Shown here in pieces: positions 1 through 64,000 of a stretch of 64,000 nt of DNA; positions within the stretch are counted from its first letter, which is position 1, and each line of letters begins with the position of its first letter. Both the position numbers and the translations under genes were made by a program. The notes beneath the pieces are model-generated. The model worked only from the letters and a program-made list of their open reading frames with translations, was not told the origin of the DNA and ran no database searches. The stretch comes from Utricularia gibba (Eukaryota; Plantae; Magnoliophyta): contig NEEC01000010.1 in the NCBI GenBank assembly GCA_002189035.1, positions 1,984,001-2,048,000 on the forward strand, given 5' to 3'.

Positions 1-112
1 TGTGTCCTACTTAACACAAGCAGGAGTACGTGGATTACTCCCATCAAGTTGAAGCTTCTTTTGATAATGTGTGCTTCTATGAGGCAGCTTCATCTTCTGC
101 GTTTTATCTCAG

Positions 113-1743
113 GTTAGAACCATTCTGGACATCGAATGTGGTTATGGCAGTTTTGGAGCTCATCTCTATTCGCATGAAGTATTAACAATGTGCTTAGCAA
201 ACTACGAGTCCTCTGGGAGCCAAGTGCAGCTAACTCTCGAAAGAGGCCTTCCTGCCATGATTGGTTCCTTTACAACTAAGCAGTTGCCATTCCCTTCTCT
301 TTCATTTGATCTCATACATTGCGCAAGATGCCATGTTGAGTGGGAGAAAAAAGGTATACTTGATTCTTCTTTGATGATAGAATGGAGCAATCTTCTTTGA
401 TTTGTGATTCTTCGGATGTGGTTCAGAGGGGATACATTTGGTTGAAGCTGATCGGCTGCTGCGCCCTGGTGGGTATTTCGTGTGGACTGATCCACTTACA
501 AATTCTCAGCGCTCCCCTAGAAAAAAAGATGGCCGGAAAAAATGGAACGCCGTGCGGTTGCTTACAGAGAATCTCTGCTGGGAGATGTTGCCTCAACAAG
601 ATGAAACTGTGATCTGGAGAAAGACAAGCAAGAAGAGTTGCTATGCTGCCAGGTAAGGCAACTAGTGCCATCAGATGTTCTCCTCCTCGGCCGTATGTAG
701 TGACAGTTTGTATGGTATCAATGGGGGCGATCTTTCTTTGTAGGAAAACTGCCTCGCCGGTGCTGTGCAGCAAGGACCGTGATGTTGAAACTCCGTACTA
801 CAGAAATCTCCAGCCCTGCATCGGAGGATTCGCTAGCCGCCGCTGGGTCCCCATTGAGCATCGCAGAAGGTGGCCGGCGCAGGCTGAGCTCAACTCCACT
901 GAACTTGGACTGCACGGTAATGCTTTCATTGCTCGTACAAGATGGAGGGAAAAGTAGCTTCGTTGTAATGGAGTTCCCTTCTTCACAGGCCTGCCATCTG
1001 AAGAACTTGCTCTGGATGCCGGCTTCTGGCAAAACGCTGTCACCAACTATTGGTCTCTGCTGTCGCCCCTTATCTTTTCCGACCACCCCAAACGACCTGG
1101 GGAAGAAGACCCTTCACCACCGTACAACATGATGAGAAATGTCATGGATATGAATGCTCGTTTCGGCGGACTCAATCACGCCTTGCTGCAAACTGGGAAA
1201 TCTGTATGGGTCATGAACGTCGTTCCTACAAAAGGGACCAACACTTTACCACTCATCCTTGACAGGGGATTCTTGGGAGTACTTCATGACTGGTGAGTTT
1301 TCCATCTCCTTCCACACTGCGCACTCTTTCGTGGCAAAACAGTCCAATTTCGCAGCCGTGATTCGCAGGTGCGAGGCGTTTCCGACGTACCCGAGAACAT
1401 ACGACCTGGTTCACGCACAGGGGCTACTCTCTCTCGAGTTTTCCGACAAACCAAGATGCCAGATGATGGATTTGTTTGCTGAGATAGACCGGATGCTTCG
1501 CCCCGAGGTTCATATCCCTCCTGAACTTGCATCTTTTATACATTCAGATGCGTTAACAGGCATGGCTGATGGCTTCAAATCCAGGGATGGGTGATCCTGA
1601 GGGACACCATTCGCTTGATCGAGCTGGCGAGGTCCCTGGCGACGCACTTCAAGTGGGAGACGCGCATCGTTGAGATCGAAAGCAGCAGCGACGAGCGGCT
1701 CCTCATCTGCCAGAAGCCCTTCCTGAAGCAGCAACCGAGTTGA
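113..1743 (+). CDS. QUA2: Putative pectin methyltransferase QUASIMODO2/TSD2 family (PMT); 5' part lies outside the window; multi-exon
   Basis: Spliced translation gives VRTILDIECGYGSFGAHL, QVQLTLERGLPAMIGSF, DRLLRPGGYFVWT, SDHPKRPGEEDPSPPYNMMRNVMDMNA, WCEAFPTYPRTYDLVHA, and ends ESSSDERLLICQKPFLKQQPS* (TGA 1741-1743). GT-AG introns. Confidence 0.9.
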
Positions 1744-2353
1744 TTGATGATCGATCATACGAAACTACAGCTACCCAAATACAGCACACTTTTTGTTACA
1801 CCCATCTTCTCCGAAAGCGGTGAAGCTGAGAATTCTTTTTGAAAGGCTGCCGGATTGCAGGCGTGCGGCGGAAGTGGAGCTCTGTAAGTGAACATAAAAA
1901 GGCGAAATGGCTGTGTTTCTGCTGTAACGGGACGATACATTGCGCTATCTTTAGACGGAATATAGAAATTATTTATTATTTAAATTATATATTTATTTTC
2001 CCGAATTATTAATATGTATTTATTTATTTTTTATTAGTAATATTCCTCGAAACAATCGCGTTACGCGCAGTTTGGACTTGGGAAGACCGCGTAAGAATAG
2101 TAACATGCAATCATTTATATTTATTTTAATACTTGAATATTTAGTAAATTAATATTTTATTTTACAATATATTATATCACATTTCGCAAATATTTTCAGC
2201 ATATATATATAGGTGCTGAAGAAGTATAAATTAGAACAGAAAAATATATATCTGGACCTCGGGCAGGTTTGGCCGGGATTCGGCTTTGTCGGCTTCCTCC
2301 GTCGTCGATCGGGATCCTAAGCCTCTTCCATAAGCATCTCAAAGAAAGAGACG

Positions 2354-4029
2354 ATGTCAGTCGTACGTAGCGCTGGGTTCCTACTCATCCCCTTCTTGGG
2401 GCTGCTGATGTCTGCCCAATCTGCTAGGGTTTCGTCATCACCGCCAATTTGCCCCTTGGTCGGCGTCACGGACTTCCTCTTCCCTTCCACCAACCGGATG
2501 TGTCTTGTCGGAGGCTCGGAGGCTCTCAGAACCGGTGGTGTAATTGAGGTATACGTTTTGCTGTGGATGTGGCCACTTTTGAATTCAGACCACCCGTTTC
2601 TCCCGATTTCTTCTTGGCGCTTTTCTGTTTGGTTTATCTGATTTTAGGTTTGTTCCTGGAAACCAGACTGAACATTCTCGATTTGCTAGAATTTTTGATG
2701 ATTAGAAATTTTACATTAAGTTGAAGATCAGGAAGACCTTGGAAGATGATTTGTTATCAGATATTTAATAAAATTATAGCTTTTGTGTGTTCTGATCTCC
2801 TTATGGGTTCCTGTAGTATTGACAAATTACTTGTTTTGAAGGGTAATGAGGTCACCTTGCAGAAGGCGCTGACTATCGTCCACAAGCATGAGTATGACTA
2901 TGTGGCTCTCCTGTTCTATTCATCCTCATGTCCTTTCTCTGCGCAGTTTAGGCCAATGTTCTCTTTTCTCTCATCGGTCTTTACTTCCATTCCCCATTTT
3001 GCAATTGAGGAATCAGCTGTAAGACCAAGGTTGGCTTTCTAGTCACTAGCTTTCCATCCTTTGCAAATAAAATTCATCATATAAGCAACTGAAGAAAAAG
3101 AACTAATTTTTTGTTTCAGTACCCTGTCAAAATTTGGAGTTCATGGTTTTCCTTCCTTTATCCTTCTAAACTCAACCATGCGTGTGCGCTATGAGGGGTA
3201 TCGTACAATAGATTCTATCTTTGGCTTCTATGATGCAATTACCGGTAAGAATCTCTAGCTCTTTGCTTATGTGAATAGTCATTTGGTTGCTGCCCAACAT
3301 TGAAATATGCCTTTTCTTTTAAATTAGTGTCCGTTCAAAACTCGAGCCTTTTTTTTTTCTTATCTTGCTTGCGTTTTTTAACTTTTCCTGGATGTGCTTC
3401 TCCAAGTATTGCCTGCTTAAAAAACGGATGGAATTTACTCTCTTGCTTAAGGAGGCCATTAAGCAAATCATGTTGATTTTGGTATGAGGATTGTTTCATA
3501 ATAGGGCTACACATGTGGTGAATCAGGGTTCATTCCTACGGTTTTTCATCACCCTTGTTAATGTCATTGTGGAATAATCTACTTTGCTTCAGGAAGAAAA
3601 GCATCACCTGACGGTGTGCTGATGAATAAGATTGAATCTTCAATGTGTGATGGAAATCATGAAAGCTTAACAGAAGCCTGCCCATTTTCATGGGCCAGGT
3701 GTCCTGAGAATTTGATTCATCAAGAAACTTACCTCACTCTGGCAACTATCTTTGTGGTCTTGCGACTGCTGTACTATGCATTCCCAACATTACAAAGATG
3801 CACCCAATCTGCTTGGAGGACTTACACAGCATATTTGACAACGAGGAACGTCTGGGAACGCCCTGCTGTCTGCCTTAATCAACTTGTGCATTTTCTAAAT
3901 TCACTCAAGAAGAGAAACTTGCAAGAAGGGGCCAAAAATGCCCAGGCATGGGCGTCAAAATCTCTGGCTTCTGTTTCACTTGGAGACACTGGCTCCAGCA
4001 GTGATGCACCTGTAAGGCGCAACGGCTGA
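2354..4029 (+). CDS. 5'-adenylylsulfate reductase-like thioredoxin-domain protein (APRL4/5 type), 4 exons
   Basis: Signal peptide; VALLFYSSSCPFS; PHFAIEESAVRP|STLSKFGVHGFP; CPFSWARCPENLIHQETYLTLATIFVVLRLLY; C-terminal QAWASKSLASVSLG. Confidence 0.85.
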
Positions 4030-4462
4030 TATTCCAGCGGTTGCACTTTCAGCCCACCCTACCCATGCCCGAAGTTACACGGTCACATTCCTGTATTATA
4101 TAATGTTTCTTATGAAGATGCAATTCGGCTGCTCTGATTGCATCTCATCGGGCTCACCTGTTACTGTTGTAACAATGTGTTGAAAGCAGCGGGGAGCAAT
4201 GATGCCTCCTGACTACCGTATGCTCTCTTTCTCATCCAATTCCTAGTTAACTTGCTGGGATTCCTTGGAGTTGTCAAGAGCCGGATTTCTAGTTTCTTAT
4301 GCTTCAGTACACACTCATGTTTCCTCCATTCACAAGTACAAGTTGGCCCATCTGTTTATTATAATCAATCACTTGTTGCTCCAATGTCCGGACAAATGGT
4401 ACAACTTGGAGTGATTTGATTTTTATTACAAGCAGTGAAGTTTATGTAGCACGCAGAACCAC

Positions 4463-5791
4463 TCAGCTGGTGGTGCCGGCAGCTTCTGCGGCCGGTGGTG
4501 ATGGCGGCTGCGGATTCAGGAGGAACGCCGTCGCGCGGCGGTTGAACTCCTTGGGCTTCTCAAAGATGAAGCCGTGTCCGGTGTTCTTGATCACTGTCAG
4601 CTCCGCCGTGTCCCCCAAATGCCTGATACAAAGAAGAAGAGCTCATGAACCAGACTATGGGTGTCTCCGAGTGTCAGTTATGGTGCAGGTATTGATCAAG
4701 ACACGCGAATCCTTCCCCTCAGTTCAGACATTTAGCGTGGAAAGCAAAGCTTGTCCGAACCTTTTCAGTCGGTGGGCGAGCTCCAGAGGGAACACCTGAT
4801 CCTTGTCTCCCCACACGATCAGAGCTGGCTGTTGTACAAATGGCGGAATAAATTCATTATTTAATATAAATAATCACACCCAAAGACCTCTTTTTGTAAT
4901 AAAGAAATGAATATAATAATTAATTTTGGGGAATCGGGTACTTAGGATTTGATGAGGAACCTGAGAAATCTTGGGGAGCTCCGACAGCTTTTTGCCTTCT
5001 ACCACACACTGAAGCATCTTCCTTTTCTCCTCCACGTTTTGCACGCACATCTCCTGCAAAACACACACGCACACACAAGAGATTGTGTTCTGTTGTAGTG
5101 CAGAAGCTTGATTACGAGTTGAGAAAAGAGAAGGAGAGAAGTAACTGACATCAATGAAGTCTTCCAGGAGAAACCTAGGGATGGTTCTGGGGAACTTGAA
5201 GAAAGTGTACTTGAGGAGTTTCTTTAATTTATCCGCCGTCGCGGGCATCAGGAGGGAGGCGGCTTCTTCGATGGTGTCCACCACGAAGAGCCCGCTTCCG
5301 AGGTCTCGCTCCTCCAGGCAAACGCCGGCGCAGCAGAGCACCACCTTCTCCACGGCGGAGGGGAAGTAGGCTGCCATTCTGTACGCCACAAACCCGCCGT
5401 AGCTCAGACCCACCAGGGACATTCTCTCGACGGCGTTCGCCTGCATCGCGGCCATCAGACACCGCGCCTGGAACGACTCGCTCCGGTCGGGCTGGGCCGT
5501 GTAGGATTTGCCGAAGAAAAGCAGATCCGGGACGTAGACGTTGAACCGGGCCGATAAGTACCTAATGGCCTCGCAGAAATGCCACATAGCGTTGGCGCCG
5601 AAGCCGTGGATGAGGACTAGGTTTTTACGTGCTGGGTTCGGGGTTTTGGGGACCCAGCAATGAATTCGAGTGCCGTCGCCGATATCCGTGGTTAAGGTGC
5701 GGAGGCCCGCGCCGGAGAAGGAGAGTTTGAGGCAGCGGTTTCGCGACGCCGTGAAGCTGAAGCACCTCGGCGGAGGCGGCGGCTTCGACAT
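4463..5791 (-). CDS. Alpha/beta hydrolase (ABHD6/monoacylglycerol lipase-like), 4 exons
   Basis: LIHGFGA oxyanion motif, GLSYGG nucleophile elbow, IVWGDKDQVFP (Asp), NTGHG (His); stop at 4463-4465. Confidence 0.9.
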
Positions 5792-6152
5792 TGCCGCGCT
5801 GGGAAAGCAAAGTCAAAGTGGAAAAAAACATTAAAGATGACTCCATTGATAAGGAAACGCTGCGCCTTTAGAACGCAGCGAGCAAAACGACAGACAGACA
5901 GACTCCAGAGTCTGAATGAGGTCGTCGAAGTATGGCCCAATGCGGGCCCAAGGCCCATTTCAGTTTGATTGGTTTTTTATTTTGTACTGAAAAATTAATT
6001 TGTAATTAAAGAGAAGGTTGATTTGGCGAGATTCGTGTAACGGCTACGGCCAACGCTGAAACGGCGCCGTTTTGTTCTCTTGCCCGCTTCAGTCACTGGT
6101 TCTGGTTCCGGTATCTGATTTTTTTTTTTTCATTTCGATCTCCACTTGCAGA

Positions 6153-8168
6153 ATGTCTGGATGCGGCTTCCGAATCGAAGATTCTTTACGAGCATCACCA
6201 AGCGGCCCCAAAACCTCGAGTTTCTGTTGCGGTGGGTTGTTTCTTGACGCTAATGCTATGTCTTCTTCGATTGTGAAGACATTTCCTGGGGAGATACGTT
6301 CTCGCAGTCATCCTTCAGACTCGAGAAGAAATCGCGCCGAGTTTCTGTGTTTGAGCTTGTCGATTAAAGGGAAAAATGGAGACATTAGCCGTTCGGCTGA
6401 ATATGTGGACGGGAATGCTGCATTGAAGACGGATAAAGTGGTGAAGGTTAAATTGAAAGGCATCGACGCGGTTAACACTTCCAAGCACTTGTGTTCGGGA
6501 GCAGTGGCTGCCATGGTTTCGAGGTCATTCTTCTTTGTGTTATCCTCTTGCTCTAGTTGCACTTGGCGATCATCATGTTTGAATGCTATAGCGTATTTGT
6601 ATAAGCCGCTATTCAAGACGGATTTAATATCTGAATTCATTATCATGGGATTTTTTTTCACACTTCTGCATGCTAATAATGGATTCTTTGAACAGAACTT
6701 GTCTTGCCCCTCTAGAAAGGCTGAAGCTAGAGTATATAGTTCGTGGTGAGCAGTGTGGTGTAATTGAGCTCATCACGAGAATAGCGACAACTCAAGGCTT
6801 GAGAGGCTTTTGGAAAGGAAATTTTGTAAATATACTCCGTACTGCCCCTTTCAAGGCTATCAATTTCTGTGCTTATGATACGTATAGAAAGCAACTTCTC
6901 AGATTTTCTGCGAATGAAGACACGACGAATGTTGAGAGGTTTTTTGCTGGTGCTGCAGCTGGTATTACTGCTACTGTTCTATGTTTGCCATTGGATACTG
7001 TAAGTTTATGATTGTCATTGTTATATATTATTGCATTCTTAATCATATTTCTATTCTATAAAGCATACAAACATGAATTAATCCACATTACAATAATTGG
7101 GTAAGTACATTTCATGTGAAATTTGGAATCCTTGATTTCTAATGACGAACAAGTTATTGTTTCTTCTTAATTTGTAGCAAAAGTATCTGTTGTGGCTGGG
7201 TTTTCTTCGACTGATGAAGGCATTTTGTGTTGTTTCATCATGATTTATAGTTCCAAACTTATGTAGGTCTATTGATGAAACAGCACATGACCAATAGTAT
7301 CTCTGTTTCAGATTAGAACGAGGTTGGTGGCTCATGGTGGAGAAGCAATGGGGGGTGTTATCGGAGCTTTTCAGCATGTTATCCGAAATGAAGGGTTTTT
7401 TTCTCTTTACAAGGGGTTAGTGCCGTCTATTTTGAGTATGGCGCCCTCGGGTGCTGTATTCTATGGAGTATATGACATATTGAAATCAGCTTACCTCCAT
7501 TCATCAGAAGGGAGAAAAAGACTTGAGAACATGAAGCAAAAGTATCAGGATTTGAATGCTTTTGAGCAGCTTGAATTGGGACCCACAAGAACGTTGTTAC
7601 ATGGTGCTATTGCTGGTGCATGCGCTGAAGCTGCTACCTACCCATTCGAGGTTGTGAGGAGGCAACTCCAATTGCAAAGCCGTGCAAATAAATTAAGTGC
7701 AGTTGCAACTCTTATGAAGATAATTGAGCGAGGCGGTGTCCCTGCTCTTTATGCTGGGCTGATCCCAAGTTTGTTGCAGGTATTTGGAAGAACTAAATTT
7801 GTCTCCTTGCTAGAGAAGTATGTGTGCGCGTGCTTTTATTTTTCAAAACGAGATAGCTATTCAGATTATACTCATGTCTAATGAGTGGCATTTCTGATGT
7901 ACTCACACGTAGTTGCATACCATAACCGGGTGATTAAATTCACGTGCAGAAGATTTTCAGTGTAGTTGTAATAATGCTAAATTTTTCTTCTTGTCCACTC
8001 TAATTCATGCGCTAGTTTCTTAAAACCTCAGGGTAACTACAATTTTTTATTTACAGTGACACTCTTATATTTTCTAAAATTCACCTGATGGTAATCCAGG
8101 TTTTACCTTCAGCTTCCATAAGCTTCTTGGTCTATGAGTTCATGAAGATAGTTCTTCAGGTGGAATGA
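6153..8168 (+). CDS. Mitochondrial carrier family, BTL-type adenine nucleotide transporter, 4 exons
   Basis: Three carrier repeats with PxD/ExxK/R signatures: PLERLKLE, PLDT|IRTR, PFEVVRRQLQ. Also FWKGNFVNILRTAPFKAINF; ends VYEFMKIVLQVE*. Confidence 0.9.
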
Positions 8169-9217
8169 TGGCAATTTCTTCTCAACTTACTACCTTGGGA
8201 AACACTTTGCTGTTTGACTGGTGAAGAGTCATGATAGCACTTGCCTCATTTCCGCTTTCATTCAGTAAGGCTGCAGAAATTCTTCTTCCCCGTTTTAAGG
8301 GTTTTGGTTATGATATGTATACGTATTATTCCAAGCAAACTCTGTTGAAATCCTTTTTTTTTTTGCTTACAATTATTCAGTTTTCATTTTAATGGGGGGT
8401 CGCCAATTTCATGTGTACGCCCCCTTGTAATTGAATTTTTCAGTCTTTATAAAGCTGCAAGATTCCTCTCTCGACATCACCGTAGGAATGATTCTCTTTT
8501 ACTTCCCTCTTGATACCTGGTTTCGAATAGTAGTGTACACGCACATCTTAAGCTTTCGAAGGGTATTCTAAAATACGATTTCAATTGATGTACGTAGCTA
8601 CTTATATTTTGATAAAAGCAGCTACTTCTTTGTGTTTGAAATTTGAAATGTTGATGCTGTGAACCGACTCTGGCCATCTAAATCTCATTACTGGGATGGC
8701 TGGAGATGGGCCCTCTGGATTGAATGATCGTTAGTGTATGAACATGGAACCCATTTCAGCGGGAAGTACACTTTTATCCCAAATGGACTTAATTTGAAAA
8801 GTGATGATCAAATCAACTCACTGTTCATGCACATGCTCTTTGTATGAAATCTTTATGATTTTGTACTTGCCATTTGGCTATTGAAGCTTTGGCATGTAAA
8901 AGGTTTTAATCATTCCACATCTGTCGGCAAGGGGCTGTGTACTTTTTGAGTCATCTTCTTGCACTCTTAGCACTCACTCGAAACAAAATGATGTTCATAT
9001 GCATTCACACCAGAATCAGGGGGTATCTTAGCCCGCCGTTCCTTTACATGTTCTTCATTACAATTCAAATAACTAAACAAGTGCATGCGAGTTTTATTTT
9101 ATTATACCTCATGCCGTAATATGATGGCTTTTTGTCATGCTTTATCTCCATCGCCTATTCTGCAGAGGTGATTGAAATTGAGACATGTAACTGTTGTAGC
9201 CATCTCTCTACAACTTC

Positions 9218-9908
9218 TTAACATAAGAGGCTTAAACCCTTGTCAAAGAGTTCAGCTGCAGGCTCTACCGGATGCATGAATTTGCAGTTTGGGCATGCAG
9301 GTGAAGACTTGCACATCATCACCAACAAGTAGCACTTTTTGCACACAGCTGTTAACATCTCTTGCTGGTCCTCTTCAAATGTTAGCCATGAAGGTGATCG
9401 AGTAAGACCGTCCACATTGCTTATACTGCCGGAATTCTTGAAAGGATTATTAGAAAAAAATGATGTTATTCCGGATTCTCCCCTCCTGTGACTTTTTTCT
9501 GCTTGATTAATCTCCGACGGCTGGAAGGATAGATTCAGCTCCAGTTCCAAGCTCATGGGAGCTGGATTACATGACTCCCTCGCCTTATTCCTTGTTTCAT
9601 CGTGGTAGTGTAGTTCTGCTGTCTGTGTTGGTAGAGAAAACAAACGGTGTAAGTATGCCTTTTCTTTTTCAGAAAGCATATTCGAGATGGACAGGGTCGA
9701 GTCAGATGATACGCACCTTTGGGTCGAAGCGCCCTTGCCGGTCTAGTGAAAATGGAGCTGTGCTGCTGCGATATATATCAAAAAGTAGATTCGTGCCTCT
9801 AGTTCTTTCCGGGTGCTGAGCAACTTCTCCTGCATGATCATCCCATTTCCTCTTCCTGGATGAGCTATCCTGAGGTACGTTTTCTTTTGGTGTTTGCAAA
9901 GAGATCAT
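9218..9908 (-). CDS. CURLY FLAG LEAF1/GIR-like small repressor (EAR motif plus C-terminal CxxC...CxxC), 2 exons
   Basis: MISLQ...RKRKW N-terminus, EAR-like LELELNLS, C-terminal AVCKKCYLLVMMCKSSPACPNCKF. Confidence 0.8.
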
Positions 9909-10848
9909 GATGGATGAACCTGAGGAAGGAGCTTGGCTTCCTTGATAGTATGAGATGTTGCTACTAGGTATGTGGAGTGTGCGGAGCCTGCTAATTATAT
10001 AGTGCAGTTCGAAGCAGGGGGGTGGGGTAGGGGCGAACTTACTCTTCATCAGTTGTAGGATGTTTTTACTTGAACCACGTTCATCGGTTCGTCCGGAGCC
10101 ATCCGATTGAAAAATTCACATTAATGCCTTCTGATCTGATGGCTTGCATTGAATAGGTTCCAATTAATGGCGACCCCATGAACCCTGTCATAAAATCCAA
10201 ACTTTCATCAGTAAAAGAATTTTTATGTGAGAGAGTGGAGTTTTAACACAGAATGTATTAGGGAAACAGCTTTTAATGCGCACTCAGAGGTCCCCCTATC
10301 TTCATGTCAACTATTGTGAATTCAAGTTATCAAAACCCTGTTATTCACTATTTATCTCTCTAGCCAAGTTGAATGTGGTGAAGAAATCGAACTATTTACT
10401 CTTCTCTCCGCTTTGGTTTAACTCACCTGATCCTTCATTGCTCCACACACCCTCCCCTCAGTGCCTTGTTCCATCGTTTTCATTTAATGACCTAGAGGGA
10501 CAGCAGGTTTATTTTATTTTATTCATTCAGTTCACACTCACTTCACTCCATTTAAAAAAATTACCTCTCTTTTTTTACTCAACTATTATTCACTCCTGAC
10601 TGTAACTCAGCTTTGCATTCATTTAAGCCTGTGTAGTAGGCAGCCGTGGTTTCATATCCGTATCAGTTACATCTAGGTGTTTGCCTTGTGTTTTACTTGG
10701 TTTTCCAGCATGCATATATGGCAAAAATTGGGTACTCTTTAAGTATATTGAGGGTAGTGAATAGGAGAACAATCTGGTTGGGTACTGATTTGATTGGAGA
10801 TGGAGATTTAGATTTGGAGGGGGCATTGGAGAATTGCTACAGCTGACA

Positions 10849-10886
10849 GGGGGGGGGGGGGGGGGGGGGGGGGGGTGGGGGTGGGG
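10849..10886. repeat. Poly-G tract (about 27 G followed by tgggggtgggg), G-quadruplex-capable
   Basis: Read directly at 10849-10886. Confidence 0.9.
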
Positions 10887-12484
10887 TTCTGGAAATCCTT
10901 ATGAATTCTTTATTGTTGGGGGCATGCATTCATCACCCTATTAACTAATTTGGTGAAGCAGCCGGATTTAAAGCTCTTCTCTACATCTTCGCGGCTATTG
11001 AATTTCACACCACCCCCATCATCTATGAAAGCATTATGATGCAACCCATCCACCTCAACTACCCTCAACTGCCTTCTCATTCCCATTGAATCGATCTGTT
11101 CACTGTGAGGTCTCTTCAGTGAGTTATTTAGAATTGCTTTCTTGTATGATTAGGAAGATCGCCGTAGCCCCCCACTGCTTACCTCTAGAAGCAAAAGGCA
11201 TACAACCGTGGTGCACTAAAGTGACAGGTCTTTAGTGTGTACCTCAACTAGTGAGTGGGTCTTAGAAGGAGGATACTGTTGTAGTATATGTATGTTACTA
11301 AAAGGAACTTGGGTCTGATAATGCATACATTTTGATATGGAAGCTTTATCCCTGAACTAAATGTTAGAACAAGCTTTTTCAATCCCTGAAGTTACATATC
11401 GATGTGAATGCAGGATTCATTCATGTTGTAATTTTTTGACTCGTTTGGCTTGCAGGCGATGACAATTCCGAAGGATGATGAGGGTGAGAGGTGGTGCATA
11501 CTACAAAACATAAAGGTAGAACCCGATTCAGAGTCCCTCTCGTATTTTGTTTCTGCTTTGCAATTCATAAATGCAATGTGAAAACTTTATGATGAAACCA
11601 TCCAACTCAACTACCCTCTTCATTTCACTCATGTTCTCTTCACTCCGTTTGAATGAATTCCATACGAGATTAGAAATGTTCTCAGAACCTGTGGACCCTT
11701 TCCACCTTGCTCAGTTTCAGAACGTTGTTTGTCGATTTTACATAGAACACATGCACTAGTAGACCCAGAATCAGGCAGACATGCTTCTCTAACAAGACTG
11801 CCTGCTCATTTCTCATTTCTCATTTCTCACTTCCCTTGTTGTGCATCCCCTTTAGACATGCTCCTCCAGAATTACGCGTGAGCACACCTGATGAGCAACT
11901 TGTTTTTGTGACATGGGAAACAGCAGGGACAGTGTCTGGAAGCAAGCCGGGCAGCCATGGATGAACAGTTAAGAAGCTTTGGTTGTGTGCATCTATCTGA
12001 TTCATGAATGTGGCAGAGGGGATGGAAAGGGAGAGGGTGTGCGTTGTGTTCGCGGAACAGCAACATGCAACCACTATGCGATTTAATGAGGAAACCGGCC
12101 TACCTGCCTTGCGTTTACTACACTATTCAATTGCATTCAATTCCAAATTGAAAGACAGGCTGAGGCTGAGGAGATGGGGAGGGAGGAGCCCCAGAACCAT
12201 CTATCTATCTGCAGCATATAAATATTTGTCTGTCATTTTCAACTCCACTTTCCCCCCTTTTACTCCCCTCCCTTCCTTTAAACGCGCCCAACCACTTCAT
12301 CTTCCTCTTCACCTCCACATTTATGCCCACCACCAAAGCAAGCTGCCGACTGTGATTTCAACACACACAACCCCACCGTCTCGGTTTTTGAAAATGTGTA
12401 CGGATGGGGGGTTATTAACTGACCCTAAAACCGACAACTCGTCGGAAAAACCAGTTGGGCAGCGACGAGGAGATTGATTTACTG

Positions 12485-12651
12485 TGGGCCCTGCGATGGT
12501 ATGGGTATCAAATGTGAGGCCCAATAGATAAACAAAGCGGCTCGGCCCAATATTGAGTGAATATGGAGGGGTCCTGAATTTAAGGGTAAAATCGTCCTGC
12601 GTTTAAAAGATGAAATAGCGGAAGGGCGGTTTTCGATTCGGGGAAACCCTA
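12485..12651 (+). promoter_or_regulatory. Site II (TGGGCC/GGCCCA x3) plus telo-box promoter of SC35
   Basis: TGGGCC at 12485, GGCCCA at 12518 and 12544, AAACCCTA at 12644-12651, upstream of the ATG at 12704. Confidence 0.65.
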
Positions 12652-12703
12652 GAGTTGCGGACGGGCAGCTTCTCTCTGTCTGGAGGCGTCGCGCGGGGGC
12701 AGA

Positions 12704-14224
12704 ATGTCGCACTTCGGGAGATCTGGGCCGCCGGACATCAGAGATACATACTCTCTTTTAGTCCTCAACATTACTTTCCGTAATCATTCGTTTGATACGC
12801 TATTGTTTCGTTGTAATTGACAATGAATGATTTTAGTGCGTTTTTTAAATTTTTGTGTTTCTTTGTACGAATTTTGTTTTCAGGCACGACTGCGGATGAC
12901 CTCTTCCCGCTGTTTGATAAGTACGGGAAGGTAGTTGATGTGTTTATTCCCAGGGATAGGAGGTATACATTTTTATCGTTTGGTGGATTAAGTTATTCTT
13001 AGGTTTTGGATTTATTGATGGAGTGAGAGTGGTGTTGTCCTAGGACTGGAGACTCACGGGGTTTTGCATTTGTGCGTTACAAATATCAAGACGAGGCTCA
13101 AAAGGCTGTTGAAAAACTGGATGGTGGGATGAGTTGATCTTCACTGATTAGAAAATTTAAGGTTTTCATTTTATTTTACGCTGTGTATGCCAACGCAGGA
13201 AGAGTTGTCGATGGGAGAGAGATAATGGTTCAGTTTGCCAAGTACGGGCCCAATGCAGAACGCATGTACGTTTTTTAGTGTTTGCAACATCTAAGTCGAT
13301 ATTTGTGCGCAACCTCTGCCGTGCGGCCAGGTTGCACTTGTTGTTACTTTTCACCCTGTAGAAATTGGTCTAACAGCAAGCCCGTTGGGGTTTTCGTCAG
13401 ACACAAAGGGAGAATTGAGGAGCCTGTTTACAAACCCAGTAGAAGATCAAGGAGCCGTAGTCCTCGTCCTAGGTATTGTTAGGACAACTGATGATTAAGT
13501 GTCATTGAAATATGTATGCAAAGTCGTACTTAATCCATTGTCTTTATTAGTTTAATATATTCATAAAATTTTGATTCACCTAAAACAGAATTTAGCATTC
13601 CTCTCCTTGTTTTGTGCTTCAGTGGAACATTTGAATTTATTTTCAATTTTACAGGCGTGACCGTGACAGGGATTATGAAAGAGATCATAGGAGGCGAAGT
13701 CGCAGCAGAAGCAGAGGCAGGAGTGATCGCGAACGCCATCGTGGAAGGGAGAGGGAACTCCGTAATTCAAGCAGGAGTAGATCTCGAAGCCGAAGTCAAA
13801 GTGGTAGCCCTGGATATCGTAGAGATCATGGACGTGACAAGTATGATGATGACCACCGCAAGCGCAGCCGATCCTATGGAAGGTAGTTAAGAAAAGATAA
13901 AACATTTTTTTCTGTTTTATCATTGAGTGACGATGCATCTCATTCCCATGATGCTGCTTCCCCTGTTGGAAGAACTCCTAGTCCTCAGAGGAGTTCATCA
14001 CCAAAGAAGGAGACTCCTTCCAGGGGCGAAAGCCCTGTTGCTCGAAATCATAGAGAACGCTCGATCACTCCCAAGAGTGTCTCTCCTGCTCCCCGTGATT
14101 ATTCTCAAAGTCCAGCACCTCATTACGATGCTGATGTGAGTCTACTGTCCCATTTTTACATCACTGAAACATATCTCCCCGGGTAGATTTGATGGATTGA
14201 TTTTCTTTTAACATCCAGGAGTAG
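12704..14224 (+). CDS. SC35: Serine/arginine-rich splicing factor SC35, multi-exon
   Basis: MSHFGRSGPPDIRDTYSLLVLNITFR|TTADDLFPLFDKYGKVVDVFIPRDRR|TGDSRGFAFVRY (RRM), followed by an RS domain; ends HYDAD|E* (TAG 14222-14224). Confidence 0.93.
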
Positions 14225-14565
14225 AGTCAAGGGAGATGACAAATGGTAACAAGGAACCTGCATCTGGCAGCGATTATCTCTGTAGGCGTTTTCATCATCC
14301 ATGTTGTGGTTGACCTTTTCTACTTTTCTGGAATGTTCGGAGGTTTATGAAGTTGCTTTTCTGTGCGGATTTTCTTGCTTCTAGGTTCTCCTGTGTGCTT
14401 TACTGTCATATGTTGATGTTGAATACTTTCTTAGTTGTGTGTGCCTTGCAACCAATCATTATGCCATTTACTCATCATGACTCTTTACTGGCCTATAGTG
14501 TGTGGTACTTGAGGAGTAGTAGTTGCTGCTTGACAAGACGGAAGCAGTTACAGTTGCTGTTTTTA

Positions 14566-14601
14566 GATGATGCAGTAGCGGTTGATGATGCAGTAGCTGT
14601 T
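14566..14601. repeat. 18-bp tandem duplication
   Basis: gatgatgcagtagcggtt followed by gatgatgcagtagctgtt. Confidence 0.8.
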
Positions 14602-15822
14602 AGTGCCGCTGCTCGTTAATGTTTTGCTTGCTGTTGAAGATATTCGGCTTTATGGTTTTGGCCGCCCATTGGTAGGACATAAATCACGCCATCTTGAAAC
14701 TTCATAAAATCAATCATAATGCTTTATTATACTTTGGGAATCAAAGATTGAAGTTTTCTGAGTCATTATTGTTGAGGTCGATGGGGTCGAAACTAAAGTT
14801 CTGTTGGTGCTGATGGTGAGTAAATAATGCTTTGCTGATTGTTAACTGCATCAGTTAAACAACCACCACACCACCAAGGTTCTGCTGTGGTAAGAAACAA
14901 ATTCCTTTTGTTTGCCTTGGTAAATCTGCTTAGGGATTTTGTCTTATATTCCAGAGAATCGAATTGTGAGACTGATGCTGTCTGTAGCTGAGCTGAGAAT
15001 AGTGTTAGATGGATGTTGCTGAACCGCTTTGCTGTCAACTATAGAAACAAACTGATGATGCTCTGCCATTCTGTCTGTGGCTCATCCCTGGGACTGGTTC
15101 TGCAGCTGTTTCAGTCTTCATTGCTGCTGGTCATCCATCACTCTTTTCCTTGGTTGGTCGGGTAGGCCAGAGCAGTTTTTGGAGATATTTTCTTAATACA
15201 AGTCGAATGAAGCCATTCATTCGTTTCAAGTGTCGCTAGCAGCTAGAGTTGTTTCTATTGGTCTATTTTGGAGAGAAACAAGCAAGTGGCTTGATAAGGC
15301 CGGAGCAGAGAAATGCACGGGTCCTCAAGGCTCCTCCCCTCGGTTGTTTATGGCGGAAATTACCGGCCGTCAGGCCCCAAGTGTACAAAAATACAGGCCC
15401 ATCAGAAGCCCCAGAGAAACCAGGGGAGAACACTAAATCGCAACCAGGGCCCAAACTACAGCCCCTCATAGACAATGATCCAGCCAGCTTATCTAAACTG
15501 CGAAGCTCACAGATTCCAATCCCGGTATGCCATCCACCTCTCTCAGAAAAACAAAATCTGAATAAATTATGTACAAATGCAGCATCCAGTTGGTTGTTCC
15601 CGTGGAGGTTAGACACGTTCAGTAGTTTGCGTCCTCTCGGGAGAAGCACAATTTCAGACGCTGAACGTGTTCACGCACGAAGTCTGCCACGCCTACGCTC
15701 ATTCTCTTTGTGCTGCACTTGTTTAACTTGATATCGGAGTTTCCGGCTTCAGGCTTGTGGTATTAGCTTTTGGTGTATTAGTATAGGTTGTTTGTTGCCC
15801 ATCTTCCATTGACCCATCTGCC

Positions 15823-17445
15823 ATGGCTACCTGCGGCGGCATCTCCTCTGCGGCAGCCTCGCTTCTACACCGCCCGCTCTGCTTCGCTGACAATTGGCGC
15901 CTTGTTCAGGAATCGCGGTGGCTTCCGGCCACCATCAGACGCCGTGTTTTCATGGGAAGGACCAGGGTTTCAGCTTCTGCCGCCGTCACCTTGGAGCCCG
16001 TAATTTCCCTTATGAAATTGAGTCCACCTCCAGCTTTGTTTATGCTGGCTTTTTTTTTTTCTGGTTACGTAAAATTAGGCTAACTTTATTAATTAAAGAT
16101 GGTGTTTTTCTTTTTTTTGTTTTGAAATCTCTGGAGGTTTTGGTGGACGAAGCAAAATCGAAAGTACGGAGAAGTATTTTAGCTTGCCCTATTTGCTTTG
16201 AGCCTGTTATATGGAAGGGTGATTCCAGCTTGTCCTTGTAAGTGTTGAAAAAACGGTAGCTTTGCACTTCTCTGGGCACGGAGGCAAATCTTTCATTTAC
16301 CAGGCAACGGTTTGCAGGGACTCTGCAGCACAATCAACTTTACAATGCGAAGTTTGCAAGAAATCGTACTCCGGTCGGAGTTCGCATCTGGACATGACTA
16401 TAACCAGTGGGAAGGTTTATGGTGAAGCTTTTCCTGCATCTACTCAGGTTTTCAGGTTGCCGTTGGTGTCATTTCTCTATGAAAGAGGCTGGAGGCAGAG
16501 CTTTTCTGTACTGGGTGGTTTTCCTGGACCTGAGAAGGAGGTAAATGATGATTTTCATGTTGCTGATCGGAGTTTGCCACTCCTTGCAGATGTTTACTTG
16601 GATACCTTGCAGCAATGAATATTTAACTAGAACACATTATTCTTGATAATCTGCAGTTCGAGTTGATCAAGGACTTTCTCAAGCCGGTGTCCGGTGGAAA
16701 TATCATCGATGCAAGCTGTGGAAGCGGCCTGTTCTCTCGCCTTTTTGCAAAGAGCGGGCTGTTCTCCTTGGTGATTGCTTTAGACTTCTCTGAAGCGATG
16801 CTGCAACAATGCTATGACTTCGTTAAGCAGGAGGAAAGCTTCCCTGAGGAGTATGAATCCTTTTTGGTGGAATAGTTTCCTCTTTTCCCCTACCCCCGGT
16901 GAGTGGATTCTTACACTCTTTTCTGATGGTGCAGGAACATCCTCCTCGTTCGAGCCGATATCTCGAGGCTTCCCTTCGCTTCGTGCACCATCGATGCTGT
17001 CCATGCCGGTGCTGCTCTCCATTGCTGGCCTTCACCATCCGCAGCCGTGAGTGAAATCTGCACTGGTTTCTGAGTAAAAACACCATGAATGGACATTGAT
17101 TCTCTCGCAGGTTGCGGAGATCAGCCGTGTGCTTAAGCCCGGAGGCACCTTCGTCGCGTCGACGTTCGTTCTCGACGGACCCTTCTCCTATCTTCCCCTG
17201 CGCTCATCTCTGCAACAGGTGACCCTCCGCTCTAGCCAATACACGAACTCTCATCTTAGCGAAGGAACAGGGAAAACATGACGAAATTGCTTTGCTTTTC
17301 ACAGAACATGGCTCGGTTCTCTGGGTATCAGTTGTTCCTGTCGGATACAGAACTGGAAGATCTGTGTACATCCTGCGGGCTCATCAACTTCAGATGCTCT
17401 AGAAATGGGAGGTTTGTAATGATCGCCGCCATGAAACCTCTGTAA
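15823..17445 (+). CDS. Chloroplast SAM-dependent methyltransferase (At1g78140/At2g41040-like), multi-exon
   Basis: Transit peptide; LACPIC...CEVC zinc site; SFLYERGWRQSF; IIDASCGSG motif I; DAVHAGAALHCWPSP; EISRVLKPGG; stop 17443-17445. Confidence 0.88.
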
Positions 17446-17629
17446 ACCGTCTCACTGAGATGATATTATATAAATACAGAAACGTTTGTACAAATGGGAA
17501 ACAGTGATACATGTTTGATGTTACAGCAATGGGAGGAAGAGAAGATCAAAGACTTTTTTGTTGGTTCTGATATCAAAACACAGAACCCAGATGCGATCAC
17601 AAAAAGACAACCAAAAGTGTCATCGGTGA

Positions 17630-18196
17630 TCAAAGGCCGTTGGAAGGATTGAAATTGAAATCGTTACTGTAATTGTAGCCCCCGGGGAAGAAGAGGTTCT
17701 GGGCACCGGCGTTTCCGAAGCTCAGCGCCGGAAGCTGTAAATTGGGGAGGGAAGCTTGGGGATCGGTTACGGATGCTTCGAACATCGTACGGTGTCCGAT
17801 GGCTGCACTTGGGACGACGGAGTCGATGAGGACTGGCGGCTGTGAGGATGGAAACGGACTGTTGTTGGGCCGCAAACCAGCGGCGGCGATTTGGTTCAGG
17901 CGATGGGAAAACGGCAAACCGGAAAATGGGGCGGCTGGAATCCCAGTAAACTCCTGCACTAACTGTCTGAAATTTCGAACGTCGGTGGTGAGCACCGTCG
18001 TGGGCGCCCGCCGTGAAGTGCGTGTCCGCTTCCTCGTAGACGACGGTCGTAGTGAGCTTTTCCCAACGCGGCGATGTTGAAGATTTGAAGACGGGGTGTG
18101 AGTGGAGAAGGAAGAAGCCCCATTAGAATAGCTCATCATCTCCTCTTCTTCTTCTCCGTTGGACGACTGCACGCTTGCAGTGAGTGCAGAATCCAT
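17630..18196 (-). CDS. VQ motif-containing protein, intronless
   Basis: RKRTRTSRRAPTTVLTTDVRNFRQLVQEFTG (FxxxVQxLTG-type motif). Confidence 0.9.
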   Translation of the reverse strand: MDSALTASVQSSNGEEEEEMMSYSNGASSFSTHTPSSNLQHRRVGKSSLRPSSTRKRTRTSRRAPTTVLTTDVRNFRQLVQEFTGIPAAPFSGLPFSHRLNQIAAAGLRPNNSPFPSSQPPVLIDSVVPSAAIGHRTMFEASVTDPQASLPNLQLPALSFGNAGAQNLFFPGGYNYSNDFNFNPSNGL

Positions 18197-19186
18197 GAAA
18201 GGAAGGATCTGGTTTCGTAGCTGAGAGAGAAGAATGTATAAATGTAGGAAACAATAAAACACGTGCAAGTAAACGGAATATGACAGATGAATGGAGATAG
18301 GGGCAGGGCGTGGCGGTGGTGGTAGGGCCGCCGCCGAGGAACCGGCCGGTAAGTGGTGCCGGGTCAAAGTGGAACTCCAGTGAATGCGGTGGAAAAAAGA
18401 GTCAATGCTTTATACTTTTTATAAACCCATTTCACTCCCTCGAAAGTTCGAAATTGCGTTCTAGAGAACTCAACTTTACAATTATTACATTTTGGTTAAT
18501 TGCGTATATGGTATTTCAAATTATGAGAAGTAGAAGAAGCATCACGTCCAAGGAATCCCAACCGTTCACACTGTTTTTCTACCAAGGAATATTCATGTCT
18601 ATTTTTTTATTTCACAAATTACAAACATGAATCTATGAAAAAATAATTTCCAACTATTATTTTCTTTGAATAGAAAAGTATTGTTATTAACCTCAAGTCC
18701 AACTATCAAAGAATAGTATTATTTATCAATAATAAATGCATCATATTATTTTTAAATAAAATATTTCATGGATGACACATGAACCAAGGTGAATTAGAAA
18801 TAATAATACGAGAGTACCTAAGAAAGTATTAGATAATATGAAAAAAAAATGGTATAAATTCATAGCTTTCGAAATATAAGTCATGGCTGTTACGAGGTTT
18901 TATGGGCCGTGGGCCTAAATCTGGCGTGCAGATGGGCTACCGGCCCATGATCCTACATATGGTAAGCAAATGGGCTCTTTGTGCCTCTGGGCTGTGGAGA
19001 TATTTTTTCAATAAATAAATTATTTTATTGAAAACCATTAACGTCGTATGTGAAAATGATTTATCTTTTTTTGTAAATAAATTTTCTTTATAGAATAGTA
19101 TACTGATATTTGCTTAACTAATTGACATGAAATTAATTATACAAATAAATGATCATTTCCAATAAATATTATTAAAAGATAATATT

Positions 19187-20100
19187 TTAGTCCGGCAAAA
19201 AAGTGAGCTTCTCAAGAACAGCAACTTGATGGTTCATCTGATCATCATCTCCTGCAGCTTGTGATTCTGTGTATGATTTCTGTGATTCCCCCATGGCATC
19301 TGGGGATGATCTTGGGAAGGTCTGCACATTCATCACCACAACTCTCTGCTTCCTTTGGTCGCCACCATCTTCTTCTTCACTTCTTCTTCTTGGCAGCTTT
19401 TCGCCGGAGCCGAACGGCAACGCATCAGAATGAGAGCGTTCTGCGGCGGAGAAACCGTCTTGGATTCCTCCTCCTCATCTTCATCATGATCGTCGATAGA
19501 TTTTTCTTGTGATTCGTCTTTGGTTTCGGTCAGAATCATGTACAAGTTGTAGAGTACGTCCCTTGATTGATGATGATGATCGCTCTCCGATGGGGGATTT
19601 CCAATCGACTGTAAGAAGGAAGAAAAGGACGTGAGATCGTGGCACATTGGTTTTCGTAAAATTACTACATACCGCGTCTTCAACGTCATCGTTATCGGAA
19701 ATGACGTCAGTCGCCGGAAAATTCCCGAAGCATCGGAGCTCGAGCAAGCCACTGGCGAACCTACGAGCCCCGCTCCATGACGATCTCTTTTTCCAGTTCT
19801 CTGACGACCCCTTCGGCGACGGGACTTTTACTTGTCCGGCACAGGTGACCGTCGGCGACGACGGCTCGGATGTATCCAAGCCATCGTCTTTAGCCAACAA
19901 ACAGGGGCTACCATGGCTAATACTGGAGCTCCTTAAGCCGTGAAGCTGGCGGGAGCGTCCCCGGCGGTGGCGCCCCCCGGCGCCGGCCTCACGGGGCTAC
20001 AAATAGGCTTGGGGATCAATCTCCATTGAGGCCTGGTCGGAAAACGCACCAAAGAATCCCGCGGCGGTGGCAGAGACCCCAGCCGATCTCGGCCTTCCAT
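19187..20100 (-). CDS. Conserved plant protein of unknown function (At1g78110-like); one 64-nt intron and two apparent -1 frameshifts
   Basis: Family motifs are spread over three frames: FPTRPQWRLIPKPICSP, EPSSPTVTCAGQVKV, LRCFGNF, PPQNALILMRCRSAPAKS. Adding one base at 19973-19978 (C6) and one at 19394 restores the frame. Confidence 0.75.
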
Positions 20101-21298
20101 CATGGAGAAGAAATCACACTGTCGGGGGCAACCCAGATGGAAAACTAGAAATGGCCAAGTCTCGCTTCAGTAGCCTCTCTTATTCCTGTCCTGATCCCAA
20201 TTTACATCAGTTTATAAAATTGTTATGGAACGACGTTGAACTCATTCCAGCCGCGAACTCGTAACATGGGTTAAAATAAACAAAATCCTGATTAAAATAT
20301 TAAATTGTTCGTACGAAAATTAGTTCATAGTGTTTTTTGTATCATTGGCATTGGTTTAGTTGGCAACTTTATGATGCTTTTGGCTGCTTGTAAGTTGATA
20401 GTGGAGTTACACACAAGATAGGGTATTAAAGAATGAATGAAAATTGGAAGAGATGAGTTGTTTGTGCTGATTAAATGGTACGTGGTTAGGTTGGGCAATT
20501 AAATTTGTTGGGTTGTAGCCACCTGGGCTGATTGGGGAAGCTACCAGCTGGCTGCCTTACTCAACTAGGCTGGGCTCTGTCTCTGTCTCCGTCTCCGAGC
20601 ACTGATACTGGATTATCCCATCGCCTGAACTCCACCGCTCTCCTCCTCACCCATCACCATGCTGAAAGCCTACTGTATCCACAAGTGTGGTCTAGTGCAT
20701 GTGATGCCATTGTAGCCATGGAAAGCCTACTCCTTTCTTCTCAGATTCATGACAACTGGGTTTCATCATGCTTTCTCAACTTTGTTCGCGTATTTAGACC
20801 ATGTTATTCCAAGAAAGTTGCATCTTGAGCTTAGTGCAGGCCAATGACAAAATGAATATAGGCAGAGCAAACAAACAAGGCAGATGGGCGAATGAAGGGT
20901 AACCTGTCTCTATCTCTCTCTGTTCTTTAGGCCAACCCTGTCCGGGTGCTTTTTAAACTATCCAAAATACACTACGCCCTTCGTACCATCCTACTATGCG
21001 CTCTGTACATGCACATGCACCATCCATCCACCTGGAAATAGACAAAAGATGGGGAATTTTATCACCCTTCTCGTTAGGAATTCACAACAAACAGAGAATG
21101 TTTTAAACACATGTATGCATCTTCACATCAGAACACCCTTTTATTTTCAAAAACAAGCATTTACACCGCCAAAATTTTGAAGTCCACGCCAAAAGCTCGG
21201 CAACAAAAAGGAAAAGGAAACAAAAGAGACATGGACAAGGCAGCTGTTAACTGAACTTTGGTAGTCCCAAGAAACGGAGGCCTCATGGATGCTGCAGT

Positions 21299-24200
21299 CT
21301 AAAATAAGCAATCCAAGTAGTGGTTGTATCGTTTACGTTTGAACTCCATCAAGCTGCCATACATTCTGTCAGAAACTCCCACGAACAGTGCTTCAGTATC
21401 GGGACTGAAAGAGAGTCCAGCAATCTCTCCAAAAAGATCGATTTCCTGTCCCTTGGCATATCCAGAGTGCGTGTCGAAAACGTGGACGAAGTCAGCTGGC
21501 TCAGCCATGGCCAGGAACTGACCATCTGACGAGAATCTAATTGTCCTGATTGCTCCCATCCTTCCCTTGAGTATCACTAATGACTGTGATAGGTTCCTTA
21601 TGTCCCACAATCTGCATGTTTTGTCCTGGTTGCCAGTTGCGAGGATATGTCCATCCGGGTGCCATGCTGATGCAAAGGAGTAATCTAGATGCCCACTCAG
21701 AGTACTAAGGACCTGGACATATGAAATTTTCATGTTCATGAAATGTAGGAAGGGCACCACCCAACAAAAAAAGGGTAATCCAGGACAGGATTCCATACCT
21801 TCCCTGATTGTGTATCAGCAAGCAAGCAATCCCGACTGTCACCAAGGATAGCAAGCATCTTGCCATTGGGGCTAACAGATGTGTTCTGCAACAATTTGGT
21901 GACCAGAAGTTAGGCAACCGGTTATTTTCTCGGGAACTGCTGGCGAGGTATTCATTCCCTTACATTCACAGACCAAGGGAATGTGAAACGATTCAGGCAA
22001 GTGAACTTTGCAGTATCCATGACCCTGACTTGAGCATCGTTGTTAGCAGACATGACTCTCATTCCACCGCTGCATATGAAAATTGAGAGCAACATGAGCG
22101 TATCTCGGAGGAGTTGGTGATGCGTACAGCAACATACTGGAATGCATATCAATGTTCGCTTTATACCTGGTATCATAATATATGTCCACCGCATTTGTGA
22201 TGGCATTTTCGTCATTAGACAATTTTGCACAGAAAGCAACTCCAGGTTGGTCGATATACTGCAATAGAAACCTGAACTTACTCAAAAGAGCAGTTGTAGA
22301 GGCAGCCAGGTCAGATACCAAAATCTTAGTTATGTTGGCACCTTACAGATAAACTCCCCTTGAAAGCCTCCAGCCACAAGAAGATTGTCTTTGACCGCCA
22401 TAGTACTTATCTGAACCCTTGACAGAGGTTGGGCTAAACATCCAGGGTACCTCTGGATGAACGACTCAATATCAAACACGGGAAAGGCTTTTACTCAAAC
22501 TGATGGGAACCAAGTCGACGTTCCAGGTTGTGTTCAACTCACCAGGGAGGGAGATATAGACTTGGCAACATTGAGAACTTCCGTACCCTTCTTTTGTAGG
22601 GAGGACCAGTGCATCACAGAATAGTTTTGCATCAGGTACACGTCATGTTTTGAGGTAGACCACACCAGATTTCTCAGCTGAAAAGGTAAAATCCAGTTAA
22701 AACAAATTCCACGAAGAAATGAAGTTTTCCAGGTTTTAGAGAAGAAAGGAGCACACACACACATGACCCAGCCTCAGTATACTAGTGCTAAACTACGGTT
22801 AAAAAAGGGAAAATAAAACATGAATGGATGTAAACCAGAAACAAAATGGCAAGTTTGAGCGAAATCAGTAGCAGATTAGATCAAATTTCAAGCCAATCAA
22901 ACGCATCACAGAACAAAACTGAAGGCGTCAACAGATACAGATTGGGTGATATTGCATTTGTGGTCCAACTCAGTCCTTGAAAGGCTAGTGACTAAAACAG
23001 AAGGGTAAGCAATCACATAGAACAGTGCACACAAGCATGTAAATCTAGTTATCAACTACCACAATAACTGGCTGCATAACTTAGTCCTGATCTAACCATA
23101 CTCAAAAGATCTGTATCTGCCAGCCGCTCAGACAAAAACTGCACTCCAGCTAATGTGTCTGAAATAACAAGTCAAACATAAATTTGGGGGTGGGGGTGGA
23201 GGGTCTGAAGTCCTTCAAATTTGTGTATATTACCTGCAACCTAATCAGAACTAGGCCTAACATAGTGAATAAAAAACTAAATAATGAATTCTAAATAGCC
23301 AAGTGCTAAGCTAAAAAAATTGTCCAGGAATGCCAAGTTATTGGCTCACCGGAATCTGTTCCTTGACACAAAGCTAGGAAAACCAAGGGGTGATAGCAAG
23401 GTAAAAATTTCAAGATTGCACCTCCCAAAAAGGTAAGGTGAATAATTTATCAAGCGACTCTTCGCATTTTTTAATCTGCACAAAAAGGATTAGGTAAATT
23501 ACAGGCCCAGTCCATGTCACTTGAACTGGGGAAAAGCGTCTGAAACTAAGCTATTCTCATTATCAATCATCGCGGAAGAAACTCACCCAACATCACTTGG
23601 ACGGAGAAATAATCTAAAGAACCTTACCACATATCCAGAAAAACAAGCAACGATTCAAACAAGGTGGAAAAACATCAGAAAAAAAAGTAGGAAAATGTTC
23701 AACGCTGATATAATGAGAACTTGATGCAGCTTAAAAACTTTAAACCTTCTAACAAGCGCAACTGGTGCTTCCGTGAAATGAAATAGATGCATGGAAAGTG
23801 GCTAAAAGATTGTGTAGCAACTTGCAAAAATGGAAAATAAAACTTTTGGGCAAAAGGTGAGGACGAATGAGAAGTTGCACGGTAGAGTTGGGTGTTGTAT
23901 GATCAACAGTGTGTACCACACAACCATCAGATGCATTTTCTGCAATAGAAGGCCATAGAATTTCTGTTAATCTTTACCTGAAAATGCACTATGGTAGATT
24001 TGACCACTCTAGTGTTGAATTGAAAATCGTAAAACTGATGTCCCTTCTCCACTTGGTGGCATGTCTGCGCAAAAAATAGAACAGACACATTACTTCAAAA
24101 TTACACTTAGAAGCGAGCACCCATATTCGCACAGAAATCAGATTGCAGCACGAATCAACAAATATCCGCGGGAAATCATCACCTTATCAAGATCCTCAGG

Positions 24201-24553
24201 AGAGTTAGAGAGATTTTCGTAATTCTTGTACTGCTTCAAACGGGAATCACGATACTTTTCTCTGGTAAAACTTAGTCGCTCCCAAGGAATACCCTGTATG
24301 TCTTTCCCATTCCTGGCTTCGTAAGCTGAAGTATCGGTTCTGGAATTGCTCTGTAATTGAATTCAAGATTATGCGGAATAAACCAAAAAACCAAATTAGA
24401 AAAACTTACGATATCGAAATCATCTTCAAAGTCAGACTCAGCAGACTCGTCATCGACGGAAGCGCTTCCACTTATCAGTGCAACGTCATCGTGACCAAAA
24501 TCAGAGAAGTCATCATCGAAATACTCCAACTCGTGGTTCTGAAACTGCTCCAT
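21299..24553 (-). CDS. WD40-repeat protein (DUF2415/At1g78070-like), multi-exon
   Basis: MEQFQNHELEYFDDD; KTYRVFLGS-region exon; QLRNLVWSTSKHDVYLMQNYSVMHWS; GHLDYSFASAWHPDGHILATGNQDKTCRLWDIRN; QEIDLFGEIAGLSFSPDTEALFVG. Confidence 0.9.
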
Positions 24554-25659
24554 GACTCTGCAACTACACAATAAAGGAAACATCAAATAAAATAGTCAAA
24601 CTACAACAAATCGTGCAAAACACATTTGATTCAGAGCGATCTACACACTACAGTAAAAACTCACATAAGATCCTACAGAATATTCAATCGAATAAAGCAA
24701 GTACCACTTCTTCGCTTACAAACCTCAACACAGAGTATGGAAATGCAAAAACGATAAAAAGTGGCCGAATCAATTCCGACGACGTTACAAAAGCAACAAT
24801 AATAGCAGCAAAAAAAACAACGACCAAAGATTCCAACAGCATAACGCACGCCGCACGGCATCGGAATGAATATCCAAAGAAAACAACAGGTAAAACACAC
24901 AAAACAACCGAGTCAATGGAAAAAAACTAACGAACTCTACCTGAAGTTTCAAACAGGGCACAGACCAGTGAATTAACGATGTTTTGCGGAAATCAGGGGC
25001 TGAGAGATGATCGAAGATGAAGAGATGAAAAAACAGACAAAGGATGTCAAAGTCTCGAGAAGACTCCAGAAGGAGGAAGAAAACTGACACTCCTGAGCGC
25101 CGTCCCCAACCGGTGAGCAATCCTCTGCCGCCTTTCTCTATACTTATAGTGTCAGAAAGGTTGAAGAGACTGCCGTGCCCCACACTTGACGGAAGGAGCA
25201 CGCCGTTACATTAAATGTTTGTTTTTTTTATATTTGGTGTTTTTTTTTGCCTTGTATAATTGAAACAAAGTACGGAGTTTACTTTCATTAAACCCATTTG
25301 AATTCTTGAATATCTACCTAAATCGCATAAATTTGGAAAGAAAAACAAATCATAAGTTGACTCACGCTCTACTCTCAAACCATTGACTCTTTTTAAAAAG
25401 AAAAAAAATTAGTTGGTAACGGCTTTTAAATTTGTGTCAATTATGTCTAAAATTCTCGTGCATCACTTAAATACTAATTAATGTTTGTTCTTTGAGTAAA
25501 TGAAGCATTAAGGGAAGGATGGGCATGGGCTTTGGCGGTTGTGAGAGAATTAAAATAAGTTTATTTTAATAAGATTTAAATTAATCTATTGTGTTAGTAA
25601 GGCACAGTGCAGCGAGTTAAATTAGAAACAGCAGTCAAAACAAGGAAGAGCGAGGGAGT

Positions 25660-26017
25660 GTGGGCCCACTTTCCCAAAACCGAAGGCGGGACCCACAAAA
25701 TATGTAGAGTAGCCTTGGCGCCACAAGGTGCGATTCGGTAGGCTTTCACGAGACGGAACACGAGGTCGCAGATGGCTTACGTGGCGGGGAGGGGGCCCAC
25801 CTGGTGGACGCCGTCAACAGACTGGCGGCCGTTCATTTAACCGTGGTTGGGTTTTTGGAAATCAGGGTGGTTGGGTTAATGTGGGGCCCAGTTGTCGTTG
25901 TCGGTCACGTGTGGGGCCTTCCTTCTTTCTTTTTTTCAAGGGGTTGGTAGCTATTTTTTAATCGACGATGGAGGTGGAAGACTGAGATCGACGGTGGATC
26001 CTATTTGGGGTGGGCCC
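25660..26017. promoter_or_regulatory. Cluster of six class-I TCP-type sites (GGNCCCAC/GTGGGNCC) plus a G-box
   Basis: Sites at 25660, 25689, 25793, 25881, 25911 and 26010; CACGTG at about 25906. Confidence 0.6.
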
Positions 26018-26542
26018 CGTCTGCTTTTGGGAAATTCTCAATTTTTATTTTTGAAACGCATTAATTTAATTCCCGTTTTGCGCACAACTTTCCTTTATTT
26101 GTTTTATGTGCACCCGAAACAAAACAAATACAAACACATCCTCTAAAAAAAATAATTTTTCAGTACTACATTTCGCTCTTATTCGTTTTCACCCCCTTTC
26201 GTTCATTCTCGTAAATCAAGGTTCTCTGCTCTTGTTTCATGGCGATTCTACCACCTTCCCTAATTTTAATTACAAAAAAGTTCAAATTAAAATGATCCTC
26301 CTGGTCTAAAGAATGATAAAATCTTCCCAAAGAGAAAACCCCTGGCTCACTGCTGTTTTCCTGCGCTGATGCCGATCTGCTTTCTGCAACGCCTTATTCT
26401 CCTCCTCGGAGACGACGGCGGCGCTGCTGCATCATAACGGGCGTTGGGTATGTATGTTTCCGTTGGACAAAGCTACCATCATCATCATGCCTGCAAAAGC
26501 ACATTCAGATTGCACAATCAAAACCCTAGGTTGGATACCCAA

Positions 26543-27160
26543 AAAATATCTGGATGCCGTCGCGTAGTGTCAGCACTTTTCAGATATTTTGTGAAAACTA
26601 TCTTCGGCGTGAAGGACCCGGTTACCGATGGTGGATGACTCGTCGGAATGATTGATCCAACGTTTTTCCACATTCCGACGGCCGTGAAAGCGCTGCTTGG
26701 TTTGCAAGCCATTGGTGGTTTTACACCACGTGGGCCTGCCTTCCCACTACCATAAACACACACATCATCACATAAATTTAATTCATTTTTTAGTTTATCT
26801 TTAAATAATAAAATCAATTTAATTAAAATTCATTATCATTTAACACATATTTACAGGTGGCGCATGGATGGCAGCCTTCCATTAAAATAATAATCAGTGA
26901 TCATGGATCAGAATTCATTAATTCAGGAGTGGTTAAAATATCTAAAATAAAAGAAAATCGATGGGCGTGGTGGTGGGGGGGCACGGGAGAACTTATTCAT
27001 GATAACCATCACGTTTCCCTTTTCAGAAATGACAAAACACTTGAAGATAACTTTAAGATTCTTATCACCATGGTGACGCCACCCATGATAACCTTTTAAA
27101 TTTATTTAATTTCATAGGATAATGGCATCTCCACTGTCGACGTGGAGTACAAGATATTTT
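26543..27160. promoter_or_regulatory. Cluster of four evening elements with a G-box and a CRT/DRE core
   Basis: AAAATATCT at 26543 and 26935; AGATATTTT at 26582 and 27152; CACGTG at about 26728; CCGAC at about 26675. Confidence 0.6.
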
Positions 27161-28185
27161 TGAAGTGATGACTCGGGGTCGGGACTGGAAAAACCATCTG
27201 GAAAGCAGTTGGGCCGCGTCAGCCCATATAGGTGCTTAGCGAAAATAACGAGCCAACCCAATACGGCGTGATGGGCTCACACCCGGCCCAAACCTCACCA
27301 CATTTGCGCACGGACAAGGTGCACTTTTCAGTTTTTAATTATATATTAGTGAAATACTATAATTGATCTCCAAGAAATTACTATTTGTAAAATTTTACTA
27401 TGAGAAAATTAATTTGAAAATATTAACTTCCAAGTTCAATTTCATTTATTCCTGTTGCTAGCCACTAATGGCTGCCAGCCTAACCAGCACCGAGTCCAAT
27501 TTTATTGAATATTAAAATATTAAAATATCGTAAATTAATTGTGTTCAATATTAAAAATTAGAAATAAATAATGTAAATTACATTAGTGAATAATTTAATT
27601 TTAAATTTTAGAAATTAGAAAATAAATTGTTTAATGTTTTTAGATTTCAATATTCATCCATCCTAGAAAAATAGAAATTCAGGTTTCTAAATTAATTTAA
27701 AAAATTTCCAAATATTTTGGATCCTCATTTTGACGATTAAAAAAATTAATTATAAAAATTACATTAATCAATTTATATATATTTCAAAAATACATTGATA
27801 TATTCATAATAAATTATGCAATAATTTTATTTACTAAACCCTATAATATATAATTTGATATACCAAATTTTATTATATAATTTTATACTATTACGCAAAC
27901 TTTCTTTTTGATCCTTTTCTCATAAAATAAATTTAAAATCTGAATTAGTCTATATCAGTGAAAAAGGGTTTTTAGCCTTTTTTTTGTTTGACCTAGGACT
28001 ACGTGTGTAGCTCAATGGAAATGGAGTTTTTCAATTTTTTTTTTGTAATTTCCAAGCAATAGGAATATATTAATTTTTTATTTAAAATAATAATTAAAAT
28101 ACAGCACACTTAGAGGGGAAAAAATTGCATTTATCTCATGAAAAATACACGCACTCACGAAAACAAGGGCATCTCTCCTCCGGAG

Positions 28186-29620
28186 TTAAAAGCACGGTGG
28201 AGGCACCACTCTCCCGGTTGAACTTCCGATGACATTGGAACACGACGACGTCGCCCTTCCACCGCGGCCATGGTAGCTCAAGTTTATATTCATTAGCTTC
28301 ACGTTCCTGCAGGGAAGAGCTCCGCTGCAGTGTAATTTGACTGCGACTTCGGTTTCTGACACTCCCCAGATGTTCTTGAACGTCACGTCCTTTATCTGCA
28401 CGGCGGAGCTCGACTGCCCACAAAAAAATGAAGAAGAGAAAAGAATGTTTGATGAAAAAACGGGATAAAATCGTTCAATAATAAATGCAGGTATTGTCTC
28501 CTACTTACTCCGGCGTCGCATTGCGAAAACGGGCAGTAATTCTGATCAATAAGGATGGGGTTCCTGGTGTGCTGAATCATGATATCCTCGAACAGCATCC
28601 CAGAAGCGAGGCTGTAGGAAGAAGGAGCCCACGTCTTGATCCTAACGCCGTTGTCCGTTCCGACGAAGGTGCAATTTTGGACGTGTATGCCCTCCACATA
28701 CTCTTTTTCGTGGCTCCGCCCCAGGCTGCCGACGCTGATGCCGTGACCGGGGCCGCAACGGACGTTTTTGATGTGGATATTTTTGGCGCCGGACACCATG
28801 GAGACGCAGTCGTCACCGGTGCCGATCACCGAGTTGAAGATTCTGATGTTCTTGGACGTGCCGATGCGGATGCCGTCGGTGTTGGGGCTGTCCGACGGCG
28901 CTTTCAGGTGGATTCTGGAGATGTTGATGTTGTTGCAGGCGAAGACGACAATATGCGAGCTTTTGCTGTCAAAGGAACGAATTTTCTCCACACGCCCGTT
29001 GTTCACGAAGTCCAATCTCAATGTCTGCTTACAGCAAAACACAGCATTGGATTATTCTTCGAATTTTAGAATTAAAATAAATATTATTTATTCTCTTGAA
29101 GAAGAAATTACTCACCGTCGGGAGATCCCTGCAATGCGAATTTCTGGGGCAATCGTTATACCGCCAAGCCGACGGCCCCTGGCCGTCAAAAAGGCCGCCC
29201 TTCACCGTCAGATGATTCACATACCGGAATCCGATCCAGGTATCCTTCAGCCGGCTCCGTTTATCGGTCCGAGCTTTCAACACGCCCTTGACCAAAAACG
29301 TCGTCCTTCCCCGGCAAGGACCGGCGAACGACACCGGCCCGAGCAGAAAGGTTCCCTTGGGAACCCAGAACCGGGTGCGACCGGCATACTCACAGGCTTC
29401 CTTCCACGTCCTCAAGAATGCCTGGTAAAATTCCGATCCCGATGCGCAATTCTGGGAATCAAACGTAAAAGACCACAAATTCAATAGCACTTACCTCGGC
29501 GTTGTCGGTCTTGCCATCCGGAACCGCGCCGTAGTGAACGACATTGAAGTACTTGACGCATGCGGCGGCGGCGGCGATCTGGTGGAGGAGGAAGAAGAAG
29601 AAGAAGAAGAAGGTTTTCAT
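28186..29620 (-). CDS. Polygalacturonase (GH28, exo-PG-like), 4 exons
   Basis: Signal peptide MKTFFFFFFLL; all four GH28 motifs intact: SPNTDG, GDDC, GPGHG, RIKT. Confidence 0.92.
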
Positions 29621-29945
29621 TGTGGTTTAGAAGGTGAGCGGTGGTTGACTGGCGATGAGTAAAGTCATTTATAGCAGGAGCTTCCAGTTCAGACTCGGAA
29701 ATCTAGGAACTTTTCTTCATGGAAATTGTCAGTAACGGTTAATTGTAAGACCAGCGCAAAATGAGATCTGGTGATACGACAGTGTCTAATTTTGAATATC
29801 ATTTAAATTATTAATTATTAATTAATAAAATATTAAAAATATTAAGCACCTATTTTTCTAACAGAAAAGATCCACGAGGTTACCGGAACTAAACTTGTTG
29901 TTGATATAACCCTAATTGCATTCAGATCGCGATCGGTGGTCAACG

Positions 29946-30914
29946 ATGAAGATCTGCATTTTATTATCTTTGTTTGCTTTCTTGGCGGCGGCGGCGGTTG
30001 GCGGGGGTGCACCGTCACCGGCGCCTGATTGCAGCGTTGCGTTTGAAATGGAGAATTGTGCTGATTATATTCTTGACGGGAGCCTAAGTGATACTCCGTC
30101 GGCGGGTTGCTGTGGCGGCCTTAAAGATACGCTGCAAGTAAGTTTTCAGTGCGTTTGCGCCGCGGTTCAGATGGCCACGGGCATGGGCTTCGATGTTAAT
30201 ATGACGAGAGCTGACGGATTGGCCGACACTTGCCATCTTAAATCTCCGCCGCTGAGTTCTTGCACATGTGAGATGAATGATTAGTAGGTTTCTGCGTCAA
30301 TTTTGTGGATTATTTTTTGTTTTTAATTTTGATCCTTTTTTTTTTTTTGATTCGTTAGCAAGCTCCGGTCCGCCGCCCTCACCTGAAAACCCGGCGCCGC
30401 CTGCTGGATTGGATTGCAGCCTTTACGTAGGCGATTTAGGGGAATGCATAACGTTCTTGGATCGAGGAAGCAACAAGACGATCCCTTCGGAACAGTGTTG
30501 CTCCGCCTTTGAAATGGTGGCCCGTGAGAATTTTAGGTGTGTTTGCGACGCCCTGAGCACCGCCCCGATGTTGGATTTCACGATCGATTACACACGCGCC
30601 GATCAACTACCTGATCTCTGCCGAGTAGCTTCTCCTTCGATTAGTACATGCAGTGGTACATCGATATTTTTTGTTTTTTTTTCCATTTTTTCTGCTTCAT
30701 CACCTTTGCTCATTTTGTCTCCATGTACACAGTTTCTGCGCCTCCACCGGGTTATTCAGCTCCATCGCCATCTTCACCAGGAGAATTTCCGCCATCTCCA
30801 AGTAGGTTGCCGGTGTATTTCAAGCCATCGTCCTTCGTCCCCGCTCCGGCACCAAGCACGTCGGCCGGGACGCGCTTGAGCAGCTGGGCAGGATTTATCT
30901 TCTTCAATCATTAA
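29946..30914 (+). CDS. Non-specific lipid transfer protein, xylogen/LTPG-like, with two tandem 8-Cys domains; 3 exons
   Basis: Signal peptide; two complete C-C-CC-CxC-C-C patterns; Pro/Ser-rich tail. Exons about 29946-30267, 30359-30655 and 30733-30914. Confidence 0.85.
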
Positions 30915-31401
30915 CCGACCAACTCTTCAACAAAACGGGATTGTTGTTTAACTATATTTTTTTTTAAATAAACGGCGGCTTCCGGAGATCTTCGTCGTCT
31001 TCCTGGTCACGAACTCCATCGGCAGATCCCCAGCATAGAAAGCCAGCCTTTTTAGAGTATTTTTACCACATTTAACTCTTTACTTAGCTGATTATGTTAT
31101 TTGTGTTTTGTATTCATCATTTTGATGAAAAAGGTTGGATTTTTATTCCTATTCATTAATTAGGGTGCATAAGTACATTCAGAGACATCAACCATTAACT
31201 TCTGCTTCAGACATTCCTGTCAGTCACCTTCATCTTCCTCGTGAAGCCAAGCGGCCTGCTGGTTCTTGTGATCACAAATAAATAGATCATAGTTTTCTCG
31301 ACTTGTGCTCGATTCAATTGAATGGGAGACGCAGGAAGCCAGCCATCCATATATAGTCTCGAGTTTACAGCATTCACATCACCTGTAGTCATACTTCAAG
31401 A

Positions 31402-31786
31402 ATGGCAAGAACCTCTCTGCAGTTAATCTCCATGGCCAATATTATCTTCTTGGTGGTTTCCTCCTGTGAAGCCCGAGTTCCATTTCATCGTAAATCCGAC
31501 CGGCCTTTCATTTTCCGGTTGAACGCACATGGTATCTTGCCTGATATTCATATGTTGCTTTTCTGCAGTAGAAAGACATGTTCAGGACGAGAGAATGCAA
31601 AATGAAGGGAAGATGGGTATGGAGTTTTACCCTACTGGATCGAGCCTGCCAGGGTGCTCCCATGCCTGCGGTGTCTGCTCGCCTTGCCGGAGAGTGATGA
31701 TCAGCTTAAAGTTCGCCGTTGAATCCTGCCCTGTCATTTACCGCTGCTTCTGCAAGGGAAAATATTACCATGTTGCAAGCAATTGA
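31402..31786 (+). CDS. EPF2: EPIDERMAL PATTERNING FACTOR 2-like secreted peptide, 2 exons
   Basis: Signal peptide; mature region YPTGSSLPGCSHACGVCSPCRRVMISLKFAVESCPVIYRCFCKGKYYHV; intron 31490-31568. Confidence 0.85.
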
Positions 31787-32013
31787 AACCAGCCTCTGGT
31801 CTCTGTGTAAGAAGCAAAATCATACATTGAATGTTACAAGTTGCAAAGTTCAATATCAAGAGTATCCACCACAAATTTACAAGGAATACACAAATATCCA
31901 TACAGTTGCAATGGAAAATCAGTTACACGTAATCCCATCTTCTATCAAATTTACAGTATAACAACAATACCTAGTATGAGAAATAACCTTTGTAGAAGGG
32001 AAAGTGTTCTACT

Positions 32014-33619
32014 TTACTGCCCATCTTCATCCTTCTCAAGCTCAAGGCCTTCGGCAGCAAGAAGCTGGCTTATGATCTTTTTCTTGTCTTCTTGGTCCTT
32101 TTTACGCATTAAATCCCTTTTTCGTAAGACAAGTGTATGCCTCCTTAAAGTGTTGTTGAAGGTCTCAACTGAAGCCCTTTTCTCCTTGAACAGTATCTTT
32201 CTCTCTTCATCAGGATCAATCTGAATTCAAAATACAAGTACAGATTCAATATAATTGGATAAGAAACACAAACACATCGAATGGACAGATAAAAATAATA
32301 CCTTTGAACGAGAAAGACGGCGTACTCGTAGATTCAATTCACGCTGCTGCTGTTCGGCCCATGAAGTTAATGCCATGTCACCCCTTTGGTTAAATGCTTT
32401 TCGCTTCTTCATCAGCCACTCCATCCATGCTTGGGATGCCTAACAAAAGCATAAAAGACAACTTATTCCAAGAGTATTTCTACACATTACAGGGAACTAT
32501 CTGGAAACTCACTGACATATGGGGAAAGAAACAACACTGAAAACAAAATGTGAAAAACAACACAATAGGACTCATTCCATTCATCCATGTCCCATAGATT
32601 GAGAAACAGGGATCCCAGAAGAAGGAAAACATTGATTTTGCTAATCATGTAACATGAAAAAGAAAATGAAAAGATAGAACAATGAGAACCTTCATAGGAT
32701 TCACACGATTGTCATAGTCATACTGCTTCCTTTTCTCCACATCTATAAGAAGTTCGTATGCAGCCTGAATTTTTATAAATCGAGCTTCAGCTGTCTCACC
32801 TTCGTCTAAGGTGCCTCTTCCATCATAAACTTAAATAAGTAAAGATCGGTGTTAGTCCTAGTGTTCATGATCATAATTCTACTATGTCAGTCATTCGCAG
32901 ACATCAGTGATCACTGTTAAAAGGAAATTGTGCAGGAAAAATCCTCATAAGTTGGCAGAAGAAACTAAATAGACAAGCTTGGCATACAGTTGTACACAAT
33001 TCAGAAGCTCGTGAATGGGATAGATGTGATATGTCCTGAGGAACATGTTTGTATTGCATAAATGCAAAATATGGAATGCCAAAGAAATACCACATCAAAA
33101 ACGCTTTGGCAACCCAATTACCTAAACCACTTCACCCTTGTAAAATATGCTAATTTCTTATAAAATCGGCAACCCAATTAAACAGTGAAGGAGGATTGAT
33201 TAGGCACACACCATCTGGATGATAGAACTTAGCCAAACGCCTGTACGCGATTTTAATTTGATCCGCATTAGCATCGCCCTCCAATTCTGAAATGAAGAAA
33301 ATGAAAATTAAAGAAACCAACTTCTTCGTGAATTCGAACGCGACAAGAATACTATACCCAGAGTCTCGTAGGGGGACTTGGATTCAGTCCAATTCGAAGC
33401 CCTGGTAGCAACCATTCTCCTCTGGCGATTCAACCTCGCCCTCAATTCCGACTTCCTCTGTCCTCCCAGTCTGTCAAACGAGACCGCAAAAACCGAATAC
33501 CGATACGCAACCCTGAAATTACAATCAGGGTTTTCAACAGCAGCCATGGATCTGTAACCGCTGGCCATACAAGAAAACACGGCGTGAGGCCGGCTACATA
33601 CAGCCCTCAAAGCGTTCAT
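32014..33619 (-). CDS. DnaJ-domain chaperone, plastid-type (At1g77930-like), multi-exon
   Basis: SPYETL|ELEGDANADQIKIAYRRLAKFYHPD (HPD intact); ARFIKIQAAYELL; ASQAWMEWLMKKRKAFNQRGDM; ends LLAAEGLELEKDEDGQ*. Confidence 0.85.
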
Positions 33620-34829
33620 CTCCTCCTCTGGGAACAAGCAGTTTCACGATCACAGACTACTCGATGACGATTCAGCGATCCTTCAACCGAAAACGTGCGG
33701 GAAAAGAATTGCATACCCAGAAAAACCTTGTTGCGTGGCGTTTGTTGAATCTGGACCGGAATCTTCTATTTTTATTTTCCGAAATGTCTTATTTTAATAA
33801 ATCTATTTATTGTAATTAGAATTCATCCACGTCAGCTTTAAAAGTTTTCCATTTTTGTTAAAGTATTTTGGAACACAAATTCTCAAATGTATATTCACCA
33901 CTCAAATTATGACAAGTCTAATACAATGCTCCCTTTTCTCGCTTTTATGTTACCTATTACTCCTTAAAACAATATACGAACGAACAATATTTAAAAATTT
34001 AAATATATCGATCGTCAAAAATATCAAAATATGATTGACATAAAACCTTAGTGTAAAAAATACTTTTCAATGATAAGTGTGAATTCTAATATGATTCACA
34101 CCTATATTCAAGCATGTTTTGTATTTTTAATATATGATTTAAATTATGTAGAATATATTCATTATGTGAATATAATTAATTTAAGATTATAAAACTTAAT
34201 AAAATAAAATATATATTATAAAATTCAGTATTATGATATAAATATATTTTTAAAAAAATTAAATATTATAAATTTTTAAATTAATCTCGTATTTGATCAT
34301 TAAAATAGAAATTCAAAAAATTAGAGATTTGAGTTTTTTTTATACCACATCCCTCTTTGGCTTCCTAAGCCATTATAACATATTTATCAATATCCGGAAA
34401 TTTGACGTAGTATTTATGAAAATTGAGTTATTAACTTTCATTTATTAAATTTTGGTTACGTTTGTATTCATTTTCGAAAGAAAATTGAATTTATTCATTT
34501 CTGTTTTTAGAAAAAATGATAAATAAATTTATTCATTTTTATAAACATTTATTCCATTTTCAAAAGTGTTGTATCAACATTTACGAAAATGAATAAAGAT
34601 GATATTAGCGTTTCTTACACTAGAACCCCTTTGGAGTTAAAGGTTAGGACACAGGGAGTTAGTGGTGAGGACACTTTTGGTTGTCATTCGTTCAACCAAT
34701 CTTTATTATAAGGAGTGAATTGACGGAGAAAGTACAAATACCATTGAATACTTTGGTGTTTCAACGCCTACAGCAGACATCTCTTGAATTGAGAACCACA
34801 ATTTTGAAGTGATGGTGCAGGAGATTTTG

Positions 34830-35808
34830 CTACAAGATGGAGCAGGAGCAACCGCTCTTCGTTCCTGAAGTCTTCTTGTACTCATCTGGGACAGCAACAT
34901 TCATGTTTAGTAGTCCATATGATCAACCCCAATGCACAAAAGCAGACACTTGGCAATCTATACACTCCTGCTGCACAACTTGCAGTTCTCAACAGGGATT
35001 CATGGATTCACTCACATAGCAAGAGCCTAAAGATTATGAATCAAAACTTCTACCATGGGTTCAGTTCAACATAGCACAAGTTGGTTTGTAATGAATCATT
35101 TACTAGTACTTTTGTCCTGGGATGTGTTTATTCAACATTTTTCATGTATGATCAAGACTTTTTACCTTGGAGTTTCTGAGGAAGTACAGGGCGCAGGACA
35201 ACGTGCATTGTGATGACACTTCTTGGGAAGTCAGTTGCAGGGAGTGTTGATTCAGCAAGTGTTGTGTTGTTTTCAAGTATCTTCCCAGAACTGATCACCA
35301 TTATGTCCCTTATAACTTTAGGGGCGTTGCCTTTCTCTGCACATATGGATATTTTGTCAGGCAACCAAGCCCAATTTACTGTAAGTACATTCATAAGAGT
35401 GAAAAAAGGCAGGCAAAAACATGAACAGATGGATCATCATTAGTGCGGCTTCCTCCTACTTACACAAGGAATCAGCAAACATTTGGCAGAAAATCTATGC
35501 AAATCTGAAACTGACAGAGGGAATTGCTTCCACTAAAGATCACTTTGATTCCAAAATGTCTATCTATGAAATCAGCGAAATATGCCAACAAATCAGGAGG
35601 AATAAGATGAATCATCTGAAAACATAAGCCCAAAGCAAGAATTTTCTAAAGATAGGAAAACAGAGCTACATTAACAACCTCGAGGCCACAAAGCAACAAT
35701 CTTTTCCTTGAGAGCTGCCACATTTGCTGCAGAACTGAACTTCAATGGCCCAATATCACTGCCATCAGCAAGCCTAAACTTGAGCTCAATCAACTCTTCT
35801 CCAGACAT
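34830..35808 (-). CDS. MUB: Membrane-anchored ubiquitin-fold protein, 3 exons
   Basis: MSGEELIELKFRLADGSDIGP; ISSGKILENN; VITMHVVLRP; C-terminal CaaX GCSCSIL*. Confidence 0.9.
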
Positions 35809-37046
35809 CCTATCCTTGGGCTAAAACCAATGTTTGGGTTCGAAATAAGGGAAACCCAGAAGCAGAAAACAATGTTTCAAGATTAGAAACGGGTTCAGGA
35901 AGTCGAGAAACGAAAATTAAATTCTAAAGGGGCTGGGCATCCGAAAACTGGAGGAAGGAATGATTCCTATCCGCGCACCGAAGGGAAGAAGATTGCTGTT
36001 GATAAGCGCCGATGCCCGGAAATTCAGCTTAAATGGAAGAAACAAAGACCCATAAAGCAAGACTCTTCTACGCATGGAACGCGGCAAGACGAAATCAGTC
36101 AACGGGTGGCAACAAAAGTATGAATTTTTCTCCAATTATTTAACGGCTCTGTGCGCGCGTGCTCATTGACGTGGCGGTCTAGTCTCTTCTACGCTACCCT
36201 GCCTGGAAACATTTTTTTTTATTAATTATTTCTCCAATATATATTTTTTAAGCATTATCTAAATGAAAAAAAAATTAATTCAAATTCCTATAAAAGTATT
36301 AAATATGTAAAATTAAATTTTTTCCATTTAAACATTGAAAATTTCCATTGTAGTGATACAAAAATATGGTGATATTGGAGAGGTTTTTGAAAAACAAATA
36401 TTTATATGGGGTATATATTTTTTTACCAAAATGATATTTAATTCTTATTATTCGATGAAAATGACATATTTCGTTATATTTAATATAATTGATCTTTAAT
36501 ATTTCATCTATTAAATACACTTAATTCTTAAAATTTGATATATAGTTAAAATGAACCCATAATGTTTTTAATTTACATATAAATTTTATTCATAGGTGAT
36601 GTAGAGGGATTATTTTTTTATTTATTATTTAATTATTGAGTTTAAAAATAAAATTAAGCGTTTTTAAGTAAAGTAAGAAAAATGTAATTTTAAGTAAATC
36701 TATATACATAGGATTAAAAAATTCCATATAAATCTCGGACTGATTTAAACTTATCAACTAAATATCATATAATTTATAATTCTAATTTTAAACCTATCTA
36801 ATTTGAATTTGGATAGGAGGTTATGGATGAGTATGGAGTAATTAAGGTAAAATAAATAATGCTTTGGTTTATCCGTTATGGAGAGTGATTAAGGTAAAAT
36901 ATTTTCCGAGATTTGACCGTATGTTACCGAGTTTAACTCACGTTGAATTCAAATTTACCGCGGTGAAGTAAATATCTGTCTGCTAACCCTGGTTTGGAAC
37001 GGTATTAGCTGTCACTGAGTGGCTGCATCTCATCTCATATATATAT

Positions 37047-37604
37047 ATGTATATATATGTGCGCAATTCACCATGCAAAACCTCAACCGCCATTGACGGG
37101 GAAGAGAAAAGGAAAGGCAAGAAAGGAATCTTTTACTTGATGTACAGCCCAGAGGTCTGCGATTGCATTGGGATGGAGAGTTGCGCCGATTTCGCATCCG
37201 ATGTGGAATGCACGCGCCGTTGGGGAGGGGGTATACGGGGAGCGGCGCGGCGGAGGGCGGCGGGGAGGGAGTACCCTCCGCCGATTCAACGGCGGGTGAA
37301 TGTGACGAGGTACGCGACGCCGGATGGGCGGTTGATTGTGAGAGAAGAGAAGATCCAACGGCAGGAGTATTTCCAGGCGGAGCGATCGAATGGGCGACTG
37401 GTTCTCCGCCTCGTAAATATCATCGACCGCGACGACGACGACGCCAGGGATGATGAGGAAGGAAAGGAGGAGGAGGGTGGGAGGGTGAGGGATCTGACGG
37501 CGGTGGTTGATTCCAGCGTCTATTATGGCAGAGGAGTGAACAACTGCGGCGGTTTCACGGCGACGGTGGAGACAGTGCCGCTGCGTTCGCCGCTTCGTAC
37601 GTAA
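37047..37604 (+). CDS. FANTASTIC FOUR-like (DUF3049) protein, intronless; start codon uncertain (37047 or 37140)
   Basis: CIGMESC; EYPPPI...RYATPDGRLIVREEKIQRQEYFQAERSNGRLVLRLV. Confidence 0.8.
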   Translation: MYIYVRNSPCKTSTAIDGEEKRKGKKGIFYLMYSPEVCDCIGMESCADFASDVECTRRWGGGIRGAARRRAAGREYPPPIQRRVNVTRYATPDGRLIVREEKIQRQEYFQAERSNGRLVLRLVNIIDRDDDDARDDEEGKEEEGGRVRDLTAVVDSSVYYGRGVNNCGGFTATVETVPLRSPLRT

Positions 37605-38302
37605 AACCGGAACCTTTTTCTTTTTTTTTTTACATTTTACCCCTTGAATTTCTTTGTTATCAGAGAAGTACTCCTTCAATTTCAGGCATTTACGTTTCAG
37701 TCATACCAAAATATTGCTTCTCTCCCCCCAAATCCATGTGCTTGTATTTCGATAAGTTTTAGGATTCATTAATTTTTTTTATTTCAAAAAAAATTTCCAT
37801 TTATGGCGGTGAATGCATCACTGGAAATTTATCCAGATCGGGTAAAACCATTTACCAGTGCGTTACAGCCTGTAAGTCGGGAACATGCATGCATGCCGTT
37901 ACCAAATTGCGTGCATTAAATTTAATTACATTCATTTACCTTATTATATAACCCAAAGACAAAATCGTACACGCATGGGGAGCGTGATGACACGCGTCGT
38001 TGCCTTGCCATCCTCAAAAACATCAATTATAAAAATATTCGAAAATTCCAATTTGTATCATACTGTATTTTTTATGAATAATATTAAATTTTAACAAAAC
38101 ATCAAACTTAGGGTAATATTCACATACAGAATTGATAATTAATTTATTTATTAAGGTAAAAATGTCTAAAAGTAAGGTTTATTTTCTCAAATGAATAGAT
38201 GTGTTAAAAAAAAGGCAATTTTGGATATTAATTTATCTGGGAGAACAAGGCAAACAAATCCAGAAGTACAGAGCAACTTCTCAAAGAGCGGAGAGGAAGG
38301 CG

Positions 38303-39424
<1,122 letters not shown>

Positions 39425-39493
39425 TGTCGGCGGCAGGAAACCAGAGATCTTCCGCGAATCGCCAGACGAGTCAAAAGAGACCGTGCATTTTTC

Positions 39494-39566
39494 TAGGGTT
39501 TCCTCTTTTATGGGCCGCATTCTAAACAATCCCCAAGGCCCATTTCTAAGAGAAACTCCAGGCCCA
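39494..39566 (-). promoter_or_regulatory. Telo-box plus site II elements of the RPL30 promoter
   Basis: TAGGGTTT at 39494-39501; TGGGCC at 39511; GGCCCA at 39537 and 39561. This is the typical ribosomal-protein promoter layout. Confidence 0.7.
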
Positions 39567-39858
39567 TGTTACCTTCAAAACATTCCCTCTCTTCACTGAA
39601 CAGCAGACACTCAAGATCCACAACCTGCCTTCGTTATTCTGCATCATGATCCCGAAAGAAGCCCTAAAAAACACAGACCAGATCGCTCTCACTGCAGCAC
39701 CTGAAAATAGGAACCACCCCACTCAATTCCTCATCCCAAGCAAGCAGAAACAACACCCAAAACATCCCAATGTGTCCAAATCCATCCACCACCCCCCGTA
39801 TAAAGACACCCAAATGCACCAACAGAATGAAACCGGGGCAGAGCTTCTGATCAGAAAG

Positions 39859-40366
39859 ATGAGTTCTTCAGAGTTTATTGAGTACAAGGTTACCAGAGAG
39901 GGGAACCTCAAGAAGACTCCGCGGTATCCGATCCCAGTCTCTCTACGAGTCTTTGGCATGACTAAAGCAAGCGCCGAGATGCTTAAGAAAGCCCTCTCCC
40001 AGCTCCCTGGTACGTGACCATTGTTCTTGATCAGTCAACAAGGGTGCGTTTTTTGATCACATGTTGTTAGGGGTGGAGAGAGTGGATGTGGAGAAGGAGC
40101 ACCAGAAGGTGATTGTCACTGGTTACATGGGGCAGGACGAGGTGATCAAGAAAATTAAGAAGATGGGAATGAAGGTGGAGCCATGGCGGTACCTCCCCTA
40201 CAACCACGTCGCGCATCCGTACCACCCCTCCGTGTACGACCCCCGAGCGCCGCCGAATCATGTCCGGGAGACGAGCGACCCGGCGGTGCTGAACATGCAC
40301 CCCGATGAGGAGAGGGTGGCCACCTTGTTTAGCGACGAGCCTCGCAAGTCGTGCTATTTGATGTAG
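39859..40366 (+). CDS. Heavy-metal-associated isoprenylated plant protein (HIPP20-27 clade) lacking the CxxC motif, 2 exons
   Basis: LKKALSQLP|GVERVDVEKEHQKVIVTGY; VEPWRYLPYNHVAHPY; RAPPNHVR; TLFSDEPRKSCYLM* (CaaX). Confidence 0.85.
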
Positions 40367-40990
40367 TCATGCTCTTCTTTACCGTGTGAATATACTACAC
40401 TACTACTAATGAATCACAGCGGACAGACACCATTTGTCTTACCCTCCTCCCTTCTAGATTCTATTTGACTTTCCTGGACCTCACAGTCAACGGTCACACG
40501 AGTGGGTTCATCTCACCAATAGATGGCAGCGCGTGGGCCCCACCACCTTCACCAATTTCAAGCAGATGTGATTGGATTCGGCACTATGTTAGAAAGTAGT
40601 TTGTGCTCCTCGTTTGTATTAAATATTTCTAAACGGGAAACATTAAAAATTTAAAATGATGTATATTTTTTATATGGTTTCAATCTTTATCTTGGATAAT
40701 TTATCATATTTTTATATCAGTGTCTTTTTTTCTATTATCAATTATAATTGAAGTTTTGTCGCTTCTAAACACCACATGACCGGCCGACCAACCAGGACGC
40801 TGATTGCGCCTAACACGATTTAGATTAAGTGAGCGCCGGCCGGGTCGGACGCGGCAGACCTCGTGACTCGTTTCACATTGGTATGTCGATTGAAATGGAT
40901 TGTTAAGTATAATAATTCTTTATTATTATTATTAATCTCGTATATTTTATATTGTTTTTTTCGTAGAGTTTTTTGAACAGGACGCTGCTA

Positions 40991-41017
40991 ACCTGGTTCA
41001 CGTCCAGGTGCGTTCAT
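40991..41017. promoter_or_regulatory. Possible SLIM1/EIL-type (UPE-box-like) palindromic site upstream of SULTR1
   Basis: acctgg-ttcacgt-ccaggt inverted arms followed by gcgttcat; only a partial match to the UPE-box consensus. Confidence 0.3.
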
Positions 41018-41604
41018 CCCAGACACGCAGGGAGGTAAATGCCTCGTAATCACTCCCTGAGCTCCGGCACTTTCTGCAATAAGAAAAAATCTCTACATTT
41101 ATTTGCTAGGTGACTGCTGTTTCTTCGGTTTTCTGGGGGATGCAACGGGCAAGAAGATAAATCAATACCTGGTATTGTGAGTCCCGGCTCCGGTTCGTAG
41201 GATTGCGCCTTGAGGGTTCCTTCAATCATCGCTCTGAAGGGCCCCGGTGCCTGCAGTCAAAAGTGCATGTATTTTATTCCGTGTTATGCGGTCCCATTGC
41301 CAAAGACCGGCTCTCCAATCATCTTCTCTGCCTTTTAGCATCTTGATTAGGTTTAGAGGCGTGAACACGAAGCCTATGAGTGTGATGTTTGTGCAGCCAA
41401 CCTGTGGATTAAAATGTGAATGAAAGGTGGATTAGTAGGAATACTTTTCTCACCTGGAAGAGAACTGAGGCAAGCAATATGGATGCTTCCGTTGACCATC
41501 TTTCTTGCTTTAACCTCCTCCATCGCCTCATTCAATTCTTCAACAAAAGTTATTCTACCTTTCAGGTATAAATGTGCATGTGCTGAAGGGCTGTCTCTGC
41601 ACCA

Positions 41605-44601
41605 ATGGCAACCAAGGAAATGGGAGATGAGGGCATTCCGTCTTGTGAGAGTGATCATCGGACACTGCCATACAAAGTTGGTGTTCCTCCAAAGGAGAAG
41701 CTTTGGACTCGGTTTTCCAACGCAGCGAAGGAGACTTTCTTCCCGGATGACCCTCTCCGGCCGTTCAAGGATAAGTCGAGGCCTCGGCAGTTCCTTCTTG
41801 CGGTGGAGGCTTTCTTTCCGATTCTGGGGTGGATCAGAAGTTACAACTTGCAGAAGTTCAGAGGAGACATCATTGCAGGGATTACTATTGCCAGCCTATG
41901 CATTCCTCAGGTATAGTTCTTTTGCTGAATCCTCATGACCCGGTGGTCTCATTCCCCTTGGCTTTCTTCGATGGATCAGGATATCGGATACAGCAAGCTG
42001 GTGCACTTGCCACCACAGTTTGGTTTATGTAAGTGAAGCTTCACAGATCTCCTTTCACTTACCGTTAAGATGGATGAGTAGGAGCTTGTGTCTCTGAGCA
42101 TACTCTATTTATGACTGTATTCATCAGATACTAGCTTCGTCCCACCGTTGGTCTACGCGTGCATGGGCAGCTCAAGGCACATAGCCATAGGGCCAGTATC
42201 TGTAGTATCCCTCCTGATGGGGAGTTTGCTCCAGAGTGAGATTGATCCTGTTAAGAATCCAGTGGACTATAGAAGACTAGCATTTACGGCAACGTTTTTC
42301 GCCGGTATAACACAGGCTGGCCTTGGCATGCTCAGGTAACAAACATTCCTGTTATTTCATCGAAAACTCTAGCAGCGGATGATTGCAACTCAGAGCTAGT
42401 ACTTTTGCCTCTCTACAGGCTGGGATTCTTGATTGATTTCTTGTCCCATGCTGCTGTTGTTGGTTTCATGGGTGGCGCTGCCATCACCATATCACTCCAA
42501 CAGCTAAGGGGTTTCTTAGGAATTCAGAAATTCACCCAAAACACTGATGCAGTCTCCGTTATGCACTCAGTCTTCGGCTCAGCTCACCATGGGGTTAGTA
42601 TCCTCTTCACTTTCTCTCTTCAATACCTGCTCGCTTACTGACAGAAGGACTGGGACTGAGCATTTTTCAGTGGAACTGGCCCACGATAGCCATCGGAAGT
42701 GCATTTCTTGTGCTTCTTCTAGTTGCTAAGTACATCGTAAGTGATAGTAATCCACAAGCTGCATCTGTGCTCATCATACAGAAAATCTTTCCATATTCCT
42801 TATCATATAACGTGATGTATAGGGAAAAAGGAACAAGAGGTTCTTTTGGGTACCTGCAATTGCTCCACTTATCTCTATTGTTCTGTCAATACTCCTTGTT
42901 TATGTTACCCGGGCCGATAAAGCAGGAGTACAAATTGTAAGACCACTTTCCATTTGTCGTCTGCCGCCCCTGAACTACACTCCATATGAATTCCTAATAT
43001 CTGGCAACCAAACTTTTCTTGTATTAATGCAACCAGGTGAGGCATATACAGAGGGGGTCAATCCACCATCATTAAGAGAGATATATTTCACTGGTGAATA
43101 TGTCTTGAAAGGGTTTAGGATAGGCGTAGTGGCTGGCATCATTGGACTAACGGTCAGCTGCTACATAAAGTAACTCTGCTGTATTTTTCCACTGGGAGGA
43201 ATGACAACTGATACTGAATTGGTTTTACCTGCAGGAAGCTGTGGCCATAGGAAGAACATTTGCTGCGATGAATGACTATCAAATTGATGGAAACAAGGAA
43301 ATGGTGGCTCTAGGAACAATGAATATTGTCGGTTCATTCACATCGTGCTATGTAGCAACAGGTCTGCCTGCAATGTTCACTCACATTATCTGCCTTCTAG
43401 AGAAGATCTAGAGATTAATCTTCTCTTGCTGAGATTACTTGCAGGGTCCTTCTCTCGTTCATCAGTAAATTATATGGCTGGATGCCAAACTCCCGTATCC
43501 AACATCATTATGGCCACCATGGTCTTCCTGGCTCTACAGTTCATCACACCACTTTTCTATTACATCCCAAATGCAATCCTAGCTTCCATCATCATCTCTG
43601 CTGTGATCGGCCTGATTGACTACCATGCAGCAATTCTAATCTGGAAGATCGACAAAATAGACTTTGTTGCTTGTATGGGAGCCTTCTTTGGTGTTATTTT
43701 CACCTCTGTTGAAACTGGCCTCTTGATTGCTGTAAACACTCATCCCATATAACCTTTCTTCACCTCAAACCTCCACATAATGAGCCAATACTAACCAGTC
43801 TCTCCCTCAACAGGTTTCTATATCATTTGCTAAACTGCTGCTACAAGTAACCAGACCAAGGACAGCCCTTCTTGGAAAGATTCCACAAACAAGAGTTTAC
43901 CGGAATCTGCAGCAGTATCCGGAGGCGAATAAGGTCCCTGGAGTGCTTATCATCCGAGTGGACTCGGCGATTTGCTTCTCGAACTCAAACTACGTCAAGG
44001 ATAGGTGACTTTCTCTTCCTTTTTGAACCTCTCTGCATACACTAGACTCAAAAATACCAGAATCGCAAGTGCTGCATTCTGATGTCTGTCTATCTGAGCA
44101 ACACTTGAACTCCGCCGATTGTCTACAGGATCTTGAGATGGCTGACAGACGAACAAGAGAGTCTCGCATCATCTGGATATCTTCCAATCCAATTCCTGAT
44201 ACTAGAAATGTCTCGTACGTAAATTTCCCCGAAACGGATCCCAATTTTCAATTTCAAACGGTAACCCTATACGTCTGAATGTCCGATTGATTACCTTCTC
44301 CACAGCTGTGACCGACATCGACACAAGCGGAATCCATGGCATGGAAGATCTCCACCGTGCTCTCCAGAAGAAGAATGTTCAGGTAGCAGTCGAAACCTTC
44401 TCCATCGAATAAGAAACTTAACTCCGAAAATTGAGCAACCTAGCGTATTTTCTTCAGTTGGTACTCGCGAATCCGGGCCCGGTTGTAATCAACAAACTGC
44501 ATGCGTCCAATCTCGCAAACGTCATCGGCCAGGAGAAGATTTTTCTCACGGTGGACGACGCCGTACAGTGGTGCTCGCCGAAGTTCGCTGCGAATGTCTA
44601 A
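41605..44601 (+). CDS. SULTR1: High-affinity sulfate transporter, group 1 (SULTR1;2/1;3-like), multi-exon, with STAS domain
   Basis: KETFFPDDPLRPFK; GDIIAGITIASLCIPQ|DIGY; MGSSRHIAIGPVSVVSLL; DFLSHAAVVGFMGGAAITI; DGNKEMVALG; STAS IRVDSAICFSNSNYV; stop 44599-44601. Confidence 0.95.
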
Positions 44602-45165
44602 AAATTATCGGAGAGGGAAGCTGAAGGCCTCGCCTACGCGTGGAGCCTGGGGTCCTGGTTCGGCGTTAACCATTCTCCGGGGACGGAACAGTAGCAATAA
44701 AACAAAGAAAAGCTAAAAGAAACAGAAAGAATAGGAGTCTTCTTGTAGCCGTACAATCTTCCCCTGGTGTTGCGCATGTAGTTTACAGTCTAGCGGCTGA
44801 GATTCTGTTTTCTCCAGATCCCAAATGCTTCATTTCAAGTGTATCTTCAATAGCCAGACGGATAGCCGTGGTAAAAGTATTGTGATAACTCAACCACCTC
44901 GCACTCTCCGGTCCCCTGGTTCGGCGGCGACAGCGCGGGTTTTCTCCGGCGATCTTCTCGGTGCTCCCTACATAAATATGACATTTTCGAGGCCTCAAGC
45001 AATTACGAAAGTTAATATTCATTTGCTCAACAAGAATGGTAATTATACAAATGAACGTGACTCTGTAAATGCCGGAGTTTCGTCGGCTTCAGCTTCTGAA
45101 ACCCGCTCGAAGATTATCCGGCGAGTCACCGGAGAACTTAAAAAGGCTTGCATACATAGACTACA

Positions 45166-47517
45166 TCAACCCACGGACCTCACTGGGGTTCCGCCGAACA
45201 TCCATATTGCAGCACAGAAGACTCCTAGGAGAGACACTAGGAGCAAAAGACAACTAGTTCTACCTTTGCCTGTACTTGGCAACACATTATTACCTGATAC
45301 AACATTCATATATCTGGTGTTCAATCTCAACCCACTAAAACTGGACATTCGCTCTAGTGCCCGATTCACAAATGCGCGTTCGGAGGCCGAAGCAGGAGTG
45401 GTAGGTATAGACTCCATATATGACCAGAGAGCAGAAGAGAACCACGAGTCGTTACCGTCATCTTCTTGATTGATTCCATTTTCACCGGCTCCGGCGGTGG
45501 CGCGGAGGTTTACATGATCAAAGCTTTGATTATCATGGGGGAAACCTACGGAGGGGAAAACTCAAACAACATTAGCAGCTAAACTAGGATGGCAAGCCAT
45601 TACAGCACGAGCTCCTTAGGCTCAAACTCCCCCATTTCTACTAGGGCTCAAGAGTTTTCGCCACCTTGAAGATGACATGGTGGCCTTGCCATACCATCCC
45701 ATCTGATCAAGATCTCATTGTGTCAGTCAACAAAATGAAGAAGCAGCTGCAGTGCAGTGAATGAAGGTATTCCTTTCATATCTAAAAACACAAAATGGTA
45801 TCGCAGTTGGAGTACCTGGATTCGACAAAAGGGCGATTTCCTGGTCAGATTCCGCAGCGTGGATGCTGCAACTCAGCCCATCCGTGTAGCTAAATTCAGT
45901 CACATTTGTAGGATGTTGCTGCATTTGATGAGCTGCGCTTGACACTGTGCTCATCGTCCCGATATCGTAGCCAAAGGAACTAGAATAACCTTGGGCCATC
46001 TGCCCTGATTCACTGATTCCTCCATCACAAAGGATCGACGACGCATCTTGGAAATCATACTCATTTAAGCCATCTAGTTCATCCAGCAGCAGCTCCCCGT
46101 AGGGTTGAACGGGGTATTGGGTAGCTGGACAGGGGCATAGCAGATCATCCATCTCTAGGAAATCTTTATCTCCAAAGATTTCCTCCTCAGTGAGACCGGT
46201 ATCTAAAACACTAAGAGCAGGAGTGGAAGAGAATTCAGGCGTTTCGGGTAAATGCAACAGAGTCATGTCTGTCTGGTTGAAGTTACTGGCTGGCTCATCA
46301 ATTCTCTGAATAAAAGTGTGGGGAACCGGTGGTAGCACGTCCCTAGCAGCATGTTCAACCAAGTTAGTCTCGGTTCCCTGCTCAGCAACAAGCTGGCCAT
46401 ATGTGATGGGTTCATCTTCGATCTGATTCATGAATTCCCTGAGATCATCTAGAGAGGACAAATATTGACCATTTTTGGGCATGATTTCCTTGATAGGCAT
46501 GGTGTCATCAGCACTCTTCGTTACAGGATTCTCCCCAACAATGAAAGGGTGAACCTCTAGATCTTCTTTATCCCAATCTTCTTCCCGGAAAGGAGCACCA
46601 TATTGTTCACCATTTTTGGGACCGGGGCCACTTTTCTTGAACACCTTGTACAATGCATAGTATTCCTTGGCCGTTGCACATCTTTTGAGCTCCTCTTCAT
46701 CCAAGGTGTACTCATGCATAACCCAGTCAGTGCGGTCTCCTCTTGGCGCACGGCCTCTGTAGAATACCAGCGTCTTCTTTATCCCAGCAGCACGAGAACC
46801 ACATGAGATGATTCTGTCTTTCCCCGTAGCTTTCCAGTATCCATGACCTGTTGCCCGATTCGACCTTGCTCCATTTGGGTACTTCCTATCTCTAGGACTG
46901 AAAAAGAACCACTGTCTGTCCCCAGTTCGAAGCTTTGACATCGCTGCAAGAAATAAGATGAAAGCATGGTAAGCAACATACCCAATCGGTGCAGTTCAAC
47001 CAAATCAAACAAGACGAAACCACCAAATAATTTTGTAAGACAGCCAGATCCTTCACAGATTAACAAAGTCTTGAAGCAACAAGTACAAAGCGAACGGGGT
47101 TGGGCGTCTTCTAATCATGTCTTATTATTGATGGCGAACCTCAAACCAAAAGAACAAGCGTAGATCAAATTTTCCAACTTCGGAACACAGAACTAGGAAT
47201 TTCCAAGTGTCCGATCAGGTGACCAGAGAAAGATAACCAAACACATACAGAACAACACTTAAAACATAAAAAAATCCATGAAAAACAGGGATCAGAAGGC
47301 ACAAGTCAACGCGAACAGAATCGAAAGAAAACCCACCAGGCAATTCTTCAGGATCACACTTATACACATCAGTCTCGCCGATCACATCCGTAAGGTGGCG
47401 TTTACGGCAGATCTTCCTCTTCAGGTAGTACCCCACGAGTTCCTCATCCGTAGGATGGAATCTGAACCCTGGAGGGAAAACTCTTTCATTATCCATGGAA
47501 TCGGAATCCAATCCCAT
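45166..47517 (-). CDS. NAC017: Membrane-tethered NAC transcription factor (ANAC016/ANAC017 type), 3 coding exons
   Basis: [15 protein letters not shown]; [21 protein letters not shown]; [10 protein letters not shown]; DWVMHEY; [14 protein letters not shown]. The last exon (about 45547-45166) gives [22 protein letters not shown]...[11 protein letters not shown] and a TM helix [19 protein letters not shown]. Confidence 0.9.
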
Positions 47518-47829
47518 CTGAAAATCATAAAAAGTGAATCAAAAAATGGAAACTCAAATGACGAGAACTGGGGACTGTGTGGACAAAAGGAGAAGAATCG
47601 TGGGGAGGAAGGTTCTCGGAACCAGAGAGTGTATAAAGCGGAAATTTATCCGAAAATAAGGAGTGATATCCTACTTGCGCCTCCATCGCACTACCAAAGG
47701 CATCACTCTACTGTACAGTTGTTGGGAGCTCTTGATTCGTCGCAACAAATTACTATGTGTAGTCAGTGTTTTTGTCGTGTGGAATTCAACGTACTCAAAA
47801 ATTATAGTTTTAAAATGAGATTCAACCTA

Positions 47830-49860
47830 TAATTCCATTTAACCATAGTTTTGACTTAAATTCTCTTCGCAACTGTTGAATCAAAATTAAATCGCTGTGC
47901 AAATATTACAAAAAATAAAAACAATTATATTAAATTAAAAAATATTTTTTTTATAAAAAATCATTAAATTAAACCTAAAAAATCATAGCTTATCGCTTTT
48001 TATCTCAAAATGAAGGAGTATACTGGTGATATATTATTTATATCTATATTAATTTTAAATATATTATGTAATATAATAAATAAATTAATAATTATTTCAT
48101 TCAATTATAAACATAAACTTTAAAATATTTTGACATTTATTAAGATGACATTAATAAATTGGAATTACTAATGTTTGACAATTGCATCGCAAACAACATA
48201 TTTTTTCTTAAAAATTAAATTTGCCCCATTTTAATATAATATATAAACCATTTTTTTTTGAATTTATTTGGAGTGAGACGCCGCCTCCTTTGACTGATCA
48301 ACAACGCCCATGCTGCACCACTAGAAGGAGGGTCCACCCGTCCGGTGGTTTTTCTCTAAATAAAACTAATTCATAGAAATGTGGCCTAAATTTGGAAACT
48401 GTGTGAAAATAATTAGATTTGCAAAATAACGTAATTCAATTTACAAAAACAAATCAAATTACGTATCATCATACGAAAACCGGGTCTATTAGAAAAATGA
48501 CCATCCAACATCAATTGTATCTTAGTCATCCTCAATTAAAAAATTTTACTTAAATATGTGAGAGAGAAGAGAAAAATGACTATATTTGTCAATAATACTA
48601 CGAAAACCATGTTTAAAAATTTGTATCTAAATGAAAGTATCAAAAATCACCTAAGCACATATTTCATCTGCGTATGATTTCATACCCTAAATTCTGAATC
48701 CAAATCCTAAAATTCAAACCATAATAGTAAGTGATTTCTATCTTAATTCAATAATATAAATTTACATCTTCAAAGATGCATTATGAAATTTGTATCACAA
48801 TACAAGGATAAATTTAAATAACATGTTATTCAATCATAATTTATAACTTCTATACTATGTAATTTTTTCAAGAATTCTCAATTTTATAATTTATTTATTA
48901 TATGGGCATGACAGAATTTCATCGAGTGCGGTTTAAGGTTTTATATCCTAAACTTTTAAATCACAAATAATAAAAGTTTATATGTCACTCAATGATATTA
49001 AAGAAATATGGTTAAGTTTGTTCATTGGATGCATGATGTAAAGTATCTGTTATACATAAGATAATTTTATATTTTTTTATAATTATATTTATTTCATAAT
49101 ATTCAAATAAATGAAAAAATTGCAAAAATAACGTTTCACATTTTGATCAATATAAAATTTTCAAGTTTTAAAATTGAAAAAAAGCATCTTAAATTATCAA
49201 AACAGTACAATGAAAATCAAATATTTTTTAAAATTTTTTAAAAATAAATCGATTCATTATGTTGTGAATCAACTTTGGTTTCAAACTTAACAAAATTTTT
49301 CGTATTAACATTTCAAGTTCGACGAATCGAATGACATCCCTTTTAGGGTTACATTGCTTTTGAATATTGTGATACATTATTATAATAGTATTAGGATTAA
49401 GACCGGTTAATTTTGATAATATGAGGAATTAAATATACAATTTCATAAATTTGGAAGTAAATTGTTTACAAAAAAACAATTTAAAAGATTTATGATATAA
49501 TTTTAAAATTTGAGAATCAAACTTTTTATATTGACTATAATTTGAAGAGGCATCAATAAACTCCATCCTCAAATAAACTTGAGAATTAAACTCATTTTAG
49601 AGTTAATCCACGGGATAAGGTGTCCATATATCTTACAAATATCATTTAAAAACTTAGTTACTTTGTAAATATCAAACCAAACCTAGTTATTTTCCTTAGG
49701 CATTTACCCAATTCACTTCCCTCGTTGCCTTTCCAGTAACATAATTACATTACCCACTTAGAAAAACTCAAACCTTAATGTTATCCTGTCAAATGCCTCG
49801 TGTACAGTGGTTGAGGGATTCAAAGCCGGACCCATTAACAATTAAATCAAAACACGCACT
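47830..49860. other. Highly AT-rich ORF-free intergenic block, possibly a degenerate transposon remnant
   Basis: No ORF >=60 aa in the track; strongly AT-biased; small GC island at 48270-48350. Confidence 0.45.
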
Positions 49861-50047
49861 TCACGCGTTTTGGGGGGTTGGGTGATGGTATGTTCGAGCC
49901 CATGTCGGACAGGGGAATGTGCGAGGGGGAGGACGGGGTACGGAGGTTTCTCCTGTTTCAACATTGCAGACTCGTTGAACGCCGGTAGCTGTTCTTCATT
50001 CAGACCTTTCGATCAAGACGATCGAATTCATCAACTGTCCCGTTGAT

Positions 50048-51703
50048 ATGCTGAGGAGTATCCAGAAGTTGATCGCGCTATCACCTTCCCCTGTGGAAGT
50101 GATCTTGAAATGGGAAAAGCCGGGCTCTTCTCCTCTCCTTCTTTTCGATGCCGGCCAGAAAGTAGTTTCCCAGTACTTGCAAGCTTTCGATGTCCTCCGC
50201 CAATCTCCCACCGACCACGATAAACTTATCTCCGATGCCCTGAAGAGGCTCAGCCGGGAGTTCGATGCTGTTTTGAAAAGATTGACTCAGCTCCAGGCTG
50301 GTGCTGCTTCAACTCTCCCTACTTCCACTACGGAGTCAAGTTCGGTGACCGATAGCACAGGAATCCCGTCCAGGTTTGAGGATTATGCTAAAGCTATTTT
50401 AGAGATACAGGGCGATGTTTTGATTGATTATTTACGCAGCGTAGCACTAAGAATGAGCTCCATGGATAAGATTGTGAAATATTATACAGAAAATAGAAGA
50501 TCTTTCCTAAAGAAGCATCTCAAAAGATTTGGTTTCGAAGAAATTCTAGTGTATGAGGGTGTTTCTTGGGATGCACTGCAGCCAAAAATGGGGATATGGG
50601 GTGACCTTTCCAGGATACTTGTTTGCTTGATTCAATATGAGAAGCAGCTATGCGAGAAAATCTTCGGAGATCATGCTGTGAGGGATAAATGTTTTATACA
50701 AACTGTTGGAAATATTGCTGTTAAACTCATTCGTTTTGCAAGAGGAATGGGCTTTCAGAAGAAGCAGCCTTATCATGGAATGGAGAGAGTTTTGGACTTG
50801 TACAGTTGTTTCATCTGGTTTAAGGCAGAGGCTGATGCCCTTTTCGTCTCAAAAACTGGAGAAACGATCAGAAAGTTATGCCAAGAAACCTTATTCAATA
50901 TTAAGAAGGAGATGGAAACCATGCTTCGTGATCTCAGAAAGGATGTTGCAGATGAACATTACGAAGTTCCTGATAATAGTTGTGAGGCTCTGCTACTAAC
51001 ACGCGAAGTGATGCACCAAGTAAGTCTCATAGCTAGAAATGGTAACCAGCTTGCAAGCTTAACCATAAAGGCTCCTCCTTCGAATGTGGATGGCTTGATT
51101 ATCCACCACGATGATATGCATGACAGAAACCCCCTGGATATGCACTTTATCTTCATCGTTGCAGTTCTGCATCTCAAGCTGAGCAGGAAATCTAAAAGTT
51201 ACAATAATCAGTCATCAAGGCTGTTATTCATGATGAATAACACACATTTTATGATCAGATCCATCGAAGGATCAAATAAGTTGCAAGAGAGTATTGGCTC
51301 TGAAACTCTCCGCAGGTTGAAAGAGGATTTGGATCTCAAGGCATCAAGTTACTTAGCATCTACTTGCAAGGAGCTGGTGAATTGTTTTGATGAGAAAGGG
51401 CTCCGTCGTCGAGAATGGTTCAAATCCTGGTACCATAAAGCCGCAGCCAAGAGGATTCAGGCTTTCAATTCTGCTTTGGAGACAATGCAGAGTAGTCTTC
51501 ATCCCCTTGGGATGATTAAGGATTCGGAACTCAGGACCAGAGTTTGTGACGTCTTGCATGCTACTGTGTCTCCAGCCTACATAAAATTTCTGGACAAGCT
51601 TGAGAAAAACCAGGAACTGGGGCTCGTTCTGCAACAGAATGCAAAATATCCTCCAGAAAACCTTCGCCATGTCTTATATGAGAAATCGTCTGTTCATGCT
51701 TGA
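50048..51703 (+). CDS. EXO70: Exocyst subunit Exo70, intronless, strongly diverged (closest remembered motifs are EXO70D-like)
   Basis: 551-aa ORF; VILKW..LLF, YEKQLCEKIF, LLLTREVMHQVSLI, PLDMHFIFIVAVLHLKLSRKSKSY, LFMMNNTHFM, IQAFNSALE, ELRTRV. Confidence 0.85.
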   Translation: MLRSIQKLIALSPSPVEVILKWEKPGSSPLLLFDAGQKVVSQYLQAFDVLRQSPTDHDKLISDALKRLSREFDAVLKRLTQLQAGAASTLPTSTTESSSVTDSTGIPSRFEDYAKAILEIQGDVLIDYLRSVALRMSSMDKIVKYYTENRRSFLKKHLKRFGFEEILVYEGVSWDALQPKMGIWGDLSRILVCLIQYEKQLCEKIFGDHAVRDKCFIQTVGNIAVKLIRFARGMGFQKKQPYHGMERVLDLYSCFIWFKAEADALFVSKTGETIRKLCQETLFNIKKEMETMLRDLRKDVADEHYEVPDNSCEALLLTREVMHQVSLIARNGNQLASLTIKAPPSNVDGLIIHHDDMHDRNPLDMHFIFIVAVLHLKLSRKSKSYNNQSSRLLFMMNNTHFMIRSIEGSNKLQESIGSETLRRLKEDLDLKASSYLASTCKELVNCFDEKGLRRREWFKSWYHKAAAKRIQAFNSALETMQSSLHPLGMIKDSELRTRVCDVLHATVSPAYIKFLDKLEKNQELGLVLQQNAKYPPENLRHVLYEKSSVHA

Positions 51704-52213
51704 ATTTATTGTTCCATACACATGTATATTTTTTCAATCTGCTAGTTACAGAAGCTGAATGAAATGTGAGGGAACACACTGTAATCTCATCAGTCATCAC
51801 CATGTATTCTTAATTGGACATTCATTAGATAAAGGCATTTACTTTACATGTCTTTCTAAATGTTCAAGCTATACCAGCAACTGTACAAGATGAACTATCA
51901 AGGAATGATCAATGGTAATTGATCTGTTTGCCTGGTTTTTCTTGTACTGTTCTCCCTTGAACCTTCTGCTCCTGTCAATACAAAAAATGCATTCCTACAG
52001 GTCCATGATTGGTTTTCTGTGGGGTCATCCGTTGACTACTTCATTGAGGTATGAAACTTCCTTGGGGTTTCCTCTTCCTACAGAGTAAAGAGCTCCTCCG
52101 CAAATGATTTGCATTTGATGTTTTTTTTTCTTTCTTTCAGATATTTGTCGCAATTTTTTTAGCGATCCATCATCTTCGCCAGATCCATCCAAAAACTGAG
52201 ATTTCAGTCATCC

Positions 52214-55032
52214 ATGTCTGACGCAGTGTTGTCGGGGCTCCTGAGTCAGTTAGCCACGATCTTGCAGCAGCAGATCGAGGGAGAGGTGAGATTAGTATCC
52301 GGGGCTGAAAGGGAATTGAAAAAACTGGAGAAAGAGCTGAAATCAATCAAGGCTGTGATTGCTGATGCTGAGAAGAAGCAGATTAAGCAAGAGCAAATCA
52401 AAATTTGGCTTGAAAGCCTTAAAGATGTTGCCTTTGACGCCGAGGATGTTTTGTGCGAGTGGATAACGGCTACGAGGAAAGCAGAAATGTATCACGAGAA
52501 TCACAAGGTATTGGCTTCTCTAATGTTTTTATCTGTTGGTTTTGACAGAATTGTCCTGCGTCGTGGTGTTGCCCTAAAGATAAAGGAAATCAATGAAAGA
52601 CTGGTTGAAATTTCGGAGCAGAAAGATCGATATGGGCTGAACGCTTTTGCTGAAACCACATCATTTGAGAGGCCAAAAGCAGTATCGTATGTGGATGAGT
52701 CGCAGGTGATAGGTAGAGCTTCAGACAGTTCTAGAATTGTAAGCATGTTGTTGTCTGATGGTAATCAAGAACAGGTACTAAATGTGTTCTCTATCATCGG
52801 CATGGGGGCATTGGCAAAACAACCATAGCACAAATGGTGTACAAGGCCGAAGATGTTATGGATCATTTCGACAAGAGAGTATGGGTGTGTGTGTCTGATC
52901 CTTTTGATGAAGCCCGAATAGCAAAAGCCATTGTAGAAGACCTTGATGATGATGTTCCTTGCTCAGATGAGCTTGAAACCGCGACAAGAAAAATCAGGTC
53001 TCGTCTGGGAGGGAAAAGGCTCTTGTTTGTCCTCGATGATGTTTGGACCGAGGACTTCCTGAGATGGGAGCAGCTTTTCCACTCTTTCGCTGTTTGTGCA
53101 GCTGGGAGTGTTGTTCTAGTGACTACACAAAAGGAAACTGTGGCAAGAGCAATGGGAAGCAGAGACGAGATCCACTTGAACCTATTATCAGATGCTGAAT
53201 CTTGGTCCTTGTTCCAAAAGTTCGCATTTGCAGGGAGGTCTAAACAAGAATGCCTTGTCCTAGAGAGTGTGGGAAGGAAGATAGCAGAAAAATGCAAGGG
53301 ATTGCCCTTCTCTCTCAAAACTATAGGAAATCTGGTGAGGTTCAAGAAGACCCAGAATGACTGGCTTGATATTTTGAATAGTGAATTTTGGGAGCTTCCT
53401 GAAGGTGTAAGACTATTCCCCCCTCTAACGTTGAGCTTCTATGAGCTGCCTTCTCCTATGAGACAATGCTTCTCATTCTGTGCATTCTTTCCCAAAGATC
53501 ATGTAATCGAAGCTGATAACCTCATCAAGCTTTGGATGGCACAGGGCTATCTGATCCCTTCTGGGAATGTGGAGATGGAGACATTAGGCCAGGAAATTTT
53601 GGAAAATCTGGCTATGAGCTCTTTCTTTCAGGACATCAAGAAGGACAAAGATAATGAAAGAATTCTAAGCTTCAAGATGCATGATATGGTGCATGATTTT
53701 GCATTGTATCTAAACAGGAATGACTTCTCTTCTGTCAAGATAACAAATGGTTCAGCACAAAAGTTAGAGCCTTCCCATGAAGGGGCTCGTCATTTGATCT
53801 TGATACGAGAAAAAGACACCCGTTTCCCGGACATTCATCATAATGCAAAGAAGCTGGCTTCGCTTTGGGTTCAAGCTTTTTATGATTCACCTCGTATAAT
53901 AAAAGGTCAGCCAGAGAGCATTGATTCAGCCTGGTTTCTAGGCTTGAACCGCCTCAAGGCACTAGACTTGAGCAGAAACATGATAGGCGAGCTTCCAAAA
54001 GAAATCGGAAACCTGATGATGTTGAGGTATCTGAACTTATCACACAATCCATTTGTCGAGTTGCCTCAGACATTGTCTGAGTTATTCAATTTGCAGACAT
54101 TGAAGCTTAATTACTGTTGTCATCTGGTAAGTTTGCCACTGAAAATAAGAAAGTTGATCAACCTCAGGCATCTTGAGATCAACAACACTGAAAAGCTCAA
54201 GTCATTGCCCAAAGGTATTGGGCATTTGGTTTGTCTTCAGACTCTGAGCAAGTTCACCATTGTCCATGGGAACAGCAGCGTTCACGCACCTGTGAGTGAT
54301 ATGGAAGATTTGAAGAACCTCAACAACCTCAGAGGTTTTCTGAAGCTCGAAGGACTTGGATACATATCAGGTGCCACTGAAGCCATGGAAGCTGAGTTGA
54401 AAAAGAAGATTCATCTATCTGAGCTACAAATGGAGTTCAATGATTGCACAGGTAATGGTAGAGAGGATGAGGTGATCAAAGCTCTAGAGGTTCATGAGAA
54501 CTTACAGTCACTGCAAGTAAACTTATATGGGGGGACTCAGTTTCCTTTCTGGTTCACTAAACTGAAGAACTTGAGAAAGTTATGTCTGCAGGACTGCAAA
54601 AACTGCTCAGATTTGCCTCCTCTGGGAAGCTTGCCAGCCCTTACTATTCTCCGACTGGAAAGACTCAATGCATTAAAGTGTCTTGGAATGGAAGGATCAG
54701 CTTCAATGCCGTCGGATGAACAAGCATTGTTTCCAAAACTCGAAAAGCTCAAGATTTTGAAATTGGAGAACTGGGAAGAATGGCATGTCAATGATACATC
54801 CACAGGTGGATCAAAGCTCCATGATGGAAGCTTGTTGATGTTTCCTTGTCTCAGGTATCTGAAAATTTCACACTGCATCAAGCTGAAGGCGCTGCCACCA
54901 CCTCTTCTCCAGGGAAGTCCAATGGTGAAACTGCGGATCCGAGGTTGCCCATTTTTAAAGAAACAGTACAACAAAGAAACTGGAGAGCACTGGAGCCAAG
55001 TCTCACACATACCCAAAATCAGAATTTCATAG
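52214..55032 (+). CDS. CC-NB-ARC-LRR disease resistance protein (RGA3-like), about 939 aa once a -1 frameshift in the P-loop is corrected
   Basis: Rx-type CC (AFDAEDVLCEW); P-loop GMG/GIGKTTIAQ split at the G5 run 52804-52808; kinase-2 LFVLDDVW; GLPFS; CFSFCAFFP; MHDMVHD; LRRs (LRYLNLSHN, LQTLKLNYC, LRHLEINN). Confidence 0.9.
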
Positions 55033-55174
55033 GGGCGCTTGCGGTGCTTATTAATCGATGTTTGTTTTTACAAAATTTGGCATAACTGTCAACAATGGAT
55101 AGCCAAAGTTTTTTCCATAGAGATTTTTGAATGAATCCAAATGGCCCATGCTAGTCTGGTGGAAGTTTAAACAA

Positions 55175-55979
55175 GCAGAGTTTTCAATCAAGCTACTCTC
55201 GGTTCCCTGCAGGAAGATTATCATGTTCATGAAGACCGAGATTATCCAGTGAAAGGCAAGTATTGATCATTTAAACTTTAAAACCATGACTCCACTGAAA
55301 GCAGCATGTTGTTGGGACTCTTCAGTGCAGGATTCTCCTCAGAATGGAAGATTGAACCTGAAGATCTTCCTTATCCCAATCCTCTTCCCGGATTACAGCT
55401 CCCATTTTCAGGGCCAGGGCCACTTTTCTTGAAGACCTTGCACAATGCGTAGTATTCTCCAGTATCCATTACTTGTTGCTCGATTTGGCCTTTCTCCATT
55501 GGCGAACTTCCTATTTCGAGGACAGAATAAGAACTACTGCCGGTCTCTGGTTCTAAGCTTTTGACATCGCTGCAAGGCAGTAGCATGGTAATCAAAAGAA
55601 AGGAATCACAAGCTACACACCAAAGCAAAGGGCGCGGGCGCCGACGCTTACAAAAGATTTGATGTCAAGTAACAACATCCTATATTAGAATCAAATCCCA
55701 CACAACAAAAGACAGCAATCAACGAATGCAGCCAGACGTCTAACACAAGACAGAAAGATCTTACGAACAAAGGAAATGTGGATAAAATAGACAAGCAGCC
55801 GTTTACAGAAGAGCGAATGGCAAGGCACCCCACAAAGCAAATTTCCAGGATCACATTTCTACGCATCAAACTTACCGATCACATCAGGATGGTGGCGCTT
55901 ATAGCAGATCCTACTCTTCAGATAGTACACGACAAGTTCTTCATCCGTGGGGTGGAATAAACCGGAGACCCATTCCCAT
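55175..55979 (-). pseudogene. Decayed, truncated duplicate of the NAC017-like gene
   Basis: [14 protein letters not shown] with an in-frame TAG at 55859-55861; +1 indel in exon 2; about 167-nt internal deletion (equivalent to 46666-46832); similarity continues to cagggaaccgag and then stops, with no TM exon. Confidence 0.9.
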
Positions 55980-56318
55980 CCCAGCAACATAACAGGCGCA
56001 TTGAGAGTCTTCCGCTTCGGGTGGATCCGGCGATCGCGAAGACGACGAAGGGAAGAGAGTGCAGAAATTTGCAATGAGCCACTCACGAGCTGCCACATCA
56101 TATATATTGTTTTATTATTTTTTTTCCCAAACTGGTCTGAGAGGACAGCGGTGCGGGTCTGATCCATGAGCCAAATGCGGAGGTTGCGGGCGAGTTCCTT
56201 CGAAAAGCATCTAGAAGCCCCTCGAAGTTCTTGAAGAGCACCGATTCCATAAGCTTTAAAATCCCATTCCCGTCTGAAATTTGCAATCTTTCTGCTGCTC
56301 TGATCGCCAACTGCGAAC

Positions 56319-57689
56319 ATGAGGTACTACACTACTGCTCTTAACCGCCGCTTTTGTGAACCTCTTGGAGTTTCTGTACCTAACGATTGGGTTCATGGTT
56401 TAGTTCCCGGAAGCGTGATCACTCGTTTCCTGTTTTCTTCTTCTTCTTTGAGGTAGTTTGTGTGTGTTTTTTTTTTCTGTTTTGTTGTCCAAATTTTTTC
56501 CAACTGAAGAAACAAGGCTAGTTAGTAAGCTTCTCCGATGAATCAGGACTTTCGAGTTGATGAACTATTTTGATTAGGGCTTATGCTTCGGCGTGATAGC
56601 TGCTGGCTTCTACTGACAGGGAATATTTGTTTCACTTGCCGCCTCCGGCCTTAGGATTTGTTTTCTCCTGTCCAGTGTGCTTCAGATTCTAAAATTCGTA
56701 GTAGGAGAGTCCGGTGTATTTGCCTAAAATAATTGAGTCCTGTTTGCGCCGGTTGATCGGTGCGTTACGATTTTTCAAGACTTTTAACTTCAATTCTTCT
56801 GTGTGAAGCCGACACCCGCTTGTAAAATGGGCACAGAGGTCCGACAAAGTGTTCATCACTGTGGAGTTACCTGATGCAAAAAATGTGAAGCTCAATCTTG
56901 ATCCCGAGGGAAAGTTCCAGTTTTCAGCTAATGCTCCTGATGGGACACCGTATGAGATCGGCATGAACCTTTACGACAAAATCGATATCAATGTAAGTGC
57001 CTCCGATTTTCCTCTTTATTCAGGAAAGTAAGAGACGTCTTAGATAAATGTTCCATGCATTTTGCTGTGGTGTATGCATGTGGGTGGTAGTTCGTTCAAG
57101 CAAATCCCTTCGATGGGTTTATCCTTTTTTTTACGCTCTTGAACCTGCGTGATTTTTTAACTTTTGTATTGGTAATCTGAACTCAGGAGAGCAAATCGAA
57201 CTCTACTTCTCGACATATTTGCTACCTTGTGAAGAAAGCAGAGAGTAAATGGTGGAGTAGGCTAGTAAAGGAGGGGGGGAAACCACCCGTATTCCTGAAA
57301 GTCGACTGGGAAAAGTGGGTGGATGAAGATGAACAAGATGAAAAAGGTTAGTATTTCAGATCGCAGTTCCTCTCTTCCTTGAGACTCCCATCTGATGCAG
57401 AACTCTTGTGTCTCTCAGCCGGCTCCGATTTTGGGGACTTCGATTTCTCTGTAAGTAATTGCTACACACACATATTCCTGTTTGTGGGCATTGCGCTGAT
57501 ACCGTCACATTTGACCTTTGTGTTCAGAATCTTAACATGGGTGGCGAAGCAGAAGATGAAAGCGGTGACAATGAGGAAGAAGAGGAAGGCCCAACAGCCA
57601 CCAGTGGCTCAACAAGTGAAATTGCTGAAACCATGGCACGAGGGAAAATGCATCAGCAGTATTTCCTCTCTTCTCGAGGCGTGTTTTGA
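56319..57689 (+). CDS. P23: HSP90 co-chaperone p23 (CS domain), 5 exons; the first coding exon is only ATGAG
   Basis: MS|[24 protein letters not shown]; [29 protein letters not shown]; DFGDFDFS; acidic tail. Confidence 0.9.
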
Positions 57690-57942
57690 ATGTTGATAGA
57701 CTCCTATATCCCTTTCTTCATCTCCTGTATGCATAGTTCTGATCATGCTTTATCTTTTCAACTGTCATATGCTGCATTGCTGCTACAGTTGAGATACAGA
57801 GTGAGGAGGAGGGAGAGGGGGGTTAATTTTCATTATGAAATATCATTTGCCTACAGATTAATTTCTATTTTTTTCCCCAAAAAGTGCCTAGAAATTACAA
57901 TTGGGGTTTGGGCACAGTGAATAGTCAAATTAGATTTTAGGG

Positions 57943-59196
57943 ATGGCGACGGCGGACGGGGAGCAGGTAAGAGAAATTGAAGAAGATGCGCCACTGCTAT
58001 CGAAGGGGGTGGAGTTGAATCTGCTGCGATTCAGCGACCGCCGCGGACAGTCACGACGAAGGTTCCGGAGGCGGAGGTGCATCTTTACAGGCAGGGGAAG
58101 GGTCCGATCGATGTCGTGAAAGTGGCACTGGGCGGTTGGGAACAGGATCAGTTGGATGTCGGGGAGATTCTGAATAAATACGGCTTCAAGTCGGTCTACG
58201 CATTCGTTCCAGGTTCTGGTCGCGGCGTGCCGATTCGGTTCATGAGGAATGGCCGGTCCTTGCTTACGTACAGAGATGGCTCAGTTATATACCTCGATGG
58301 TGAACCCAAGGTGAGCAGACAAGAAGCCGATGCTTCTATTTATTTATTTTTCTCCCAAACGTGTGTTGATTTTCCTGTTTTTTTTTTGGGATGTCGTGTT
58401 TGATCATGGAAACTTGCGTTTAGTAGGATTCTTAGATGAAATTCCGGGATTGAATTGATTTTTTGTTTAGAATGAAGAAAGTTTATGCAGTGATGGTGCC
58501 TTCAGTGTGGGTACTGGAAAGCATTTCAACTGTAAATTGTAGCCTTTTGATGCTTCTGCAAATTTTAGGCTATTTTTCTGTTTTTCATCCTCGCGGTCAA
58601 AAATTGGCGCCTTCCCGACTCCTCTCGTGGTATGTGTTTCCCGGGTTTGGACTGTTGGATTGCGCATTTTTTTGAGTTTCTTTCGGGGATTGTTGAAGTT
58701 TTATAGGAGATCATGGAGAAGCAGGGAGCTTTGTAAAGCCATTGAAGTTTTTCTGGAATGCAAACAGTTGCTGACTATTGTGTGCCTTTATTATGCTGGA
58801 AAATCCTGTGAAATCTTCCCTTGGTTGACTGAGTATTGTGATCTTGATCTGCACTTATCCTAAACAGTTGCAGCTCTTTGATCCACTTGTGGGTTTATTA
58901 TGTTTTCTCCCTCTACGCTTTTTTCTTGGTGAAGTTTACGGTTGTTGTTAATGCAGGACTCACTGGTTCAACCGATCACCAAGATTATAGTAGGGGTTGC
59001 CGTTGTAACTCTGATGATTATGTTTGTCGTTAGAGAGACTCCAGAATGGGCAAAGAAGCTTAACTTTTCCGGCAGTGGCATCCCTCCATGGATTCTGGCC
59101 TGTGCAGTTATTGTTTTCACACGACTGAGGAAAAGAACCCGTAAGTTCTTGGAAGCAAAACTCAGTGACAAGTTGTTTTTCCCTTTCGTTTTGTGA
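57943..59196 (+). CDS. Conserved plant membrane protein of unknown function; 5' end needs either +1 G at 58005-58009 or a 68-nt intron
   Basis: EVHLYRQGKGPIDV..LGGWEQDQL; GRGVPIRF; YLDGEPK|DSLVQPITK; TM helix; PPWILACAVIVFTRLRKRTR. Confidence 0.75.
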
Positions 59197-59377
59197 GCAA
59201 AAATTACATAAACAGTGAAGTCCAAAATCCGGAGGATGTTTCTCCCAGACGGTGTAAAAGATGCTGCTGTTAAGCAGCAACTGATGGTTTTGTTGACTGT
59301 AATAAAATGGATGAGATGTATTGCACTATTTTCAAATCTACAAGTCACAGCATCTTCCCCGTTGCCCAAGTCTCCAT

Positions 59378-61572
59378 TCAAGTGCACTCAAACAGCTCTT
59401 GGTCGGAATCTGACCTGATTTGTTCAAGGAATTTGAGGGCTTCTTCCATTGAAGGCCTGTTATTAGGTTCATAATTCAAACATATTCTAGCAAGCGCTGC
59501 AGTAGCATGGGCAGCCTTGGGAGTATACCTCCCGTTCAGTGAAGTATCCATGATATTCGCCAACTGTGCTTTTTTATGCAAGCGAGGTCGCAACCAATAG
59601 ACGAGGTTGGTCCTCCCATGTGGACGACTCGGATCGTTGACACGTGATCCCGTAAGCATTTCTAGCATCACGACTCCAAAACCATACACATCACACTTGG
59701 CAGTCAAGTGACCTGTGTATGGAAGAAAACCAGTTAGTATTAGAAAGAAATGTATTACAATTCCAAAAGAGATTAATCAGTTTGGTAATAGGAAAACTGT
59801 CTTTCATCAAACGCTCCAGGAAGGATCCCGGTTTCATTTCTCAATCCACAGTGAGGATTCTTACCTGTTTCCATGTACTCAGGAGCAGCATAACCTTTCG
59901 TGCCTATTATCTGGGTGGTTACGTGGCTGAGGTTTTCTGCAGGGCCAGATTTTGCCAGACCAAAATCACCGATCTTTGGACTATACATCTGAGAGGCGAG
60001 TATCAAAAATGAAATGCAAGAAAAACGCTACGCATGATTGCATCCAAAGTTGGCGAGGCGACTTAGCATGAAAGGCTGTGTGTGTGGTCTCATCATGATG
60101 AAAAGAAACTAAAACGCTAGAGGAACTAGCCATGAACTAAACTACAGCATGCATGCAGCATGTGGGGCTTACGTCATGAAGCAATATGTTTGATGTCTTT
60201 ACGTCTCTCCATATAATGTTCAATGAGTGCAACAATGCAAGTCCTCGAGCAACTCCAGTTAGTATTAAAAGCCTCGTATCCCATCCAAGCACTGGACGAT
60301 CCTCTGTTAATAAAAACTGTACATTATAAGGCACTCGTGCTTCATGAATCTGGGTGGTTGGAAGGGAAACATGATCGCTCACTGTTAAAAAGGTGAACAT
60401 CCAGGCTGCCCAATTCCATGAATTCATATACAAGTAGTAGTTCCTTGTCTTCGCAGCAGTAGCCCAGTAGCTTGACCAGGTTAGGATGAGAAATCTTTGT
60501 AAGATGTATGATCTCCGACTGCAAGGACACTATAATAAGCTTTTAAAATGAAGAAACAATATCTATGTACTCCAAAAGCACGGGACAACTTTGCGCTAGA
60601 AAAGCACCCAAGAACAAAAGGCTGGGAAAGTTTTTTCTCGTTATTCAGACAGACAGAAAATTGTAATTGGAATAACACTTCAAAAATAATTGCTCGAATG
60701 ACACTCAGGATACATGGAAAGCAAGCACATGATGATAACTGAGGCAATGAGGAACCAATTAATCATGTTTTGTTACAGTTGAAGTGAGTGCGAGAGATTC
60801 ATGAACTAGGTGAATAAGGACAAAGCTACTGTTATAGACAAGTAAAATGAACAGAAAAACTGCAACCACTTGAGATTTCAAAGTTACCTTCCACTCTGCA
60901 ATCCCTTGCATGCTATCAGAACTCAACCTTTTAACAGCAACTGGGTAGCGTCTTTGAATTCTACCATCAGAATTCTTGAACCAACCTTTATAAACTGTCC
61001 CAAAGCCCCCACTCCCTAGGGCTGTACTGAAGTTTTCTGTAGCGGCCCGCAGTTCTGAAAAGGAGAAGACTCCATCTCCGGGAGCTGTAAAATATGCATT
61101 TTTTCAGTCCAAAGCTGACGAAGAATAGTGTTAATGAAGCTTGGAAGCACGAGTGTTCTTCCAGATCTAAAAATTGCTAGTTTTTTTTATTTTTGACCAG
61201 TGAAAAGATTTATCTAGCATACATGAGAATGCGAAGCTACGGAGTTAAAGATCGCGGACCAGTTTCCCAAATAGCTGTTAAACAGGATCGCAGAAATAGG
61301 ACTACAAAATAGAACCTTCCAGCACAATGCATCCATTTACTTGATGCAGCAGAACTCTCTTGGGGAGGGGAAGTTGGAATAAGAAAAATGTTTCTCGAAT
61401 ATGCTATGCATGATTCAGTACCTGATACTGGAATTGTGGAATCTTCCATTGATGACTCTTTGGTCTTCCAAACTGCATGAAAAGGGAGAAAACGTGCTAG
61501 CTTACCCATCGCAGTTTTTCTTCCATGCTTTTTACTGCCTGACAACATTTGGTTCTTCGATTGTGCCGTCAT
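59378..61572 (-). CDS. RLCK-VII (PBL/PIX13-like) Ser/Thr kinase; either a separate gene or the second kinase module of the upstream CrRLK1L gene; 6 exons
   Basis: [13 protein letters not shown]; [13 protein letters not shown]; VAVKRL; [11 protein letters not shown]; [13 protein letters not shown]; IGDFGLAK; [14 protein letters not shown]|[14 protein letters not shown]. All GT-AG junctions are phase-compatible (exon ends 60888, 60383, 60173, 59865); stop at 59378. Confidence 0.85.
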
Positions 61573-61997
61573 ATCTGTGGAGCCAGAATGTATGGTTGTA
61601 AGTGGGAGAAAACCTGTTTTGATAACTGGGACAAACTAAGATACCCTAGTTATTTAAAGCTCACCCACTGCAGTTTTTCTTCCATGCTTTTTACTGTCTG
61701 GCAACATTTGGTTCTTCGACGGTGCCAGTGGGGCTGTTTCATTAGCTGGTCCAAAGTTTAATACCCTAGTTCTCTCGACTCGCTCAGAAAATGAAACTGC
61801 TATGGGAACTGGGATAAACTCAGGTACCTTAGTTTCCTCAAGTTCACCCATTGCAGCTTCTATTCCATGCTTTTTACTGCCTGACAACATTTGGTTATTC
61901 GACTGTGTCATCGGGCTGAGAAGCCAGAGGGTGCGGTAGTAAACGGGAGAAAATCTGTTTTCCTAAGCGGGATAAACTCAGATACCCTAGTTATCTC
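61490..61997 (-). repeat. Three degenerate tandem units (about 158, 183 and 159 nt) between the two kinase domains
   Basis: Anchor ccatgctttttactg at 61865, 61682 and 61523; anchor ataccctagt or its variant at 61982, 61824, 61761 and 61641; each unit encodes S(K/N)NQML(S/P)xSKKHG. Confidence 0.9.
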
Positions 61998-64000
61998 ATT
62001 TGGCATCAAAGATTTGCCATGTTCCTGCTTTTCCAGTGCAAGTTCCAGGTTTACAATGACATGAGCTAGTGTTGGGCGTTTACTTGGCTCATCATGCAAA
62101 CATTTCTCAACGATCCCAAGAAATACTGCCAGACTATCTGGTGATATTTCCTTTTTTATAGATTCATCAATAATCAAGTCACGTTCACCATTCCAGATTT
62201 TATTCCGAGCCCAGACAATTAGACTGCGCCTATCCTCTGCTGCGAATGGCTCCACTGCTGGTCTGCCACAGAGTACCTCTAACAACACCACACCAAAGGA
62301 GTAAGTGTCACTCTTGGCGGTGAATCTCTGAGTTATGATATAATTTGGGTCCAAGTAACCAGGTGAGCCCTTCACGTGTGTGCTTACTAGACTTTGCAGC
62401 ACCTTCCCACTCTCCCATTTAGCTAAACCAAAATCTGAAACCTTTGCTACAAGCTTTTCACCAAGTAGAATATTTGAGGACTTTATATCACGGTGAATGA
62501 TCTCATGTCCAGTGTGAAGATAGTCTAGCCCCCGAGCAGCTCCAATGCATATGCCCAGTCGTTGGATCCAGGAGAGAGAGGAGGCTTCTGCATTTTTCCT
62601 AGAGAATTTATACAGATGATCAGCCAGCGATCCGCAAGGAATGTACTCATAGACAAGTATCATTTCACGATGCGCCTTGAAGTATCCAATGAGAGAAACC
62701 AGGTTGAGATGCCGCAGATCAGAAAGAGCTTCAATCTCTGTCCAGAACTCACGCTTCCCTTGCTTGGAGTTTGCCTTCAATCGCTTAATGGCCACTGTCT
62801 CCCTTCCATTGTCTATTGTCCCTTTGTAGACGTTGCCAAAGCCTCCCCTTCCAATCAGAAATCGGTCATGGAAGTCATCCGTACTAGATTTGATCTCATC
62901 AAGTGAAAAAAGACGGCATAGCCTTTTAGCCCTTGCGGACGGCTTGTTTTCAGCCACATCTGTGAACTCAACTCCGAGGATCTTTCGCAGGAGGTGAGCA
63001 ATAACGTTGGCCAAACAAATCAAAATAACGATGACATTGGAAAATCCATTTCTACGACCAATAAGCAAGAAGAATGCATGCAGACCAATGAGTGGCGATG
63101 AATTTGGCACTGATGGCAAGATGGGATTTAGGCCTGCAAGACTGTTGTCGAAATTGCTGATCTTGAATATCTCAAATCCCTCAAAAAGATCATTTCCATC
63201 AGTGAATCCATATTCAGAATGGAAGGAAACAACAATGTCACGCTTGGCGTCCCGTTTTCGTCCACTCAGCACCACCATGTAGCTCTTTTGCCATAAGAAA
63301 CCTTCTTCTTTCCTCGACTTCAGAACGTCCTCGGCAGTGGCTGCGACTACCCCATCAATGACAACCGAGAAATCCTTTCCTCCGGCTTCTACAGTTTTGA
63401 GTCCAATCTCAGAGAAGTGAACCCTTACCATGTACCTAAATCCCACATCCACTGATGTCTTCCATGTCATGTTCTTCTCAATCGTTGATTTATCCTTCTG
63501 CTTCAAATTTCTTTTCCATGTGCGTGCAAGGTTTCCTACATCACCAACCAGGGTTGGAACTGAATCCAATTTCATGTCCACTCTTCGCACAATTTCTACA
63601 GCCACACCCCTATCGATATTCTGTCCAACTAGTGGAACCCCATTTGCTCCCCCTGACAGGACAGACCAGAAGGCAGTGAAACAATCTCAATGCCGTTTAC
63701 AAATGCATAAGCCTTGAATAATGGAGACGGTATCGGAGTAAAGATTATATCTAGCGGCTGATTTTCTTCAACCGTCAAGCAAAATTCCTTGACAACAGTA
63801 TCCAGCGCAAGTGCGCGGGCGGTGATGGAGGCACTGAAGTTATATAAAAGAGTGAAGGAACCAGCTTCAACACTGAATAAGTCGGTGATATCCTCGAATC
63901 CCTTACCAAAATGAAGACGGATGAACTTCTCGCCGGGATTGAGCCGAAATCCATACGAAAATTGCGCGCGAGAAACCCGAGCCGTGGAATACGGAACCAT
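61908..64000 (-). CDS. Malectin-like receptor kinase (CrRLK1L/FERONIA-like); 5' end runs off the window; apparent -1 frameshift at the C5 run 63649-63653
   Basis: YSTARVSRAQFSY; KFIRLHF; AFVNGIEIVS; GFRYMVRVHFSE; FEGFEIFKIS; TM segment; CRLFSLDEIK; GRGGFGNVYKG; VAIKRL; IIHRDIKSSNILL; VSDFGLAK; KGSPGYLDPNY. Confidence 0.9.

Follow-up and report, generated by a model that had tools for sequence, protein, structure and literature searches.

A linked Exo70 and CC-NLR gene pair of Utricularia gibba that is conserved across asterids and may act in immunity

Effectors repeatedly target Exo70 proteins, and for a few family members, from grasses and Arabidopsis, a connection with immune receptors is known. 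In the rice Pii system (NLRs Pii-1 and Pii-2), OsExo70F2/F3 is the target of the effector AVR-Pii and the NLR reports on the Exo70 (PMC9618136). A similar relationship is proposed here for two neighbouring genes in a 64-kb stretch of Utricularia gibba DNA (the window). The rice Exo70 gene, in contrast, is not linked to the NLR genes and encodes a canonical F-clade protein, and the system belongs to grasses. In Arabidopsis, TN2 reportedly guards EXO70B1 (Zhao et al. 2015, as cited in other papers). As proposed for the window, an NLR-type protein here watches over a dicot Exo70, but TN2 is a truncated TIR-NB protein, the two genes are not adjacent and EXO70B1 belongs to the canonical subunits of the exocyst. 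In barley, RGH2 reportedly carries an integrated Exo70F1, and other NLR-Exo70 fusions are known; one remote match of our search (P0196) is a CC-NB-LRR-Exo70 protein of this kind. These proteins couple an Exo70 physically to a CC-NLR, whereas the window contains separate genes with the Exo70 upstream and not as a C-terminal domain.

At the barley Rps8 locus the LRR receptor kinase Pur1 occurs with Exo70FX12, which is needed together with the receptor and for which a decoy or helper role has been discussed (PMC9258809; bioRxiv 10.1101/2024.12.13.628418). As in the window, a fast-evolving, shortened and lineage-specific Exo70 paralogue is genetically linked to a receptor gene. Unlike in the window, the partner is a cell-surface receptor kinase and not an NLR, the FX clade is specific to Poales and has mostly lost CorEx, and the locus is a presence/absence polymorphism instead of a pair conserved across orders. 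Among conserved receptors, ZAR1 works with ZRK/RLCK adaptors and the NRC0 cluster is conserved across asterids (bioRxiv 10.1101/2020.10.12.333484; PMC11371149). The CC-NLR (CNL) of the window shares with ZAR1 an atypical degree of conservation and a tree matching the species tree, and NRC0 is a precedent for a gene cluster with an NLR that has lasted across asterids. The window CNL is nevertheless RGA3-like with an R13L1/DRL21 C-terminal LRR and is no orthologue of ZAR1 or NRC, and its linked partner is an Exo70 and not a kinase or a second NLR. Neither an Exo70-CNL pair of this kind nor any other conserved, genetically linked Exo70-NLR pair of dicots was found in the literature searched.

The Exo70 gene occupies positions 50048-51703 of the window on the plus strand and encodes 551 amino acids, as assigned by its open reading frame, Pfam and trees. 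An earlier sequence-only reading had described an intronless frame ending at 51703, and this was borne out; the gene is intact, and a one-frame colinear alignment with Paulownia revealed no hidden compensating frameshifts. The distance to the NLR start codon at 52214 on the same strand is exactly the 510 bp given there. This spacer (51704-52213, plus strand, 37% GC) must hold the Exo70 3' end as well as the CNL promoter and 5'UTR; in relatives it measures about 0.6-3.3 kb. The suggested 5'UTR intron also finds its signals: a GT at 52049-52050 and a polypyrimidine tract with AG at 52139-52140 could bound 92 nt (52049-52140, plus strand), judged by sequence only. The NLR does start at 52214, but the single frame to 55032 assumed before is split into two (52214-52828 and 52834-55032). 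Absence of introns is the norm in the EXO70.2 subfamily (preprint 10.64898/2026.01.28.702365).

The Pfam family Exo70_C (PF03081) matched residues 192-543 of the window Exo70 with an E-value of 1.2e-44 and covered profile positions 12-370 of 372. Canonical EXO70 proteins that are incorporated into the exocyst possess an N-terminal coiled coil (Exo70_N / CorEx) which pairs with Exo84. In the window protein Exo70_N reached an E-value of 0.11 only (residues 40-77); of 23 clade members, 13 gave an Exo70_N match. The N-terminal part is longer in AtEXO70A1 and OsExo70F2 than in the window protein. An AF2 model (pLDDT 80.9, pTM 0.72) predicts an elongated all-helical rod like the solved structures of these two proteins, and Foldseek matched it to 4rl5 (E 9e-13, TM 0.74 by target) and to 7pp2 (E 2e-12). 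The latter, OsExo70F2, was also the top sequence match among solved structures. The Exo70 motif which the sequence-only reading had quoted as substituted was confirmed to be diverged from the clade consensus.

Homologues of the Exo70 were found by an exhaustive HMMER search; a word-index protein search gave a single match, with one sequence as well as with a 23-member profile, and the names returned by an Atlas search were generic ('Exo70 family') only. The trees placed the window Exo70 in a short, fast-evolving EXO70 clade, where the CNL-linked Exo70s of Paulownia, Salvia, Olea and Cinchona are its orthologues (support 100 for the lamiid orthogroup). In a tree built without Arabidopsis, rice and legume references, the clade (54 representatives, support 99) included members from legumes, cucurbits and Zostera and was distinct from representatives that bear the names F1 and E2-like. 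Named lineage-specific EXO70 clades are FX in Poales, J/BX in legumes and E1 in eudicots.

The first piece of the CNL (52214-52828, plus strand) comprises a MADA-like N-terminus, an Rx_N coiled coil (Pfam E 3e-22), a linker and the first half of the P-loop. The second piece (52765-55032, ORF 52834-55032, plus strand) carries the rest of the P-loop (GIGKTT), NB-ARC (E 1.2e-39), the winged helix (WH_DRP) and LRR families with an R13L1/DRL21 C-terminal LRR, and is 58% identical to Paulownia over the full length. The pieces lie in different frames: that of the first stops at 52826-52828 and that of the second is open from 52765. Although searched separately and unjoined, together they hold Rx_N, NB-ARC and LRR colinear with the 930-960-aa orthologues. 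LDDVW and MHD are present, while GLPL reads GLPF. By eye the N-terminus MSDAVLSGLLSQLATILQQQIE resembles the MADA motif (MADAxVSFxVxKLxxLLxxEx), and this region shows conservation in about 20 orthologues. The solved protein most closely related to the NB-LRR part is ZAR1 (E 1.7e-60). The CNL forms a low-copy orthogroup.

The arrangement Exo70-then-CNL was found again at every orthologous asterid locus retrieved, that is in Paulownia, Salvia, Olea, Cinchona, Escallonia and Cornus. The proposed microsynteny check was positive: six other asterids, belonging to four orders, have an Exo70 of the same clade immediately before the orthologous CNL, with both genes on one strand. Seven loci were sampled, four of them reached from the Exo70 side. 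In Paulownia an intact 569-aa Exo70 frame lies 689 bp upstream of a full CNL frame, and in Salvia divinorum an Exo70 is followed by a 937-aa CNL. Exo70 copies at this position range from one to several in tandem: two precede a 964-aa CNL in Cornus, two intact ones precede a broken CNL in Olea, and the order in Cinchona is Lipase_3, Exo70, Exo70, CNL, DUF1677. In Escallonia the CNL is flanked by an Exo70-kinase upstream and an Exo70 downstream; the former is an Exo70 fused to a protein kinase in one frame, an architecture compatible with an immune role. Both genes are orthologous across these species, and from Cornales to Lamiales they keep their order and orientation. Thus, the linkage is ancient and not a chance adjacency in the U. 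gibba genome. Within 10 kb of the nearest CNL homologues of Vitis and Theobroma, which may be non-orthologous, no Exo70 was detected. The Exo70 of Paulownia is unannotated and those of Cornus and Nyssa are mis-merged in the annotation; consequently, annotation-based surveys would miss the pair.

Such a linkage could also be inherited passively. Exo70 and CNL would then be functionally unrelated inhabitants of a block that has rearranged slowly since the asterid ancestor, and the Exo70 an ordinary trafficking paralogue. The flanking genes point in this direction, since Lipase_3 upstream (Cinchona, Escallonia) and DUF1677 downstream (Cinchona, Paulownia, Salvia) indicate a generally syntenic region. 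Many clade members also have no CNL nearby (in Nyssa, L005, in Escallonia, L006, and copies on other chromosomes of Cinchona and Cornus), the Exo70 is under purifying selection, and the Olea Exo70s, which have outlasted their CNL, evidently have value without it. Against this, linkage is conserved beyond flanking synteny: the pair is kept at 7 of 7 asterid loci and each flank in only 2-3. Orthologous flanking genes are absent from the 64-kb window, where both flanks have been replaced and the pair still lies 510 bp apart. The orientation is the same at every locus, the Exo70-kinase fusion of Escallonia sits at the same position, and few regions of plant genomes are as poorly syntenic as NLR loci. 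We regard passive inheritance as a serious but rather doubtful explanation.

Pairwise dN/dS values indicated that the Exo70 evolves under purifying and not obviously diversifying selection. Among pairs with unsaturated synonymous sites ω was about 0.2-0.4 for Exo70 and about 0.17-0.25 for the CNL; usable values were few, as synonymous sites were saturated in most pairs and codon usage in Salvia is shifted. The window-Paulownia values of 0.32 (Exo70) and 0.17 (CNL) equal those of other pairs. These substitution patterns indicate that both genes are under purifying selection.

A different objection is that the pair is decaying in U. gibba. The P-loop frameshift would then be real, the CNL a young pseudogene or the source of a 204-aa CC-only product, and the Exo70 partnerless. 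As assembled, the P-loop GxGGxGKT is indeed not intact: the CC frame runs through GMGALAKQP to a stop, and the other frame continues with GIGKTTIAQ. Excision of 54 nt between GT 52775 and AG 52828 was considered as a splice rescue and rejected; it removes the P-loop and leaves the frame broken. The RNBS-B motif (53128-53130, plus strand) is TTQ (codon CAA) in place of the TTR found in almost every orthologue; this is compatible with real decay of the nucleotide-binding site, and the GLPF variant adds to this. Furthermore, the window differs at 15.9% of the CNL positions invariant in five orthologues, compared with 3-11% in other species, and Olea provides a precedent of a CNL lost beside persisting Exo70s. 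On the other side, DNA alignment with Paulownia, Salvia, Cornus and Escallonia localized the break to a single gap column at ATGGG-GGC (52802-52809) in the codons of GMGGIGKT. This one-base gap site (52802-52812, plus strand) includes a run of five G (52804-52808). No other stop or shift was found in 936 codons of the CNL, including the 732 codons past the break. A single base missing at a G-run in a gene otherwise free of lesions argues for an assembly error, which is probably the cause, and the window CNL is thus probably intact. A homopolymer length histogram of the 64-kb window, in which long G/C runs show no obvious deficit, is neutral on this point. The CNL ω of the window is as low as in intact pairs, and the Exo70 is accelerated as much as the CNL, so the acceleration appears to be lineage-wide. 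Decay of the pair is rather unlikely in our judgement.

The sequence-only reading had also raised a fusion transcript, in which the GTAAGT at 51020-51025 (plus strand) within the Exo70 frame is spliced to an AG at 52162 or 52207 to give a chimeric receptor with an N-terminal Exo70(1-324) fragment. The pieces exist as described: CAA|GTAAGT lies in phase 0 after codon 324, stop-free sequence in the frame of the ATG follows both AGs, and the genes are only 510 bp apart. The strength ascribed to the donor did not hold up, since the plus strand of the window contains 20 GTAAGT copies where about 15.6 are expected, one of them in the Exo70 frame, and the hexamer is not among the sites conserved in the Paulownia alignment. 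In MADA-type CNLs the N-terminal helix must be free, and an N-terminal addition would probably disable it. With Exo70 and CNL being separate genes in the gene models of all relatives, a 2041-nt transcript-sized contig of a mint-family relative holding Exo70 alone and ending 231 nt past its stop, and CNL proteins of relatives (928-956 aa, assembled from sequencing runs) beginning at their own conserved MSDA... N-terminus, the fusion is unsupported and extremely improbable. Exo70 and CNL do not share one frame or transcript as in an NLR with an integrated domain; they are two separate genes divided by the stop codon at 51701-51703 (plus strand) and the spacer.

The window holds the local copy of an ancient asterid Exo70 and CNL pair, probably an immune pair; that its members act jointly in immunity is for us an evenly balanced judgement. 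In the most likely mechanism, plausible by analogy to ZAR1 and its kinase adaptors or to the TN2-EXO70B1 system, the Exo70 paralogue would be a bait, as guardee or as decoy, for effectors directed against the Exo70s of the exocyst. This paralogue would be under surveillance by the CNL, which, once activated, would execute cell death via its own N-terminal helix. The intact Olea Exo70s beside a broken CNL speak against a joint role, and an Exo70 ω of about 0.3 means constraint, in contrast to the diversifying selection often seen in baits. By analogy to barley Pur1/Exo70FX12, a cofactor role of the Exo70 is the second option.

More tentatively, and with some doubt, the pair may represent an asterid-wide sensor-executor module more than 100 million years old, with a non-canonical Exo70 as bait and a MADA-type CNL as guard downstream. 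Like ZAR1, it would combine a conserved guard with an adaptor, Exo70 taking the place of the kinases, and the tandem Exo70 baits as well as the Exo70-kinase fusion of Escallonia would be lineage variants of it. If this is true, a pair retained all the way from dogwood to mints, olive and the quinine tree would be a further ancient conserved receptor system besides ZAR1 and NRC0, and it would explain one fast-evolving EXO70 expansion.

The Exo70 gene of the window is an ORF of 551 aa on the plus strand (50048-51703) which matches the Pfam profile Exo70_C over nearly its full length (E 1.2e-44). AlphaFold2, run on 23 members of the clade of short, fast-evolving Exo70s to which it belongs, yielded an all-helical rod (pLDDT 80.9, pTM 0.72). 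The closest structures were those of Arabidopsis EXO70A1 (4rl5) and rice Exo70F2 (7pp2). The protein aligned colinearly and in a single frame with its Paulownia orthologue (41% identity). Since this alignment showed no matches in other frames, no frameshift is hidden in the window Exo70. Immediately 5' of the gene start the sequence is very AT-rich (48001-50000, 27% GC); elsewhere in the window a run of 27 G (10849-10875) is bordered by G-rich sequence on either side.

As claimed in the sequence-only reading, a CC-NLR gene (CNL) follows on the same strand. It starts at 52214, after a spacer of exactly 510 bp. Pfam profiles identified Rx_N (E 3e-22) and NB-ARC in it, together with a winged helix, LRRs and an R13L1/DRL21 C-terminal LRR. 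The gene is not a single ORF, a point that the sequence-only reading had missed: the CC frame (52214-52828) stops at 52826-52828, and the NB-LRR part (52765-55032) lies in another frame, open from 52765. A DNA alignment with four orthologues revealed one gap column at ATGGG-GGC (52802-52809) within the P-loop, where one frame reads GMGALAKQP followed by the stop and the other GIGKTTIAQ. No further stop or shift was found across the remaining 732 codons, and the kinase-2 and MHD motifs are intact. The one-base gap is probably an assembly artefact. It is the sole frame defect, the missing base falls at a run of five G, and the dN/dS of the CNL is not elevated. Even with an artefactual gap, nucleotide binding could be weakened by two substitutions in the motif sequences, namely TTQ in RNBS-B (53128-53130) versus TTR in nearly all orthologues, and GLPF for GLPL. 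The two CNL pieces were kept apart and unjoined in every search and tree. The N-terminal sequence of the CNL is MADA-like and conserved among some 20 orthologues. Among solved structures the nearest relative of the NB-LRR part is ZAR1 (E 1.7e-60).

A fusion transcript of Exo70 and NLR had also been considered. The donor (GTAAGT at 51020) and the acceptors (AGs at 52162 and 52207) invoked for it are present, as is the GT...AG pair at 52049/52140 of the candidate 5'UTR intron. On the plus strand of the window there are 20 copies of GTAAGT, where about 15.6 are expected, with one in the Exo70 ORF; this chance-level signal is not conserved in Paulownia. Exo70 and CNL are separate genes in all relatives, and a Lamiaceae sequencing run contained the Exo70 alone on a transcript-sized contig of 2041 nt. 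CNL proteins of relatives retrieved from sequencing runs comprise 928-956 aa, and most start with their own N-terminus (MSDA...). Together, these observations make the fusion very unlikely. MADA-type N-terminal helices must be free to act.

Microsynteny in relatives bore out the linkage, which is kept in six further asterid species. Thus, Exo70 and CNL were linked in all seven asterid loci, the window counted, from Cornales, Escalloniales, Gentianales and Lamiales, a split more than 100 million years old. All arrangements lie on one strand, and gaps are given from the stop of the CNL-adjoining Exo70 to the CNL start. In Salvia divinorum the Exo70 precedes a 937-aa CNL (gap 1.1 kb). The Paulownia fortunei locus L002 (CM033112.1) carries an intact 569-aa Exo70 (6996-8705) followed after 0.7 kb by a full-length CNL (9392-12256). 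This Exo70 ORF is unannotated, and the CNL is annotated with 752 aa though a 955-codon ORF is open; consequently, annotation-based surveys would miss the pair. Wild olive (Olea europaea var. sylvestris, locus L003) has two tandem Exo70s and, about 0.6 kb further, a broken CNL (12285-14674). The middle of the latter, approximately residues 103-296 in its NB-LRR piece, is inverted and parts are missing; both Exo70s 5' of it are intact. In Cornus florida two tandem Exo70s precede a 964-aa CNL (gap 2.0 kb). These single-exon genes are merged into one 1129-aa model (locus L004, 9866-16116), as are those of Nyssa sinensis (locus L005, 10001-27066, 1182 aa over 17 kb). The gene order is Lipase_3, Exo70, Exo70, CNL, DUF1677 in Cinchona (gap 1.8 kb) and Lipase_3, Exo70-kinase, CNL, Exo70 in Escallonia rubra (gap 3.3 kb).

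The Paulownia, Escallonia and Cinchona loci were entered from the CNL side and were therefore not chosen for carrying an Exo70. As controls the flanks were compared. Upstream, Lipase_3 is restricted to Cinchona and Escallonia, and downstream, DUF1677 to Cinchona, Paulownia and Salvia; neither was found in the 64-kb window. Exo70 and CNL are the only window genes common to other loci, one further match being generic kinase-domain similarity. In Vitis, where they form a tandem NLR array, and in Theobroma, the closest homologues of the CNL have no Exo70 within 10 kb, and no CNL was found within 10 kb of the two Nyssa clade copies. Further tandem clade copies lie 25-45 kb from the Escallonia CNL, and Cinchona and Cornus carry clade Exo70s on other chromosomes as well. 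NAC (NAM) exons flank the window pair on the opposite strand (45730-46941 and 55862-56320, both minus). A NAM gene is also found 5' of the Salvia pair, but LSM and LAZY_C genes intervene.

The best CNL matches were all from Lamiales (52-58% identity), among them Paulownia, Sesamum, Rehmannia, Phlomoides and Perilla, and no Solanaceae orthologue was among the best 120. In the CNL tree the window sequence is placed within core Lamiales, after Gesneriaceae, on a long branch (0.59); the Paulownia branch leaving that node measures about 0.12. The source is a compact, fast-evolving Lamiales genome. The tree mirrors the species tree with approximately one copy per species, which is unusual for an NLR. 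For the Exo70, a word-index protein search returned a Salvia divinorum protein as sole match, its contig being equal in length to the one that carries the CNL match of this species, and an exhaustive search returned 391 relatives. One remote match of the latter, protein P0196 (1571 aa), is an NLR into which an Exo70 is integrated, with Rx_N, NB-ARC, LRR and a C-terminal Exo70_C. The window Exo70 falls into a well-supported clade of short Exo70s (about 500-620 aa), apart from representatives named F1 and E2-like. Legume, cucurbit and Zostera sequences are also members of this clade. The CNL-linked lamiid Exo70s form one orthogroup with support 100 (Olea A and B, window, Paulownia, Salvia, Cinchona A); Cinchona B and the Escallonia, Cornus and Nyssa Exo70s fall into neighbouring subclades. 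This pattern suggests an old tandem Exo70 array that was differentially retained. The tightly linked, fast-evolving EXO70E1a and EXO70E1b of a kiwifruit preprint may, as a lead, belong to the same clade.

Selection was assessed from dN/dS only where dS was unsaturated. Usable pairs gave about 0.2-0.4 for the Exo70 (window versus Paulownia 0.32, Olea A versus Olea B 0.38, Salvia versus a Lamiaceae transcript contig 0.19) and about 0.17-0.25 for the CNL (window versus Paulownia 0.17). Among positions invariant in other species, 33% were changed in the window Exo70 and 16% in the CNL. The divergence of the Exo70, initially read as heavy substitution, is real. Since the change rate of both genes is raised about 1.5-1.8-fold over the Salvia value, it is largely a lineage-wide effect on top of an intrinsically fast clade and not Exo70-specific decay.

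Exo70 and CNL are two separate genes, each with orthologues in other species; selection constrains both, and their linkage has persisted. A full-text literature search found no description of a conserved Exo70-CNL pair in dicots, a provisional result with most subscription journals outside its scope. Of the known cases, Pii/OsExo70F3 and TN2/EXO70B1 are guard systems with unlinked genes, RGH2-Exo70F1 and two FX fusions have the Exo70 as an integrated domain, and barley has the linked receptor-kinase/Exo70FX12 pair. Partial flank synteny, unlinked clade members and the intact Olea Exo70s beside a broken CNL count against joint action of the two proteins. Joint action is in keeping with the ZAR1 kinship of the NB-LRR part and with the Escallonia fusion, one uninterrupted 882-aa ORF (locus L007, 4046-6694; JAVXUO010001744.1) that joins Exo70_N and Exo70_C to a complete protein kinase domain and occupies the position of the putative bait gene 5' of the CNL orthologue. 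We infer that Exo70 and CNL work together. The Exo70 would then be a guardee, a decoy or a cofactor, and the executor would be the CNL.

Follow-up and report, generated by a model that had tools for sequence, protein, structure and literature searches.

The minus strand of the window (the whole 64,000-nt stretch of Utricularia gibba DNA analysed here) encodes, between 64000 and 59378, two kinases: a FERONIA-type (CrRLK1L) kinase, preceded by a putative malectin-like ectodomain and a single membrane span, and a complete RLCK-VII kinase, joined to the first by a repeat linker. These features are listed below in the direction of transcription, each with the evidence that places it.

63045..64000, minus strand: ectodomain, putatively malectin-like, ~319 residues (similarity to full-length relatives)
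63649..63653, minus strand: frame break 1, a G5 run (C5/G5) with one base fewer than in all four RNA runs (RNA contigs)
62988..63044, minus strand: single transmembrane helix (FSNVIVILICLANVIAHLL), then basic RK (hydropathy)
62058..62858, minus strand: kinase 1, CrRLK1L type, with G-loop, VAIK, alpha-C Glu, HRD and DFG present (Pfam, PDB, motifs)
61908..61915, minus strand: frame break 2, a CCC run directly 5' of TGA 61910-61908 (RNA contigs)
61488..61996, minus strand: repeat linker of three diverged units, 61996-61836, 61835-61653 and 61652-61488 (repeat search, alignment)
61575..61664, minus strand: 90-nt GT-AG intron, phase 1, within the linker (RNA joint 61574/61665)
61422..61574, minus strand: linker exon, DMTAQSKNQ... 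(RNA contigs)
61085..61421, minus strand: 337-nt intron, phase 1 (joint 61084/61422 in 4/4 runs)
60888..61084, minus strand: kinase 2 exon 1, GSGGFG loop and VAVK (RNA contigs; PDB best match PBL2, 5e-8)
60383..60518, minus strand: kinase 2 exon 2, alpha-C to hinge (joints 60518/60888 and 60303/60383)
60173..60303, minus strand: kinase 2 exon 3, catalytic loop (joints 60303/60383 and 59988/60173; motifs)
59863..59988, minus strand: kinase 2 exon 4, DFG, activation loop SHVTT and APE (joints 59988/60173 and 59710/59863; motifs)
59378..59710, minus strand: kinase 2 exon 5, C-lobe, with stop TGA 59380-59378 (Pfam kinase C-lobe; PDB)

A CC-NLR and an Exo70 gene are found 4-9 kb from the gene, a neighbourhood that is circumstantial only with regard to a disease-resistance role.

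The window edge cuts off the 5' end of the ectodomain, some 75-110 residues with the signal peptide among them. The Pfam Malectin_like match on the window ORF was weak (E 0.0033; 17 bits, where the cut-off is 24.5), and a Pfam search with the 123-aa N-terminal ectodomain piece gave no match. The malectin-like assignment is based on full-length relatives with PF12819/PF11721, to whose residues ~76-380 the ectodomain is 41-53% identical over ~300 aa. One transmembrane helix separates ectodomain and kinase, as is typical of a CrRLK1L; it spans residues 320-338 of the partial protein, where the Kyte-Doolittle profile has its sole strong peak (2.3 over 19 residues).

The ORF at 61908-63605 matched Pfam Pkinase at 1.4e-47. 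Kinase 1 has intact HRD (IIHRDIKSSN) and DFG motifs and carries DPNY, in place of DPEY, as its APE motif. Among solved structures the FERONIA kinase is its closest match (5.5e-83), with Pto and SYMRK behind, and in the tree it falls within a clade of first kinases from Lamiales fused proteins (support 96/95), grouped with proteins named as CrRLK1L. Kinase 1 is a CrRLK1L of the At5g39000/MEDOS-like group. An earlier sequence-only reading of this DNA had described a FERONIA-like ectodomain, span and kinase with HRD and DFG intact and had expected kinase 1 to group with CrRLK1Ls; all of these elements are present on the minus strand. The same reading placed a complete PBL-type kinase downstream on the same strand, which corresponds to the five exons at 61084-59378.

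For the window exons of kinase 2 the top matches were RIPK, BIK1 and PBL2 at 3e-21 to 7e-20, with BAK1 (1e-10) and FERONIA (6e-9) lower down, while kinase 2 of the Paulownia orthologue matched PBL2 at 1e-115, with the next class at 1e-70, and the domain is closest to the BIK1/PBL/RIPK members of RLCK-VII. The G-loop, the VAIK Lys, the alpha-C Glu, the catalytic Asp and Asn, and DFG are all retained in both kinases, although WRD stands in kinase 2 where HRD or YRD is usual. In the tree, kinase 2 lies within a clade of second domains (support 98/99), at the end of a long branch (length 0.62; median 0.14). The tree set held no stand-alone RLCK-VII sequences and the kinase 2 clade is internally unresolved, so the tree is silent on a single fusion origin. 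A role for kinase 2 as a PBS1-like decoy for AvrPphB was considered and rejected, as the GDK motif is absent.

The linker is ~180 residues long, Ser/Lys/Pro-rich and coding-like in GC content, in agreement with its earlier description as a coding-type repeat. Each of its three units, ~160-180 nt in length, bears a ...NQML.GSKKHG(R/I)K.A.G.L module, and their alignment has a mean column identity of 76%. Tandem Repeats Finder detected nothing in the linker because the repeats are too diverged and contain indels; they were revealed by repeat-family search and alignment. Pfam gave no match to the 50-aa linker exon, and an orthologous linker motif, GKKDGRK.AMHKLSRLWPW.AFW, was found in Lamiales relatives. 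The probability of a 177-codon linker remaining open by chance is about 2e-4, and an intergenic spacer with its own promoter was rejected as an explanation of the linker. By our reading of the sequence, the MGEL/MGKL Met-Gly sites in the linker do not match the N-myristoylation consensus, so a separate RLCK would have nothing to anchor it to the membrane.

RNA contigs from four runs (X1, X2, X3 and X5) of two studies are 98-100% identical to the window and show six GT-AG introns, with joints 61574/61665, 61084/61422, 60518/60888, 60303/60383, 59988/60173 and 59710/59863. The expressed copy may be a near-identical tandem paralogue. That the RNA runs are DNA was rejected, since five ordinary introns are skipped. 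The 90-nt linker intron, which had not been predicted from the sequence, is seen in 4/4 runs (joint 61574/61665, CT..AC ends on the plus strand, 90 nt missing from the contigs, probably by splicing but perhaps because the plants that gave the RNA lack them in their DNA) and takes out the in-frame TAA 61656-61654 plus a TAG. The phase-1 donor TCAG/GTACTG, proposed earlier to join the APGDG exon, is used at joint 61084/61422 in the contigs of all four runs, and both linker introns are frame-preserving. A 568-nt contig links the kinase 1 tail (61996) via both linker splices into kinase 2, a path read in X5 record 20 as 61996-61665, 61574-61422 and 61084-~61003; no full-length read spans ectodomain to kinase 2. 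Kinase 1 and kinase 2 are covered by contigs of similar depth. RNA coverage is continuous and spliced across 61570-61996, where a transcription start and polyA site between the kinases would have marked two ordinary genes.

As assembled, the window is not one open frame and has stops at 63631-63629, TGA 61910-61908 and TAA 61656-61654. All three obstacles are gone in the RNA contigs, by two 1-nt insertions and the 90-nt intron. Frame break 1 produces the stop at 63631-63629 in the assembled window; 4/4 runs have insertions behind 63648 (C) or 63650 (A), with which the frame was restored in silico. At frame break 2, all runs have an extra base behind 61912 (G in X1 and X3, T in X2 and X5), and the frame passes the stop into the linker. 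In silico translation of the spliced RNA with the two 1-nt insertions gives one frame of 1137 codons that is open all the way from the window edge to TGA 59380-59378.

Proteins of the same layout are abundant in related plants. A single BLASTP alignment joins residues 2-1127 to Paulownia P0122 at 52% identity, and similar end-to-end alignments were found for Buddleja, Orobanche, Striga, Erythranthe, Salvia, Sesamum and Andrographis. The layout is also present in Rhododendron, Solanum, Lycium, Capsicum, Cornus, Actinidia and Diospyros, of which Rhododendron and Solanum are more distant. In orthologues from more than 20 species the linker is part of the collinear stretch, and annotated malectin-TM-kinase-kinase relatives are 1150-1300 aa long. 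The same domain order is seen in Paulownia fortunei Pfo_003014 (P0122, 1270 aa), Buddleja alternifolia Bualt12G0124600 (P0125), a Striga asiatica 'protein kinase' (P0138) and models of Erythranthe guttata, Salvia miltiorrhiza and Andrographis named 'receptor-like protein kinase At5g39000' or 'FERONIA'. The asterid relatives are 45-52% identical to the U. gibba gene end to end, and have in common with it the linker motif GKKDGRK..HKLSRLWPW.AFW as well as a gene plan in which five RLCK exons come after a single large one. Exon 1 of the Paulownia orthologue encodes residues 1-912, ectodomain through linker, as one open exon uninterrupted by the 90-nt intron, and exon 1 of Solanum stenotomum (residues 1-927/945) starts with the ectodomain and reaches into the N-lobe of kinase 2. 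Solanum has tandem copies. In a Logan transcript contig, both kinases lie in one uninterrupted ORF.

Unlike its asterid relatives, the gene here has a lineage-specific triplication of the linker module and the extra 90-nt intron, is without the ~30-residue Ser-rich segment that precedes their kinase 2 domain, and has both its kinases on long branches. It is conceivable, as a long shot, that the intron arose by tandem duplication of a coding module, with a latent donor GG/GTGAGC upstream of a latent acceptor CCACAG/, and that its retention (in-frame TAA) or a 1-nt length polymorphism near the kinase 1 stop could switch between single- and tandem-kinase receptors within one species.

The minus-strand locus is one gene, encoding a fused receptor-type tandem-kinase protein. 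We call it a single fused tandem kinase because of the RNA contigs, the end-to-end collinear asterid orthologues and the single-exon kinase 1-linker ORFs of Paulownia and Solanum, and hold this identification with high confidence, which applies to the identity of the gene and not to its mechanism. By its alignments, the gene is the local representative of an asterid-wide family with this layout. At least two kinase domains per polypeptide, the mark of a tandem kinase, are found in the transcripts and orthologues; taken by itself, the assembled window DNA loses the frame at two 1-nt sites. A kinase-pseudokinase pairing, common but not obligatory in tandem kinase proteins, is apparently absent here, as catalytic residues are kept in both domains. 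A stand-alone RLCK-VII is a free cytoplasmic protein with no ectodomain or span, usually N-acylated, whereas the RNA frame here is continuous with the receptor; kinase 2 is an RLCK-VII-like domain and not a free-standing RLCK. The proposal made from the sequence, a receptor kinase with an integrated RLCK-VII in line as a dicot tandem-kinase protein, is supported by RNA contigs, asterid orthologues and single-exon relatives alike.

The architecture is already known. Dozens of such proteins are annotated, and the type to which the pair here belongs by sequence match of its domain classes, CrRLK1L-1_RLCK-VIIa-2, is a described tandem-kinase class (bioRxiv 10.64898/2026.02.12.705495, citing Reveguk et al. 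2025). The sunflower Or_Deb2 broomrape-resistance candidate RLK-2 has the same kinase pairing, with a pseudokinase as its RLCK half (bioRxiv 10.64898/2026.02.12.705495). Helianthus and Lactuca members were present among the homologues, those of Helianthus labelled RLK-Pelle-RLCK-VIIa-2 and CrRLK1L-1 by their source. Both sunflower RLK-2 and the gene here have a CrRLK1L-type followed by an RLCK-VIIa-type kinase in one polypeptide, but the sunflower proteins are ~660 aa, cytoplasmic, without ectodomain or span and with a pseudokinase as second domain, whereas the gene here has an ectodomain, a span and catalytic residues in both kinases.

In the Reveguk et al. 2025 atlas, many tandem kinase proteins reportedly carry a membrane span. 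Wheat Pm36/WTK7-TM is membrane-associated, with a C-terminal span and no ectodomain (PMC11006675). WTK7-TM and the cereal proteins Rpg1, WTK1/Yr15 and WTK3/Pm24 resemble the gene here in having two RLK-Pelle kinase domains in tandem. The cereal tandem kinases differ from it in their kinase families (WAK, LRR_8B, RLCK_8) and are proven resistance genes, whereas the U. gibba gene is known by sequence and transcripts.

Also close to the gene here are FERONIA and RIPK, a receptor/RLCK-VII pair of separate interacting proteins in CrRLK1L signalling, and the Arabidopsis MEDOS cluster (At5g38990/At5g39000). The gene here has the same two components (kinase 1 nearest FERONIA, kinase 2 nearest RIPK, BIK1 and PBL2), covalently joined in one chain, in contrast to the separate genes of Arabidopsis. 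The link of At5g39000 to the MEDOS cluster is documented (PMC8866362).

Three other readings of the locus were weighed. By analogy with cereal tandem kinases, kinase 2 of the fused protein might be mainly an integrated decoy or a regulatory, pseudokinase-like module, an effector target monitored by an NLR, possibly the CNL 4 kb away. We regard this as rather doubtful. The long branch of kinase 2 and the loss of its catalytic residues in some Solanaceae orthologues favour a non-catalytic role, the Or_Deb2 candidate couples the same pairing with a pseudokinase, the gene is tandemly duplicated in Solanum, and it is adjoined by the Exo70 and CC-NLR genes. However, kinase 2 here and in most orthologues keeps all catalytic motifs and the activation-loop Ser/Thr, the conserved ectodomain and membrane span point to extracellular sensing, the AvrPphB-type GDK site is lacking, and NLR proximity is no evidence of pairing.

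It is unlikely that the sequenced plant truly carries the frameshifts in this copy, which would then be a split or decaying allele and yield a truncated ectodomain or at most a single-kinase product, with the fused transcript coming from other alleles or a tandem paralogue. Such a reading would account for two independent frame breaks within 1.8 kb of assembled sequence, at both of which every RNA run differs from the window, and tandem copies have a precedent in Solanum. Yet both breaks lie in C/G runs, and a third, identical in kind, splits the neighbouring CNL (52214-55032) by a missing G in a G5 run (52805-52809) inside its invariant P-loop, GMGGxGKTT; it is because the CNL is broken in like manner that we read the frame breaks as most likely assembly error. 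Moreover, the window is one base short at 4/4 RNA-covered indel sites, and a 60-nt query in which every word crosses 61912/61913 in the window state listed no run (2 words sampled, hence weak evidence). There is no further decay beyond the indels, with zero extra stops in 1137 codons. The two frame breaks are probably 1-nt homopolymer errors, and otherwise mark a defective allele. Such 1-nt homopolymer losses in this assembly would split real genes, which bears on every other finding in this genome.

Finally, two neighbouring genes, a CrRLK1L and an independent RLCK-VII with transcripts that overlap in the linker and were joined by the assembler, are highly improbable: the assembled window does have TGA 61910-61908 after kinase 1, overlapped by an ATG, and De Bruijn assembly does fuse transcripts that overlap here (in X3 record 13 the 3' UTR of a convergent neighbour is joined to the last kinase 2 exon), but every RNA haplotype reads from one kinase to the other without a stop, neither linker intron shifts the frame, the two kinases are similar in contig depth, collinearity extends through the linker in orthologues of more than 20 species, a single exon holds kinase 1 and linker in Paulownia and Solanum (in Solanum also the kinase 2 N-lobe), and an RLCK starting at the linker Met-Gly sites would be without its own membrane anchor.

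For the fused tandem-kinase receptor, a ligand or cell-wall signal at the ectodomain would activate kinase 1, which would phosphorylate the tethered RLCK at its conserved activation-loop Ser/Thr (SHVTT), and kinase 2 would then pass the signal on to cytoplasmic targets. We infer such a hard-wired receptor-to-RLCK relay with evenly divided confidence.

Among plant immune receptors, tandem kinases are a class now emerging, and functional work on them has dealt almost entirely with cereals and cytoplasmic forms. The locus offers a well-defined dicot case of a CrRLK1L at the cell surface that forms one covalent chain with an RLCK-VII; transcripts support it, and conserved orthologues extend across Lamiales, Ericales and Solanales. 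RLCK-VII kinases are the usual relays of receptor signals and a target of pathogen effectors. The locus may be used to ask whether tethering replaces the encounter of receptor and RLCK, or makes a guarded decoy.

The gene, read on the minus strand, encodes an ectodomain, a membrane span, a first kinase (kinase 1), a repeat linker and a second kinase (kinase 2). Its parts in the assembled window are:

63629–64000, minus: separate ORF in a different frame, running off the window edge (ORF listing)
61908–63605, minus: ORF of 565 aa encoding the ectodomain end, a hydrophobic stretch and a kinase domain (Pfam Pkinase, 1.4e-47)
61910–61908, minus: stop TGA of kinase 1
61488–61996, minus: linker of three diverged repeat units of ~160–180 nt each, 3′ of the kinase 1 stop
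59380–59378, minus: final stop TGA of kinase 2, whose five exon-like pieces follow the linker

The sequence-only reading had described a receptor-kinase ORF, a coding-type repeat linker and second-kinase exons, all on the minus strand. This description is accurate, since every listed feature is present on that strand and the linker GC content is unbroken at 0.41–0.45 throughout. No AT-rich spacer between the kinases was found in the GC content along the linker, as the reading had also stated. The assembled window does not form one open frame: the frame breaks within the ectodomain, and stops follow at the end of kinase 1 and at 61656–61654 (TAA).

Among solved structures, the best match of kinase 1 is the FERONIA kinase domain (5.5e-83), with Pto and SYMRK behind. 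The kinase 2 exons in the window match RIPK, BIK1 and PBL2 best (3e-21 to 7e-20), ahead of BAK1 (1e-10) and FERONIA (6e-9). PBL2 is again best for the kinase 2 N-lobe exon, and for kinase 2 of the Paulownia orthologue it scores 1e-115 vs 1e-70 for the next class. Hydropathy gives a sole strong peak, at residues 320–338 of the partial protein and followed by RK, and thus one membrane span. The Pfam Malectin_like match of the window ORF is under the cut-off; the 304-residue ectodomain is 41–53% identical to residues ~76–380 of relatives bearing PF12819/PF11721. Since this alignment starts at residue ~76 of the relatives, ~75–110 N-terminal residues lie outside the window. Both kinases retain the glycine loop, the VAIK lysine, the alpha-C glutamate, the catalytic Asp/Asn and DFG. 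Kinase 1 has DPNY where most relatives have DPDY or DPEY, and kinase 2 has WRD where relatives have YRD. The activation loop of kinase 2 retains SHVTT, and the GDK motif is absent from it.

Five U. gibba RNA runs contain 52–60% of the sampled words of 59300–64000, and contigs from four of them, belonging to two studies, were aligned to 58900–64000. The contigs have six joints, every one GT..AG on the minus strand:

59711–59862, minus: intron
59989–60172, minus: intron
60304–60382, minus: intron
60519–60887, minus: intron
61085–61421, minus: intron, exactly the linker-to-kinase 2 splice (TCAG|GTACTG) predicted from sequence, which is therefore used
61575–61664, minus: 90-nt intron that takes out the TAA and had not been predicted

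One 568-nt contig (run X5, record 20) follows the path 61996–61665, 61574–61422 and 61084–~61003, and so connects the kinase 1 tail to kinase 2 via both linker splices. RNA contig coverage is unbroken from 61294 to 64000, and contig depths are similar for the two kinases. The contigs also contain two bases that the window lacks, each in four of four runs: one behind 61912, adjoining the kinase 1 stop on its 5′ side (G or T, plus strand), and one at 63648/63650, within a C5/G5 run. When the six introns and these two insertions were applied by script, 1137 codons formed a single open frame between the window edge and the final stop (59380–59378); without the two insertions, the longest open stretch was 592 codons. 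For a 177-codon linker, the probability of remaining open at random is ~2e-4.

A convergent neighbour gene at ~57940–59605 (plus strand; intron from ~58310 to 58954, last exon from 58955) is expressed more highly, and its 3′ UTR overlaps the final kinase 2 exon. The two genes are fused in one RNA contig (run X3, record 13, 58955–59605), so contigs should be treated as transcripts with caution.

The frame breaks are probably homopolymer errors of the assembly. Both lie in C/G runs, and at the four indel sites with RNA contig cover the window is one base short relative to nearly every run, the exception being run X2 with a 2-nt loss at 59237. The CC-NLR gene at 52214–55032 (plus strand) is split likewise, with Rx_N and NB-ARC (NB-ARC/LRR) in adjacent ORFs of different frames. 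Its break falls in a G5 run (52805–52809) within the P-loop, where one added G gives the canonical GMGGxGKTT. This split, too, looks like a homopolymer error, and further genes of the assembly may therefore be falsely split. That the window holds a truly broken allele or copy is improbable; a 60-nt query with all its words across 61912/61913, of which only two words were sampled, listed no run. A near-identical paralogue may have supplied some of the RNA contigs, but one contig equals the window across 874 nt save for a single letter and the insertion. Near the CC-NLR, immediately upstream, lies an intronless Exo70 gene (50048–51703, plus strand; Exo70_C, 1.2e-44), and a NAC (NAM) domain ORF (45727–46941, minus strand) is located a few kb from the latter.

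In a homologue search with the kinase 1 ORF, limited to 989 aa, Lamiales proteins ranked on top and most matches had two kinase domains. A further search, for which the query was longer, found many proteins of 1150–1300 aa that match Malectin_like, Malectin and, twice, a kinase domain. The two-kinase relatives are:

Lamiales: Penstemon, Paulownia, Buddleja, Erythranthe, Phlomoides, Sesamum, Orobanche, Striga, Salvia, Andrographis, Castilleja
Ericales: Rhododendron, Actinidia, Diospyros
Solanales: Lycium, Solanum, Capsicum, Anisodus, Cuscuta
Cornales: Cornus

Residues 2–1127 of the RNA-based protein align to residues 76–1245 of the Paulownia protein (P0122) in one BLASTP segment with 52% identity, and ~14 other Lamiales proteins align similarly. 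The linker is alignable as well, with the common motif GKKDGRK..HKLSRLWPW.AFW and internal repeats typical of the family. In Paulownia, one open exon encodes residues 1–912 (ectodomain, kinase 1 and linker) and is followed by five RLCK exons. Solanum stenotomum has two tandem copies (L004, 1001–5609 and 19490–23803), in both of which the first exon extends from ectodomain sequence as far as the N-lobe of kinase 2 (residues 1–927/945). Logan transcript contigs of two runs contain a kinase 1–kinase 2 ORF that is unbroken.

A kinase-domain tree with 92 entries places kinase 1 of the window in a 12-row clade (support 96/95) that contains nothing but first kinases from fused proteins of Lamiales; kinase 2 groups with second kinases, in a clade of 24 rows (support 98/99). 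The branch of kinase 1 (0.31) and that of kinase 2 (0.62) are both long (median 0.14). The branching among kinase 1 domains agrees roughly with the asterid orders, which suggests that the fused gene was inherited vertically. The proposed structure, a receptor kinase with an in-line RLCK-VII kinase, is supported: the gene has one mRNA frame, one membrane span, a CrRLK1L kinase and an RLCK-VII kinase that both retain their catalytic residues, and it is conserved among asterids.

Other two-kinase proteins also appeared. Some Lamiales CrRLK1L proteins (P0001, P0224, P0228 and related ones of Erythranthe and Buddleja) have a second kinase domain of another, highly divergent type that forms its own long-branched clade (support 100/100) outside CrRLK1L and RLCK-VII; it may be an independent second tandem-kinase lineage or a pseudokinase. 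Beyond the asterids, kinase 2 has its nearest relatives in RLCK–RLCK tandem kinases of Vigna (P0179), Acer (P0184), Musa (P0201/P0210), Macleaya (P0191) and Dillenia (P0205). In the Vigna and Acer proteins the two domains are mutually nearest, which points to recent internal duplication.

Judged by its sequence, the gene is of an already known kind that is widely annotated, under names including 'receptor-like protein kinase At5g39000' and 'FERONIA'. The sunflower Or_Deb2 broomrape-resistance candidate RLK-2 combines a CrRLK1L-1 kinase with an RLCK-VIIa-2 (pseudo)kinase (bioRxiv 10.64898/2026.02.12.705495), and this structure is eudicot-only per Reveguk et al. 2025, as cited in that preprint. 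The sunflower proteins, however, are without ectodomain or membrane span (PMC8866362). WTK7-TM/Pm36, a membrane-associated tandem kinase termed in 2024 the sole functionally validated one with a membrane-targeting motif, has its membrane span at the C-terminus (PMC11006675). No functional study of the form with an ectodomain turned up in our literature search.

Beyond what is catalogued, the gene adds only two details, both lineage-specific: its triplicated linker module and its intron of 90 nt. A latent donor, ATGGGT[G/A]A[A/G]C, is present in each of the three repeat units, and a latent acceptor (CTCAG / CACAG) in two of them; of these sites, the unit 2 donor and the unit 3 acceptor alone are in use (61575–61664). 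With this pattern of sites, the intron, which Paulownia lacks, looks like one gained via tandem duplication of coding sequence.

As for function, the main rival reading is that kinase 2 serves as an integrated decoy or a regulatory module, a role that has been proposed in cereal tandem kinases; it seems rather unlikely to us. Four observations lend it weight: kinase 2 has a long branch, some Solanaceae orthologues have lost catalytic residues of kinase 2, tandem duplication occurs, and an Exo70 and a CC-NLR gene lie nearby. A relay from receptor to RLCK is known for CrRLK1Ls and RLCK-VII kinases, e.g. FERONIA–RIPK, and we put at about even the chances that, by analogy, the fused protein is a covalent version of it. 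In such a relay, the ectodomain would sense a cue from the cell wall or from outside the cell; kinase 1, once activated, would phosphorylate the tethered RLCK, and the RLCK would pass the signal on.
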